This document shows, one piece after another, positions 1-64,000 of a DNA stretch of 64,000 bases; within the stretch, counting starts at the first letter, position 1, and every line of letters starts with the position of its first letter. The translations under genes and the position numbers were made by a program. Source of the DNA: Hyaloraphidium curvatum SAG 235-1. Taxonomy: Eukaryota; Fungi; Monoblepharomycota. The stretch lies in contig JAIVFI010000041.1 in NCBI GenBank assembly GCA_025558095.1, positions 124,001 through 188,000 of the forward strand, read 5' to 3'. Under the pieces are notes generated by a model. The model saw only the letters and a program-made list of their open reading frames with translations, was not told the origin of the DNA and made no database searches.

Positions 1-1305
1 GATCCGGTCCGCCGACATGGGCCCCGCGAGCCGCTCGGCGTTGGCCCGATCGGCGAGCGCGGCGGGGTCCAGACCGGGCGGTGGCGCGGCGCCGAGGTGC
101 TCGACGACCTCGAAGGAGCCGGGGACCACGCGCGCGCCGGACTTTTGGAGCTCCGAGAGTGCGGCGAGGCGGTCCAGGCGCTCCTGCTCCTTTTCCCGCT
201 CGGCCTGGCGGCGCGCCGACGAAAAGGGCAGCGTCCAGGACGGGGATTTGCGGTGTTGCTGCTTGCGGGGCGGGCTGGCCGGGCGCGAGGGGAAGGTCGG
301 GGCGTGCTGCGGGTACGGCGGGGTTTCCACCGGCGGGGGCGGCGACGGCGAGAGCGAAAGCGTGGGGATGATTGGCGGCGGGGTCGCCGACGAAGGCGGG
401 GTGCTCGCGGGCGAGGCGCTTCCCGGCGGGCGCAGGGTGCGCGGCTCGGGCGCCGTGTCGGCGTGCGATATCAGCCTGTCGGCGGTGTCCAGGAGCACCA
501 GCTCGGGCGAGATGCGCTGCGGCTCGGTGAAGCTGATTTTGAGGCGCGAGAGGTCCGGCGCCGAGGCCACGGAATGGACCGACGGCGGCGGCGAGGGGGA
601 AGGGTCGCACCGGCCCATCGACGGCGACGGTGCGCGCAATCGCGTCCCGGACAATGTGACTGCGGTGGCGCTGGCTGCGGCCGACGGCCTCCTGCGCGGG
701 TCCGAGCCCGGCAGGTCCGCGACCAGGTGCGCGACCGGGCCCGGGCAGCCCCGCCAGAACCACTGCAGCTCGACGCGGCAGCCGCCCCACTGCGCGCGCA
801 GCGGGAACAGCAGCGACTCGTGCTCCGCGCGGGCGACGGCGACTGCGCGGCGCAGGTTGTCGTCGAGCGGCGCGGCGGCGAGCAGCGCCTCGAGGCGGGC
901 GAGGCGCGGGGCGAGCAGCGCGCGCGTGCGGCGGATGTCGAAGTCGAGCGACACGCGCGGCCGCGGCGGCGGGAGGAGGCGGCGGGCCGTCAAAACGTAC
1001 GGCAGCCGGAGGAGCTCGCCGGGCAGCGCGGGCACCGGCAGCAGCGAGTCCGCGGGGGCGTCCCCGGCCGGGTCGCCGCCCTCCCCCGCCGGTGCGCCCG
1101 CCAGGAAGACGAGGTCGACGCGCAGGAACGTCGCGCCGTCGCGCAGCAGCCCGTCCTCGAACGCGTCGCGCGCAGGCGCGTGCAGCGCGCGGCAAGTCCC
1201 GGACAGCGCGAGCAGCCCCGGCGGACGCAGCCGCCGCAGCACGCGCGCGAGCACCGGCGCCGGCAGCGACAGAAGCCCCGGCGCGGGGGGCGCCTCGTCG
1301 GCCAT
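1..1305 (-). CDS. F-box-like protein with Pro/Ser-rich C-terminal region (runs off the window start)
   Basis: Manual translation from the ATG at 1305 gives MADEAPPAPGLLSLPAPVLARVLRRLRPPGLLALSGTCRALH, an F-box-like LxxLPxxhLxxhhxxL...hSxTCRxh pattern. The frame is open to position 1, so it is absent from the ORF track. Confidence 0.6.
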   Translation of the reverse strand, partial: MADEAPPAPGLLSLPAPVLARVLRRLRPPGLLALSGTCRALHAPARDAFEDGLLRDGATFLRVDLVFLAGAPAGEGGDPAGDAPADSLLPVPALPGELLRLPYVLTARRLLPPPRPRVSLDFDIRRTRALLAPRLARLEALLAAAPLDDNLRRAVAVARAEHESLLFPLRAQWGGCRVELQWFWRGCPGPVAHLVADLPGSDPRRRPSAAASATAVTLSGTRLRAPSPSMGRCDPSPSPPPSVHSVASAPDLSRLKISFTEPQRISPELVLLDTADRLISHADTAPEPRTLRPPGSASPASTPPSSATPPPIIPTLSLSPSPPPPVETPPYPQHAPTFPSRPASPPRKQQHRKSPSWTLPFSSARRQAEREKEQERLDRLAALSELQKSGARVVPGSFEVVEHLGAAPPPGLDPAALADRANAERLAGPMSADRI

Positions 1306-2235
1306 GCGTCCGCGAATGCCCGACGGAGGCCCGACCACCTGCTGCGAACCATCACATGTGCGGACCCCCGGCCGGCGGCCCTCCGAAACCCAGCATCTCA
1401 CTTACTGCACGTTTCTGCAACATCGGTACGAGGTCCGGCACGGGGCTCGCGGAATGGACGGCCACCGGGGCCCGCATTCACGCGAAAGCCCCACAAAATC
1501 CGGAGTCTCATCGCGGTCTCGGTCCGAGCCCTGTCCCATAGCTCGGCCATCGAGCTTCCGAGGCAAAGAAGCAGGAGACACGGGGCGGCCGGATGTCAAA
1601 TGGGCCGCTAAAGCGCTCGCAATGCGGCCCGCGATTCTCCTGCAGAGCCGCTGTGGCAAAAGACCGCTTCCTCGCGGGGAGCTCCCGCCCTGCCCTGTAT
1701 CCGCATCGCGAGGACCGCCGGAGCCAGCGACGCATAGTCGCACACAAACGATGCGTTGCGACGGGGAACCCGCGAGGGATTGCCGCCGCGGGCGAACTAA
1801 ACTGTTTCGGGTGCCAGGGAGCCGCCCTAGACCGCATGGCCGCAGCAGCTTGCTCCCGGGTTTATGCATCGCACGGCGCCAAGTCCGGTAGGAGTTCGTG
1901 GATTGAAACTTTAGCTCTGCTTGCCATCAGGCTTTCCCCCGGTTCGCTGCAATTCTTCAATGTCGGCGGGTTCCTGTGGCGGGCTTCGGGTCTCGAGACG
2001 AATCGGCGACTTCAGCGAAAGCCACCGCATGGGGTGCGGAATCCGACCGACTTCAAGTCGATAATGGTATACAAAAGAAGTCTCGCAGCAATCTGTGGCC
2101 GTCTGCGGCGATATTGAGGCGAGCCGTGCACGCGGAGGGAACCGACGGGCACTGGCCCACCAAGGTGGGTGAAACTTCTCCTTCGCCTCACTCAAATCCA
2201 ACTTACGATTCACACACTCGCGACAACTCCGAGCC

Positions 2236-3299
2236 ATGCCCCGCACCTTCCCGCAACCCGCCGGCCCCCCCGCTGCGCCGCAGTGGCCGGCGTGGGCCAC
2301 GCACGCGCCGCCGCCGCGCCCGACTGGGCCCGGCCCGCCCGTCGCGCACGTCGGCCCCCGCGCGCAGACGCCCGCGCCGCCCGCCCCGCTCTCGCCCGCC
2401 TCGCCGCAGTCGCCGACGAACTCGTTCGGCTCCGCATCGACGTGGTGGCAGCCGGGCGCCGCCGGCGCGGCTTTCCCCGGCTCCCCGGCCGCCGCGACAC
2501 TCGGCCGCTCGCTGCCCCCGACGCCCCCGCCGCCCGCCATCCCCGACAGCGGCCCCGTCGCCGTGCTGTACTCGGACGAGGCGCGCAGGCCGCGCTTCCT
2601 GTTCCGCCGCAAGGACAGGGTCGACGCCCAGCTCCGCGACCTCGATGCGGACGTCGCAAAGGCCGCGGACGTCAAGTACTCCAAGGACTTCCTCAGCAAG
2701 CACTCCAACTACGTCATGGCACGCGAGGGCAGGCGTGGGGACTTCAGGGGCTCCGAGGGCCAGTGTGGGTTGCTCCGTGGCTTCATCTCCGCATGTCACT
2801 GACCTTTCTCCGCCGTTGCAGGGATCTACTACGTGGGTGCCTCGCAAGGCCCCCTCGCCCGTGACTGGCAGACCTGCTGACACCCCTTTCCTCGCAGAAC
2901 AAGGTCAACGCGCGCATGCTGGCCTTTGCCCACCTCAACCCGGACCTCGTGAAGGAAATGGACAAGCCCGAGCTGACCGAGCTCGCCGACGCCTTCCTCA
3001 AGGCCACCGGCGAGGCGCCTCCCCAGGGCCCCCGCCGCCGCCGCGCCAAGTCCGCCGGCATCGGCCCGCGCGGCGGCCCCGCGGGCGGCGCGGGCGGCGC
3101 GGGCAAGCGCGGGCGCAAGAGCCGCAGGACGAGCACGGACGAGGGCAGCCTGCCCGACGTGGAGCGCTCCGAGTCGACCCCGGCGGTTGAGGCGCCGTTC
3201 CCGGGTGCAAGGGAGGAGAGGCCGTGGTACCTGTCGGGCAGGCTGGGCTTTGTGGGCGGCAACTTTGTCGTGCTGCCGGGGTCCGGCCACACGCTGTGA
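2236..3299 (+). CDS. Hypothetical Pro-rich protein, 3 exons (about 2236-2734, 2822-2832, 2898-3299)
   Basis: ORFs 2236..2802 and 2916..3299 join through GT..AG introns around an 11-nt exon, giving ...MAREGRR-IYY-NKVNARMLAF... Codon usage looks coding. Confidence 0.55.
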
Positions 3300-4120
3300 T
3301 GCGGGCCGGTTCCCGCTCAGAACGGGTGGACAGGAAACTCTTGGCAAGGTGGACGGCGGGAGGTGTACAGGCGACAGGTTCCCCCGAGCATGGGGACCTG
3401 GGCGTGGACGGCGAAAAGCTCCGACGCGGTTGCACAGGCGGTGTGATTGATACCAGTCAGGCGTTGATTCTGTATGGCTGAAAAATGGGCATTGCAGCGT
3501 TGCAGACAATCGGGAGGCGGTCGCGGCCATGTCCTCCTTCGCTTCGACAAGCACATCCTCGGCCGGCAGCTTCTATCCAGCGCCATGGACCATCTGGTGC
3601 CGTTTTGCTGAGCTTCGAGCGACGCGCGGTCACGCCTTGATGGACGGTCTGGCAAAGCGGCAGCTCTCCGCGTTCCGTCGGGCCCGGGGCAGGGGAAGCG
3701 AGCGCTGGAGGGACCTCGATCAGCACCGATTGACTTGTGCGGCCGATTGGCCGTCCCTACGAGCTGGATGGCCATCGGATCGCCGGCACTCGGGAGCGCA
3801 TACTGGGGGACTAGGTTCGGACGGACGAGGATACACACAGTTTGGAGTCGGCACCGCTTCATCCGCAGCTCTTCTGCTCGGCACAAGTGGGCACGTAACG
3901 AAGGAGGTCTGTGAGGCGGTAGGGATGTCGGCTCCGAGGACGTTCGAAGGGACCATTCGAAGGGACCTTTTCGGGGGAGCGGTCATCCCGAAGGTCCCTA
4001 CGGCCCGAGTTCAAAAGGACGCGCTCCCCCCCCCACCATCCTCCATCCACCCGTCCACCCAACAGACCAGCGCCGCCAGGCGCGCGCTGTCTGGTCTGAT
4101 CTGACCTCCCCTCCCTCCAG

Positions 4121-5379
4121 GTGGCCCAACAACCTCACCCTCGATGCCGACTCGGGCTACATCAGCCTGCCCGGCTACACCGGAACCGTCGAGATCAACT
4201 CGTACACCCTGCCCACCTGCGTCAAGACCGACGGCTCTTCCAGCACGGCCTTCACGACCCAGGACTTCTGCTACCAGAACGGCCAGCTGAAGATCGCCAT
4301 CGGCGACGTGTGCAACGTCGGCGGCACCTACGCCTTCAACTTCGATACGAACTGCTTCCCCGGCGCGGCAAACACGAATACCTGCACGGGCAAGGTGCTC
4401 ACGGCCAACGCCCTCATCGGCACGCCCAACGCCTCGGGCGCCCTCGAGCTCGACCTCTGCAACGCCCTGCTGAACACGGTCGCCTCGGTCACCGGCGTGA
4501 TGGTTGCGGACAAGCCCCAGGGCTACTTCTTCGGCGACACCGTCCTGCTCACGGCCACCTTCACCTCGCCCGACCTGCCCATCTACGAGGCCCGCCTGAC
4601 CAAGATGATCCTCGGCCGCAACAAGGTCGAGCGCACGCCCAACATCGGCGCCGCCACCACCGTCACGCGCAATGTGAACACCACGCTCGTCGACTCGGCC
4701 GCCGGCCCCGCCGCCGTCGGTGCCCTCTCGACCCTCGCGGTGAACACCAACTTCACGTACCTGCCCACGGCCGACCCGAACGTCGTGGAGATGAAGGTCA
4801 CGCCCAACATGCTGCCCAAGCAGGCCGGCGTCGATTTCAACGACGAGTCGTTCCTGACCACGGACGACTTTGACTCGATCACCGTGAGTAGCTTACGGAT
4901 GCGGGCCGCACTCGATCGGTCGCTCACACACCTCCTCCCTCCAGGACTACACCTTCTACGCCACCTTCCGCATCTACTTCGACCAGCAGTCCGCCTCCGG
5001 CCAGCGCCGCCGCCGTCTCCTCGCCCGTGACGTGCAGGTGCCCGCCCCGGCCCTCCGTCAGACGACCACGAGCAACCAGAACGCCAATGCCGCCCTGACG
5101 GTGCCGCCGAACCCGAACGCGGTGCAGACCCAGCCCACCACCGCCCCGGTCGCCCCCGTCGCCCAGCCCGCCGCGGCCACCTCGTCGAACGAGGCCCTCG
5201 TCATCGCCGCCATCGTCATCGGCACCCTCGCCCTGCTGGCCGCCTGCTGCACCCTCATCGTGCTGCTCGCCATGCGCCGCAAGGACAAGAAGCGCGAGGA
5301 GGAGGACGCCTTCATCCGCCAGAGGCTCGTGCAGGGGCTCGACGCCAAGGCGCCCGCGTGGGGCACCGCCTCGGCTTGA
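4121..5379 (+). CDS. Type I membrane protein: beta/Cys-rich ectodomain, RRRR site, Pro/Thr stalk, C-terminal TM; 5' exon not identified
   Basis: Acceptor ctccag at 4120; frame WPNNLTLDADSGYISLPG...DFDSIT. An intron at about 4884-4945 is followed by DYTFYATFRIYFDQQSASGQRRRRLL, then TM ALVIAAIVIGTLALLAACCTLIVLLAM and stop-transfer RRKDKKR. Confidence 0.7.
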
Positions 5380-5632
5380 GCATTTTTTGGGGAGGGGAAA
5401 AGGGCCGCAGCCCGTGATCGGGCAATCTAGTGTAGACACCCGAGTTCAAAACTGCAATGCCTTGAACGTACTTTCCTGCTTCGAGCCCCGTCCGATGTCC
5501 AGTCACGCGCACGGTGGATGCAAAAAGCCCAGGAGAGAACAGACAAGGGTGCAATCCGCGTAAACGTAGGTGTCGAACAAGTCTTAAAATTGAACTCTCC
5601 TACAAACATCATGCGAATCACGCGGTTCGCAA

Positions 5633-6524
5633 CTAAGGCCTGGCACGAGCTTGAACGGTGGCGCGGATGTAGGCGAAAAAGGCCTCCTCGTCAAAGAGCT
5701 CGACAGCTTGGCCGCGAAGCATCTTGGACCAGTTGCGGGCGCTGACGATGAACAAAGGCAGGCGCCCGAGGCCGTTGGCCTGACGGCTGTTTTCGACCTG
5801 CGAACGGAGCGCCCGCTTGGCCTGCTCGACCGTGGTAATGCTGGGATCGTCCTCCAGGAGTGCATCGAGGTCAATGTCGGCCTTGGTCCAGACGATGCCG
5901 ACGGTCCGGTTGAACTCCGCGGCGCCCGTGGCGACGTCGTTGGCCACCTCCATCAGGCGGTTCGCCGAGACGAGGAAGATGGCATCGAAGGCATCTGCAA
6001 AGCACGTCAGAGCCCGCAAGCGGAGGTGCACAGGAGTGGAACCCACAGAGCTTCTTGTCGGCAAAGTAGGTCGCGGCGGGGTGGTTTACCGTCCCGGCGC
6101 CGGGAATGCCCCAAATCTTGAGCCACGGCAGAGTCGGGTGCGAGTACACTTGGATGTTCATCGTGGTTTCGGTGATGCCGACCGGAGCCGCGCCACGAGC
6201 CCCGTTTAGGATGCCGAGGAGCGCATTGACGAGAGAGGATTTGCCGACGCCGGAGGAGCCGCACAGGGCAATGTTGTACTGCGAGGAGCGCACACAGGAT
6301 CAGCAAGAGCGTGCCGGTGCCGGCGAAGGGAGACGCACGTAGTTCACCGGGTCAATGCCGAGAGCTTGCTGGGCTTCCGCGATGAGCTCGGCGGGGGTCT
6401 TGCCCTGGGCCGGCGCGACCTCGACGGGGCGGCTCGGCGGCTTGCTGAAGATGGAGACGAGGGTCTCGACGATCTTGAAGATAACGGGGGCGACGGGCAG
6501 GATGGCGGAAACGACGGATCCCAT
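5633..6524 (-). CDS. IRG/p47 (IIGP-like) GTPase paralog A, 3 exons
   Basis: MGSVVS N-terminus; G1 GSSGVGKSS; GITETT; G3 region IWGIPG; LYAFD across a splice junction; G4 WTKAD. Introns at 6279-6338 and about 5995-6046. Confidence 0.8.
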
Positions 6525-6621
6525 GGTTGAAGACGGTTCGTTGCTGCGCGGCGAGTGGGGCCCGCCGCTCGGCCGGCCCGGACTTTATAGTCCATTGCGC
6601 GTAGGGACCAGCCTCAACAGC

Positions 6622-6679
6622 GTCTCGCGGGTCTCAATGGGTCTCAATGCTGTCTCCAGTCTCACGGCCGCGGGGTCTC
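6622..6679. promoter_or_regulatory. Cluster of six GTCTC motifs in the bidirectional promoter between the IRG-like genes
   Basis: GTCTC starts at 6622, 6631, 6641, 6652, 6659 and 6675; three copies are GGGTCTCAA. A regulatory role is inferred from position only. Confidence 0.4.
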
Positions 6680-6752
6680 AAGGTGTCAACATTACGTCAG
6701 CACCACCGATGGGCTTCCAACGCATCGTTGCAATTCCCGCGGAACTGCAGCT

Positions 6753-7521
6753 ATGGGCAACTACCTAGGAAAGCTGAGCTATGCTGTCAGCAAGCTGGGG
6801 ATCGACTACAACAACGAAGTAGGCGCTCGCAGCGGTTCGGCCGCTTCCGCTCACCGACCGCCCCAGTTCCACGTCGCCCTCTGCGGCCCGTCCGGGACCG
6901 GCAAGTCGTCGCTGATCAACTGCATCTTGGGCCTGCGGAGCGGCGACCCCGGATCTGCCCCCGTCGGGATCACGGAAACAACGCACGAACGGAAGATGTA
7001 TACGCATCCCAAGCTTCCATTCTTCAAGGTGTGGGACCTGCCCGGCGCTGGGACACAGCACCACCCTGCATCAACCTACTTTGAAGACCAGCTCCTGTGT
7101 AGGTTGCTATCCTCGGGGGCTTCGAAGCCTGACCGCTGACGACCCACCTGCAGACGGATTCCACATGATCATCATCGTGTCGTCAAACAGGATCCTTGAA
7201 GTCGTGAACGACATCGTCAGGCACTCTGCAGGATGGCCGCCGAAGATGCTTCTGGTGTGGACCAAGGCCGACTGCGACCTTGAGTCGCTCACGGAAAACG
7301 GAGCTTCGATCGCGGATGCCAAGGCCGCTCTAAAGGCAGCTGTAAAGCGTGATTTCCAGGCCAAGGGGCTCAACGGCATCCCGATGTATGTCGTCAGCGC
7401 ACGCAACTGGTCTAGGAAGCTCCGCGGCGTCCCTGCAGAGCCCTTTGAAGAGGAACTGCTTTTGGCGCACCTCGAAGAGTCTGCCAGGAGCCGGATGCAG
7501 CGCAGGAGCAGGCGGGCATAA
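6753..7521 (+). CDS. IRG/p47 (IIGP-like) GTPase paralog B, 3 exons
   Basis: MGNYLG N-terminus; G1 GPSGTGKSS; GITETT; G3 VWDLPG; G4 WTKAD; VSARNWS shared with paralog A. It has the same two intron positions as paralog A. Confidence 0.85.
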
Positions 7522-7708
7522 AGAAGCGGATCACCTGTTTAAAGACGGGCAAATGATGCGCTTGAATGCATTGTAACGTAACACGATTGTTGGGAAGCGA
7601 CACGACTCGTTGCTGGCGTGTCGATCCGCACGTGGACACAGGGTGTCGCACTCCGCAGCCCCTTCCGTGTCATGAGGACTCGCGGCGCGCCCTCGCGACC
7701 TTCTTTCG

Positions 7709-8206
7709 ATGGAATTAGGATCTGGAGCATCATCCTTGAGGGCAAAGCGCAGGCGCAATGACGATGCGCGCCCGGAACGCGTGCTGCGCCCTCGAAGAGC
7801 CGGAGCTACTACAGGAGGGTCCGGGAGGTCGAATGGCGCCGGACGCGGACAAGAACTGGACCGCCCGACGGCAAGCTCTCTTGGCACGGTTAATGGAGCG
7901 GCCGCGGATCCCGTGGAGCGACGTGCCGAGGAGGAAAGTGCAGACACGCGACCTGTTCTCGAGGGCTCGACGGCCTTGCCAATTGAGGCCACGATCCTCC
8001 GCCTGCTGGCGGCCCGCAAGGACGGAGCCACGATCTGCCCCTCGGAAGTTGCCCGCGCGCTGGCCAAGGATTGGAGGCCGCTGATGGACCCAGTCCGAAC
8101 CGTTGCCTCGGACTTGGTCGATCGCGGACTGATTGTCGTCACGCAAAAGGGCCAGATAGTGGACTTGCGGACAGCGAAGGGGCCGATACGGCTCAGGAAG
8201 AGATAG
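7709..8206 (+). CDS. DUF3253 (winged-helix-like) domain protein
   Basis: C-terminal ATILRLLAAR..TICPSEVARAL..DWRPLMDPVRTVA..L...G.I.VTQKG.......KGPIRLR is the typical DUF3253 pattern. Start codon uncertain. Confidence 0.8.
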   Translation: MELGSGASSLRAKRRRNDDARPERVLRPRRAGATTGGSGRSNGAGRGQELDRPTASSLGTVNGAAADPVERRAEEESADTRPVLEGSTALPIEATILRLLAARKDGATICPSEVARALAKDWRPLMDPVRTVASDLVDRGLIVVTQKGQIVDLRTAKGPIRLRKR

Positions 8207-8283
8207 TTCCATTGCTTGATTGTGGTGTACGGACCAGCGCGCCCGAGCTGCGCCAAGCCATAGAATCATCACCAGTCGTTGCG

Positions 8284-9540
8284 CTACAGAACCACCGGAT
8301 GCAGCGGCATCCCTGTCCGAGCGAAGTTCGAAATGTTCGCAATCGTCGTGGAGGCAATCGCCCGCAAGGCCTCCTCGGTGAAGAACCCTTGGTGTCCCGT
8401 CACCAGAACGTTGTTGAAGGTCAGGAGCCTTGCGAAGACGTCGTCGGTGATGACCTCCGACGAGAGATCCTTGAAGAACAAAAGTTCCTCTTCCTCGTAA
8501 ACATCCATACCCAGGTAGCCGATCCGGCCCGTCTTGACGGCCTCAACAACGGCCGCGGTGTCCAGCAGCGCGCCCCGCGACGTGTTGATGATCATCGCCG
8601 TCGCCTTCATCTTCCTGAGCGCCGCGTCGTCAATGATGTGGCGCGTCTCGGGCGTTAGAGGGCAATGCAGGCTGATTATATCTGATTCCGCGAGCAGCGC
8701 GTCCAGCGGCCGGTACTCCATCCCGAGCGCAACGCACGACGGGTTCTGGTAGTGATCGAAGCCCAGCAATCGGCATCCGAACCCGGCCATTATCTTTGAG
8801 AACGCCAGGCCGATCTGTCCCGTCCCGATGACGCCGACAGTCTTTCCGTGGACATCGAATCCAAGCAGGCCATCCAAGGCAAAGTTGCCCTCGCGGGCGT
8901 GCATGAAAGCGCGGTAGATCTTTCGGTTCAGGGCCATAATCAGGGCGACAGCGTGCTCCGCCACGGCCTCGGGGCTGTAGGCGGGTACCCGGGCGACCGA
9001 GATGGAGAAATGCTTCGCGGCTTCGAGGTCCACGTGCGAGAAACCGGCCGAGCGCAGGGCAAGCAACCTAATTCCGTTGTTGGCGAGCACTTCCAGCGCC
9101 GCAGCGTCCGCGTGGTCATTAACGAAGATGCAGGCCGTACCACAGCCGTTGGCGAGGTGCGCGGAGCGGGCGTCCAAACGCTGGTCGATCCACGTGAAAG
9201 CGTGCTTCGGGCCGCCCGACTCGCGGTTCGCCGCCTGCAAGAACCGCTTATCGTAGGCCTTTGAGCTAAAGACGGCGACGCGCTGAGGCCGCACCCATTG
9301 GGAGGGTTTATTGGTGGAAGAAGAGTCGGATCCGTCTTCGCCGGCTCCTCCCTCCCCACGCCCGTGTCCTTGGTGCCCGGGCGGTCGGGGCGGGTGGTGC
9401 GTCCGCATCAGTCGCGTGTCCCAGCGAGCAGTCGCAGGCCTGAGCTCTCTCGGAGCGTGGTCGCGCGCCGCTCGGACCAACCGGCGGGACGAGCTCGGCA
9501 GCGGCGCCAGGCACCGCAGCGGCAGCGCGACCGCCCGCAT
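8284..9540 (-). CDS. ldhA: D-lactate dehydrogenase (D-2-hydroxyacid dehydrogenase), intronless, with Arg-rich N-terminal extension
   Basis: VAVFSSKAYD, FVND, LRSAGFSHVD, VPAYSPEAVAEH, GTGQIG, INTSRG, DVYEEEE and TGHQGFFTEEAL match fermentative LdhA. Start uncertain (9540 or about 9408). Confidence 0.9.
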   Translation of the reverse strand: MRAVALPLRCLAPLPSSSRRLVRAARDHAPRELRPATARWDTRLMRTHHPPRPPGHQGHGRGEGGAGEDGSDSSSTNKPSQWVRPQRVAVFSSKAYDKRFLQAANRESGGPKHAFTWIDQRLDARSAHLANGCGTACIFVNDHADAAALEVLANNGIRLLALRSAGFSHVDLEAAKHFSISVARVPAYSPEAVAEHAVALIMALNRKIYRAFMHAREGNFALDGLLGFDVHGKTVGVIGTGQIGLAFSKIMAGFGCRLLGFDHYQNPSCVALGMEYRPLDALLAESDIISLHCPLTPETRHIIDDAALRKMKATAMIINTSRGALLDTAAVVEAVKTGRIGYLGMDVYEEEELLFFKDLSSEVITDDVFARLLTFNNVLVTGHQGFFTEEALRAIASTTIANISNFARTGMPLHPVVL

Positions 9541-9770
9541 GCTTCCGATTGCGTGCCAAGCCAAGCGAATTCGGGGTTTGAACGCGCCCACGAGGGCAGA
9601 GCGCGGGGAGAGCGTCACGGCGCCTTTGTTTGGCGGCTGACTCAGTTGACGCGCCCCGTCTCCTACCGCTGCGGCTGCGGAATCCCGGTCTCATTCCGGC
9701 CCAGAAGCAACGAAATCTACATTCAGCAACATACATTACTCGGATACGATGGCAATGCACAACGATGGAA

Positions 9771-11182
9771 TCAGTCTGCGACGCGCACGTTGCCCAGCTC
9801 GACATCCAGCTCCCGAGCAAGGTCCGGCCACTGCGAGCGCCACGATCAGCGCCGAGAGCCACAAGCAGCAGTTTACGATACCCACATATCGGAGCATGGT
9901 GTGCGGGTGGTTCGTCCGCCGGTTGTACAGCAGCTTCCGCTGGGGCTGCGCGGTCTCCATCAGCTTGCTCCTCCGCGAGCCCTTCCTCGCGTCCTCGATC
10001 GCGCGCTTGGCCTCCTCCGAGAGTTCTTTCTGCTTCAGGCCCGGGATGGGCTCCAGCGGAACAGCGGGGTCGGGACCGAGGAAGCACGGGATGGAGACGC
10101 GCTTCCGCTTGGAGAGGTTGGCGTTAACGCGGTGCATCGTGGCGACCAGGTGGTCCGACGTGGCGGTAGCGAGGGAGCAGCCGACGTTGACAATCACGTG
10201 GCCCTGATGAGGATCTTCAGCCGCGGTTCCAGGTGACGACGAGCCGGGCAACCAACAGGTATAGGCGGCGCCGGGATCCACTTCCCGTCGTGGTTCATGA
10301 CCTCCAGCCCCACGTCGTCCGCGATGAGCAGCGTCAGGAACGGGTTGTAATCCCTGTGCTCGTTCAGCGCGAGCGGGCTCCCGTCCCGCGCGACCGTGAG
10401 CAGCTTCCTCCTCGCCTCGTCCGCCTGCTCCAGCGGCGTGTAGTGGATGATCCGCACGCTGACCCAGCCGTGCGGGCGATCGTCCTCGGGGTTCCAGCAC
10501 CATTTGTCCAGGGAACCCGCGGGGACGCCCAGGGATTCGCAGAGGCTGCGGTGCAGCGTGCGGTTCAGGGCGTCGCAGTTGCGGAGGTGCTCCTCGAAGG
10601 CTTCCTGGAAGCCGGGGACCTCCTTTGGCCACACGTTCGGGCCGTAGAGGACGCGCTTCCAGAGCGGCACGGACTCGTCGTCAGGCTGGTGGCCCTCGTG
10701 CCCGTAGCCGTAGTGGAACTCCTGCGACAGCTCGGCCTTCTTCGGCGGCTGCCACCCGAAGAAGTTCCGGTTCTCCTCGCTCTCCAGGAGCTTCTCCTGC
10801 GGCTGGTCGTAGAAGGCGTGGGCGAGGGCAAACAACCGCTCCTGCGAGGCTTGGTCGACTGGTCGCGTCCGGATGTCAGTTCCGGGTCGGCACGACGCTC
10901 CGTTCACCCACAGCCCTCGGCGTTCTTCAAGTAGGCGAAGCCGACGTCCGCGAGCGCGCGTCGGAGGTCCGCGAGGAACCGCGGCCTGTCGGTCTCGAGC
11001 AGAGCGAGGTCGACGACGGGCACGGACTCGAACGATGCCTGAGGAAGGGCGGGTCGAATCGCGGCGGCCGGCCCCGGCACAGCGGAAAGACGCTCACAGC
11101 CTTCGGCGACGGGTCGTCGTCGGGGACCGGAGCCATCTTCTCCGCACTCTGGGTCGTTGGGAGACGATGGTGGAGGTTCCAA
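9771..11182 (-). CDS. 2-oxoglutarate/Fe(II) dioxygenase (IPNS/DIOX family), multi-exon
   Basis: VPVVDL...VGFAYLKN N-terminus; GPNVWP; HRD (HxD); distal His in ATMHRV; RVS (RxS). Confidence 0.85.
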
Positions 11183-11548
11183 TCAACGGAACCCGAATGG
11201 CATCATCATCATCGGGCCTTCACCCGTTGACGTCCGCCGAGCTTCTGTGCCATCTTAGCAAGGGTGTTTCCTCGATCCAATATGTTGTAAGGAAGTGCAA
11301 TTGCTACCTTGCAGTGGAGAGCTCTGCTCAGGTGGCGGGGAAGTCAATGGCACGCCTCCGAGACCATCTTGCCGCAGCAGACGTCCCGAAACCCGCTTCA
11401 TCCTTCCGCGTGTGAAGTCCTAGCCATCTGGCGTTAGAATTATTCCAGATCGGCCGTTGGAGGCGGGATCCAAGAGCGATCGGGTCGGGTTTGGCGACGG
11501 CCACGGGCCGCGGCAACGGAACCGGAAGCGGACCGGCTTTCGGCGCCG

Positions 11549-14190
11549 ATGGCGCACACCCACAGCCACGCGGGCGGCGGGGGCCACGACCATGCCCACG
11601 GCGGCGGCGATGTGCTGGCGGACCTCGTCGGCGGCGACGCGGTGGCGGCTGCGGCGGCGGGCGGGCTGCGCGGCGCCGACGGCCTCACGCGCGCCATCGC
11701 GGGGCTCGACGCCGCGCACGCGGGCAGCGCGCGCGCGGTCGACGGCGCGTGGCGGGCGCTCTCGCTCGCCGTGGCCGCCGGCTGGGCGCGCGACGCGTGG
11801 CGCGGCCGGACAAAGGGCGACGCGCTGCCGGCGCTGCTCCGAATCTGCTTCCCCGCGGCGGCCGGCCCCGAGGCGCTCCTCGCGGCATCCTATGCGGCGA
11901 CTTTAACGGCAAAGACGTTCGCCGGTGTGCGCGTGGCGGCCGGCGAGGCGGCGATCGTCGAGCTGGTCCTCGGCGCCGCCCCCGCCGCCGTCTCCCACTC
12001 GGCGCATTCCGCGGGGCACAGCCATTCGCACGGCATTTCGCACGGACATTCCCATGGTCATGCCTCGCACGGTCACGGGGCCGCTCCACGGGGCCCGCTG
12101 GCCGTGCTGGCCGCCGCGCTGGCCCGCCACCTCCTGGTCGACTGCCTCCCGCTGGTCGTCCTGTCGGGCCTGCTCTCCCTGATCGAACGGACGCTAGCCT
12201 CTCGCTTCCGCACGCGCCTCACGGAGCACCTGTCGCGGCGGTACCTCCTCGGCCGCACCGGCGGCCGCCCCAACCTGCACGCCGTGCGCGCCAAGATCCC
12301 CGACCCCGGCGCCCGGATCTACGCCGACGCGGACCGCTTCGCCAAGGGCCTCGCCGACGTCGGCGGCTGCCTCGTCGGCCCCTTTGTCGACCTCGTCGGC
12401 TTCGCCTGGGCCGCCTGGACGTGGCTCCGCGGCCGCCAAAACTCGGGCGGTCCGCCCCCCCGCAACCCCCTCCTGCAGCCCGCCATCTTCCTCATCCTCC
12501 TCACCGCCCGGCACCTCCCCTCCGCCCCCTGGTCGCAGCTCACCTCGTCCCTGCGCCGGCTGGAATCCCTCCGCGCGCACGCGCACGCGTTGCTGGCGCG
12601 CGACGCCGAGCCGATCGCGCTGCTGAACCAGGGCGGCCCGCCGAGGAGGGAGATGGCGATACTAGCCGAGAGGGAGGCGGAGCACGATGCGTTCGAGGAC
12701 TACGTGGAGCGGGAGAGGGCAAGGGAGGAGCGGTGGGAGGGGTGGATCGTGGGAGACCTTTGGGGCGCGCTGGGGATGCTGGTGCCCGGTTGGAACGTAT
12801 TTGCCTCTGCCGGCTCCCCCGATCCGCACCACGGGCATTCGCATCACGCGCACGGACATTCCGTTGCGGCATCGCACGAGTGCGAGCACGACCATGACCA
12901 CGATGCCCACGGCGGGGGGGCGTCGGCGCTCGAGGTCGCCTCGCACCGCGCCGCCGCCTTCCTCGAGTCGCGCGCGCTGCTGGCCTCGGCAGCCGACGCC
13001 GCGGCGCGGCTGCTGCATGCCAAGCGGGAACTATTGGAGCTGGAGGGTTCGGGGGAGAGGCTGGCCGAGATGGCGAGGGCGCTGGAATCCCCGGACGCTG
13101 TGCCTGGCGCGGGAGTCGTAAGCGAGGGCACCGAGCAGGCGGTCGAGTTTGACGGCACGGATGTTGTTGCGCCAGTGGGGGAGGGATGGGACGCCGGCGA
13201 GCAGGCCGGCGGCGAGGTGCTGGTCCGGGGCCTGACTTTCCGCTGGGAACGGGGCATGAACATCGTGGGTGTTCAAGCGGGATCACGAGGTCTCAATGGT
13301 CTTCTAACGCAACGCTGCGGCAGCTCGTTCGCGGCCCGAACGGCTCCGGCAAGTCTTCCCTCCTCCGCATCTTGGCCGGTCTCTGGCCCGCCGAAGGCGT
13401 CTACTCTCCCGGCTTCGCCGCGCGCCGCGCCGATTCCGGCGCCGGAAGCAGCGGGATCCACCTCACCCCGCAGCGCGTCTACCTCCTCCCAGAGCTCGAC
13501 CTCCTCTCCAACATCCTGTACCCCGCCGCGGTCCCTTCGGACCCGGACGAGCTCCGCGCTCTCCACACCGAGCTCAAGGGCTACCTCGACCTCCTCTCCA
13601 TGACCCACCTCGCACCATACCTGGACCCGTCCTCCCCCCTCTCCTCCCTGCCGATCGGCAACCTCCACCTCCCCCCCTCGGCAACGCACCGCCTCGCCCT
13701 CCTCCGCCCCCTCCTCGCCCGCCCCGCCCCCGCCTTTGCCGTCCTCGACGAAGCCGCCTCCGCCTTGCGCACGCGCGCGGAGGAGCTCGCGTTCTGGGCG
13801 GCGCTCGCGAAAAGGGGGACGTCGGTCGCCGTCGTGAGCCACGGGCAGGTGTGGGGCGCCGAGGAGGGCGTGTTCACGCATAGGCTCGAGTTCCGCGGGC
13901 GGGGGGCGGTGGATGGGGAGTGGGTGTTTGAGAGGATCGGGGAGGGGAAGGGGGAGGCGCCTGCAGGCGCGGCGGATGGGGACGGGCCGTCGTCGGGTTC
14001 CGAGGAGGGGGAGCTGCTGGCCGAGTTTTCGGAAGGGGAGCTGGAGGCGCTGCGGGCGGTCGCGGCGGAGGACGAAGAGGTTGCGCGGCTGGTGGAGGAG
14101 AGGGCGGAGCTGGAGAAGCGGCTCAGGAACCTTGCCGCGGTGCGGAAGAGGAGGGACGAGCTCGCCGTCCTCGTCGCAGGCTTGCGGTGA
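11549..14190 (+). CDS. Divergent ABCD-like half transporter with three His-rich segments, intron at about 13266-13323
   Basis: RFRTRLTEHL..RYL and PDPGARIYADADRF (cf. ABCD NPDQRI..D...F); Walker A VRGPNGSGKSSLLRILAGLWP; Walker B AVLDEAASAL; VVSH. Confidence 0.75.
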
Positions 14191-14431
14191 GGGCGTCGAT
14201 CGCGGCGATCCCGGGTCTTGCGCGGTTCGGTTGCCGACGCAACGGTACCCCGAGAAGTGCAATGTCTCGGAATAGACCTTCTTGACGTCCTTGCCAGATT
14301 ACTTGCGACGATTTGACACTCCGAGCTTTGATCGACGTGCGGCCGCCTGGGTGTGTCGACGCCTCCCAAACAACGTTGAACGTCCTCACTGCAGGACCTC
14401 CCCAAAGCGTCAACAGGCGAAGCGTCTCGAA

Positions 14432-15589
14432 ATGCCCTTCCCTCCGAAACGCGACCTGAGCCAGAACGTCGCTATCGTCACCGGGTGCGCGTGCTGCGCG
14501 ATTCGGCGGGCATGTCTCCCGGCTAATCCTGTCGCCGCAAGCGCGTCTTCGGGCTTCGGCTTGGGGCTAACGCGTCGCCTGGCCGGTCGAGGGTGCCGGG
14601 TGGTGATGGCAGATGTCAACACGGCCGGGGAGAAGATATCTGAAGAGCTGAACTCGACGTACGGCAAGGGGACTGCGGTCTTCTTGAAGACGGACGTGTC
14701 CAAACCCGAGGACGTCGAGCGGATGTTCCAGGTGAGCACTCAGCACTCGCGCCATCTCAAGTGCCTGAGCTTTTGGCTCTTGTCTGACGTTGTCGTTTAG
14801 GTGGCCTTGAAGGAGTGGGAACGGGTCGATATCGTCGCCAACAACGTTGGGCCTCCGTCTCCCTCCGTGACGTGCCCTTGCTGATTCCAGCATCGTCCTT
14901 AGGCCGGCACGGGCGAACGGACCGACTTCTACACGGACGAGACGCGCTCGGGATGGCAGACACAGCTGAGCGTCAATCTCGCCCCTGTCATCCTCGGGAC
15001 GCAGATTGCGATCCAACAGGCCAAGAAACAAGGCCGCGACTGCGTCGTATTGAACACTGCGTCGCTTGCCGGCCTTTACCCGCAATCAGGCAGTGTTATC
15101 TATGTATTTTCGGTGGTACCCTGTGTTTTGGCGCCTACGCTAATGCCCACTTTGACAGGCAACCGTCAAGGGCGCGATCGTTCACATGGTTCGGGGCATG
15201 AAGTTCCTCGGTGACGACAAGGCCGAGTCGCCCAAGATCCGCGTGGTGGCCATCTGCCCTTCGTTCTCGCCGACGGGCATGCAGACTCGCATCGACCTGC
15301 CTCTGGTTCCGTCCGAGATGGTCGTCGACGCGATGATGCACGCGATTGGTGTGTCGTAAAGCTCGTTACTCGAACGTGTCGTTAACCGAATGTGTCTTCA
15401 GAGGACACGACGATCGCGGGCGAAGCCATCCGGATAACGCCCGAAAACGGCATCGAGATCCAGTACTTCAGCTCCAGAGGCAACAAAAGACGCCTGGAAT
15501 CTGATCTCCCGACGCGCGTGGCCGGCAGTGCCGAGAAGAGGCCCGAGAATGCGATGACGCCCGGCGCCGGCGTGCGGGGCAAGCTCTGA
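14432..15589 (+). CDS. Short-chain dehydrogenase/reductase (15-hydroxyprostaglandin dehydrogenase-like), multi-exon
   Basis: Spliced VAIVTGASSGFG; VFLKTDVS; NNAG; VLNTASLAGLYP. Confidence 0.8.
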
Positions 15590-15667
15590 AGCAGTCTGAT
15601 GTACTTTTTCCCAATCACCCAACCAAAAGACTCGTCTATCTACAGAAACTGAATCAAAGCTATGCTC

Positions 15668-15784
15668 TGTACGCGGCCAACAATGCGATACCCTCCAGCT
15701 CTCCGTTTGCGATGAAGTCGTCGAGCGTCTACGCGGCCGAGACCGCGAAACCCTCCAGCTCTCCGTTCGCGATGAAGTCGTCGA
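15668..15784. repeat. 60-bp-period tandem duplication spanning the BVMO stop codon
   Basis: Lines 15661 and 15721 align at exactly 60 bp: acgcggcc..ccctccagctctccgtt.gcgatgaagtcgtcga. Confidence 0.9.
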
Positions 15785-18519
15785 TCTTCTTGCGGTAGGC
15801 AAGCGCGCCAGCCCCGAAGAATTGGGCGCGGTTGACGCTGCGAAGCTTGGCGAGATCGCCTTCGGCTGCATGGGAGGCAAAAGGAGAGTAAGCATCCAGC
15901 CATTGGAACCAGCGTACGATCTGCGCACCGTTGTAATAGCCTGTAGCAAATGCCAAACAAGCATTGGTCGTCAGCAAACATCCCCGACATGCCCGAGAAG
16001 CAAACGCACCGGGCGTGCACTCTTGCGCGAACTCGGGGTTGAACCTCGGGTTGTTCCTGGTCACGCTGAGCACCTCCTCGGTCCAGGCTTCCTCGGCTTC
16101 CCTCGTGCACTCGACCGTCTGCAGGCCCTTTTTCACGGCGGTCGCGATGATGTGGCTGATCATCCTGGCTTGGTCCTGGAGATGCAGCAGTGGTTAGTTA
16201 GACGCAGCGGAAAGAAACAGAGAAACGACAACATTGTAGATTGAGGGGAAGTTAACAGAGACAGCACTCTGCGCGTTGCCGAACTGCATTGATAGGAGTC
16301 AGCAGCAGCACGTCGCGGACGTTTGCAGCGACCAAACCATGAAGTAATTGGGCAGTTCTGAAGTGGCAACGCCGTACTTGGTGGCGAAACCGTCGTTCTT
16401 CTCGAACTTCTCCGCCATCGTCAAACCGGTTCTGCCGACGATCCGGTACTCGTGGTGCTGCCCAATCAAACCCGTGATGGTGAATCCTGCGAAGAAATGC
16501 ATCATGATCCCGGCCGCAGACTTCGTATGCCCTTCAAACCCGACCTGTCGACCAAATGATCACGTCGACCTTGTACTCTTTTCCGTCGACGACGATCCCG
16601 TCCGGCGTGATCTTCTCGATGCCTTTGGAAACCGAGGTGTCGACCAGCTCCACGTTCGGGCGGTTGAAAGTGGGAAGGTACAAATCGCTGTAGACCGGAC
16701 GCTTGCAATAGAGGTTGTCTGGAGGAGGATAGGGGAGGATAGGGATGTCAGACGGTGTCCACACGAAGCAACAGCAGCAAACCAACACCACGGCTTCAAG
16801 AGCTCCGCCGTCCGCTTGTCCTTGACAACCTCGTCGCAACGCCTCCGAATCCTCTCCATGTGTTTGAAGTCTGCGAGCTGCATCAGCTCGCGGAAGGTGT
16901 ACTTGGATTCGCCGCCGGTCTTCTCGCTGGCCTTCCACAGGCTGAACAGGGCGCGGTTCGAGTTCGAGAACCCATCATCCAGGTGAATCTTCGGCTCGCC
17001 ACCAGTTGCCAGGAGCTGGAAGGCATAGTCTCGCTCCGCCTGCCAACCTTTGGGCAGCGACTTGTACCACTCGGGGCTAGGGGGAGCACAACAATCAGAC
17101 TGAACTCATTACGCCAAGGCGCGTAGCTCACTCGGTCTCCTTCTGGTCACGCACGTCGATCGCCGACGGGGTGCGTTGGAAGACGTAGAGCTTCTTGCAG
17201 CTTTCCCCGAGGTACGGAATCGCCTGGATGGCAGTGGCTCCGGTCCCTGCGATGACAGAGGCAGCCATCAGCGCTGTCGTAGAATCTTGTGCGCGGATTC
17301 CCACCGATGATCGCCACCGTCTTGTCTGCCAACTTCGAGAGGTGGTAATCACCCTCCATGGGATTCCCGCCGGTAAAGCCATAATCCCAGCGTGCGGTGT
17401 GGAACTCCTTGCCCTTGAAAGAATCGATTCCCTCGACGTCGGGCAGGTGCGGGTGGTTGAGAGGCCCCCCGCAAGTCACGAGGAACTTGGAAACGATCGT
17501 GTCTCCCCGATCGGTCGTGGCGCGCCACACTTTGTCCTTGTCGTCCCATTCGGCCGTCTTGAGCGATGTCTGGAAGACAGCGTTGTCGTAGAGTTTGAAG
17601 TGGGTGGCCATCCGCCAGCAGTGACGCAGAATCTCGGGCGCCATAGCGTCTGGAGCGAGCGAAGCTTGGTCAGACGTCCAGACGACCGCAGGAGATCACC
17701 GTAACTCGCATTTCATTGTCGGCATGTAGCCGGTTTCCTCCAACAGCGGCAAGTAGCCTATGGCAAGTACAGTAAGGAAGTGAAGCAGCATTGAGAGTAG
17801 GTGGTAGCACGTACAGTAGGCTGGTTGGAACGGAGAGGAGAGGAGAGCAGGTGAACGGAAAGTGAAGGGAAGGAGAACGGGGAAGGGGAGGAGAACAGGA
17901 AGAGGACGGTGAGTCCGGACGGCATGGCTTTTCTCCGCCACGTGATCCACCTTCGGAGTCGCAGGCAGCGCCGGGATAACTGGATCGGGTGTCAGCCTGA
18001 TTCGCAAGCCGATTGGCCAACAGAGAGAGTTCAGAGACCCACCGATTCCAATACCACGTCCCTCCAAAGTTCCCAGCGGCATCCAGGATCTTGAAGTCCT
18101 CGATTCCAGCTTGCTTCAGCTTCGCGCCCAGCTGGATTCCCGAAAAGCCGGCCCCGGTAATCAGGACGGTGGTCTCGATTTTCATCGGCTCGCGCTCCTT
18201 CAGCGGAGTCCACGGGTCCGTCAGCCAGTGGGAGTACTTGGCCCCCTTGCCCTCGCCGATCGTGATGTACTGTTGCTGTCTGTCGCCGCGGAGTCGGCGA
18301 TCCCTCTCGGCCAAATATTTTTCCTTGAGCTGTCGGATGGCATTGGAGAACAGGCAGCAACGTTCAGAGAGCCCCGGAACAGAAGAGAGCAGAGGAGCGT
18401 GGGTTGACAGCGGGGTGGGAGAGCACGAAGCGTTCAGACGAGCGCGCGACACGAAAAGCCGAGGAACTCACGGCAACGGGATCAAAGTCAAAGTTCCAGA
18501 TGTCTTCCTGGGCTGCCAT
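15729..18519 (-). CDS. Baeyer-Villiger monooxygenase (type I), many introns
   Basis: [14 protein letters not shown]; GAGFSG; [17 protein letters not shown]; fingerprint [12 protein letters not shown]; GTGATAIQ; FQRTPS; ECTPGYYN. Confidence 0.9.
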
Positions 18520-18825
18520 TGTTGCTTTCGTGCTCAAAGGGGTCCGACGGAACGATTGGGGCCGGCCAAACTCGGCCCGAAGTGCTGGCGGTTCTGAACG
18601 ACTCCGCCTCTCGGACGACTTCTGTCGGCGCCAGACGAAGCGCAGTAATAGCGCAGGAGTCGGAACGGAGACGCGCAGGAGCTTTGTCGGGTAGCCGCAC
18701 TATTTGGCGTTTGTAGCCACACGTCGGCGTTGAGGATTCGTTGTGGCAAGGCGATCGGCGCTTCCGTGGGAGGCATCACTCTTGCGAGAACAAAGCGCAA
18801 CTAATTCGGGCCTCACCAAGATCGT

Positions 18826-21800
18826 TCAGAGATCGTCTTCGCCCTCCCAGGTTCCCGCAGCCTTCCGCTGCGCCACCATCCCCTCGACCCACTTGCCGAT
18901 CCGATCGCCGAACCGTTCCGTGAACCTCATCCGCATCTGCGCAATCTCCATCCCCTTCTTGACGTACAGCCCAGCCATGCGCGGCATCGTGTGCCTGCAG
19001 TCCGGATCCGGGTCGTTGAAGCGATCCGCGTCGGAGGTCGAACAGAGCCCGTACTCGCGCTTGAACCAGTCGTTCATGTCGCGAATGTGGATTGGAGAGC
19101 CCAGGGTGGAGGCAATCACCTTGAGCACCTCTCCGAATCTGATCGGCGGCGTCAGAGAAGCGTCACAAGGCGCGCGCTGAACGTGCCCACCTTTGGCCGA
19201 TTGGCCCGATGTTGTACCGGCGCATCAGGTCCTCCCAGTTCTCGCGGAAGAAGGTCCAGGTCTCGAAGTTGGCTTCGTACGACGACGATGTGATCCAAAT
19301 AAGGGCCCTGAACGTGTCCTGGAGCCGGACTGCGGGGCTGGTGACGAACAGGAGGTTCCGACGGACGAGGAACAGCGGCTTGGCCATGCACATGGCATGC
19401 AGGATGCGCTGCTGCTCCGTCGCAAACGTAGCGTTGTGGAACATGGCCTGCAGCATCTCGTGCTCGCGCTCGTTGCCGCTGAGGGGCAGTTCAGCACACT
19501 GTTTAACAGTTCGTGACTGGAGAACCGCTCACCCTATCATGGCCGAATCGTAGATAACGTCCAGCACGTCGGGCGTCACGGCCGGCTTCGCCAGCTCCTC
19601 CGGAGTGTAGCCAGCGCCGGACTCGACCTCCCATTGCTTGAGCTCCTTCCGCACGGCCACCTCCCCGCTGGCAATGCTGTCAAACAGGTGCTTCGCCCTC
19701 TTGACCGTCCCGTGTTCGCCGATCGCCACGGCGAACCTCAGCAGCATGGTCCGCAGCAGCCTCCTGACGTGCGGATCGCGCCGCTCCTCGTCCCACCCGA
19801 CCTGCTTGATCGCCGGGCGGCACAGGAGCTGGAGCCACTTCTTGACGAGCCCGTAGCTGGGGTGGACCTCGAACGCGCCGTGAAAGAAGGCGCGCTGGAT
19901 CGAAGCGATGGTCACCGACCACACCACGAGGTCCTCCTCGGCCAGGAGTGGGCGGAGCAGCTTGTCGAACAGGATGAGGGTCGACTCGATGTCGTCCGAG
20001 CGGCCGCTAAGCGACATGGAGATGGCGTCCGAAAGCAGGCCCGCGCGGCCGACGGGAGGCAGGAAGAAGGACTTTTCGATCCAGTCGGCAAACACTCGGA
20101 TGTCGCCGGGAGGATCTGAAAGAACGAGTTAGGCAAGATGACACCGAAACACGGTTGCCTCACATTGAACGCGGTAGAAGGCGGTCTGCCTGAAGTTTGC
20201 CTTAACCAGCTTCATGTCACACCCGGCCTGCCAGTCGTTGCAGTGCCCGATTCCCGAAAGCACCATCTCCCGCTCCTTCATCAGCACCGTCTGCGGCTGC
20301 CCGACCGGCACGGGGATCCCGCCCTCCGACGCGTTGGTGTACACCTGGTACGAGAACGGGATCCACCACGTCGTGTTGTCGGCGGGGAGCGACGGGTCCT
20401 GGCAGCAGTGGCTGTGGAAGTAGCGTTCCTGCCTCAGGTGCAAGCTGCCGTCGGGCAGCGGGGTCATAATGACGACGGGGAAGCCCTCCTGCTCCGTCCA
20501 GGTCGACATGGTGCGGCCGACGCCAAAGACGGGGGCGTCGCCGGTGTGGTTGTGCGGCGGGTGCTTCTCGGAATGGTTGTGGTGGTGGAGGTCCAGCTTG
20601 GCCCAGAGGTCCGCCGTGGTAGCGGTCCCGTACGCGTAGGTCGAGAGGTACGAGTGCATGCGGCGGAAGAAGTAGTCCGGGTGGTAGGGGTCGGGCTGCA
20701 CCGGCGAGTAGGAAAGGGGTGCGGGGGAGGCAACGAGGGCATCGGAGCCGGGAAGGACCAACGTCCGCTGGGCCGGCACCCTGTCCTCCGTCGGAGGCGG
20801 CGGGTTCGTAACGTTCTTCCTGGCCTCGTTCACCCAGGCGCGGAGCATCCGGATGAGCGAGCTGCCCTTGGAGTACGTGATCCTGCCATGGCATCAAGGT
20901 AAGCATTATCGAAAGGCCAACTGCCGAGTGGCACCCACGCGTCGAAAGCTTCCTCGATCTCTCCCGGCGTCTTGAGGTTCTTGTTCACCACCGCGTGCGT
21001 CCACCGCCCCGCGTCCTCCCACAGGCTCGACTCCTCCTCGCCGCCGAAGAACTGCTCCTCCATCCGCCAGTTTTCGTTCTCGCTCAGGCCGTACTCCTCC
21101 GCGCCGAGGTTCTCGACGTACTGCGCAAAGCCCTCGTTCAGCCAGAGGTCGTCCCACCTGGAACATGTGGATCAGAAGACGTTCGCAGGGATACGGCATG
21201 CCGAAACCCACCAGCGCATGGTCACCAGATCGCCGGTCCAGAGGTGCGCCAGCTCGTGGGCCACCGTCGCCGCGACGGTCTGCTTGTCCTGCGTCGAGCT
21301 GCGCACGGGGTCGTACAGCAGCGACGTGGAGCGGAACGTGACCAGCCCCCAGTTCTCCATTGCGCCGCTGGCAAAGTCCGGTATGGCGATCAGGTCCAGC
21401 TTGGGCAGCGGGTACGGGATGCGATACAGCCGCGAGTAGAAGGGGAGGCAGGCCATGGCGACGCGGAGGGAGAGGGATGCGGTGTGTGCCTGCCCGGGAG
21501 GGAAGAAGATGGAGATGCGGACCGGCTTTGTGGAGCCTTGCTCGGCGGGGGAATCGTTGCTGCTGTCTACCGGCTCCGGGGCGTAGAGCGGCATGTAGAC
21601 GGTGGAAGAAACGCTTTCAAAAGCCGAAACGACGTAGGCCACGAGGTAGCTCGACATGGCGGGGGTCGAGCCGAACTCGGCCGTCCGCCAGCTGCCCTCG
21701 CGCTCCTTCATGCCCGAAGACCAGGTCGGGGCTCCGCCCTCGCCCTCGCGCAGCAGCGGCATGTTGAAAAGGGTGCGGAAGCGGTGCCGTGTGTGGCTCA

Positions 21801-22734
21801 CGAGCGAGAAGGCGGCCTTGAAGATGGGCTCGTCGAGGCAGGGGAAGGCGCGGCGCGCGTCCGTGGACTCGAACTGCGTGCTGGAGAGCCAGCGCGTCTC
21901 CCCGCGCTCTTCATAGCTGCTCCGGTAGTAGCCGAGCAGGCTTTCTTCCAGCTTGCCGCGGAACGGCAGGCGCAGCGTGTAGCCGCGCCCAGGTACCATG
22001 GTCGCGGGCAGCCCCGGTTCGGGCTTGAACCTTGGCGACGAAAGGCGGAGGAAAAGCTGCTCATTGGTGTGCATCGAGATGTTGAGCGGCACTGGGTGGA
22101 AGGTCTTTGCCGGTGGGCGGCGACCGTGATCGTCGCCCGCAGGACGAGGGTCTGATCCGACGGGCGGGATCAGCGACAGGGAGCTTTCATCCCCCGCGCT
22201 CTCGGTCCGGTTCCGCTCCGCGATCTCGGCCGCACCGAGCTCCATGTCCGCATAGTTGAGCACCAGGAAATCTGTCTCGTTGTCGACGTGGAAGTCCATC
22301 TCGACCACGCCGCGGAACGAGAACTCGTCCTCCGGCCCGTCGAGCGGATCCTGCCCCGCCCGCCCGCGATCTGCCGCATCGCGCCACTCGAGTTCCGTGA
22401 CGAGCTCGATCCGGTACCAGTCCGGCCGCACGTGCGGCGGCAGGCGGAAGTTGTCCCACGCGGCGTCGGCGGGCGCGCCGACCAGCGGGAAGCTGTAGGG
22501 CGGCGCGCCGGGCAGGTCGGGCGGCGAGACGGAGCCCGCCGAATGCAGCTGTCCGCGGCCGAGCAGCCACACCGCCGCGGGCAGCGCCGGCCGAAGGAAC
22601 GCCCCCGCGAGCAGCAGCGGCGGAAGCCATCTCCACGCCGCCGCGCGCCGCCGCGGCCCCGTGTCCGCCGCATCGGCACGCTTTTTAATTGAATGGAGGA
22701 GCCCCCGCTCGAGCGCATCCGGCGCGGACGCCAT
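18826..22734 (-). CDS. M1 family aminopeptidase (APN/ERAP-like) with ERAP1_C domain, multi-exon
   Basis: FRLPPHVRP, TQFESTDARRAFPCLDEP, GAMENWGL, HELAH, LWLNEGFA, ITYSKGSS, WTEQEGFPVV. Confidence 0.95.
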
Positions 22735-22973
22735 CGCCAGTCGAGGGAGCAGGATGCCGATTTCGGGGACCCACGAGCCGCGGGTGATCCTACGCTACCC
22801 GAACCGCAATCGTCATCCACGCCCCGAGCGTCCACCATCAGGCCTTTCCATCACTTCCTGCTATCTGTGGCAGACACCGCAAGCAATCGGAGGCTATGTC
22901 GCATTGGATGCTCTGGTTTGGCATGTTCTACATTCTGTAAACGGAAATGTGAAGGGCGGGGGGCTCGCGACGC

Positions 22974-24409
22974 TCAGACCGTTGCGGGGCAAAAGCTCTC
23001 CATCGTCAAGCCCACGTTGAGGGCCCGCATGATGCTCCACAAAGCCACGGCCACCGTCAAGGCCGTTACCCACATCGTCCTGATCGTGCTAAAGGAAACG
23101 ACGAATCCAAAGAACCGGGAGCGGTAGTGCGCAATGTCCAGGAAGGTCGACACGGCGCGGTCGTGCAGAGCGAGTTCGTCGGCCAGAGGGCCCGCGCCGA
23201 CCCAGAGGGAGAGCGCACGGAGCTCCCGTTGTGCGTCGCGGTAGACCAATGCAATAGAATCAAGGAGGGCATTTCGGGCGGCAAGGTTGACGGCGTTCAA
23301 GGTGAAATAGTACGCGGCGTGGGCAAAAAGGGCAAGCTGCCACACAGCAATGCACCGCCCGACGGCCTAGGATTATGATAAGTTAATGGTTGAAAGCCCT
23401 GTCTTCCTCCACGAGTCCACGAGCACCTACCACGTATGTTATCATGGAAAAGACCATCACTGGCACCAGGATGAAGCCGTAAAGGCGGGACACGACAACG
23501 GAATCCTGCTGGCTTCTCGTACGGCACATGGCAGCGAAGCGGTAGTAGAGCCGCACGTACAGCCACGAGCGGAGCCGCGGTGGCGGATCTTCGTTGTCGG
23601 CAGCGGCACGGAAGCGCCCTAGAAGGTCGCTCATGGCCAGGCCCACAGCGCGGCATTGAAGCCGGCGCTCCAACATTGTGTACGCAACGTTGATGATAAA
23701 CACGGGTCTTCCGGATGCCAAACAGGTGTAATCGCTCCAAGCAATATGCCGTACCAAGACGACCAAATCACTCTTGTATAGGTGACCAGCGGTGTGTAGT
23801 CCAGTGCCACGAAAACGAGGAGCGTCAAGGGGATGTAGATGACCACATCGAGGAGTGAAAGCCATCCCGCCGCGTTCTGCACAGAACCGCAGCAGGCTCT
23901 GCACGGACAGGCTTTGTCCCCCGCCACGTGGTCCACGAGACTTGCACCCGAGCCTTTCGAGGAGTCGGCAGAAGTTGATCGAACGAGCCGTAGCCAGCGG
24001 CAGAGAGCTCCTGCAGCGCAGGACTCGAGGGAACCGTTGAGCAAGAAACTCGAACCCCACCATAGCTCGCTGGCAAAGTAGATAACCACGTTCCCTGGGA
24101 ACCGGCGAAGGGTACAATGGTCGCGAGAAGGGCAACGGCCACGGCTCCGCAGATTGCAAGCGCGGTGGCATAGAACCGTCCCGGAAACAAGGCGTGTACT
24201 TTCAGAGAGAGCCAAACAGCAACTCGCTCCGCGCCAGCTAGATCGCGCAGCACGCCGTCGGGTGTCAGCGGGTCCTCCGAGCGCGCTCCATCTTCCGGTG
24301 AGTCCGGCCCGGGCTCGTCCCCGAACGACGGAAGCACCTCGCTAGCAGGGGCGGGAAACAAGGCAAGCCATGCCTTGGCGTGGAAATCGGCATCTGTATC
24401 CTCAGCCAT
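22974..24409 (-). pseudogene. Multi-TM membrane protein (7TMIC/DUF3537-like C-terminus) apparently broken by two frameshifts
   Basis: Hydrophobic, protein-like translation switches frame near 24090 and 23730 with no recognisable intron. A GT-AG intron at about 23367-23431 leads to a last exon ending RFFGFVVSFSTIRTMWVTALTVAVALWSIMR. Sequencing error cannot be excluded. Confidence 0.5.
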
Positions 24410-24429
24410 GTGCAGAGATGGAACCAAGA

Positions 24430-25688
24430 TGGAACGCGCCTTGATGGAAGCTCCATCAATGGAAGCTCGTTCTGCTCCGATCTCCAGACCAGAAGCTGCG
24501 AACCAATACGGTGCCATGGAGGCCTCATTCGTCGAGTCTTGCCAGGAGGCTTGTCCCCGAAGAACGGCGCAGGACGCAGAGGGCGGAGAACCGGGAGATG
24601 CAGACTTGCGCCCGAGGCTGCCGCCGGAGCTCCTCGGAGCCGTCATGGAGCGCCTTGCGACGAGCGGGCGCAAGCGTACCCTGCTGCGCTTCATTCTGGC
24701 CAGCCGGCAATGTCAGGAGCTCGGCCTGCCCTCGCTCCTCCGGCAACTTGACCTTTCGGGCTGGGACGCAGCCTGGCTCATCGCCTTCTCGCGGGACGGC
24801 CTCGGCGCAAACAAATTCCGCCACATCAGGAGCCTGAAGGCCATGCTGGTGGACGAGGACGACTTCCTTTCCCTGCAGGAGACCCTCGAGTGGGGCAGCT
24901 CGTTCCTCGTCCTCTTGCGGCGCGTTTCCGCGACGCTTGCGAATCTGCACCTCGCTATCGTCAGCTCGGCCGTTGCGGCGCGCGCATGGGAGGCAGTGAG
25001 ATCGTTCGGAGCCCTGCGGACGCTGAACCTGGAGCTCCAGGGCCGTCCTCCGACAGAGCTCTCGAAAGGGCAGCTACCAAAGGACCTGAAGTCGCTCACC
25101 TTGATCAGTCGCGATGCCGAAGACGCGTTTGGTGCCCTGAGAATGATCCAAAAGAGCCACGAGTCTTTCGTGGATCTCCATCTGGCAGTCGCCCCTCTTG
25201 CCGCCGTCAACCTGATCGCTTCGGTGGTGCCCAAGATCAGGAGCGCCTCTGTCTTTTCGCACGAGGTCGAACTGCTCTCGAGGTACCCGGATTTTGCGCC
25301 GCACCAGTTGGCGGTCTCGTGTTCGGCCGAAGAGGATGGCTGGCTGCTCTTCAGATCCCTCTCCCGGATCCGCGGACTGCAGGACCTGTCGATCTGGTTC
25401 GCCTACCCGAACCTGCTGTCCGGGGCCGGCGACCTCGACATCCCCTTGCAGAAGCTCTCGTTCGAGTACCTGCGGGCACCGGCCGACGCGGACCTGGAGC
25501 AGGTGGAGCTGATCGCAGCCGGCCTGCGGGCCGTGGCCGCGCACGCGATCGTCGTGCGCGTCGGGATCAACTACGGCCGCGAGCCGATCGGGCGGGACTT
25601 TTGGAGGTCGCAGCCGCGGGTGCGGTACATCGAAGCGGACCGGCCGCACGTCTGGTGGATTCCGCCGGGGTCGCCGTTCACGAGATGA
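24430..25688 (+). CDS. Hypothetical F-box-like/LRR-like protein
   Basis: PRLPPELLGAVMERL...LLRFILASR followed by LxxLxL repeats (LRTLNLEL, LKSLTL, LQDLSI, LQKLSF). Start uncertain. Confidence 0.6.
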
Positions 25689-25733
25689 TGTCGCCCTGGA
25701 TTCACCAAAACAGCGCCCGTGCCCCGCGCGCCC

Positions 25734-26154
25734 TCACGCCCTTCCCGACACGATGTGCGAGATCTTCCCGTCCGCGTCGAAGCTGACCTCCGACTTGACC
25801 TTAACGGGAACCATCATCCATTTCACCTTGCCCGTCAGGACCACTTGCCCGCCGACCTCCTCCAGCTTCGCGTCCTGCCAAGGCCCGGACGGCGGGACGG
25901 TCGTGAGGTACTCTGCCGTCCGTCAGCGGGGAAGATGATCCGGCGGTCGTCAATCCCACTTTGGAACTCGTCCCTTCCGCGGAAGACGCCGTCCTTGGCG
26001 GACTCGAAAACGATGGCGTCGGACACGAGGCTCATGCACGCCACGGCGTCGTTGCTCGCCCGGCTATCGAAGTAGGCCTTGGCGATTTCCACTGGAAAGC
26101 GGGTTAAGGGCGGTTTCGTTGGTGGGGACGTTGCAGCGGACCTCGAGAGGTCAT
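25734..26154 (-). CDS. Small SnoaL/NTF2-like protein, 3 exons
   Basis: Spliced MTSRVEIAKAYFDSRASNDAVACMSLVSDAIVFES...FRGRDEF...EVSFDADGKISHI fits the SnoaL-like pattern. Confidence 0.65.
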
Positions 26155-26382
26155 TGTTGATGCGGTGACGTGGCACCGTGCGGGGAGAAGATCCCGAAGC
26201 TCGCGGGCACGATTGGCGAGGGACGGTTTCGACGGCACGAGTAAGAGGAATAGAGGTGTTTGGCGGCTCGATAGCCGCCGCCTAGGAGTAGCCGATGTAG
26301 AGGCCCGCGAAGTGTTTGAATGGGGGGCTGCAACCGAACTTGCCACACTCGGCTCCGCTCATCCGTCTCCCGTCTTCTCCCA

Positions 26383-27369
26383 ATGGCCGATACTCGGCGC
26401 GATGGGGCCGAGGCGGCCGCCGATTACGACGAGGAGCTCTTCCAGGCCACATCTCCCACGTTTTTCGCGTGGACGCCCGTCAACTACTTCACGCTCAAGC
26501 TCCGCGCGCTGATGGCCTACTTCAAGGGCCCTGCACCGGGAGCGCCGCCGGGCGTGACCACCAAGGCGATCAAGGAGGACGGCGCGGACATGCTGCTTCA
26601 CTTGCCCGAGAAGCCGTCGACGCCGAATCCTTCGCCCTGCATCGTGCACATCCATGGCGGCGGAGCGCTCACCGGCTCGCCCGAATCCTTTGCCGGCGCC
26701 GCCGGGGCCTATGCGCGCACCCTCGGCGTGCCCGTCTTTGCCTTCCGCTACCGCCTTTCCCAAAGCCACCCCTTCCCGGCGGCCCTGGACGACTGCGAAG
26801 CCGATTGGGACTACCTGATTGCCAATGCGGCCAAGTACAACGTCGACCCCGCCAGGATCGCCATCGTGGGCGACTCTGCGGGCGGCCTGTTCGCCGCCTC
26901 CCTGTGCCTGCGCCTCCGGGACCGCGGCAAGCGCCTGCCCCACGCCGTCCTGTACAACTACGCCATGCTCGACGACCGCACCGCCGCACGGGAGGACATG
27001 AAACGGGCCAAGCACCCGTACTGGAGCCACGCGTCCAACGTCTATGCCTGGGAGACCTACCTGAGACAGGCCCCCGGCCTCGCGAGCGTGCCGAAATACT
27101 CGGTGCCATCGCGTGAGGCGGATCTCCGCGGCATGCCTCGGTGCTGGATCGGCGTTGGCGCCGCCGACATCTTTGCCGACGAGGATGTCGAGTTTGCGCG
27201 CCGTCTCAGGGAACAGGGCGTCGAGGTGGAGCTGGAGGTGGTGCCCAAGGCTTTCCACCTGTTCGACGCCGCGAGGCATCCCGTGGCGAAGCGCTACAAC
27301 GGCATGAAGTATGATTACCTGACGCGGATGCTGGGCCTGCCCGCGGGGAAGGGGAAGTCGAAGCTGTAG
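26383..27369 (+). CDS. HSL-family alpha/beta hydrolase (esterase), intronless, C-terminal PTS1 (SKL)
   Basis: HIHGGG, YRLS..HPFPAALDD, GDSAGG, catalytic D and H (DIFADE, AFHLFD); ends in KSKL. Confidence 0.9.
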   Translation: MADTRRDGAEAAADYDEELFQATSPTFFAWTPVNYFTLKLRALMAYFKGPAPGAPPGVTTKAIKEDGADMLLHLPEKPSTPNPSPCIVHIHGGGALTGSPESFAGAAGAYARTLGVPVFAFRYRLSQSHPFPAALDDCEADWDYLIANAAKYNVDPARIAIVGDSAGGLFAASLCLRLRDRGKRLPHAVLYNYAMLDDRTAAREDMKRAKHPYWSHASNVYAWETYLRQAPGLASVPKYSVPSREADLRGMPRCWIGVGAADIFADEDVEFARRLREQGVEVELEVVPKAFHLFDAARHPVAKRYNGMKYDYLTRMLGLPAGKGKSKL

Positions 27370-27399
27370 GGCGAGTGAAGGATGGAACGGCATTGGAAT

Positions 27400-28796
27400 T
27401 CAAGCGAGTATGTTTGCGTACATCTGCGCCGCCTCTTCTCCTCCCACCACCTCCGCAAACAGCCCCTGCTTCTTCGCCGCATCCACGTAGCCCCTGATCC
27501 GGTCCTGCAGCTGCTCCCCCGACAGCTCCGTTCTCTTCCCCGTCAGCGGATCGCACGAAAAGTAGCCCCCGACGATCTTTCCCGGGTCCGACGTTGCGGC
27601 CCGGACGAACCGCGCCATCGAGGCGATCGACTCCCGGAACATGGTCTCCGGCCCCGCCAGCAGATGCGGATCATGCGGCATCTCCTCCCATATCTCGAGG
27701 ATGCAGCGGTCCCCGGCCGCGTTGCGCCGCAGCGCCAGCGCCCCGTCCTCGGCGAGCAACGTGTCGTGGCCGCCCGTGAGGACCCAGCTGGGGCACAGGC
27801 CCGGCTTGCGGTCCACGACGGGGGTGAAGTAGGGGGAGGAGGCGATCTGGGGATCGAAAGGGTAGGCGGTGCCGGCGTACGAGGTGGTTGAATCCCGGCA
27901 GGCTTTGTGCGTGAGGCAGCAGAGCGAGAAGGGCGAGGCGGGATCGAGGGAGCCGAGGAGCAGCGTGGGGGAATTCAATGACATGTCGACATCTAGGAGA
28001 GTTGGTGAGCTGGGACATTCGGGATGAGGCACGTACACCTACAGGGCGTGAGCGGGGCCAGGCCGGCCGGCATGGGCCACTTCATCTCCTTCCCGAAATC
28101 GCGAACGACCATGGCCGCAGCGAAACATAATCCCGCTCCAGCGGAATCACCCGTGAGCACGATCCGTGAGGCGGGCCATCCTTGCGAGACGGCGTAAAGG
28201 ATCGATGAGACAGCGTCCAAAACGGCCAGGGGGAACGGGTTCTCGGGCGCGAGGGCATAGTCCACGCTCATGACCGGGATCCCGTGGTCCTTGACGATTC
28301 TGTAAGGATATGCGCGCGAGCCTTGGGGGCTGCCGACGATGTAGCCGCCTGTCGATGCCCGGTAAGCCAAGGGAGACACTAGCGGCCGAGGAGAGTGCTC
28401 ACCGCCGTGGAACATGATAATCATCGGGCCTTCCTTATCCGGCCCTCCTTCCGGCGTGATCCATTCGGCCTCGAGCGGGGTCAACGCCCCCTTCCTCCCC
28501 AGCGACCCCGCCCAGAGCGCGTCCGGCACCCTCCTCGGATCGAGCCGCGGCACCGCGAACCTCTCCCCCACAACCACCCCCTCCGGCGGCGGCAGCACGT
28601 TCTCCTTCAGCGCGATCCTGATCGGCGGTATGTCCGCGTCGCGGAGCAGCGCCCTCAGCCCCGCCGCCATGGCGACCATCGCCGCGCCGTCCGCGGACCA
28701 CGACGCGGGCGGGGGGAACGTCCCCGCGTACGTCTCGAAGGGGGTGCCGATGCGGGAGCCGGGGGTCGCGGTGCCGAGGGCGGCTTCGATGCCCAT
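27400..28796 (-). CDS. HSL-family alpha/beta hydrolase, multi-exon
   Basis: FHGG|GY, DYALAPENPFP, GDSAGAGL, GGHDTL, EMPHD. Confidence 0.85.
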
Positions 28797-30749
28797 GGTG
28801 GGGCGCTCGCGGCGGGATGCGGGGCGTGAGGCGGGTGCGGTTCTGGTCTGGGAGAGGGCGAAAGTGCGGTGTGGCGGGCGGAGTTCAAAGGCGGACCGTC
28901 GCGTCCCCACGCATTCTGGCATCGGCGCAGGCAACAGCACACTTACCGAGGAATGAACTGGATAAAATGTATTTGGGCAGGTCGCGGCACGCTGGCGATG
29001 GATGTCACTGTGCTTGATACAAGGCTTCGAAGTCCCCTCTCCCCCAGAGACGCAATCGGAGGAAGGTAAGCTCGTGCTCGAGAAGCCTGCATCCACTACA
29101 AACACGCCCAGGAGCCAATGTCACGGCGGACGTCCTCCCGGGCCGAACTAAGGGGGGCCTCAGTTCGGCCCGAGGTGCGGAGATTCGCGTCTTCCGGGTC
29201 AGAGGCACTTCCGTCACCTGTGTCGGCTGCGGCCAGGCATTCCGGCACCCAGGAGATGCTGCCAGATGCCGGAAATGCCGCAGCCGCGCCCCAATGGAGC
29301 GGAAGCACTGTCCCGCAGCCCGCCATCCGCCCTTGCCCGTGCCGCCCACCTCCTCCACCGCCCTCCTCCGACCGCTGCATCCGTCCCCTTGCCACCCTAT
29401 CCCCTCCCCCGATCCGCGGAGCCCTTCCCGATCCGCGCAATCGCAGCCGCGCCACCTCCAGCCGACCATATTCACCCGCCCCCGTCGGCAGCGCCACACC
29501 TCCCCCGGCCGCACGGCCTCCCCCGGCCCTCCCCGCCCGGCGGGCGCCCCAGACGCGTGCGATAATGTTAGCCCGCCCTGTCCGCTGCCGCCGCGGGCGG
29601 CGCGCGCGGGGGAACGAAGGGCGGGGACGGACGAGTCACTCCGGGGACGTTCTCGACCGCGATGAGGGTCCCGACGAGGGCTCTCGCGAGCTTATCGGCC
29701 GGTCGGGGTAGCGCGGCGGAGCGCGCACGTGGGGCGGATCGGCGCTACACCTTGACCGCAATCATTTCCCGGACGGTTTCTCGCAGACCTTCCCGGTGCG
29801 TGCCGGTGTTGGGCGGGGTTCGGAGGTCGGGGGTCACCCGCCACACGCCGGCCCGCTTTGCCGACGAAACCCGGTCGGCACGACGTGAGAGCGGATCGGT
29901 GGGGCTGCCGGGGCAGGAAAAATTCGCGGTCGGGCGGGGGGGACACCGCGCGGCGATGGGATCGCGCGGGTGAGGGGACCGACCGGCCGGTGAGGATCGA
30001 GGCGGGCGGAGAATTTTGTGCAGTCGGATCTGATCACTACTGGCACATTGCGGAGCCGCGGTTGCGAGTCCCGGTGTCCAGTGCTGGCATTCAGATCCAT
30101 CCGATGCGAGTCAAAATCACCGCTCCCGCGCTGCCGCGCCGGTAGCAGCTGAACCTGAACCCTGTGTGCCCTTGCGACGATTACAGCATCAGCCTGGAGC
30201 CCAGTTGATCCGCCTCTGAACAACCATGCTGACGGTCCGTCAACGAGAGGCGGTCGATGTTCCGGTGGTCGGAAGGCGGCGGGGACCGGTCAGCACGTCA
30301 CCCCCGCCCGGAACCACCGGCCCGGCGACGGCCGTGCGGGGCGAGCGTGGTTGCCTGGCGGAAGGGCGGGAAGTGGGGCGAAGCCGGCGGGGCGTGCAAC
30401 AGGGAAGGAGAGGTGGATGGCCGCGCGGCGGATGACATTGAGGACGCCGGTCCTTGAAGTTCGTCGATTGCTCATCGCCGGGTTGGGACCCGAAAGCTGA
30501 CGGGCCGTGGCAAACGTCCCCCGACGGGCCACCCCACTTGACGAGGGCGCGAAAATACCAGCGACTCTCGAGCTCAGTTGTGGAGATGGATTGAGTCGGA
30601 ACTTCGCCCGCTGGCGGCCGCGAAGGTCTCAAGCAGTCGGCGACGCAATTTTGAGGATGCCTGGCTGGCGGCTGGTGGTCCAGAGGGAAGTTCGGTTCCC
30701 CTGGCCCTGCGTCACAATCTTCCCGACACCTCCCACCGCACTTCTCCCG

Positions 30750-32309
30750 ATGGCGGCGCCGCGGTGCCCGCCGTCCCCGCCGCCGTCCCCGCCGCGGTCG
30801 CCGCGCTCCCCGCCGCCGCCGCGGCCGGCGTTCCACCGCGTCGGCGCATGGCTCGTCGCCCCCGAGCCGATGGGGTCGGGCTCGTTTGCCGCGGTGCGGC
30901 CCGCGTTCCACGCGTCCACGGGTGCGCCGGCGGTGTGCAAGACGACGACGTTCTCGCGGTCGCGGCGCGCGGCGCGCAAGCAGGTGGGCGCGGCCACCCC
31001 CGCCGGCCCGCCGCGCTGACTCGCCCCGCAGCGCCTGTGCGTCCTCCGCGAGATGGCCACGCTGGCCGCGCTGGCGCACCCGAACATCGTGCGGATATAC
31101 GACGCCGTGTGGACAGACGCCGCAGTGCACCTCTTCATGGAGCGCGTCGACGGCGTCGAGCTGTTCGAGTACCTGCGCCAGGACGGCCGCGGCGGCCGCG
31201 TGCCCGAGGACGACGCCCGCGTGGTCACCGTGCAGTGCCTGAACGCGCTGCAGCACATGCACGACCGCCGCGTGCTGCACCGCGACGTCAAGCTCGACAA
31301 CATCATGGTCGTGGTGAGTTCCCCCGTCGCCCCTCCTTCGCACCGGACCTGACGCCTCCCCGCCCCCCTGCCGCAGCCCCCGCTCACGCTCACGAACCCC
31401 AACCCGTTCCCGCTGGTCAAGATAATCGACTTCAACCTCTCGGCCTTCTACCACCCCGCATACCCGGCCCACGAGACGTGCGGCTGCATCCACTACACCT
31501 CGCCCTGGATCTGCGGCACCGCCGTCGCCGCCGCCGCCTTTGCCCAGGCACCGGACCGCAACAGGCCGCACGGCCTGGCCCCCGCCACGCTGGGCGTGGC
31601 CAGCGACGTCTGGGCGCTGGCCGTCTCCGTCTTTGGCGCCCTGCAGGGCTACTTCCCCTTCCGCGCCCTCACCGTCGAGGCCCTCTCCGCCGAGATCGCC
31701 TGCCTCTCCGCCTCCCCCATCGGCTCCCGCCTGACCTACCCGCACGCCGTCTCCTCCGCCGCGCGGCACTTCCTGGAGACCGGCATGGACCCGCTCTGCC
31801 CCACCACCGCCCACAACCTCCTGCAGCACCCCTGGCTCGCCCCCATCGACGCCCTCGCCGCCGCGTACCCCATTCTGTCGCGGGAGCGCTCCCCAGTCGC
31901 GGGACGGCACCACCTCTCCTCCCCCTGGGACTCGATCGTCCCCCCCGACGCGTGCGACGACTCGTGGTACCCCCTCTCCCTGCTCATCTCGCGCAACCGC
32001 TCGATGCCGCAGTCCCATGCGGACGCCCTCCGCAGGGAGGAAGAGCGCTCCATGGAGCGGTGCTGCGGCGCCCTGTCGCTCGCGGCGGAGCGCCTGGCCG
32101 CCCTCCGCGGCCCGGCGCTCCCGCGGATCGACGCCGCGGGGTACCCCAGCCCCACCGAGCCGCACGCGGTGCCGCGCCCCGCGGGTCCGACGGACCCGCA
32201 GGGGGGCTGGTTCCCCGCGTGCGCGACCCCGGATTCGGGGTACGCCTCGGCGTGCTCGTCGGCGGACTTTAGTGCGGCGGGGAATGCGTCGCTGCCGGCT
32301 CCCGCATGA
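30750..32309 (+). CDS. Ser/Thr protein kinase (CAMK-like) with atypical DFN and SPW motifs, 3 exons
   Basis: MGSGSFAAV, AVCK, HPNIVRIYD, HRDVKLDNIM, KIIDFNLS, GCIHYTSPW, SDVWALAV, LLQHPWL. Confidence 0.85.
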
Positions 32310-32616
32310 ACGTGCGTGCGGATACGATATGTAGCTATGGACATGACTCTGCGCAGGTGGATGGAAGGGCAGGGGGGGCTGAGGTGCACGCGGCGGGCGG
32401 CCGACGGACTGCGGCTTGAAACACTACAAGTGGACTCATCCAAAGAACTGATTCAATACAATGTGTTCATTATGCAAAGATCTATTGCTTTCGGTGCGGC
32501 TGCGGCGTGCGTGCGTGCTACTGGTGCCCAAGAAGCCCCGACGAGTCCGCGACTACGGCTACGCTTCATCCTGCGACAAGCCATCCATTAGGAGCGCCAT
32601 TATCGCCCAAGAGGTC

Positions 32617-33531
32617 TCACCCACCGGCTTTGGGTCCCCTCCTGGCCCGCCGCAGCGTCCTCTCGCTCACGGCCATGAAGGATGTGCTCCTCACCGCCGG
32701 GTACCCCGGCACCCGCGCCTCCAGCAGGTACTCCCACGTCCTCCGATTCCTCCGATCACGCCCGTGCACCAGCGCGTTCGGGAAGCGGAGCCTGACGGCG
32801 AGCACCCGCGACGCCGCCCCGTCTTCCCACCGCTCCGACTCCCCGACCAACTCGATCGTCGACGCCGCGACGGGAAGCTCCTCGCCCGCGCCTTGGGTGC
32901 GCCTTGCGACGGCCGAATACACGATTCCGGCCACGTGCACGGGGCCGGCCGCGTGGGGGAGGGCGATCTCGGTTTCGATGGTGACGTCGCCGGGCGACTC
33001 GTACCGCACGGCGCGGTGGTGCTGGCCCGCGATCAGCCGCAAGAGCACGGAGCGGAGCCGACCCGTCCAGCTCCCCCCGACTGGTGGGCCGGCCGGCGCA
33101 TGCGCGGTACGTGCGGGAGGATTCGTGGCCCGCGGAAGGCCCGGAGCGCGACGGTCGACGCCTCGCTCGGGGACCCGCCGCTGGCCTCGAAGCCCCGCGC
33201 ACGCACCGCCCATGCGGCGGCCGCGGACACCTGCCGCCGGAAGCGGACCGCCACCAACTTGCACGGTGCCGATTCCCAGGCTCAGCACGGGGCCCGTGGC
33301 GGGCTGCGGCACGGGCGCGGGAGGGAGGCCGGCGAAGCCCTGCGCGAGGAGCTGCGCGGGGTGCAGCTCCGGCCCCGCGGCTTCCGTGAAGTTGAAGAGC
33401 TCCTGGGTGTCGAATACGTCGCCGATGTGCGGCTGCTGCTGGAGCTCTGAGCCGGACATTTTCTCCTCCGCTTGCGATGAATCGGCTCGCGTCGATTTGT
33501 TGACGTCCGCAAAAGGAGATGATTCGTCCAT
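32617..33531 (-). CDS. Hypothetical protein
   Basis: 304-aa ORF with a natural-looking N-terminus and a beta-rich C-terminal half. No family recognised. Confidence 0.5.
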   Translation of the reverse strand: MDESSPFADVNKSTRADSSQAEEKMSGSELQQQPHIGDVFDTQELFNFTEAAGPELHPAQLLAQGFAGLPPAPVPQPATGPVLSLGIGTVQVGGGPLPAAGVRGRRMGGACAGLRGQRRVPERGVDRRAPGLPRATNPPARTAHAPAGPPVGGSWTGRLRSVLLRLIAGQHHRAVRYESPGDVTIETEIALPHAAGPVHVAGIVYSAVARRTQGAGEELPVAASTIELVGESERWEDGAASRVLAVRLRFPNALVHGRDRRNRRTWEYLLEARVPGYPAVRSTSFMAVSERTLRRARRGPKAGG

Positions 33532-33857
33532 CGACTGCCCATCCGCACGAGATCAACACGGTGTGAGCATTACTTCAGCTTCGTACAGTTGATGATGCGG
33601 ATCTGCCTACTCGGGGCTTCGGAAGTGTTGTGCTGAAGAACTGGTTCGGGTCAGTTGTCGGAGCAGCGTCTCCTCAAACCATCCAGGAAACGATGGCGAA
33701 AACTGCCTTAAAGGCTCGAAGATATCGTTTGATGGAGCCTGTATTGACGTCTCGGCTGCCGCCGAGCATGGTTCAATCGACTTTTGGGCCCGTCGTCCCT
33801 CCATTCGCTTCCACCACATCCCCCCCGGCCCGAGCACCGAGCGACCCCGTTGCCGCG

Positions 33858-35519
33858 ATGTCGGAAGCCGCCGCCGCGCCTGCCATCGAAGGCATCGTGC
33901 CCATCGACCCCGCTCCGGCGCCCGAAGCCGCGGACGGCGCGACTCGGCGCTCGACGCGCGTGCGCAAAGCCCCCGAACACTTCGACGCCGAGGCCCTGCA
34001 GAGGCCCACGCGGAAGCGCAGGTTGGCCGCTGCCGGGGGGAACGAAAGTGGCGGTGGGCAGGAGGAGGGCGGGGAGGCCAAGAGGCGGCGCACGGCGGCA
34101 AAGGGCAAGGGCAAGCCCGTCAAGTCGGAGCCGAGCATCAAGGACGAGGAGGACGTCAAGATCAAGGTCGAGAAGAGCGACGACGAGGGCGATGCGGAGG
34201 AGAGCATGGAAGAAGCGCAGCCCGGGGAGCCCGAGGAACCGGAGTCCGAGGAGGAGTGGGACTCGGACGCTCCGAGCCGGCGCCGGAGCGGCCGCGGCCG
34301 GGGACGCGGACGGGGCGGGGCGCGCGGCGGCAGGGCTGCGCGCCAGCCGCGCCAGAAGCATCCTTGGGAACTGCTTCCGGTGGCCGCGACGCCCGGGGCG
34401 GTCAGGGAGACGTTCGACAACACGAGGCCAAACGGCTACGTTTACTTCCATTCGGGTGAGGATCCGGTACTTGCGCTCTTCATTTATGCCCAAGCGCTGA
34501 TGTTGTTTTTCAGGCAACCAGTTTATGACCCTGAACTGCAAGAAGGCGAGCCTTGCGTCCGGCCGAGAGTGCGTTTCTTTTTCTCGTCGCCCTTTCCCCA
34601 CGAGACTGACTCTAGCGCCTCCTGACTAGCTTCTATGAACACAGATATTGGGACCGCGTGGGAGGCCGATACTTCCCCAAGACGACCGGCTATAGGTGGG
34701 TTCATTCTATTCATCGATGCCTCAATTCCAAGTGCTAACAATGTGCACATCTAGCTGCCCCACGGACGTGTACAACGCCATCGTCGCGAAGCAGCAGTAC
34801 ACGCAGGAGAAGCGGGCGGCCAGCTCGGAGAAACGCGAGGACAGGCTGCTCGAGGAGGCCGAAGCCGCGATGGACAGGCTGTTCCCAAGCATCCCGGCCG
34901 ACGACAGGCAGGCGATCCTGGATCGGGCGTTCGAGAAGGGCTCGGGGAGGATCGGACGGTGGGCGGCGATCATCGTCTGACCCGTTTCTCGCGCCAATTT
35001 GCTTTTACCGTATCTAGGAAAGCGGGCTTCAGCATGGACGAGAAGATCCTCCTCGCGAGCCGCGCGCACATCCGGTACCAGCACACGGATTTTGAGGACG
35101 TGCTCGAGCGCATCAAGGATGGGTACCGCAACATGGGCGAGCGTTGGGATCGGCACGAAGTGTACGACGAAGCCGTGGCCGAGGTTGACGGCGAGGTCGA
35201 CGAAGTCGTCAGGCTGTGGAGGGCTCCGAGGGCGGCGGCTCCGCTCGTGGCGGCATTGCCGGCACAGCGCACGCCCCAGCAGGCCCCGCTCGGTGCGCCT
35301 TCGGCTGTGTCTCCTGCTCCGGGTGCCGCGAAAGTCGAGGAGTGGGAGGCCAAGGACGTGAAGAAGCTCGACCCGAAGGACGAGCTCAAGCTCGAGCCCG
35401 CGGAGGTTCCCTCGATCGAGGCCCGGGTTGGGAAGGCGGAGCCCTCATCGGAGGTCGCCGTCAAGAAGGAGCCCGCAGTCCCGGTGGTCAAGGTCGAAAA
35501 GGACGACAGGATGGAGTAG
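33858..35519 (+). CDS. DUF2293 domain protein, multi-exon, with a low-complexity charged N-terminus
   Basis: LFPSIP..D...IL..AFEKGSGRIGR ... LASRAHIRYQHTDFE ... VDEVVRLWR matches the fungal DUF2293 pattern. Confidence 0.8.
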
Positions 35520-35766
35520 CAACTTCTTAGCTCTTTTTCACTTCTCTTTCATGCCATTGTAGCCGCGTGTCGGTCGCATCCTCGTCGTCTGGGCCCCTGG
35601 AGGGGTTGGGGAGGGAATCCCCGACGGGCTGGGGCAGCGGCTGCTTTGTCAACAGGACGGTCCAACGCGACTCACTCCAACTGCTCACGCCACGGTGGTC
35701 CGTCCGCGGCCGTCGTTCCCGAAAACTACTTTCCTCACAGTCTAGCGCTTCAGCAGTACAGACGCG

Positions 35767-37452
35767 ATGGCGAACCCCGGCGGGTACAACATTCTGTTCA
35801 TCCTCACGGACCAGGAGCGGCACTTCCGTTCCGATGAGGTCGCGCGGTCGGCGGCTGGCGAGCCCTTTGTGCTGCCGTCGCACGAGCGGCTCGCGGCTTC
35901 GGGCGTCGTGTTCGAGAACCACCGCATCAACTCCTGCGTCTGCACGTCGTCGCGTTCCGTAATCTATACGGGGCAGCACATCCAGAAGACGGGCCTGTTC
36001 GACAACGTCAACTTCCCCTGGTCGCGCTCCCTTTCGACCGACATGAAAACGGTGGGCCACCTGATGCGCAGCGCGGGCGTGTACTCGGCATACAAGGGCA
36101 AGTGGCACATGTCCAAGGAGTTCGAGGAGGAGAACACGCTGGAGGCGCCGCACCACTTCTTCACCAAGGAAATGGACGAGTACGGGTTTTCGGACTACTA
36201 CGGCATAGGCGATGTCATTGCTAGAACTCAAGGGGGCTACTTGCACGACGGTATCACCGCCGCGATGGCTGCCAACTGGCTGCGCGGCAAGGGCACCGAG
36301 CTCGCCGCTGAGAAGAAGCCCTGGTTCCTGGCCGTCAACATGGTCAACCCGCACGACGTCATGTTCTACGACACGGACGAGCCGGGCAAGCCCGTCCAAG
36401 CTGAAGGTGCCCTCGCGGATCTGCACAGCGACCCGCCGCACGCCCTGTACCAGAACAAGTGGGATTTCGACCTGCCCAAGAGCTTTTCGCAGCCCATCGA
36501 CTCGCCCGGCCGCCCGCACGCGCACTTCGAGTTTGCCGTCACCGACGCCGTCCTGACGGGCCGCATTCCCGCCGATCAGGAATGGCGGTGGAAGAAGCGC
36601 CACAACTTCTACCTCAACGCCCTGCTGGATGTCGACCGCAACATTGTCGCCGTGCTCGATGAACTGAGGGACACTGGCTTGGATTCAAACACCATCGTGA
36701 TCCTGACCTCGGACCACGGCGAGCTCGACGGGGCCCACCAGCTGTCCGGCAAGGGCGCCACCGCGTACCGCGAGCAGAACAACGTCCCTCTGATCATCTC
36801 GCACCCGGGCCTCCCGCACCTCGCCGGCAAACGTTGCCGTGCCGTCACGTCGCACCTTGACCTGGTCCCGACCATGATCTCGCTCTCGTCGGCGCCCTCC
36901 GAAGTCAAGGCCGACATCCTGGCCTCGCTCCCGGGGAAGGACCTGTCGTCCATCCTTTCCTCGGGCAAGCCGGAAGAAGCAGCGGTGGACTCGCTGCGGC
37001 CCGACGGCCAGCTCTACTGCTTCAACATGTTCCTCACGATCGACGGTAACTTCCTCACAAAGGCGAGGAACATGTTGGTCGCACCCGGTGGCGCGGAAAA
37101 GCTCAAGGAGGCGGGCCTGCGCCCCGACCTGCGCAAGCGCGGTGCAATCCGGAGCGTTTTCGACGGCCGCTACACGTTCGCGCGCTACTACAGCCCGAAA
37201 CAGCACAACTTGCCGCAGACCCTCGACGAGCTCTTTGAGCTCAACGATGTGGAGCTATTCGACACGGTGGCAGACCCCGATGAGAAGGAGAACCTGGCCT
37301 TGGACCGCGTCGGAAACGCTCGCATCCTGATGGAGATGAATGCCAAGCTCAACAGGCTGATTGCCGCCGAGGTCGGCGAGGATGTTGGGCAGATGCTCCC
37401 TGGCGGCATCGACGGCGGCTGGGTTGCGACCAAGGTCGTCAACGACTTGTGA
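35767..37452 (+). CDS. Sulfatase (formylglycine-dependent), intronless
   Basis: NILFILTDQER, CTSSRSVIYTG (CxxxR), GKWH, VNPHD, TSDHGE, TSHLDLVPT. Confidence 0.92.
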   Translation: MANPGGYNILFILTDQERHFRSDEVARSAAGEPFVLPSHERLAASGVVFENHRINSCVCTSSRSVIYTGQHIQKTGLFDNVNFPWSRSLSTDMKTVGHLMRSAGVYSAYKGKWHMSKEFEEENTLEAPHHFFTKEMDEYGFSDYYGIGDVIARTQGGYLHDGITAAMAANWLRGKGTELAAEKKPWFLAVNMVNPHDVMFYDTDEPGKPVQAEGALADLHSDPPHALYQNKWDFDLPKSFSQPIDSPGRPHAHFEFAVTDAVLTGRIPADQEWRWKKRHNFYLNALLDVDRNIVAVLDELRDTGLDSNTIVILTSDHGELDGAHQLSGKGATAYREQNNVPLIISHPGLPHLAGKRCRAVTSHLDLVPTMISLSSAPSEVKADILASLPGKDLSSILSSGKPEEAAVDSLRPDGQLYCFNMFLTIDGNFLTKARNMLVAPGGAEKLKEAGLRPDLRKRGAIRSVFDGRYTFARYYSPKQHNLPQTLDELFELNDVELFDTVADPDEKENLALDRVGNARILMEMNAKLNRLIAAEVGEDVGQMLPGGIDGGWVATKVVNDL

Positions 37453-37680
37453 TTCATCCTACTTGGATCTATCTATCGGACTCATCAATAGGGTAACTAT
37501 CCTGTATTAGGAGCTTTTGAATCGTTAGATCGAGCGCTGGACACGCCGCGCGGACTTGGCGGCACTGCTCGCTTTGGGGCGCGTTGTTTTCTTCGCGCGC
37601 GGGCAGTAGGCAGCCTGCTTCGAGGACTTGAAGTGGCGAATCCACGAAACTTCCCACACAACAGCAACTCTAGCATCGCG

Positions 37681-40133
37681 ATGGCAGCCGCGGGAACCGT
37701 AGCTGTTCCTCCGTACCCGCGGGATGTGCCGCTCAAGCAGATGGCGGACCTCGCGGCGGCGAGGAAGCGCGCGTCGCTGGACCCGGAGAAGATGACGCCA
37801 CTCCTTTACACCCCGGAGGCCATGGCCAAGCGAAAGCGGGCTCTGGAGATTGTTTCTGGCGAGAAGCTCTTCCTGGACGCCATGGACCAATGGTGCGGCG
37901 TTTGCGGAGGCGGCGATTCATGTCCGCCTGACTCTTGCCGCTGGAGGCACTTCCTCGGACGCACGGAGCAGATGAAGCTCATCATGCCGGTCATGAAGCG
38001 ACTGGCGGAGATCAAGCTTGAGAACGGCTTTTCCAGGGAAGACATGCTTTACCTCTACGGAATCCTTGGTGAGGCTGGATATCCTCTTGGGAGACACTCT
38101 TCACTGACCGTCCGCGGCCCTGCCTTCAGGTTTCAGCATGCCGATATTCAACCACGAGCAGACTTTCTTCGCCGCCGGTCTTACCAGCAACGCCACTCCC
38201 GAGCAGCTCGAAGACTGGGGCCCCAGGGGAGAGGAATACAGATTCTGGGGCGCTTATGCGCAGACAGAGCTTGGACACGGCTCGAACATCTCGGCCCTGG
38301 AGACCACCGCGACCTACGACCCAGCGACGCAGGAGTTTGTGATGGACACGCCGACGCTGAGCGCCACGAAGTGGTGGTAAGCAGTTGTGTAGAGCCCATG
38401 TCGGCCATCGCTGACAAAGCGACAGGATTGGAGCGCTGGGAACCATGGCGACGCACGCCCTCGTGATGGCGAGGCTCATCATCAAGGGCAAAGAGTACGG
38501 CACCGCTCCGTTCATGGTTCCGATCCGCGACATGAAAACGCACGAGCCGCTTCGCGGGGTCTGGTGCGGCGACATCGGTCCCAAGATCGGCTCCTCGACG
38601 ATCGACAACGGCTTCCTGCGCCTGGACCACGTGCGGATCCCGAGGGAGAACATGCTTTCCCGAAACTCTTCCGTGACGCCTGCGGGAGAGTTCGTGAAGC
38701 CGAAGCACGAGAAGCTGTTTCTCGGCGGCATGCTGGTCCGCCGCACGGAGATCACCGCCGGCGCAGCAAGGGCCTTGGCGAAGGCATGCACCGTGGGCGT
38801 CCGCTATGGCGAGGTGCGCAGGCAGAACTGGGGAATCGGAGCGGGCGGGAAGCGGAGCGGGGAAGAGGCCGCAATCATGGGTTATCCGATGGTTCAGATG
38901 AGAATCCTGCCTGGTCAGTCATGGTGTGACCTATTCTCGTCCACGCCTGACAGCTCCTTCGCTTACCAACAGCTCTGGCCGCGGCGTACTCCTTCAACTT
39001 CGCCGGATCCTTCCTCGTCAACTACTTCACCAACTACAGGTCGCAGTTCCTCAACGCGAAGGACGACAGCTTCTTGGATACCTTGTCCGACTTCCACCCG
39101 ACCTTGAGTGGTCTCAAATCCTACTGGTTCGGCGAGCGTATTGTTCCTTTTGGCACCCTAGCTCACTATCGCTATATGCAGCACCACCGTCACGGCAGAC
39201 TTCATCGAGGACATCCGTCGGTGTCTGGGCGGCCACGGGTACTCTTTGGCTGCGGGACTTGGTGATCTCTACCGGAACTACGTCAACACAAACACGGTCG
39301 AAGGAGAGAACGTGCTCATGACCCAGCAGGCGGCCAGGTACCTCATGAAGATTGCCCGTGGCAACAAGGCTAGCAGGGAACGTTTGTCGCAGAGCCCGGC
39401 TACTGCGTACCTCGCTCGCCTGTTCGAGAGGGATCCGCCTTGCAGCATCCAGTCTGAGGAGGGCTTCGCAGATCCGAAGGTCCAGATCGAAGCCTTTGGC
39501 CACCGCGCCCGGCGTCTCGTGGAGGAGTGCTTCGAGGCGGTGAACCGCAACAACGGGGACATTGGATCTGCAGCGCCCGAAGCCTTCGCGGTCAGCGTGG
39601 CGCACACTCAGAACCTGATCGTGACGCTCTTCTGGCAAAAGCTCGAGGAACTCGAGAGGAGCGGCACCGCAGACCCGGCGTGCTCGAAGGCGCTGCGGAG
39701 CCTTGCCGTATTGAACGGGCTTTACCTCATGCAGAAGCATGCCGCCGAGTTCCTGGAAGACGGCTACCTGAATGGAAAGCAGATCAAGATGATCCGCAGC
39801 AGCCGTAGGTTTACGTTTTACTTCTCGAATGATTTCGCTGAAGCATTTAACGCACTAGTGCACGCCCTCCTCCCGAAGATCCGCACGGATGCCGTCGCCC
39901 TTGTCGACGCCTGGGACATTTCGGATCTAGAGCTGCAGAGCCATCTCGGACGCAAGGACGGTAACGCGTACGAGAGCTACTTCCTCTGGGCATTGAAGGA
40001 GCCGGTGAACAAGGGCAAGGGCGGCAAGGGCGTCATCGACGGGTACGAGCAGTACTTGAAGCCTCTGCTGAGCGGGGAGGTCGCCGACAAGGCGAAGCGG
40101 ATCCGCGAGAGCAAGGGCAATGCCAGGCTATAA
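37681..40133 (+). CDS. Peroxisomal acyl-CoA oxidase, multi-exon, PTS1-like ARL
   Basis: GAYAQTELGHGSN..ALETTATYD, KWW|IG, GDIGPKIG..IDNGFL, GGHGY, TVEGENVLM, LGRKDGNAYE; ends in GNARL. Confidence 0.95.
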
Positions 40134-40158
40134 TGTCACATGTTGCACAAAGCTTATG

Positions 40159-41850
40159 TTAATGAAGCTTGCGAAGAAAAGATGCTACGTCGCGGCCAAC
40201 CACCAATCCGGTTTCGATTGCGCCGTCGATGAAGCCCTTCCAGCCCTCGCTATAGTCACCGTTGGCAAAGAACATACCGTTCCCGTGCTTTGCCCGCAGT
40301 GCGATGTCGTGTCCGCTAGACCAGAACTCGGGTCCGTGGAATGACCATGTGCCCATCGAGTATGGGTCGTGGGTCCAGTTGTGGAAGGTGTAGGCCGAGA
40401 CGGGCTGTGAATCGCTGGTTCCGAAAACAGACAGGTCAGGGAACGACTTGAAGAGCCCATCCATGATCCGCTCCGGATCGTGCTTTGCTTCCAGCTCCGG
40501 ACGGTAGACGCTGGGCAGCGAATCGACGATCCCGCGGGCGCAGCCGAAGCCTACAAGAAGAGCTCCGCCGTCTCCCGTTCGCTTATCGCCCATACTCATG
40601 TGGAAGACAGGAGCGTTGTCGCCGAATCCTGCTGCAAAGCCCGATGCCGAAGGCGGTATGCCCGAGGCTGCGGTTGAGTGCGCAATGACCTTGTAGCCCT
40701 CCCCAGTGTGCGGTTCGCCGATAGCGGCAGCTTTTGCCGTGGACAGAGGCGGGCTGAACGAGACCTTGTGCAGAACATTGTGAGGAATCGTGATGATAGT
40801 TGACCGGGCTTTGAAAGCAACAGCCTCCGCGGGGTTGGACGGTGTCGGAGTTGCGAGGGGGTTCAAAGTGGTCGAAAGTGTCACGACCCCGTCAGCTTCC
40901 GTGACGGAATCGACGACACGATCGAAGACGAAATCGATCTTTGCCCCCGCAGACAAGGCGTCGTCCAGGATGTGGCCGAGCAAGTTGGTGGTTCCATGCT
41001 TCAGCTTCCAGACGCCGCCGGCCTCGACCAGCCCCTCCACCGTGTGCCCGGGAAGCGAGAACCAGCGCCACGCTTCAACAAAGCCCATCTTCTTGGGATC
41101 GGGTTGCAGCGCCAGCGAGGACATGTACGCGAGCACGTAGTCGGCCTGCTTTCCATTGATCTTGCCGGCCTTGAGCAGCTGCTCCACCCGGTCCCCGACG
41201 GATAGCGCATCCCATTTGGCGAGCCCCTCGGCGTTCAGGTCGCTCGTCGAGAGCGTGAACGGCTGCGGAATGTCCTTACGGCCCAGGAAACCGTCGACGT
41301 CAAAGAAGGCGACGAGGGCCTCGTCGTAAGATGGGTCGTATTCGACACGGGAGAACGTCGTGTGGGTGTCCCCGGGTTCGACAAACGTGAGCGACGTTGC
41401 GCCGGGCTTGAACAGGGACTCGCTGGCGACGAGAGAGTTCCTCAGGCCGTAGCGCGTGAGCTCGGCAAAGACATGGGGCTGCGACACATGCACCCATGTT
41501 CCGCCCATCTCGACTTTGGTCGTTCCTTGATCGCCTCCCCAGGGGAGCTCTGCCGTGAAGGTGCGTCCGCCGATCCGGTCGCGGGCTTCCACCACGAGGA
41601 TGCTCTTCACGCCCCGCCAGGCCAGCTCCCGGAGCGCTGTGAGGCCCGCAAAGCCAGCTCCGACAACGATGCAGTCGTAGACGTCCGAAGACGCGTCCGT
41701 GACGTCGACAGAGGGCGGTTTCGAGGCAGCGGATGTCGGAATGCCGAACGAGCCCTTGAAGGCGCCGGAACCAGCGTCAAGCAGAAACGTCGTGCCATCC
41801 CGGGTCGACGGAGGGACGGACGCGCCGCCGGACGACACCGAGGGTGCCAT
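40159..41850 (-). CDS. Flavin monoamine oxidase family protein, intronless
   Basis: VVGAGFAGL, VEARDRIGGRTFT, EMGGTWVH, W..DPYSMGTWS, FANGD..GWKGFIDGAIETG. Confidence 0.9.
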   Translation of the reverse strand: MAPSVSSGGASVPPSTRDGTTFLLDAGSGAFKGSFGIPTSAASKPPSVDVTDASSDVYDCIVVGAGFAGLTALRELAWRGVKSILVVEARDRIGGRTFTAELPWGGDQGTTKVEMGGTWVHVSQPHVFAELTRYGLRNSLVASESLFKPGATSLTFVEPGDTHTTFSRVEYDPSYDEALVAFFDVDGFLGRKDIPQPFTLSTSDLNAEGLAKWDALSVGDRVEQLLKAGKINGKQADYVLAYMSSLALQPDPKKMGFVEAWRWFSLPGHTVEGLVEAGGVWKLKHGTTNLLGHILDDALSAGAKIDFVFDRVVDSVTEADGVVTLSTTLNPLATPTPSNPAEAVAFKARSTIITIPHNVLHKVSFSPPLSTAKAAAIGEPHTGEGYKVIAHSTAASGIPPSASGFAAGFGDNAPVFHMSMGDKRTGDGGALLVGFGCARGIVDSLPSVYRPELEAKHDPERIMDGLFKSFPDLSVFGTSDSQPVSAYTFHNWTHDPYSMGTWSFHGPEFWSSGHDIALRAKHGNGMFFANGDYSEGWKGFIDGAIETGLVVGRDVASFLRKLH

Positions 41851-42021
41851 TGCTTCGAACGCAGCTCAATGACGGTCGGTTTTGACAAGCGTCGGACGGC
41901 GGGACGGAAGCGCGAAGGGACTCCCTGCCTGACTCCGCCTCATTCCGATATCGCCGTCTTCTCCGCTACGCAAGCTCCTTGCTCATCGCTCGAAGCTGCT
42001 CTGATTCATTGAATCGGCGAA

Positions 42022-43082
42022 ATGCGATCGGTGATTTCGTTGGTGGCGGTCGGCTTGGCCGCCTTGGCCCCCGCTGCGCTTGCCCGGCCGGCGACGAAAC
42101 CGCCCTCCGCGACTTTGCCTGTCGTCCTCTGGCATGGCATGGGCGACAGCGGGGACTCGGACGGCATGGCCTCGGTGGCGTCGATGATCCAGGACGTCGC
42201 CGGGTCGGACGTCTACGTCGCCTCCATCTCGCTCGGCGACGACGACAAGCGCGCGAGCTTCTTTGGGGAGGTTAACGAGCAGGTGGACGCAGTCTGCGAA
42301 TTGCTCGCCGAGGACGCGGAGCTGCAGGGCGGCTTCATCGGCATCGGGTTCTCGCAGGGCGGGCAGTTTCTCCGCGCCTACGCGGAGCGCTGCAACGACC
42401 CGCCGCTGAAGACCCTGATCACCTTCGGCGCCCAGCACATGGGCGTGGCCTCCCTGCCCGGCTGCCCCGACGACGACAGCTCGGTCGCGTGCTCGATCGC
42501 CAGGAACCTCGCGCTGCGCGCCGTCTACTCGGACTTTGTGCAGTCGCGCGTGGTCCAGGCCCAGTACTTCAAGGATGTCTCGCGCTACGACGAGTACCTG
42601 GAGAAGGTCAAGTTCCTGCCCGACATCAACAACGAGGGCGAGGAGAAGAACGACGTCTACAAGAAGAATCTTGCGTCGCTGGACAAGCTGGTCCTGATCA
42701 TGTTCACCAACGACACGACTGTGATTCCGAAGGAGAGCGCTGTAAGCCCTCATTCCGGCCACTCGAACGCCCCTCCTAACCACGTCCCGCCTGCCAGTGG
42801 TTCTCGTTCTATGACCTCTCCGAGGAGAAGGTGCTCACGCCGATGCGCGACCTGCCCATCTACAAGGAGGACTGGATCGGCCTCAAGGCGCTGGACAAGG
42901 CCAAGAAGATCGACTTTGTCGAATGCGTCGGCGGTCACATGCAGATCTCCGAGGACTTCTTCACGGACGTCGTGCGGAAGTACATTGGCAACGGAGGAGG
43001 CAAGGGCGGCAACGGTGCCAGGCGGTTCGTCACCAAGACCGTCCGACTCGGAACCGAGGAAGCGCTCGAGATTCAGCAGTAA
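42022..43082 (+). CDS. PPT1: Palmitoyl-protein thioesterase 1-like, signal peptide, intron at about 42742-42797
   Basis: PVVLWHGMGDS, GFSQGGQFLRA, QHMGV, VQAQYFKD, FLPDINNE, DTTVIPKES, YKEDWIGLK, GGHMQ. Confidence 0.93.
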
Positions 43083-43143
43083 CGCCACTGCGGGGCATCA
43101 TTATGTATGGTAAACGAATCGATTACAGATTCAGATTTTTCGC

Positions 43144-46100
43144 TCAGGCCTTGCCCTCCATCTGCTTGAGGTCCTCGAGCGCGTTGCCGGTCGCCTTCAG
43201 ATCGAACTTGTCGACGAGGAACTGGAGCGCAGCGGGGCGGACAAAGGCAGGGAGGCGGGGGCCGATCCTCACGCCGCGGAGGTTGAGGTGGAGCAGGGTA
43301 AGGAGGATGGCGACGGCCTTCTGCTCGAACCACGAGACGACGAGGTTGAGGGGGAGGTCGTTGACGCCGCACTTGAAGTGGTTGGCAAGAGCCACGGCGA
43401 TCTGGATTGCAGAATAGGCATCGTTGCACTGCGATGGAATGTCAGCATCCGTCAACCTTGCAATCCACCTGTAAGCTCACCTGTCCGAGGTCAAGGAGGC
43501 GGGGAATCCCGGTGTCGCCAATCGTCTGGTACTGCAGCTTGTCGCCGAGCACGCGGTACTTGCCGCAGCCCGAGGTGAGGACCACCGAGGTCGGGGGCAG
43601 GTTCTCCATCAACTCGCTGTAGTAGCTGCGCTCGCCCTCGAAGCCGTCGCAGCCGCCGACGTAGTAGAAGCGGGTGATGAGGCCCTTTTCGATGGCGCCA
43701 ATGACGGTGGGAGCCACAGAGAGCACCGTCTCGAGGGCGAAGCCGACGTTGTACGACTTGGCGGGCTTGCCGAAGGGGTCGAGAGGATACGTGTACTCGG
43801 TTTCACCCTCCTTGAATCCCGGCATTTGCTGTGCCTTCGCGATCACGGAGCTGAAATCGAAGCCGTTTATCGCCTCGCAGCCGGGAAACCCGACGGCGCC
43901 AGCGGTGAAAATGCGGTCCTTCATCTCCTCTTTCGGCGGGACGAGGCAGTTCGTCGTCATGACCACAGGGCCCGGGAAATGAGGAAATTCGACGGTCTGG
44001 AAGTGTTTCGGCGTGAGTGGAGACCTCCGAGAGGCCCAGTGCATGCAAACGCACCTGGCGCTGCCATGCGACACCAAAGTGACCAGCCAGGTTGCCGTAC
44101 TCGCGGAGCTTGGGGTAGCCGAAGGCCGGAAGCATCTCGCCGTGCGTGTAGACGTTGATGCCGGTGCCCTTGGTCTGCTCGAGCAGCTCCTCCAGGAACT
44201 TCATGTCGTGACCGGAGATGAGGATCGCCTTGCCGGGCTTGGGCGCCACGGGCACCACAGCAGGCGACTGAGCGCCGTGCGTGACGGTGTTGGCGCGGTG
44301 GAGCGTCCTGCGAGGAAGAGCGTTAGCGTGGGAGGGGGCTTCCCAACCCGCGCGGCATGCACTTACTCCATCGTGATGAGGTTGGCCTCCCCGCAGCGGA
44401 GCAGCATGCCGACCACCTTGTCCAGGTCGTAGGCGTCGGGTCCGATGAGGAACGCAAGGGCCTCGTTGACGTAGTCAAAGATTCGCGCATCCTCCTCGCC
44501 GAGGAGCACGGCGTGATCCGCGTACGCCGAAACGCCCTTCAATCCGTAAACCAACATCTCGGCGAGTCCCACGACGACGTCGTTCTTGACGGTGCGGAAC
44601 TTGGCAAGCAGGCCGACGAGCTCGCCCTTCTTGGCCAGCGCGGCGGGGTCCGTCAGGCCGACCGAGAGGTCGGGGATCGGGCACTTCTGCTGCGCGGCGC
44701 CGACGGCCTTGCAGATGTCGGCGTAGAGCTGGCCGCGGGACTTGGTGGCCTGGCCGACCTTGAGGATGTAGTCGGCGATCGCCTGGCTATCGAAGTTGAC
44801 GTTCGTGAGCGTCGAGAACAGGGCGAGCAGGGTGAAGCGGTCCGTCTCGCGGTCCTTGGCCTTGTCGGCGAGGGCGGCAGGCACGTTGCCCTTGGCGACG
44901 AGGGTGCGGATCTCGTGGTTGTACCAGCCGAGCCGCTTGACGACGTCGACGAGCAGATCCTGGAGGGCGGCGACCTCGGGGGTCTTGCCGCAGACGCCGA
45001 CGCTGGAGTCAGAGGAGCATCAGCATCCATCCCGAGCTCAAAGGAAAGGAGATTGCTCACGTCGTGCAGCCCTTGCCCTGGAAAGTCTGTTCACATTGCA
45101 TGCAGAGCATTTTCGCTCCCTCGAAGACGGCGGCGAGCGGCTTGTCCTGCTCGGCCTTGGCGGCGTAGTCCTTGAGCAGGTTCTGCGCAAAGAGGTTGAG
45201 GACAGGTCCGCGGGGAGAAAGGCGGCCGCGACCCACCTCGACGTCCACCTCCCTCGTGTACGCCTCCACGGTCCACCTGTTGGGCTTGCCGGGCACCATC
45301 TCCCCCTTGACCTCGGCCAGCTCCGCCGCGGCGGCCTGCGGGTGCACCCCCTTGACGGCGGCGATCGCTTCCTGGATCGACATCTCGACCGCCTGAGGGA
45401 CCACGCCGGCGGGGCCGGTGTAGACAAAGACGCCCTTGCTGTCGAGCAGGGCCTTGACGGCGGACTCGGACTTGCTCAGCGAGTCGGTGATGAGGCTGCC
45501 CTGGTCCATCGCGGCGGTAGAGAGCTGCATCCGCGGATCCGAGCGGTCAGCGATCCGACGCCACGCGCTGCATGCGGGCTAGGGGACCCACGTTGCACAC
45601 GCCCTGCGAGGCGTACTTCCCGAGCTCCTCCTCGAACACGAAGTCCTTGTCCGCGTGCCTGAACCCGTAGAAGAGCTCGATCGGCGCCACCTTCTTGCCC
45701 TGCGCCTTGAGCGCGGCCCAGTGCTGCACGAGCCCGCGGGCGACACCGATCCCCGAGCCGAGGCCGACGGCGACCACGGGCACGTCGGGCGAGGGCACGA
45801 GGATGGGGCTCTGCTGCACCTTGACCTGGACCTTGTCGCCGGGCTTGAGGGCGGCGAGGTACCCGGAGGCCAGGCCGACGAACTTCTTGGAGGGGTTCGA
45901 GAGCGTGGCCCAGACGTCGGCGGCGAAGACGAGGTCGATCTGGTTGGGCGAGGCCAGGGGGGAGCTGGCGATCGAGTAGTAGCTGAAAAGAAAGGGCGGG
46001 TCAGTGGGCGATAGATGCGCCCAGATCGCACGAGACGAACCGGGGCTGAAGCCTCGGCACAGTCGAAAGCAGCTGCTCGATTGACAACCTGGCCGACGGG

Positions 46101-47692
46101 AACTTTTCCATAGCATCCACGAACGAGAACACCTGCAAAGGGGGGAAAACAGTCAGCACCGAAGCGCTCGGAACCCGCACCCCGATCAACGCACCTCTCC
46201 GTTGGTCAGCTTCCCGTACTCGTTGCCCTCCTCCATCCCCTCGGCAACCTCCACCAGCCTCTCCTTCTCCTTGGGATCCGTCGCCATGACGCTCAGCGCC
46301 TCGAGGAAGCTCCGCGTCGCCAGACCCTGCAGCTCGAGCTCCTCGGCCAGCAGCCTGCGCACGGTGGTCGTGTGGCCCTGCGAGGGGTCGTCGACGCTCG
46401 TCACGCGCACGGACGAGTCGATGGTGGTGCCGCCAGGGAGGAGGATGGCGTTGTAGGCGCGGTCGACGAGCGCGGGGGGGTTGGTGGGCGTCACCTGAAG
46501 TGGGACAAACGGTGATCAGTCGATGGTGGGGCCCAATGAAGGGAAGGAGACGCACGAGGACGTGGCCCGCGACGGGGTAGCCGTCATTGGCCTCGATCGA
46601 CACCAGGCGGATCTCCTTGGCGGTGCCAGGCTTGGAGAGGACCTCGTTCGTCTTGACCGTCGCGGCCTCGAAGCCGGGCAGCGCGGCGGGCGAGAGGGCC
46701 GCGCCGGGGGCGGGCTGCACGCGGAACGAGACGGGGAGCGAGGCCGAGGTCGTCGCGGTCTGCCCGAGGGCGAACCTGGCCGATGGGAGAAGGAGATCAG
46801 CGATGATTTAAGGCGGGCTAACAGCGCGATGACGCACCAGATCGACTTGACGAACGGCCTGAAGGCGGCCTCGTGCCCGCTGCTCGAAAACTCGTCGCCG
46901 AAGCCGGCCGGCACGAGCTGCTTGGCGCCGAGCTCCTTCATGCGGGACTCGAGCCTCTTTGCGGCGACGTTGAAGTTGTCCTTGTTGGCCTTGTTTCCGA
47001 GGCCAAAGACGGCGAACTTGACGTTCTTGAGCAGGTGCGAGGCGGTCTGGGTGTCGGCGGACTCGAGGGCCTTCCAGAACGAGAGGGCTGCGAGGGATGG
47101 GAAGCGTTGATGGTGAGCGGCAGGCATCGGCGGTGATCAGGGGGAGGCGCCCACCGTTGTCCGGGAATTCGCCTGCAGGTGCATGGAAAAGGTGGGAGAA
47201 AAGGAGGACGGTTAGGTTCCGTTCGGCACAGCTGCAATAGCGGCACGACAAACCATTGTAGAATGTCGATGACATAAGGACGACGGTCCCCTCCTGCGAC
47301 AGGGCCGAGATGACGCCGCCGCGGGGGCCGGCCTGGGCGACAAAGTCGGCCATGCTCGAGACCCTGACCGCGATGCCGCGTGCCTTGGCGAACGAGGCGA
47401 GTACATGTGCGAATGCCTGCGTATTGCCGGTTTGCGATCCGTAGAGGACGAGCATGCGCGACGAGTCCTGCGGGCTTCCTGCGGGGGCGGCGGACGCGAA
47501 CGTGCGCGGGGCGCTCGTCTGGAAGGCGCGCACGGCGGCGGCGGTCGGGGCGCGGGCGAGGCGGGCGGGCGCGGGGCGCGCGCGCGGGACGGCGGCGGCG
47601 GGGCGCGCGGCATCCGCGGCGGCGGCGAGCGGGGCCGCGCGGGACGTCGCGCGAGACGCCGCGCGGGCCGAGGCCGACGACTTCGTCAACAT
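43144..47692 (-). CDS. hcp: Fusion: mitochondrial-type presequence + flavodoxin + FNR-type FAD/NAD(P)H domain + hybrid-cluster protein (Hcp), about 12 exons
   Basis: Flavodoxin: [38 protein letters not shown] domain: [35 protein letters not shown]. Hcp: [74 protein letters not shown]. Confidence 0.92.
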
Positions 47693-48204
47693 GGCGGCGC
47701 GGCCAGGAGAGAGAGGGGGTTGTGATGGAGGCGGCGGTCCCCGCCCCCGGCCTTTTGACTCGACGGCCGATCCTCATCCCCAGACCAAGTCACATCCGAG
47801 CAAGGAGGACACAAAAAGTGCACAGAAAGAATTTTCCTGCCCCGGAGCTAACGCAGAATGTCTCCAGGATTCCACTGCCGGACGGAAGGCTGGCGTTATA
47901 CGTTTGATGCAGCGTTGAAATGCTGGGGTGTTTGACGCCCTCACAGCCACTTCTGATCGGCGGGTCGGCGGCCGCGCGAGGCCTTCAACTGACCTCCGTT
48001 TCGTCGTCCTAGGAAATCGGGAGTCACTTGCCTTGCTCTATCAGTGGCTTCACGTGGTTGCTGCGCAGAAGCCCCGTTCCCCGGCTTGTTTGTTGGGCAA
48101 CCCAGCGGTCGCCGCGCGGGTGGATCCGACACGTCATTCCGTCATTCCGAAGAGATACTTATCTTCATCGCCCTTCAAACGCTCTCGCCGCTCCCGCCAT
48201 CTCG

Positions 48205-49056
48205 ATGAACCGCAAGAGCCTGTGGGGCGGCTCCCTCCGCGTGCGCCGGCTCAAGCCCGCTCCCTGGCCGCCCGGCCGCCCCCGCCCGCGCCTGGTGCTT
48301 CCGTGGGAGGTGGCCGCGATAGTGCTGCGCTTTCTGGACCCCGCGTCGGTGCTCTCCGCCGCCCGCTCGTGCCGCATGTTCCACGACGTCGTCGGCTCGC
48401 GGGAGTACGACTTCTGGGATTCGTGGCTCCGCGCGCCCGCGGGCAACTTCGGGCTCGAACGCCGCCGCGCCTGGGACGCCGCCGCCGCGCTGGCCGCCAC
48501 CTTCACCGCCGTACCAGCCGAAATACGTGTGCCGGTCGCCGTGGCCCAGCTGGCCGCGAAGAAGTGTCAGTTCTGCTGCGCTTCACCCGGGATCCCAGTC
48601 GCGCCCTGGGGATGGAGGTGCTGCAAGGGTACCCACGCGGTTTGGGAGCTCCCCTGGGGCCTCGGCAAGAAGCACATGGCGGGCTTCCCGGCCGGCAAGA
48701 CGAAAGCTTTCTCCAAGGTCCACAAGCACCGCATCGAGTTCGAGGTCTACTCCAAGTTCACCGTCGAGCAGGCAGCGAGACGCCTCTGGGAGGTGCCGGA
48801 AGGAGCCAGCCTCGGGGAGCGCTACAAGGAGGGCGCCTGCAGGCGCAAGGCGCTGATCCGGACCAAGCTCGAGGAGAGGAAGCTTCTGCACTTTACGCAG
48901 CGCGTTTCCAAGATCGCGTTCGCCAAGATGCGGGAGCTCGAGCTCGGTGCGCCGTGGAGCGAGGTGGAGAGGTGCGTCGACGAGGCCGTGGACGAGTGCG
49001 AGCGGCACATCCGGGAGAAGAGGGCGGCGAGGCAGGGCGCACCGGCGGCTGCGTGA
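48205..49056 (+). CDS. F-box-like hypothetical protein
   Basis: LVLPWEVAAIVLRFLDPASVLSAARSCRMFHDVV; a later CQFC..WGWRCC motif. Confidence 0.65.
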   Translation: MNRKSLWGGSLRVRRLKPAPWPPGRPRPRLVLPWEVAAIVLRFLDPASVLSAARSCRMFHDVVGSREYDFWDSWLRAPAGNFGLERRRAWDAAAALAATFTAVPAEIRVPVAVAQLAAKKCQFCCASPGIPVAPWGWRCCKGTHAVWELPWGLGKKHMAGFPAGKTKAFSKVHKHRIEFEVYSKFTVEQAARRLWEVPEGASLGERYKEGACRRKALIRTKLEERKLLHFTQRVSKIAFAKMRELELGAPWSEVERCVDEAVDECERHIREKRAARQGAPAAA

Positions 49057-49249
49057 CCTAGGCCGTGGGGCGAGTCTCTTTCAGTCGGATCACATTCGGC
49101 ATTCTTTTTCGATGTTTCCCTCTGCGATCGATCGATGAACTGCTGCAATCTTGATCATTGAGGTTCTCGATGACAGGGCATTCTATGGGTTCAAAACTTG
49201 TTTCCGAAGAAGCCATCCCGCGATCACTCGGCCACCTCGCTGCTCGCCC

Positions 49250-50319
49250 CGTTCTCCTGCACCGCGATCCCCAGGACCCACGGGATGTCGGCGTACCGCC
49301 CGTTCGCCAGCGAGAAGTAGTCCCCCGGCCAGATGAGCTGTCCCGGCGATCAGCACTCCTTCCCTCGTGCGAAACGTTAAGCCCACCTTGCCGATCGGGT
49401 AGACGTAGCCGTTGCCCGTTTGCACGGGCTCGGAATCGTAAACGGGCGCCGAGTTGGCGAGGTAGCTTTCGCCTTCCTCCGCTTTGGTGACGTGAATCCT
49501 TACAGAAAGTCGATCAATGCGCCGCGGAGCAAGGGACATCGAGGGACCCACGACGAGTAGCCGTCCACGCAGCGGAGGTAGGCGTCGCCGTCGCCGGCCG
49601 AGACCTCCTCGGGGAGCAGGTAGCTGCCGTTCAGGACGTGGTAGGTCACCACATGCTTCCAGAAGGGGTTGGCGTAGGGGTCTTGGAGGATCCTGGCGTA
49701 GGTGATGTTGTCGAACATGACCGAGAAGGCTTTTCGCGAACGAGGCGTCCGTCAGTGAAGGCGTCACCAGACTTTTGCAGAGGCCAACCTTCGTCGGTGG
49801 GTGCCAGCACGGTGTAGTTGCCCAGCGGCTCCACCTGCTGGCGCCTCGCGAGGCGACGCCTCACCACCTCCTCGGGCCCGGGAGACACCGTGGTGCCCTC
49901 GGGGAACCCAGCGAGCAGCGGCCAAAAGTCGTCGTACCTGCGGGAAACGTCAGCACATGCTGAGGCACGGGAGCTCAGGTAACCCACTGGGAGAGGAGCG
50001 AGCTGAAGACCACGAAAGACCCGTTCGTGGAGAGGTAGTCGTAGACCGACGTCGTGCTCACGCCCGTGGGCTCGGCTGTCGGTTCGGCGGTCCCCGTAGG
50101 CCCTTCGGTCGTCGTCCCCGTGGGCTCCTCGGTCGTGGCGGACGTAGGTTCCTCGGTCGTGGTGGCCGTGGGCTCATCGGTGGTCGCGGGGGAAGAGGTC
50201 GTCGACCCGAGGGTGACCGTGGTCGTCGACGTCGGACGAGTCGCCGTTAGGGTGTCGTACTGCGCGGCCGCGACGGCGGCAAAGGCCAGGAGCAAGACGG
50301 CCACGTGGCGGAGCTTCAT
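49250..50319 (-). CDS. Secreted fasciclin (FAS1) domain protein with Thr-rich repeats; 3' end approximate
   Basis: Signal peptide MKLRHVAVLLLAFAAVAAAQ; YTVLAPTDE (H1), VVTYHVL (YH) and TGNGYVYPI (H2). Confidence 0.8.
50060..50190 (-). repeat. Imperfect 24-bp coding tandem repeat (EPTxTTTE) in the FAS1 gene
   Basis: Translation DEPTATTTEEPTSATTEEPTGTTTEGPTGTAEPTAEPT. Confidence 0.7.
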
Positions 50320-50402
50320 CTCGGCGCGTGAGGGGTGTGGACGTGTTGCCAAGTTTTGTCGAATTGCTGTGAGGTGGCTTTCGATCGTGGCCTGCAGCCA
50401 AC

Positions 50403-53310
50403 TCAGCGCTCTAGCAGCATCTCCTTCTCCAACCTACCAACTGCAACGATGGCGAGGCGCTGGAAGGGCATGATGCGGGGCCGTTCGAAACGCCGCCGCC
50501 GCTGCGCCGGGGCAAGCGACACGTCACCTACGAGCTCCGGATCCACGAACCCGGGAGCCTCACGGAGACCCACAAGCTGCGCTGCTTCCTCGCGATGGAC
50601 GACAAGGTGGATTCGAGGGAATGCCACGCCGCGCAGGACGTCATCATCGAACATCCTTTCCCCTCCCTCCCCTCCTTCCCCTTCCCTCTTCCCCCTCCTA
50701 CTGCTCCGCCGCTTGCCAAAAGAAAAGCCTTGCCGTATCACAAGAAGGCGTGCAAGCCAAGGGAGTGAATCGGAGGAGTCTTCGGGATCGCGGTTCGGAC
50801 GCCTCGAGCGGGCTTCCAATGGACCATGCCACACGCCGCGAGCGTTCGACGGACCGACAGCCTGTTGCGCGAGCTTCCACATCACCTTGCAACTCGAATT
50901 CGATTCCTTTTTCGTGGCCCTTCCCGTCTGCTCCATCCGATCGCACGATCCCAACGACCAGCGCGGTTCACGCCCTCACCCGCGACATCTGGATGTCCGC
51001 CCTCTGCATCACCAGCCTCGCCAGCGGCTCCTCCCGCCGCTCCTCCTCCCCCTCCCCATCCCCCAGCGGCGACCCCGCATCCACTTCCGCACCCGCCGCC
51101 TCCTCCCCCCCGAACCTCACCGTCCTCCTCGGCCTCTCCCCCAGCCCCAGCTCCGCCAACCCCGCGATCGGATCCCCCTCCCCCGCCCCTTCCCCCGCCA
51201 GGCACGCGAAGCACGCCCCCTCCGAGGGCTCCCCGTCCCCGTCCCCGCCGTGCCCGCAGAACGCCCGCGGCCTCTGGGCGAACCGCAGCACCGCCGCCGC
51301 GTCGGGGCCGAGGGGCGCCGGGTCCCCGTGCTCCTGCAGCGAGCGGAGCAGCAATGCCGCGGATTTGTACTGCGGCATCACCGATGCGTCGAGGAAGGAC
51401 GCGCAGGCGTCGACGTCGGCGTGCAGCGCGGCGTGCAGCCCGGCGGCGGCGGCCTGCGCGGAGGGGGTCGGTGCGGTGGGGAGCGAGGCGTGCAGCCGGA
51501 GGACGAGGAGGTGCAGCCATGCGGCGTGGGTGGCCGAGGCGCAGCCGGTCATGAAGAGGAAGAGGTTGGCGCCGAGGTCGCCCGAAAGGATGCGCCGGGA
51601 GAGGGCGCGGAGGAGGGAGGAGAGGACGACGGCGGAGCGGGAGGCTTCGAAGAAGGAGGGGGAGGAGATCCACAGCCGGAGCAGCGCGTCCTCGTCCGCC
51701 TTGGGGCCCGTGCGGGGAACCGCGAGGCTGCTTGCCGAGGAAACGCCCGAGGCGAGGTCGCTCCCCCCCGCATCCCCGTCGACCGCCGTGTCGCCGTCGG
51801 TCGATCCGGACCCGGCGCGCGTGGCCACGGGCCGATCGGGCCCCACGAGGTCCGCGAACGGCTCGGGGCTCACGAGCATCATGAACAGCTGCCGGATGAG
51901 CATCAGCGCCGCCATCACGATCTGCGCCGCGTCGCCGGGGAGGGCGGCCAGCGCTGCGAGCATGGCGTCCAGGTCGCCGGCGGCCGATGCGGACGAGAGC
52001 TCGGGGGGGAGCGATTCCTCGATCAGCACGAGGGCGTCCCAGAGGTGCCTGCGGCGGCGGATGGCTTCTGCGGCGAGCGGGGCACGGAGCACGCGGTCCA
52101 GCTGCGGCGGGCGCGGGCCCCGCACGTGGTGGCCGCCCCGCGTGCGCGCGTCCTCGGCGACCAGCAGGCCGATCATCGACAGGCCGGCCTCGTCGCGGAG
52201 CCAGCCGACAAACTGCGCGACCTGGTACAGGGCATGCAGCACGCCGTAGCCAATGAAGGGAGGGCCGGCGCCCCGGAAGTCCGAGTAGCTCCGGCGGGCG
52301 ACCGACTCGGCGGGCTCCTCGGCGTCTTCGAGGCCGCCCAGAGGGTCCAGGAAGCCGAGGTAGTCCCGGCAGCGGGGCGGACGCCAGTCTGCGACGTCGG
52401 CGGGGATCGGCGCCCCAGCGGGCCGCTCGGCGAGGGGCGGGATGGCGACCAGGATCATCTCTGGGAGCGGCAGCGGGGCCGAGGGGAACTCGCGGGCGGG
52501 GTCGAAGCACATGGGCGCGCCTGCGCCGGCGGCGAGCATCGACTCCATGGCCACGAGGGACCAGAAGCTGTCGCGCCAGTGGTCTTCGATCAGGTAGTCG
52601 TCGACCGTGCGGGCGGCCGAGGGCAGCTCCCGCTCGCCGGGGGTGCGCGTGCGCCTGAACATGGCGGCGAGGGTCTTTGCGATCGCACGTGCGGCGTCGA
52701 GGCGCGCCATCAGGTTTGTGAAGAAGCCGACGCACGACGAGAGGGTCAGCACGAGCGCGAGGTTCTCGACGGTGTGCAGCGATCGCGGGTCGCCGTGAGC
52801 CGCCAGCTTGAGGTTGCCGCGTTTTGCGCCCCTTGGGGGAGCGGCGGTCGCGGCCCAGAAGCGCGCCAGCTCGCGGCGGAGCAGGCTGACGAAGCGCGCC
52901 TCGAGCGCGGCGACCACGCGGCCGGCGGGCAGCGGCGACGCGGCGGCCGGGAACTCGTCGCTCTCGGCGAGTGCGTATGCGCCGGCCCACAGGGCGAAGC
53001 CCACGAACGCCGCGTGGCCGAACAGCTCCGCCCAGCGCGGGTCGGCGGTTGGGGGGGCGTTGCCGGCCATGCAGTCGACGAAGCCCGGCCGGTCGTGGTC
53101 GAGCGCGGACGTGCCGTGCGGAACGCGGTGCGCGAACGCCTCGAGCAGCGCGCGGGTGCCCGGCGGGGTGAGCACCGCGTCGGCCGCCGTCGCCGACGAC
53201 ACGGACGACGTGGGGCTGCCCACCGCCCCGCCCTCCGCAAGCCCGCGGGACAGCTCGAGCTGCGACAGGAAAACATCGAGCGGCGTCAGGCGCGCCTCGC
53301 CGGTCGACAT
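50403..53310 (-). CDS. Large hypothetical helical protein, possibly related to the fungal transcription-factor middle region
   Basis: 786-aa ORF 50968..53328 with coding-like composition (E.WRDSFWSLVAMES resembles the 'RRxFWxxxxxD' MHR motif), plus a probable 3' exon to 50403. No Zn2Cys6 cluster seen. Confidence 0.55.
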
Positions 53311-53915
53311 CGCGGCGGTCCGAAGCACCGGAACCGGAAAAGCGGGTCCGGGTTGCCGCCCGCGCGCCGGCTGACCGGTGGCGAAGAAACTTCTTTCCCG
53401 GCGCAGGCATCGGAGGCGGATGGAAGGAAAATCTAGCAGTTCTCGACTCCTCGACTGTCATTGGAATCAGTCCGCACATGGCGGCCGCGACATTCCGACT
53501 CGAGGTGCCGTTCGCGGGATGCTGACATTGGTCCCCCTACACGCCCTGTGCCCGAGAGTCGAGCGCCGGTATGCGAGGTAGCCCGTTCTCGGGGGGCAAA
53601 ACAAACCCATCTCCTTAGCTCTTGGCTGGATTTCGCGGAAGCGAATCGACGAGCTCCTCGAGGATTGGCGATTGGTTGCGGCGCTGCGGCGAGACAGTGG
53701 TCACTGCAGCTTTCCGATGGGGCGCCAGCTGTGGACGTACCGAAGAACGTATTCTATACTAGCTTGAATTTCATTCTCATTCAGTCGTTCCATAATTTGA
53801 TCTACTGTCTGGAATCGCCGAACCCGCCCCGCGCGAATTGTTGCGGGCGGGCTGTGCCGCCCCCGTTGTCTCCCCACCTCGAACCTCTCCCTCACCCGAC
53901 GCCCAAGCAATCAGC

Positions 53916-55539
53916 ATGCCCGCCTCGGACGGCACCCCCGCCCCCTTTGACGCCCTCATCGTCGGCGGCGGCATCGGCGGCATCGCGGCCGGCGCGGCCC
54001 TCTCGCGCGCCGGCCTCTCCTTTTCCCTCGCCGAGGCCGGCCCCAGCCTGGGCGGCGTGTGGGCCAAAAACACCTACCCCGGCGCGCGGTGCGACGCCAT
54101 CTGCCCGCTCTACAGCTACAGCTGGGCACCGCACGCGTGGACCGCGACCCACGCCGCGCAGCCCGCGATCCTCGAGTACCTCAAGCAGGCGGCGGACAAG
54201 GCCGGCGTCACACCGCACGTGCAGCTCAACACGTCCGTCAGGGGCGCAGAGTGGGACGGCGACGCCGGGGTGTGGCGCGTCGAGCTCGAGGGCCCCTCGG
54301 GAACGTCCGAAGCCGCCGCCCGCGCGCTGGTGCTCGCCACGGGGCTCAACAGCCGCCCGCGGCGGCCCGAAATCCCCGGCATCGCCGAGTTTGCCGGCCG
54401 CACGGTGTATACGGGCGAATGGGACAGCTCGGTGGGGCGATCCGCTCCCCCCCTCGCGCGATCGCGCCCTGATCACCCCACCTCGCAGCTGGACCTGGCC
54501 AACAAGCGCGTCGGCGTCGTCGGGACCGGCGCCTCGGGCACGCAGCTCGTCTCGGCGGCCTCGGCGCTCCCGGGGGCGGACGTCACAGTCTTCCAGCGGT
54601 CCTTCACCGCCGTGCTGCCGCTCGAGTTCCGCGAGTACTCTGCCGGCGAGATCGAGGAGATGAAGCGCGACCCGGGCAAGGTGGCCGCGTTCAGGGCGGA
54701 GAAGTGGGGGTTCTACGAGATGGCGACGGGGGCCCTGTTCGAGGGGAGCCCGCTGGTGGAGCAGATCACCGGCATGTGCAAGGCGGGCCTGGCGGCGGCG
54801 GTGCCGGACGAGGCGCTGCGGGCCAAGCTCGACTTTAACGTGGGTCTCTCGCCGATCGCGCCGGATCTCGTGCTCAACGCGGTGGTCGCAGCACCCGCCC
54901 TTTGCCAAGCGCCCCATCCTCTCGGACACGTACTACGCCGACGTCCAGAAGCCCAACGTGCACCTCGTCACGGACCCGATCCTCCGCGTCGTCCCGCAGG
55001 GCGTGGTGGTCCGCTCCCCCGACGGCTCCGAAGAGACGCACGCGCTGGAAGTGCTCGCGATCGCCGCCGGCTTCAGCTCGGCCGACTACGACCCCGGGTT
55101 CCCGATCGTCGGGCCGGGGGGAAAGTCGGTGCACGACCTGTTTGCCGAGCGCGGCGGGGCCGAGGCGCTGCACGGGACCTGCATCGAGGGCATGCCGAAC
55201 CTGTTCTGGATGATGGGGCCCAACACCTACCTGCCGCACACGGTGTTTGCGTTCGTCGAGCTGCAGGCGGATTTCGTGGTCGCCGCGCTCGGCAAGATCA
55301 AGGAGAAGGGCGCCAAGGCGGTCGTGCCCAGGACCGAGGCCGTGCGGAAGTACAACGCCTTCCTCGACGAGCAGCTCTTTGCCAAGAAGCACATCCAGGC
55401 GTACGAGGGCGTGTCGAACTGGTTCCGCTCGGGCAAGGGAAGGGGCAAGGTGACGGGGGCGTTCCCGGGCACCGGCGCGGCGCTGTTTGCGTTCCTCGAG
55501 GGCGGGCCCAAGGAGGAGGACTACGACTTCGTTAACTGA
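53916..55539 (+). CDS. Flavin-dependent monooxygenase (BVMO-like), 3 exons
   Basis: GGGIGG, GGVWAKNTYPGARCD, FAGRTVYTGEWD, VGTGASG, FQRS, CQ/KRPILSD region, PNLFWMMGPN. Confidence 0.88.
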
Positions 55540-55648
55540 AGGCGAGATGGATGAGCGTGGACTTGGAGAGCGGTGGACTTGGGAGAGCGGTGATATGGTG
55601 GCAAGCCCCTCGGATTACGATCTGAGTTTACGAATCACTCTAGTCCCT

Positions 55649-56509
55649 CTAGTCCTTCCGCTCCACCCGCAGCTGGCCCGTCTCTCCGTCCATCGTGACC
55701 TTGCCGTGCATCTGCACGTCTCCGTTGATCTCCACGTTGCCGCGGAAGATCACGCCGGGCCCGATGATCACGGTCGCCTTGCCCTTCTTCCTCGGTTCCT
55801 CTTCCTCGGCCTTTTCTTCGTCCTCCGCGTACGGGTCCTCGTACCCATCGGCCTCATCCTCCGGCTGGGGCCGGTCGTCGTTCTTGTCTGCCCCGCTGAG
55901 CCTCCTGGAGATGGCCACGGCGGCCGTGTCGAGGTCCACCTCGGCCATGCCCTCCCTCCAATCCTCGATCGCGGCGCCGGGCGGCGAAAAGTAGTTCTTC
56001 GGGCCGCCGTACCATTTGCCGTCGGCTTCGAGGGAGCGGATCGCGCCGAGCAGCTGCGCCGGGGTATAGTAGGCCGCGATCATGTCGTCGGAGCAGACCG
56101 CGACGTCGAAAGGGCGGGTGGGGCCTTCTTCGACGACGGGGGCGGGGGCTGGCTTGGTTTTGGGCTTCTCCGAGGAGGCAGAAGAGGTGGCCGCGGGAGC
56201 CGCCGAAACTGCAGACGAGGAAGGGTCTCCGAACGCCTGGGGAAGCTTGATGTCGACGCCCTTCACGCCGCCCGGGCGCAGGAATGGATTGTCGTCGGCT
56301 GCCGCGGGCCCCGCGGGTGCCTGCGCTCCCGATGTGGCATGGAGCGGGATGTCTGAGTACGCCGGCGGCAGCGAGGCCGGGGCAGCGCCCGCGAGGTAGT
56401 CGGATTCGACGGCCGGCGCGGCGGCGGGTTCCGCGCGTGGGGCGGGCTTCGCGGGGGCCGGGGGGGCCGGCGCCGAAACGGGTTCGGAGGTCGAGCAGCA
56501 GGCGCCCAT
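55649..56509 (-). CDS. Putative N-myristoylated/palmitoylated protein with a short bactofilin-like C-terminal segment
   Basis: MGACCS N-terminus; C-terminal VIIGPGVIFRGNVEINGDVQMHGKVTMDG. Confidence 0.6.
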   Translation of the reverse strand: MGACCSTSEPVSAPAPPAPAKPAPRAEPAAAPAVESDYLAGAAPASLPPAYSDIPLHATSGAQAPAGPAAADDNPFLRPGGVKGVDIKLPQAFGDPSSSAVSAAPAATSSASSEKPKTKPAPAPVVEEGPTRPFDVAVCSDDMIAAYYTPAQLLGAIRSLEADGKWYGGPKNYFSPPGAAIEDWREGMAEVDLDTAAVAISRRLSGADKNDDRPQPEDEADGYEDPYAEDEEKAEEEEPRKKGKATVIIGPGVIFRGNVEINGDVQMHGKVTMDGETGQLRVERKD

Positions 56510-57303
56510 TTTGGAGCAGGAAAACCGCGCGAATGCTGGCCGCTGTGGGGCCGCTTTTTGAGGCGGAAAATCCGAGGCGGGGACCCGCTGACGCGCCGAC
56601 CGCCATTTCACCCGCAGACGGAGACCAAATAACGTGACGGACTTCCTCGTCGCTTGCCATATAATGCGGTCAGGGGTCCGCGAGCGGAGCCGAGCACAAT
56701 TCAAGTGCGGAAACTCGAGTCAGACGAGTCCATCCGAACTGCTCGGTCGATTGCCACAGCAAGATGTGGCCGGAGCACAAGGAGACCTGCCAGCCCATGG
56801 ATTGATCGAATGTATCATATCATTGCAAAAGGTCGCAAGAGTTGGAGGACCTTCCCAAAACTATTCCAAAGACAGCGACGCCCCCACCCTTCTCCACCCT
56901 GGCTTGGCCCCACGGCGCCCTCAGCTGACCGACGCCGGCATGTCAGGACTGCTCTCCATGCCGAGTAAGAGGTTCTGTGACCGTCTGCCTCGGCCAGTAA
57001 ATGCGATCGAAGAACGAGATCCGCTTTGCAGAGATCGAGCGCGATCGGGTTTCACTTGAGCCTTCCGCGCTTCATGTCAGCCGCAAGCGGGCAGACAACG
57101 CCCTCCTCACACTAGATGGCTGCATTTCGTATATGCCGCAAATCTGAGGGTCGTGGCGCGATGTCCCGGCGACCAGATGCCCGTCTGTCCGGCGAGAAAG
57201 CCGCGGGATGCATGAGTCGGCGCTCGCTCACAACGCAAACACTCGACCGGACTACTGAATCATCTTCATCAACACTCCACATCACACATGCTACCAAGAA
57301 TCA

Positions 57304-60300
57304 TCAAGTAATGGACGCCCCAGCTGCATCCGCTCGCCTGGATTCCGCTTTCGGCTCGGCCGCCGACCCCTGTCCGTCCAAAGCAGTCCCCGCCGCGCCA
57401 TCGACGGCCGTCACCACGCTTTCCGGCGCCCCCAAATCACCGTGCACCCCGTCCAAAGGCTCGGGCACTTCCAACCCCCGCACATCCATCCCCACGACGT
57501 CCAGCACCTGCCCCGTCTCGTCCTCCCCGACCACATGCCCGTCCGCCTCCTCGATGTCCGCCTCGATGCCCAGCGGCGGCATCCCGTCCCACACGTACCC
57601 CGACGCCGCCCGCGTGGGATCCGCCCCGCCCTCGCGCGGCATCGTGTCGGGGCGCAGCTCCCGCCCGCCGAAGCTCATGATGGCCTTGGTCAGCATCGAC
57701 GCGCTGCCCCTCCGGTCGCCGGGCACGGCGTAGAACGACGCCTGGGCCGGCGGTTCGTCGCCGACCGCGTCCGAGGGGACGTTGGCGGCCGCCATGTCCG
57801 CCGCCGACATGCTCCTCGTCGCCGACAGCGCGGGCGCCTTGAGCACCCGGTACAGGTCGCGCATGTCCATGTAGGCGACAAAGTCATCCACGGTGATGGG
57901 CACCGAGCGCAGCTTGAACCCCAGCGCGATGCAGTTGGCGCACAGGCCGAGCTGCAGGATGATCTGGGACTGCAGGTAGGTGGCCTCGCTGACGATGACG
58001 ATCGTGACGATGATGAGCGGGATTTCGCGGAGCAGCTGCATTCCAGGTGAGCACGACCAGCAGGCAAACAGCACGGGGACAACCCACGAGCGACGAGCGG
58101 TAGACGATCTCGCGGATGCAGATGATCTGCAGCCTCCTCAGCTCCGCCTTGATGTACGCCATCTGGTCGATCGACACCCTCCTCCTTCCCCTCATCGCCC
58201 CCGCGTCCACCTCGACGTGCGTCTTCTTGTGGTACAGCAGCCCCGCCACCGCCGCGAACATGTTGAACACGAAGAACAGCGTGCCCACGACGCACAGGGC
58301 GGCGTAGAACCCCGACAGCAAGAGGCCGGGCGGCAGCGTGAACAGGCCGCCCCAGTTGAGCAGCACGGCGACGAGGTCCATGGCCGTGCGCACGACGACC
58401 CACGCCACGTGCAGGCCGAAGGACCGCTGCCACCGCGGCTTGACGGTGATCGGCGCCGCGACGGGCGGGGTGAGGAACGCCGAGGGGGCCGAGGAGCTGG
58501 CGGCGGTGGAGGAGGTGGTCATGGTCGCGATCCGCGGCATCGGGTTGCGCGGGATGGTGCCGCCCTGGGGAGCAAACACCTCCTCCTGGTACCGCACGGG
58601 GGCCACCACGGCGCGAAGGGTGCCGGTGGAGGAGCGGATCAGCATGGTCTGGTAGCTGTGCGGCGCGGGGGAGCCGTCGTCGGCGATCCGGACGTGCTTG
58701 CCGATGCTCATCGGGGCCGTCTGCGTCCGCGAGACCGGGGGGGGCGGGGCTCGCGTGCTCGGCAGCGGGGCGGGGAGGGTGGAGAAGCCCGACGGGGCGC
58801 GCTTGGCGGAGGCGTCGGGGGAGTGCCCGCCGCCGGTGCCGTCGTCCTCGTGGTCCGGCTCCTCCTCGTCCGCGGCGGCCGAAAACGCCGCCACCGTGCC
58901 GCCCGCCGCCGCTGCCCCGGGGATCGCCGCGGGCGCCGACAGCGACACCACGTACGGCTCCTCCCACGACACCCCCGTCCCTGTCTTCGCCCCCGTCCCA
59001 AGCTTCACTCCCACCTCCTTAGCCGCCGCTTTCTTCTCCCCCTCGGCCGCCTCCAGCGCCACGCGGTTGATGGTCGCGTTGAGCTCCCTCTGGCTCTTTT
59101 CCCTCGCCTCCCTCGGTATCCCCACCCTCGCGCTCTCCCCGCTCTGCACCTTTTTCTCCCTGCGGCTCTCGTTGCGCTGCCAGTACACCCACAGCGTGAT
59201 GGCCAGCGCCAGCACTACGCCCGCCATGATCCCGAAGGCGATCAGGAACACGCGGGTGCGGGTGTTTTCGTTCTGCGCGCGGATGTCGTTCTGCACCGCC
59301 GAGAGGAGGTACATGCCGTTGGAGCACTGGAACTGCGCGAGGATCTTCTCGGCGGCCTCGCGGTACGAGAGCAAAGGGGGTTGGGAGAAGGCCGCGACGG
59401 CGGCGAAGCCGAAGGCCGCGGCGACGCTGTCGGCGGCCGAGGTGGCGGTGCCCGGGGGCGCGCCCTGGTCAGGGGGGCCGACGATCCACCACGCGTACCT
59501 GACCAGTTCTGCGGTAAGGGAGCGGCGTCAGAACGGGCGGTTGACGGGCAACTCGGCGGGAGTTCACCGTAGGCGTTCTGGCAGCTGGCCGGGTTCCCGT
59601 TGCGCATGGCGATGTAGGTGAACCCGCTGATCGGGTAGGTGCGCTGCCCCGCCTCGTTTACCATGTTGACGTGGAAGTTGTCCAGGGCGGAAAAGTTGGC
59701 CGTGCCGGCGGCCTGGTAGGCCGCGGCCTCGTAGGTGGGCTCCGAGGGCAGGATGAAGTTGCCGACGCGGTTCTGGACCGCGGCCACGGGCAGGTTGAAG
59801 GTGCTGGCGATGTTGATGTCGGTGTAGCAGATCGAGTAGTCGGTGAGGAGCACGGCCGTGCCCATGTCCGAGAAGGGCACCTGGATGATGCTGCCCGGGA
59901 AGCCGGCGCCGGCGGCGAAGATGCCGTAGGTCGCGTTCCACGCCGGGCTCATGGCCGCCAGCGCGTGGGTGAAGAGCGAGGTCTGGCCCGAGGCGGTGTC
60001 GTTGCGCACGATGCGGATGATGGGCTGGTCCAGCAGGCCGGGCAGCTGCAGCCCGGGGTTGGCGCGCACGATGAGCGGGTCGGTCCAGTTCGCGATGGTG
60101 CCGTTCCAGATGCCGACCAGCACCTCTTGCGTCAGGTTGAGCGGCGCGGGATACGAGTAGAGCGGCGGCAGGTTGTAGGCGAGCACGACGCCGCCGACCA
60201 TGGACGGCACGATGCGCACGCCGGCGGCGACCTCGCCCGGCGACAGCGGCAGGTCTGTACCGCCCCACGCCACGGAGCCGTCCAGCACGCCGCGCACGCC

Positions 60301-60510
60301 TTGGCCCGACTCGCTGGGCGCGTAGGGGACGGCCACGCGCACGCCGCGGGCGGCCTGCGAGACGGGGTACACGAAGGCGTACTGCCCGTACACCGCCGCC
60401 ACGCCCGACGAGCCCGTACCGTTCAGCAAGATGATTTGGGTGGAGGGAATCTGCGCCGAGGCGTCGCAGGGCAGCGCGAGGAAGGCGAGCAGGGGCAGCA
60501 GGGCGGGCAT
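57304..60510 (-). CDS. Signal peptide + PstS-like (PBP2) phosphate-binding domain + TM + cytosolic loop + several further TM helices, 3 exons
   Basis: LNGTGSS, SESGQG, WGGTDLPLS, GGVVLAYNLP, IWNGTIANWTDPLI..ANP, IVRNDTASGQTSLFT, VQNRVGNF, YPISGFTY. TM VFLIAFGIMAGVVLALAITLWVYW. Introns at about 59500-59567 and 58046-58100. Confidence 0.8.
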
Positions 60511-60841
60511 CCCCCGCCGCCGGCCCCCGCGCCCCGGCTGCCGCCAGCCCTCTCCGCGTCCGCTGCAATGTCCCCGCATGGCAGAATGCCGCTCGACGCG
60601 GGCCCCGCCCGGTGTTAACACTGCGCGCGCAGGAACATTCAATTGATCGGGTTGAACCCCGCGATCGACCGCAGCCAGGCACCCCAACTTCTCGTTCGCA
60701 CTTCTCGTCCAACATTATCCTTCGTCAGTTATATGTTGCTTTGTTCTATATCGAATAAGCGACCTGAATGATCTGGATCGGGATCGGATCTGCATCTCGT
60801 GCCGTGCCACGACAGGAGGTTCAGACCCCCAGCTCGGCATG

Positions 60842-63083
60842 TCACGCTCCCCGATTGACATCCGTAGCTGCAGCGACGCGTGGATCGATGAAGCTGCGAC
60901 TCAAGCTCGACGTGCTCATGTCAAGATCCACCGCCGCGTACCCTGCCTGCGGGTAAAATGCGCCGCCGTCCTCCATCATCCGCCTCAGCTCGCCCGCGAC
61001 CGCCGCCATCTCGGGCCGTTCCTGCGGATTCACTGCCCAGCAGGAAGTAAGAAGTGACCATTCGGAGCTGCTGAACGTGGCCGTCGGCTCGGGGAGTGTG
61101 CCCTGCCTCACCCGGCGTGCGATTTCCTGGGAACGGATTGAGTCGAGGCGCTCGACATCAGCGACGGCGCCGGAAACCCACGAAATTGACGTCGATAGCA
61201 TTCCCCTGGCAGTCGGAGTATGGCCTATCCCCCCCCGATAAGACCTCAAAAGCCATCATGCCGAACGACCACACGTCGCCGGCACGGCCCACCTCCTCCC
61301 CGGCAAAGAACTCGGGGGGCGCATACCGCACCGTGCCGCCACCCTCCCCCTGGTATTCGAACGCCGGATCGGCCCCCGTGGCTTCGACACGCCTCCGGGC
61401 CTTGGCCAGTCCAAAGTCCGACACCTTGGCCGTTGGCAATCCCCCCACCGGCACGTCCACGAGCACGTTGGCCGGCTTGATGTCCGAGTGCGCGACGCGC
61501 TTGGCATGCAAGAAGGCGATCCCGGCCGCCGCGCCGGCAAGCAGGTGCAGGCATGCCGGGCGGTCCCAGCTTCGGCTCTCCAGGTACTCCCTGAGGTTGC
61601 CCCCGCGGAACAGGTTGGTGACCAGCATGGTGGGGCCGGTGCGGTAGCCCAGCAAGGGAGCGATGTTGGGGTGCGGGGGAAGGTCCAGCCAGCGCGCGAT
61701 CTCGGGGTCCAGAGAAGCATCGGCCTCGGGCGTCTGGAAGGGGTTGCGGGGCAGCTTGACGGCCACGTCCATGTGAAAGTAGGTGGCGGCAAACACGTCG
61801 CCGTACGCGCCGCCCCCTAGGCGCCGCGAGCGATCCACAGCGATCTCGTGCTGCTCGACCCAAAACGCGGACCGGGTGCGCTTGAACTCGGCACGGGGGG
61901 TCGGTAGCTCACTCGGCGGAATCGGGCCGGCGCCGATGGGATCGGGCCCGGGATCGGGCGCGGTCTCATCTTCTCGAGGTTTGGGAGCCGCTGCTCCGGG
62001 TACCCGGCCGTCACCGCCAACGGCTGCCGCTCCGGCGCGCTTGCGGGCGGTTGCCGCCGCCACGCCGTCCCGAAACGATGTAGGAAGCTTCTCGTTTCCG
62101 GCCCCAATTTCCAGGCGGACAAGCGAGGGGTGTGCCTCAAACATTTCCAGCAGCGAACGACCGCCGCGCTCCCCGATGGGGGTGTAGTTGAGGTCCAGTT
62201 CCTCCAGTGTAGTGTTGGCCTCGAGCGACTGGGCGAGGAGCGTCGCGCACACGTCGCCGATGCCTGCGTTCCCGGTCAGATTCAGGTACTTCAGGCGGGT
62301 ATTTTCCCGCAGCGCGTCCGCGAGCGGGCGGATGCCGTCCAGGCCGATCGAGTTGGCGTAGAGGCCCAGATGGGTCAGCGCGGGGTCCCAACGCAGCGCG
62401 TCGGCAAAGGCCGCCGCGCCGCGGTTGCCAATCGAGTTGTTGTCGATGTTCAGCAGCTCGATCGGGGCGCCGGAGCGGACGGCCGCTGCAACCGCGGCGG
62501 CTCCCTCGGCCCGCGCGGCGTTGCCGCCGAAATTGAGCGCGTGCAGAGCGCTCGATTTGAGTAAATCTGCGACGGCGCGGGCGCCCTCGACACCGGCAGC
62601 GTTGTCGTGGGCATGGAGCGTTCGCAGCGTGGTGTTCCCCTTGAATGCATCGACAAGGGCACGGAACCCTGCGGGGCCGATGGCATTGTTGTGCACGTGC
62701 AGGGTCTCGAGGGCACGGTTGCCCGCCAGCACCGCAGCCAGCGCCTCGGCCCCCTCATCACCCATATCGTTGCCGCCCAGGTTGAGGTCCTTCAGTGTGT
62801 CATTGCCCTTCAGCGCGCCCGCAATCGCGCGCACGCCCTCGGGGCCCAGGGACGTGTTGAGCAGGTGCAGGTCCCGCAGGGCCTTGTCGCCGGCCAGCGC
62901 CGCGGCGATCGCGCGGCCGCCGTCTGCCCCGAGCTCCTCCTCCGACACGTACACGCCCGGCTGCGCGGAGCGCCCAGCGCGGGCGACTCGCGCACGCCAC
63001 AGCGCCGCCGCGGCCTCGGCGTCCACGGGGAGCGCCGCACCCGCCGCATCGCGGATCGGAGAGTCGGGATTGCCGGCCTCCAT
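60842..63083 (-). CDS. RI-like LRR + TKL-type protein kinase fusion
   Basis: About 10 LRR_RI repeats (LxxLxLxxNxhGxEGAxALAxAL); kinase LGGGAYGDV, VAVK, HSDIKPANVL, DFG, YAPPE, DVWSFG; final exon LLTSCWAVNPQERP. Confidence 0.88.
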
Positions 63084-63235
63084 GGTCGACGAGACGGCAC
63101 AGCGGCACGCGGAGGCGCACGGGGCGGGACAGTTGATCGGGGAGGCGGAGTCTCGCGCGATCGACCGCGCGCCATCCCCTCGCGGGCATCGTCCACTGAC
63201 TGCGCCGATTCGCGCTTCTCTATCCTTCGTTGACC

Positions 63236-64000
63236 ATGTCGAACCCCGGTTTCACCAAAACAACCGTGTCCCGGACCGCCGAGGGCGATTCCTTGAAACT
63301 GGACCTGTACCTCCCCTCCCCCCGCCCCCCCGGCGCGCTCCCCTGCGCCCTGCTGCTCCACGGCTTCGGAGGCAACAGGAGCCACCTCTCGGGCCACGCC
63401 GCAAAATTGGCCGCGGACGGGACCGCTGTGCTGTGCCCGGACATGTCCCCGCTCATGAGGTTTCCGCTCGAAAGGTCGCAGCTGAGGAACGTCTCCCAGA
63501 TTATCGACCACGTCGCGTGGCTGTTCGGCCCCGCGAGGCCGGCGGGGGACCTGGACGCGTCGCGGTTCTGGATGGCGGGCCACTCGGCCGGCTTCGCGGT
63601 GCTCTTCGAGGCCGCACTGACCGTCGATCCCGCTCCCTGCGTGCTGGTCGCCCTCGACGGGGTCCCCTGGCCGCGGACCATCGCCCGCGCGCCGGACTTC
63701 GACCCCCGCAAAACTCAGCTCGTCTCGCTGCGGTGCGAGCCCGGCTCGTGGAACCGCAACGGCGAGATGCACCGCGAGATGGTCGGAAAGACGGTCGCCC
63801 CCGCGTGCGGGAAGCTCTCCACCCCGGACGGCCCGCGGTACACCGTGCTGGACGTTTTGTTTCCGGGCAGCCAGCATGGCGACCCCATGGCCGCCCCCGA
63901 TCCGCCCGGGTTCGCGATGAGGGCCATGGGGCTGGTGGGGTTGCCCGGGAGGAAGGAGGGGTTCGCGGCGGTCATCGAGGCGGTTGGGACGGACGTGGCG
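63236..64000 (+). CDS. Alpha/beta hydrolase (chlorophyllase/dienelactone-hydrolase-like), truncated by the window end
   Basis: Manual translation MSNPGF...LDLYLP..LLLHGFGG..LAADG..LCPD..AGHSAG..LVALDGVP. The frame is open to the window end. Confidence 0.8.
   Translation, partial: MSNPGFTKTTVSRTAEGDSLKLDLYLPSPRPPGALPCALLLHGFGGNRSHLSGHAAKLAADGTAVLCPDMSPLMRFPLERSQLRNVSQIIDHVAWLFGPARPAGDLDASRFWMAGHSAGFAVLFEAALTVDPAPCVLVALDGVPWPRTIARAPDFDPRKTQLVSLRCEPGSWNRNGEMHREMVGKTVAPACGKLSTPDGPRYTVLDVLFPGSQHGDPMAAPDPPGFAMRAMGLVGLPGRKEGFAAVIEAVGTDVA

What the first reader, a model, noticed from the sequence alone, without database searches (positions are those of the whole stretch)
43144..47692. Self-sufficient diflavin reductase-hybrid cluster protein fusion with a mitochondrial-type presequence
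Seen in sequence: one minus-strand gene joins an FMN flavodoxin, a CPR/NOS-reductase-type FAD/NAD(P)H module and a full-length Hcp. The junction is direct. ORF 45057..45530 runs without a stop from the reductase C-terminus (...NRWTVEAY) into the Hcp motif CMQCEQT, and the 54-nt intron there (45183-45236) is in frame either way. Hcp cubane spacing is CX2CX8CX5C, both helical bundles are present (class I-like), and the hybrid-cluster ligand motifs (GHD, HGE, TNC, GCDG, CGK, QCND, WFEQK) are intact. The first ~70 aa are Arg/Ala/Ser-rich with almost no acidic residues. Established knowledge: Hcp is an anaerobic NO reductase/nitrosative-stress protein, and in enterobacteria it depends on a separate Fe-S flavoprotein reductase, Hcr. 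Inference: this is a one-polypeptide NAD(P)H->FAD->FMN->[4Fe-4S]->hybrid cluster chain, a P450BM3/NOS-like design with the reductase placed N-terminally, detoxifying NO or hydroxylamine in mitochondria of a hypoxia-tolerant eukaryote. I do not know of a characterised example.
Basis: partly seen in the sequence, partly recalled or inferred. Interest (0 to 1): 0.95.

Follow-up and report, generated by a model that had tools for sequence, protein, structure and literature searches.

The report
Reductase-fused hybrid cluster protein of eukaryotes
An aquatic fungus, like dozens of unrelated microbial eukaryotes, makes one protein that joins a flavin electron-supply module to the iron-sulfur enzyme bacteria use against nitric oxide, which names a built-in electron donor for an enzyme class whose donor has been unknown.

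Summary
Confirmed and wider than reported. The gene (Hyaloraphidium curvatum, 13 exons, 1269 aa) joins a flavodoxin-FAD-NAD(P)H reductase to a full class I hybrid cluster protein (HCP). One RNA-derived contig lacks all 12 introns, including the junction intron. All 11 cluster ligands are present.

It belongs to a family of about 70 proteins in early fungi, ichthyosporeans, oomycetes, glaucophytes, Chromera, a pelagophyte and euglenozoans; none is named as a prokaryote. Both halves form one clade each and their distances correlate (r 0.88): one origin, later fissions. The reductase groups with the modules of pyruvate:NADP+ oxidoreductase and CysJ-fused hydrogenases, not with CPR, BM3 or CysJ, and sits N-terminally.

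Most likely it runs NAD(P)H to FAD to FMN to [4Fe-4S] to hybrid cluster, reducing NO to N2O in the mitochondrion (about 60%); chemistry and location are inferred. The NADPH-specific residues are lost, so NADH is plausible; the catalytic Cys is Thr in this lineage, a real caveat.

Databases call the members only 'hydroxylamine reductase' or 'prismane-like'. No held paper describes the fusion, but three key papers could not be read. The scan's index held no report of it on other DNA.

The parts
43144..47692 (-). Whole gene, 13 exons, 1269 aa: presequence, flavodoxin, FAD-binding, NAD(P)H-binding, linker, class I HCP
   Evidence: residues 80-1269 equal KAI9002911.1 of Hyaloraphidium curvatum
47456..47692 (-). 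79-aa Arg/Ala/Ser-rich extension, mitochondrial-presequence-like; missing from the public annotation, which starts at Met80
   Evidence: net charge +10 in 70 aa, GCCGCC-ATG context, codon usage as in the rest of the gene, similar start in Gonapodya orthologue P0156; RNA contig reaches 47508
46838..47455 (-). FMN-binding flavodoxin domain (aa 80-235, exons 1-3)
   Evidence: Pfam Flavodoxin_1 E 2e-5 and 3e-12; motifs conserved in the family
47155..47172 (-). 18-nt microexon within the FMN-binding loop
   Evidence: its letters stand between the flanking exons in the RNA contig (table 5c)
45817..46675 (-). Connecting and FAD-binding domain (about aa 270-495), with R-x-Y-S motif and catalytic Ser443
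   Evidence: Pfam FAD_binding_1; R440 and Y442 71/71, S443 69/71
45258..45816 (-). Divergent NAD(P)H-binding domain (about aa 496-659): Gly-rich loop, Arg548, Thr606 in place of the catalytic Cys, Glu657, flavin-shielding Tyr659
   Evidence: alignment with CPR, BM3, PNO, CysJ; conservation counts
45111..45257 (-). 31-aa linker (aa 660-690) with a conserved D-x-E-N stretch, interrupted by intron 8
   Evidence: D664 70/71, N667 69/71; family linker 22-55 aa, median 31
45183..45236 (-). 54-nt in-frame junction intron
   Evidence: skipped in the RNA contig, GT..AG ends
44990..45104 (-). [4Fe-4S] cubane motif C-x2-C-x8-C-x5-C, split by intron 9
   Evidence: each Cys in 70 of 71 rows
43147..45110 (-). 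Class I hybrid cluster protein (aa 691-1269); ligands H952, E976, C1020, C1119, C1147, C1176, E1210
   Evidence: Pfam Prismane over profile positions 19-513; ligand counts; orthologue passes TIGR01703 and PRK05290 cut-offs and fits class I structures at TM 0.90-0.93

Best explanation
A single-chain, self-sufficient HCP. After import into the mitochondrial matrix and removal of the presequence, NAD(P)H (NADH is plausible) gives a hydride to FAD; single electrons pass to FMN; the flavodoxin domain swings away and reduces the [4Fe-4S] cubane, which lies just after the 31-aa linker; the cubane reduces the hybrid cluster, which turns 2 NO into N2O under low oxygen and protects Fe-S enzymes. The fused module does the job that the separate Hcr does in enterobacteria. 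Shown: one spliced reading frame, domain content, ligands, family, one origin, co-divergence of the halves. Inferred: cofactor loading, direction of electron flow, NADH use, substrate, location.
For: One RNA contig (4761 nt) with all 12 introns removed, one joint linking the last reductase exon to the first HCP exon. Same order of domains in about 70 proteins from six or more major eukaryotic groups. Reductase halves form one clade; HCP halves form one clade with a few nested stand-alone copies (99/97); distances correlate at r 0.88, 0 of 999 permutations as high. FMN, FAD and hydride-site residues are near-invariant across the family; all 11 Fe ligands are kept. The orthologue folds as a full CPR-type module plus class I HCP, pLDDT 90.6, pTM 0.80. 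It is the only HCP locus in the genome, which also has a group A [FeFe]-hydrogenase gene and a flavohemoglobin. Acanthamoeba HCP is mitochondrial and rises under hypoxia (PMC13632651); E. coli HCP is reported as a high-affinity NO reductase (PMC7412212).
Against: No activity data for any member. The catalytic Cys is Thr in the five Hyaloraphidium/Gonapodya proteins (Cys in 60 of 71). The Pro of the G-I-A-P motif and the 2'-phosphate residues are lost, and Pfam NAD_binding_1 misses this gene. The function of HCP is itself debated. No clear NirK-type NO source was found in the genome. The RNA evidence is one run of contigs, and that contig also runs into the convergent neighbour. 22 of 67 members lack an N-terminal extension.
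Confidence: 0.6

Rival explanations
1. Self-sufficient reductase-HCP, but the physiological job is not NO to N2O: hydroxylamine or peroxide reduction, or making/removing protein S-nitrosyl groups.
For: These activities have all been proposed for HCPs and the question is open for eukaryotic ones (PMC7412212; PMC10502027). The genome already has a flavohemoglobin for NO and no clear NirK.
Against: The same review notes the low hydroxylamine affinity and that redox potentials fit a reductase rather than an oxidase. A fused reductant supply kept across the family argues for net reduction. Flavohemoglobin needs O2 for its main reaction (established knowledge), so an anoxic NO reductase complements it.
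Confidence: 0.2
2. In this fungal lineage the NAD(P)H site is impaired; the flavodoxin domain is the working part and takes electrons from an outside donor (ferredoxin, hydrogenase or another flavoprotein).
For: Cys to Thr, Ser-Arg of the 2'-phosphate site to Ala-Met, loss of the Lys/Tyr pair; no NAD_binding_1 hit. A natural flavodoxin-plus-HCP protein without the FAD part exists in four tandem copies (P0007).
Against: Ser443, the Gly-rich loop, Arg548, Gly607/Gly610/Pro613, Glu657 and the shielding aromatic are all kept; the same Thr is shared by five proteins of two genera; the reductase half is 54-64% identical among them, which is not decay.
Confidence: 0.12
3. The fusion works between chains or as separated parts: a dimer in which one chain's FMN domain reduces the other's cubane (as in NOS and P450BM3), or a polyprotein cut at the linker, with the reductase also serving other acceptors.
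For: Fissions exist: stand-alone HCPs and a stand-alone reductase nest within the fusion clades. The same reductase subfamily is also fused to a RasGEF-ankyrin-hemerythrin protein. The FMN domain is at the far N-terminus.
Against: Linker length is tight (median 31 aa) and partly conserved; class I HCPs are monomers.
Confidence: 0.07
4. Two adjacent genes wrongly joined.
For: The RNA contig does merge the convergent neighbour beyond the stop codon.
Against: No stop between the halves with or without the intron; a splice joint links both sides; about 70 homologues, several intron-free on genomic contigs, have the same join.
Confidence: 0.01

Closest known systems
Class I hybrid cluster proteins (Desulfovibrio vulgaris 1e1d/1e2u, Methanothermococcus 8cnr; Chlamydomonas HCP1-4; Acanthamoeba mitochondrial HCP)
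   Same: Cubane spacing, full middle helical region, seven hybrid-cluster ligands, fold (TM 0.90-0.93); the HCP half nests among eukaryotic HCPs.
   Different: Known class I proteins are stand-alone, and PMC10502027 calls their electron-transfer partners unknown. Here a three-domain diflavin reductase is fused in front.
E. coli Hcp plus Hcr (class II)
   Same: A pyridine-nucleotide flavoprotein dedicated to HCP.
   Different: Hcr is a separate NADH oxidoreductase with FAD and [2Fe-2S] (reference title); here the carrier is an FMN flavodoxin in the same chain, and the class II three-residue-longer Cys motif is absent.
Pyruvate:NADP+ oxidoreductase (PNO) and CysJ-fused [FeFe]-hydrogenases of protists
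   Same: A diflavin module fused to an oxygen-sensitive Fe-S enzyme; same reductase branch (split against CPR, BM3 and CysJ at SH-aLRT 99-100); shared G-L-G-T-G and Y-C-G-x-x-G-x-x-P motifs.
   Different: Their module is C-terminal (PMC4989108) and, in PNO, accepts electrons; here it is N-terminal and is inferred to donate them. Different catalytic partner.
P450BM3 and nitric oxide synthase
   Same: Self-sufficient design, flavodoxin-FAD-NAD(P)H module of the same fold (TM about 0.8 to CPR and nNOS reductase).
   Different: Reverse domain order; the acceptor is an Fe-S cluster, not a heme; 22-24% identity; inferred chemistry removes NO rather than making it.
Class III HCP with fused rubredoxin (Methanothermobacter 7e0l) and a bacterial rubredoxin/flavin-reductase-HCP fusion (P0376)
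   Same: An electron carrier fused N-terminally to HCP.
   Different: Unrelated carriers; the HCP half lies outside the eukaryotic clade.

Membership tests
Hybrid cluster protein (HCP) | Four-Cys N-terminal [4Fe-4S] motif | tested here: met
   C693, C696, C705, C711; 70 of 71 rows each
Hybrid cluster protein (HCP) | Seven hybrid-cluster ligands (His, Glu, 4 Cys, Glu) | tested here: met
   H952, E976, C1020, C1119, C1147, C1176, E1210; aligned to E. coli and Methanothermococcus HCP via the orthologue
Hybrid cluster protein (HCP) | Passes family model, not CO dehydrogenase | tested here: met
   Orthologue P0156: TIGR01703 593 bits (cut-off 361); CODH model 22 bits (cut-off 478); window exons pass Pfam Prismane
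Class I HCP | Short Cys motif without class II protrusion; middle ~100-aa region present | tested here: met
   x2-x8-x5 spacing; E. coli shows the extra residues, class III matches only part
Hybrid cluster protein (HCP) | Binds the Fe-S-O cluster and reduces NO | not testable with these tools
   needs spectroscopy and assay
Diflavin reductase (CPR/NOS/CysJ/BM3 fold) | Flavodoxin, connecting, FAD and NAD(P)H domains in this order | tested here: met
Diflavin reductase (CPR/NOS/CysJ/BM3 fold) | Ser-Cys-acid catalytic triad and flavin-shielding aromatic | tested here: inconclusive
   Ser443, Glu657, Tyr659 present; Cys is Thr606 here, Cys in 60 of 71 family rows
NADPH-cytochrome P450 reductase (CPR) proper | 2'-phosphate residues (Arg597, Lys602 of rat CPR), N-terminal membrane anchor, reductase at the C-terminus, groups with CPR | tested here: not met
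   Arg to Met/His, Lys absent (residue roles from PMC12472590); no hydrophobic anchor; separate clade
CysJ sulfite reductase flavoprotein | Passes TIGR01931; groups with CysJ | tested here: not met
   148 bits against cut-off 668 for P0156; separate clade
PNO / hydrogenase-fused reductase module | Same side of the split against CPR, BM3, CysJ | tested here: met
   SH-aLRT 99 and 100; unrooted, five reference rows, NOS, NDOR1 and MTRR not in the tree
Mitochondrial matrix protein | Cleavable Arg-rich presequence and import | tested here: inconclusive
   composition and R-x-F cleavage-like sites fit; no predictor or localisation available

The most novel reading that the evidence does not exclude
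An old, undescribed, eukaryote-restricted class of single-chain NAD(P)H:NO oxidoreductase, a 'NOS chassis run backwards', spread over fungi, holozoans, stramenopiles, alveolates, glaucophytes and euglenozoans. It would be the third Fe-S enzyme served by the PNO-type diflavin module, the first with that module in front, and an unrecognised route to N2O in free-living aquatic microbes.
Probability: 0.45. Interest if true: 0.85.

Novelty: new variant of a known kind. Interest (0 to 1): 0.72.

Why it matters
The electron donor of class I HCPs is a stated gap (PMC10502027) and the function of eukaryotic HCPs is unresolved (PMC7412212, PMC13632651). A natural fusion names a donor for one large eukaryotic branch and gives a one-protein assay with a physiological reductant, which can separate NO reductase from hydroxylamine reductase, peroxidase and nitrosylase ideas without artificial dyes. 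It adds a likely NO defence to fish, crayfish and plant-pathogenic oomycetes and to early fungi, and a candidate N2O source in aquatic microbes. Structurally, it shows a diflavin reductase whose flavin-shielding aromatic is followed by 600 more residues.

Tried and rejected
Spliced model: built only inside scripts; searched exon by exon by reference; the joined search and fold of my own model were left out. One homologue search and one cluster look-up used database protein P0157 by its id, run together, showed it equals residues 80-1269. The full-length fold was made on the Gonapodya orthologue. A close paralogue of the reductase in this genome was sought and not found (best 39%). PFL, HydG and a clear NirK were not found; exon-level searches can miss genes. 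Ten paper searches found no description; van Lis 2020, Hagen 2022 and Chen 2026 are not held. Rejected: two-gene artefact; recent fusion of the fungus's own CPR; CysJ membership; neighbours as functional partners (no evidence).
Full report
Observation. The region 43144-47692 on the minus strand is one gene of 13 exons with 12 GT-AG introns of 52-81 nt, giving 1269 aa without an internal stop. Exon-by-exon Pfam gives Flavodoxin_1, FAD_binding_1 and Prismane in that order. The frame is open from the reductase end into the first HCP cysteines with or without the 54-nt intron. Residues 80-1269 are identical to KAI9002911.1, 'Prismane-like protein' of Hyaloraphidium curvatum, which identifies the organism; that annotation omits the first 79 residues. 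It is the only HCP locus in the 31.9-Mb genome.

Transcript. One public run holds the stretch. A single 4761-nt contig lies on it from 47508 to beyond the stop with all 12 introns removed, including the junction intron and the two around the 18-nt microexon. The run is labelled RNA by guess, but loss of twelve GT-AG introns shows spliced RNA. A contig alone does not prove one transcript, and this one does run on into the convergent neighbour. The splice joint 45237/45182, however, directly links the last reductase exon to the exon that starts HCP, and there is no stop or intergenic space between them. It is one study, probably the one used for annotation.

Family. A search with HCP exon 10 returned several 1186-1235-aa proteins with HCP starting near residue 610; they have the same domain order. 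Further searches extended this to about 70 proteins: Gonapodya (two paralogues), Basidiobolus, Podochytrium, Polychytrium, Siphonaria, Creolimax, Sphaeroforma, Saprolegnia, Achlya, Aphanomyces, Thraustotheca, Cyanophora, Cyanoptyche, Chromera, Chrysophaeum, Papus, Rhabdomonas, a transcriptome tagged Hpha (Hemistasia by my reading of the tag) and many environmental contigs. Every named source is a eukaryote. Sources call them hydroxylamine reductase, hybrid cluster protein or hypothetical. The searches cap their candidates, so the count is a lower bound and prokaryotic members are not excluded.

Origin. The reductase halves form one clade (SH-aLRT 100; 97 including two related rows with a mixture model). 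The HCP halves form one clade (99/97) inside a larger group of eukaryotic HCPs, with four stand-alone or shortened HCPs nested in it (five). Distances in the two trees correlate at r 0.88, with 0 of 999 permutations as high. So the fusion arose once and has since been inherited as a unit, with some later fissions: a flavodoxin-only HCP, a stand-alone HCP beside an identical fused one, and a stand-alone reductase ending in the linker remnant. The tree does not follow the species tree (oomycetes group with chytrids and ichthyosporeans, a pelagophyte with euglenozoan-like rows), which suggests transfer between eukaryotes; I did not test direction. The reductase lies on the same side as PNO and hydrogenase-fused modules against CPR, BM3 and CysJ (99-100) and shares their motifs. 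That tree is unrooted and lacks NOS, NDOR1 and MTRR.

Anatomy. All four cubane cysteines and seven hybrid-cluster ligands are present here and in 67-71 of 71 rows. The spacing and the full middle region make it class I. The Gonapodya orthologue (64% and 80% identical in the two halves) folds at pLDDT 90.6 into a CPR-like module (TM about 0.8) and a class I HCP (TM 0.90-0.93). In the reductase, the FMN loops, the FAD motif with Ser443, the Gly-rich loop, Arg548, Glu657 and the shielding aromatic are near-invariant. Rat CPR binds the 2'-phosphate end of NADPH with Arg597 and Lys602 (PMC12472590); the family has His at the first and nothing at the second, and this protein has Met. NADH use is therefore plausible but not shown. 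The catalytic Cys is kept in 60 of 71 rows and is Thr in all five Hyaloraphidium/Gonapodya proteins; from my own knowledge, loss of this Cys slows hydride transfer in CPR but some relatives work without it.

Location. The first 79 residues are Arg/Ala/Ser-rich (net +10 in 70 aa), begin in a GCCGCC-ATG context, use codons like the rest of the gene and start like the Gonapodya orthologue. The RNA contig covers the last 53 nt of this stretch only. Of 67 members with an intact N-terminus, 34 have a positively charged extension and 22 have none, so both organellar and cytosolic forms probably exist. Acanthamoeba HCP is mitochondrial by microscopy and rises in hypoxia (PMC13632651). This genome also encodes a group A [FeFe]-hydrogenase with a presequence-like start and a flavohemoglobin; HydG, PFL and a clear NirK were not found.

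Mechanism. Most likely NAD(P)H reduces FAD, FMN shuttles single electrons to the cubane next to the linker, and the hybrid cluster reduces NO to N2O under low oxygen (0.6). Rivals: another substrate or nitrosyl chemistry (0.2), an impaired NAD(P)H site with an outside donor (0.12), inter-chain or split operation (0.07), two genes (0.01).

Known and new. It is a member of class I HCP by every testable feature and works like a diflavin-reductase fusion, but it is not CPR or CysJ. Precedents for the design are PNO and CysJ-fused hydrogenases with a C-terminal module (PMC4989108), P450BM3 and NOS, and rubredoxin-fused class III HCP. PMC10502027 states that partners of class I HCPs are unknown. Ten full-text searches found no description of the fusion, but the three papers most likely to mention it are not held; I put the chance of a passing mention at about 30%, and know of no characterisation. 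Verdict: real, a new variant of a known kind, interest 0.72.

Noticed in passing
L031:22-4608 (+), JGI metagenome contig: 1528-aa ORF with the same reductase subfamily at the N-terminus, followed by RasGEF, ankyrin repeats and hemerythrin instead of HCP: a possible redox- or oxygen-sensing Ras activator; single contig, chimera not excluded.
   Followed up: partly
L049:58-1851 (+): Stand-alone 597-aa reductase of this subfamily that ends in the linker remnant; nests in the fusion clade, so a fission product.
   Followed up: partly
L018:49-10817 (+): Four tandem copies of a 756-aa flavodoxin-plus-HCP gene that lacks the FAD and NAD(P)H domains.
   Followed up: partly
L016:2611-8727 (+): Fusion gene followed by a stand-alone HCP whose HCP part is identical to the fused one, in an intron-free, one-strand gene run.
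   Followed up: partly
L019:991-3297 (-), genome contig C40: Intron-free group A [FeFe]-hydrogenase with presequence-like start and a short extra C-terminal domain in this aerobic-looking fungus; no HydG maturase was found.
   Followed up: partly
L021:482-1791 (-), genome contig C28: Spliced flavohemoglobin gene (globin plus FAD/NAD reductase).
   Followed up: no
L112:5001-7145 (+): Bacterial 714-aa protein joining rubredoxin-like and flavin-reductase domains to HCP; other long HCPs carry HD, AraC or Rrf2 domains.
   Followed up: no
window 42022-43144: Convergent neighbour on the plus strand looks like a secreted palmitoyl-protein thioesterase; the RNA contig merges both genes, suggesting overlapping 3' UTRs.
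   Followed up: no
window 40159-41850 (-) and 48028-49056 (+): Intron-free flavin amine-oxidase-like ORF, and an F-box-like ORF head to head with the fusion gene about 330 nt upstream; names are by eye, not searched.
   Followed up: no
P0158, P0159 (Gonapodya second paralogue): Starts with an acidic stretch rather than a presequence, so Gonapodya may keep both an organellar and a cytosolic copy.
   Followed up: partly
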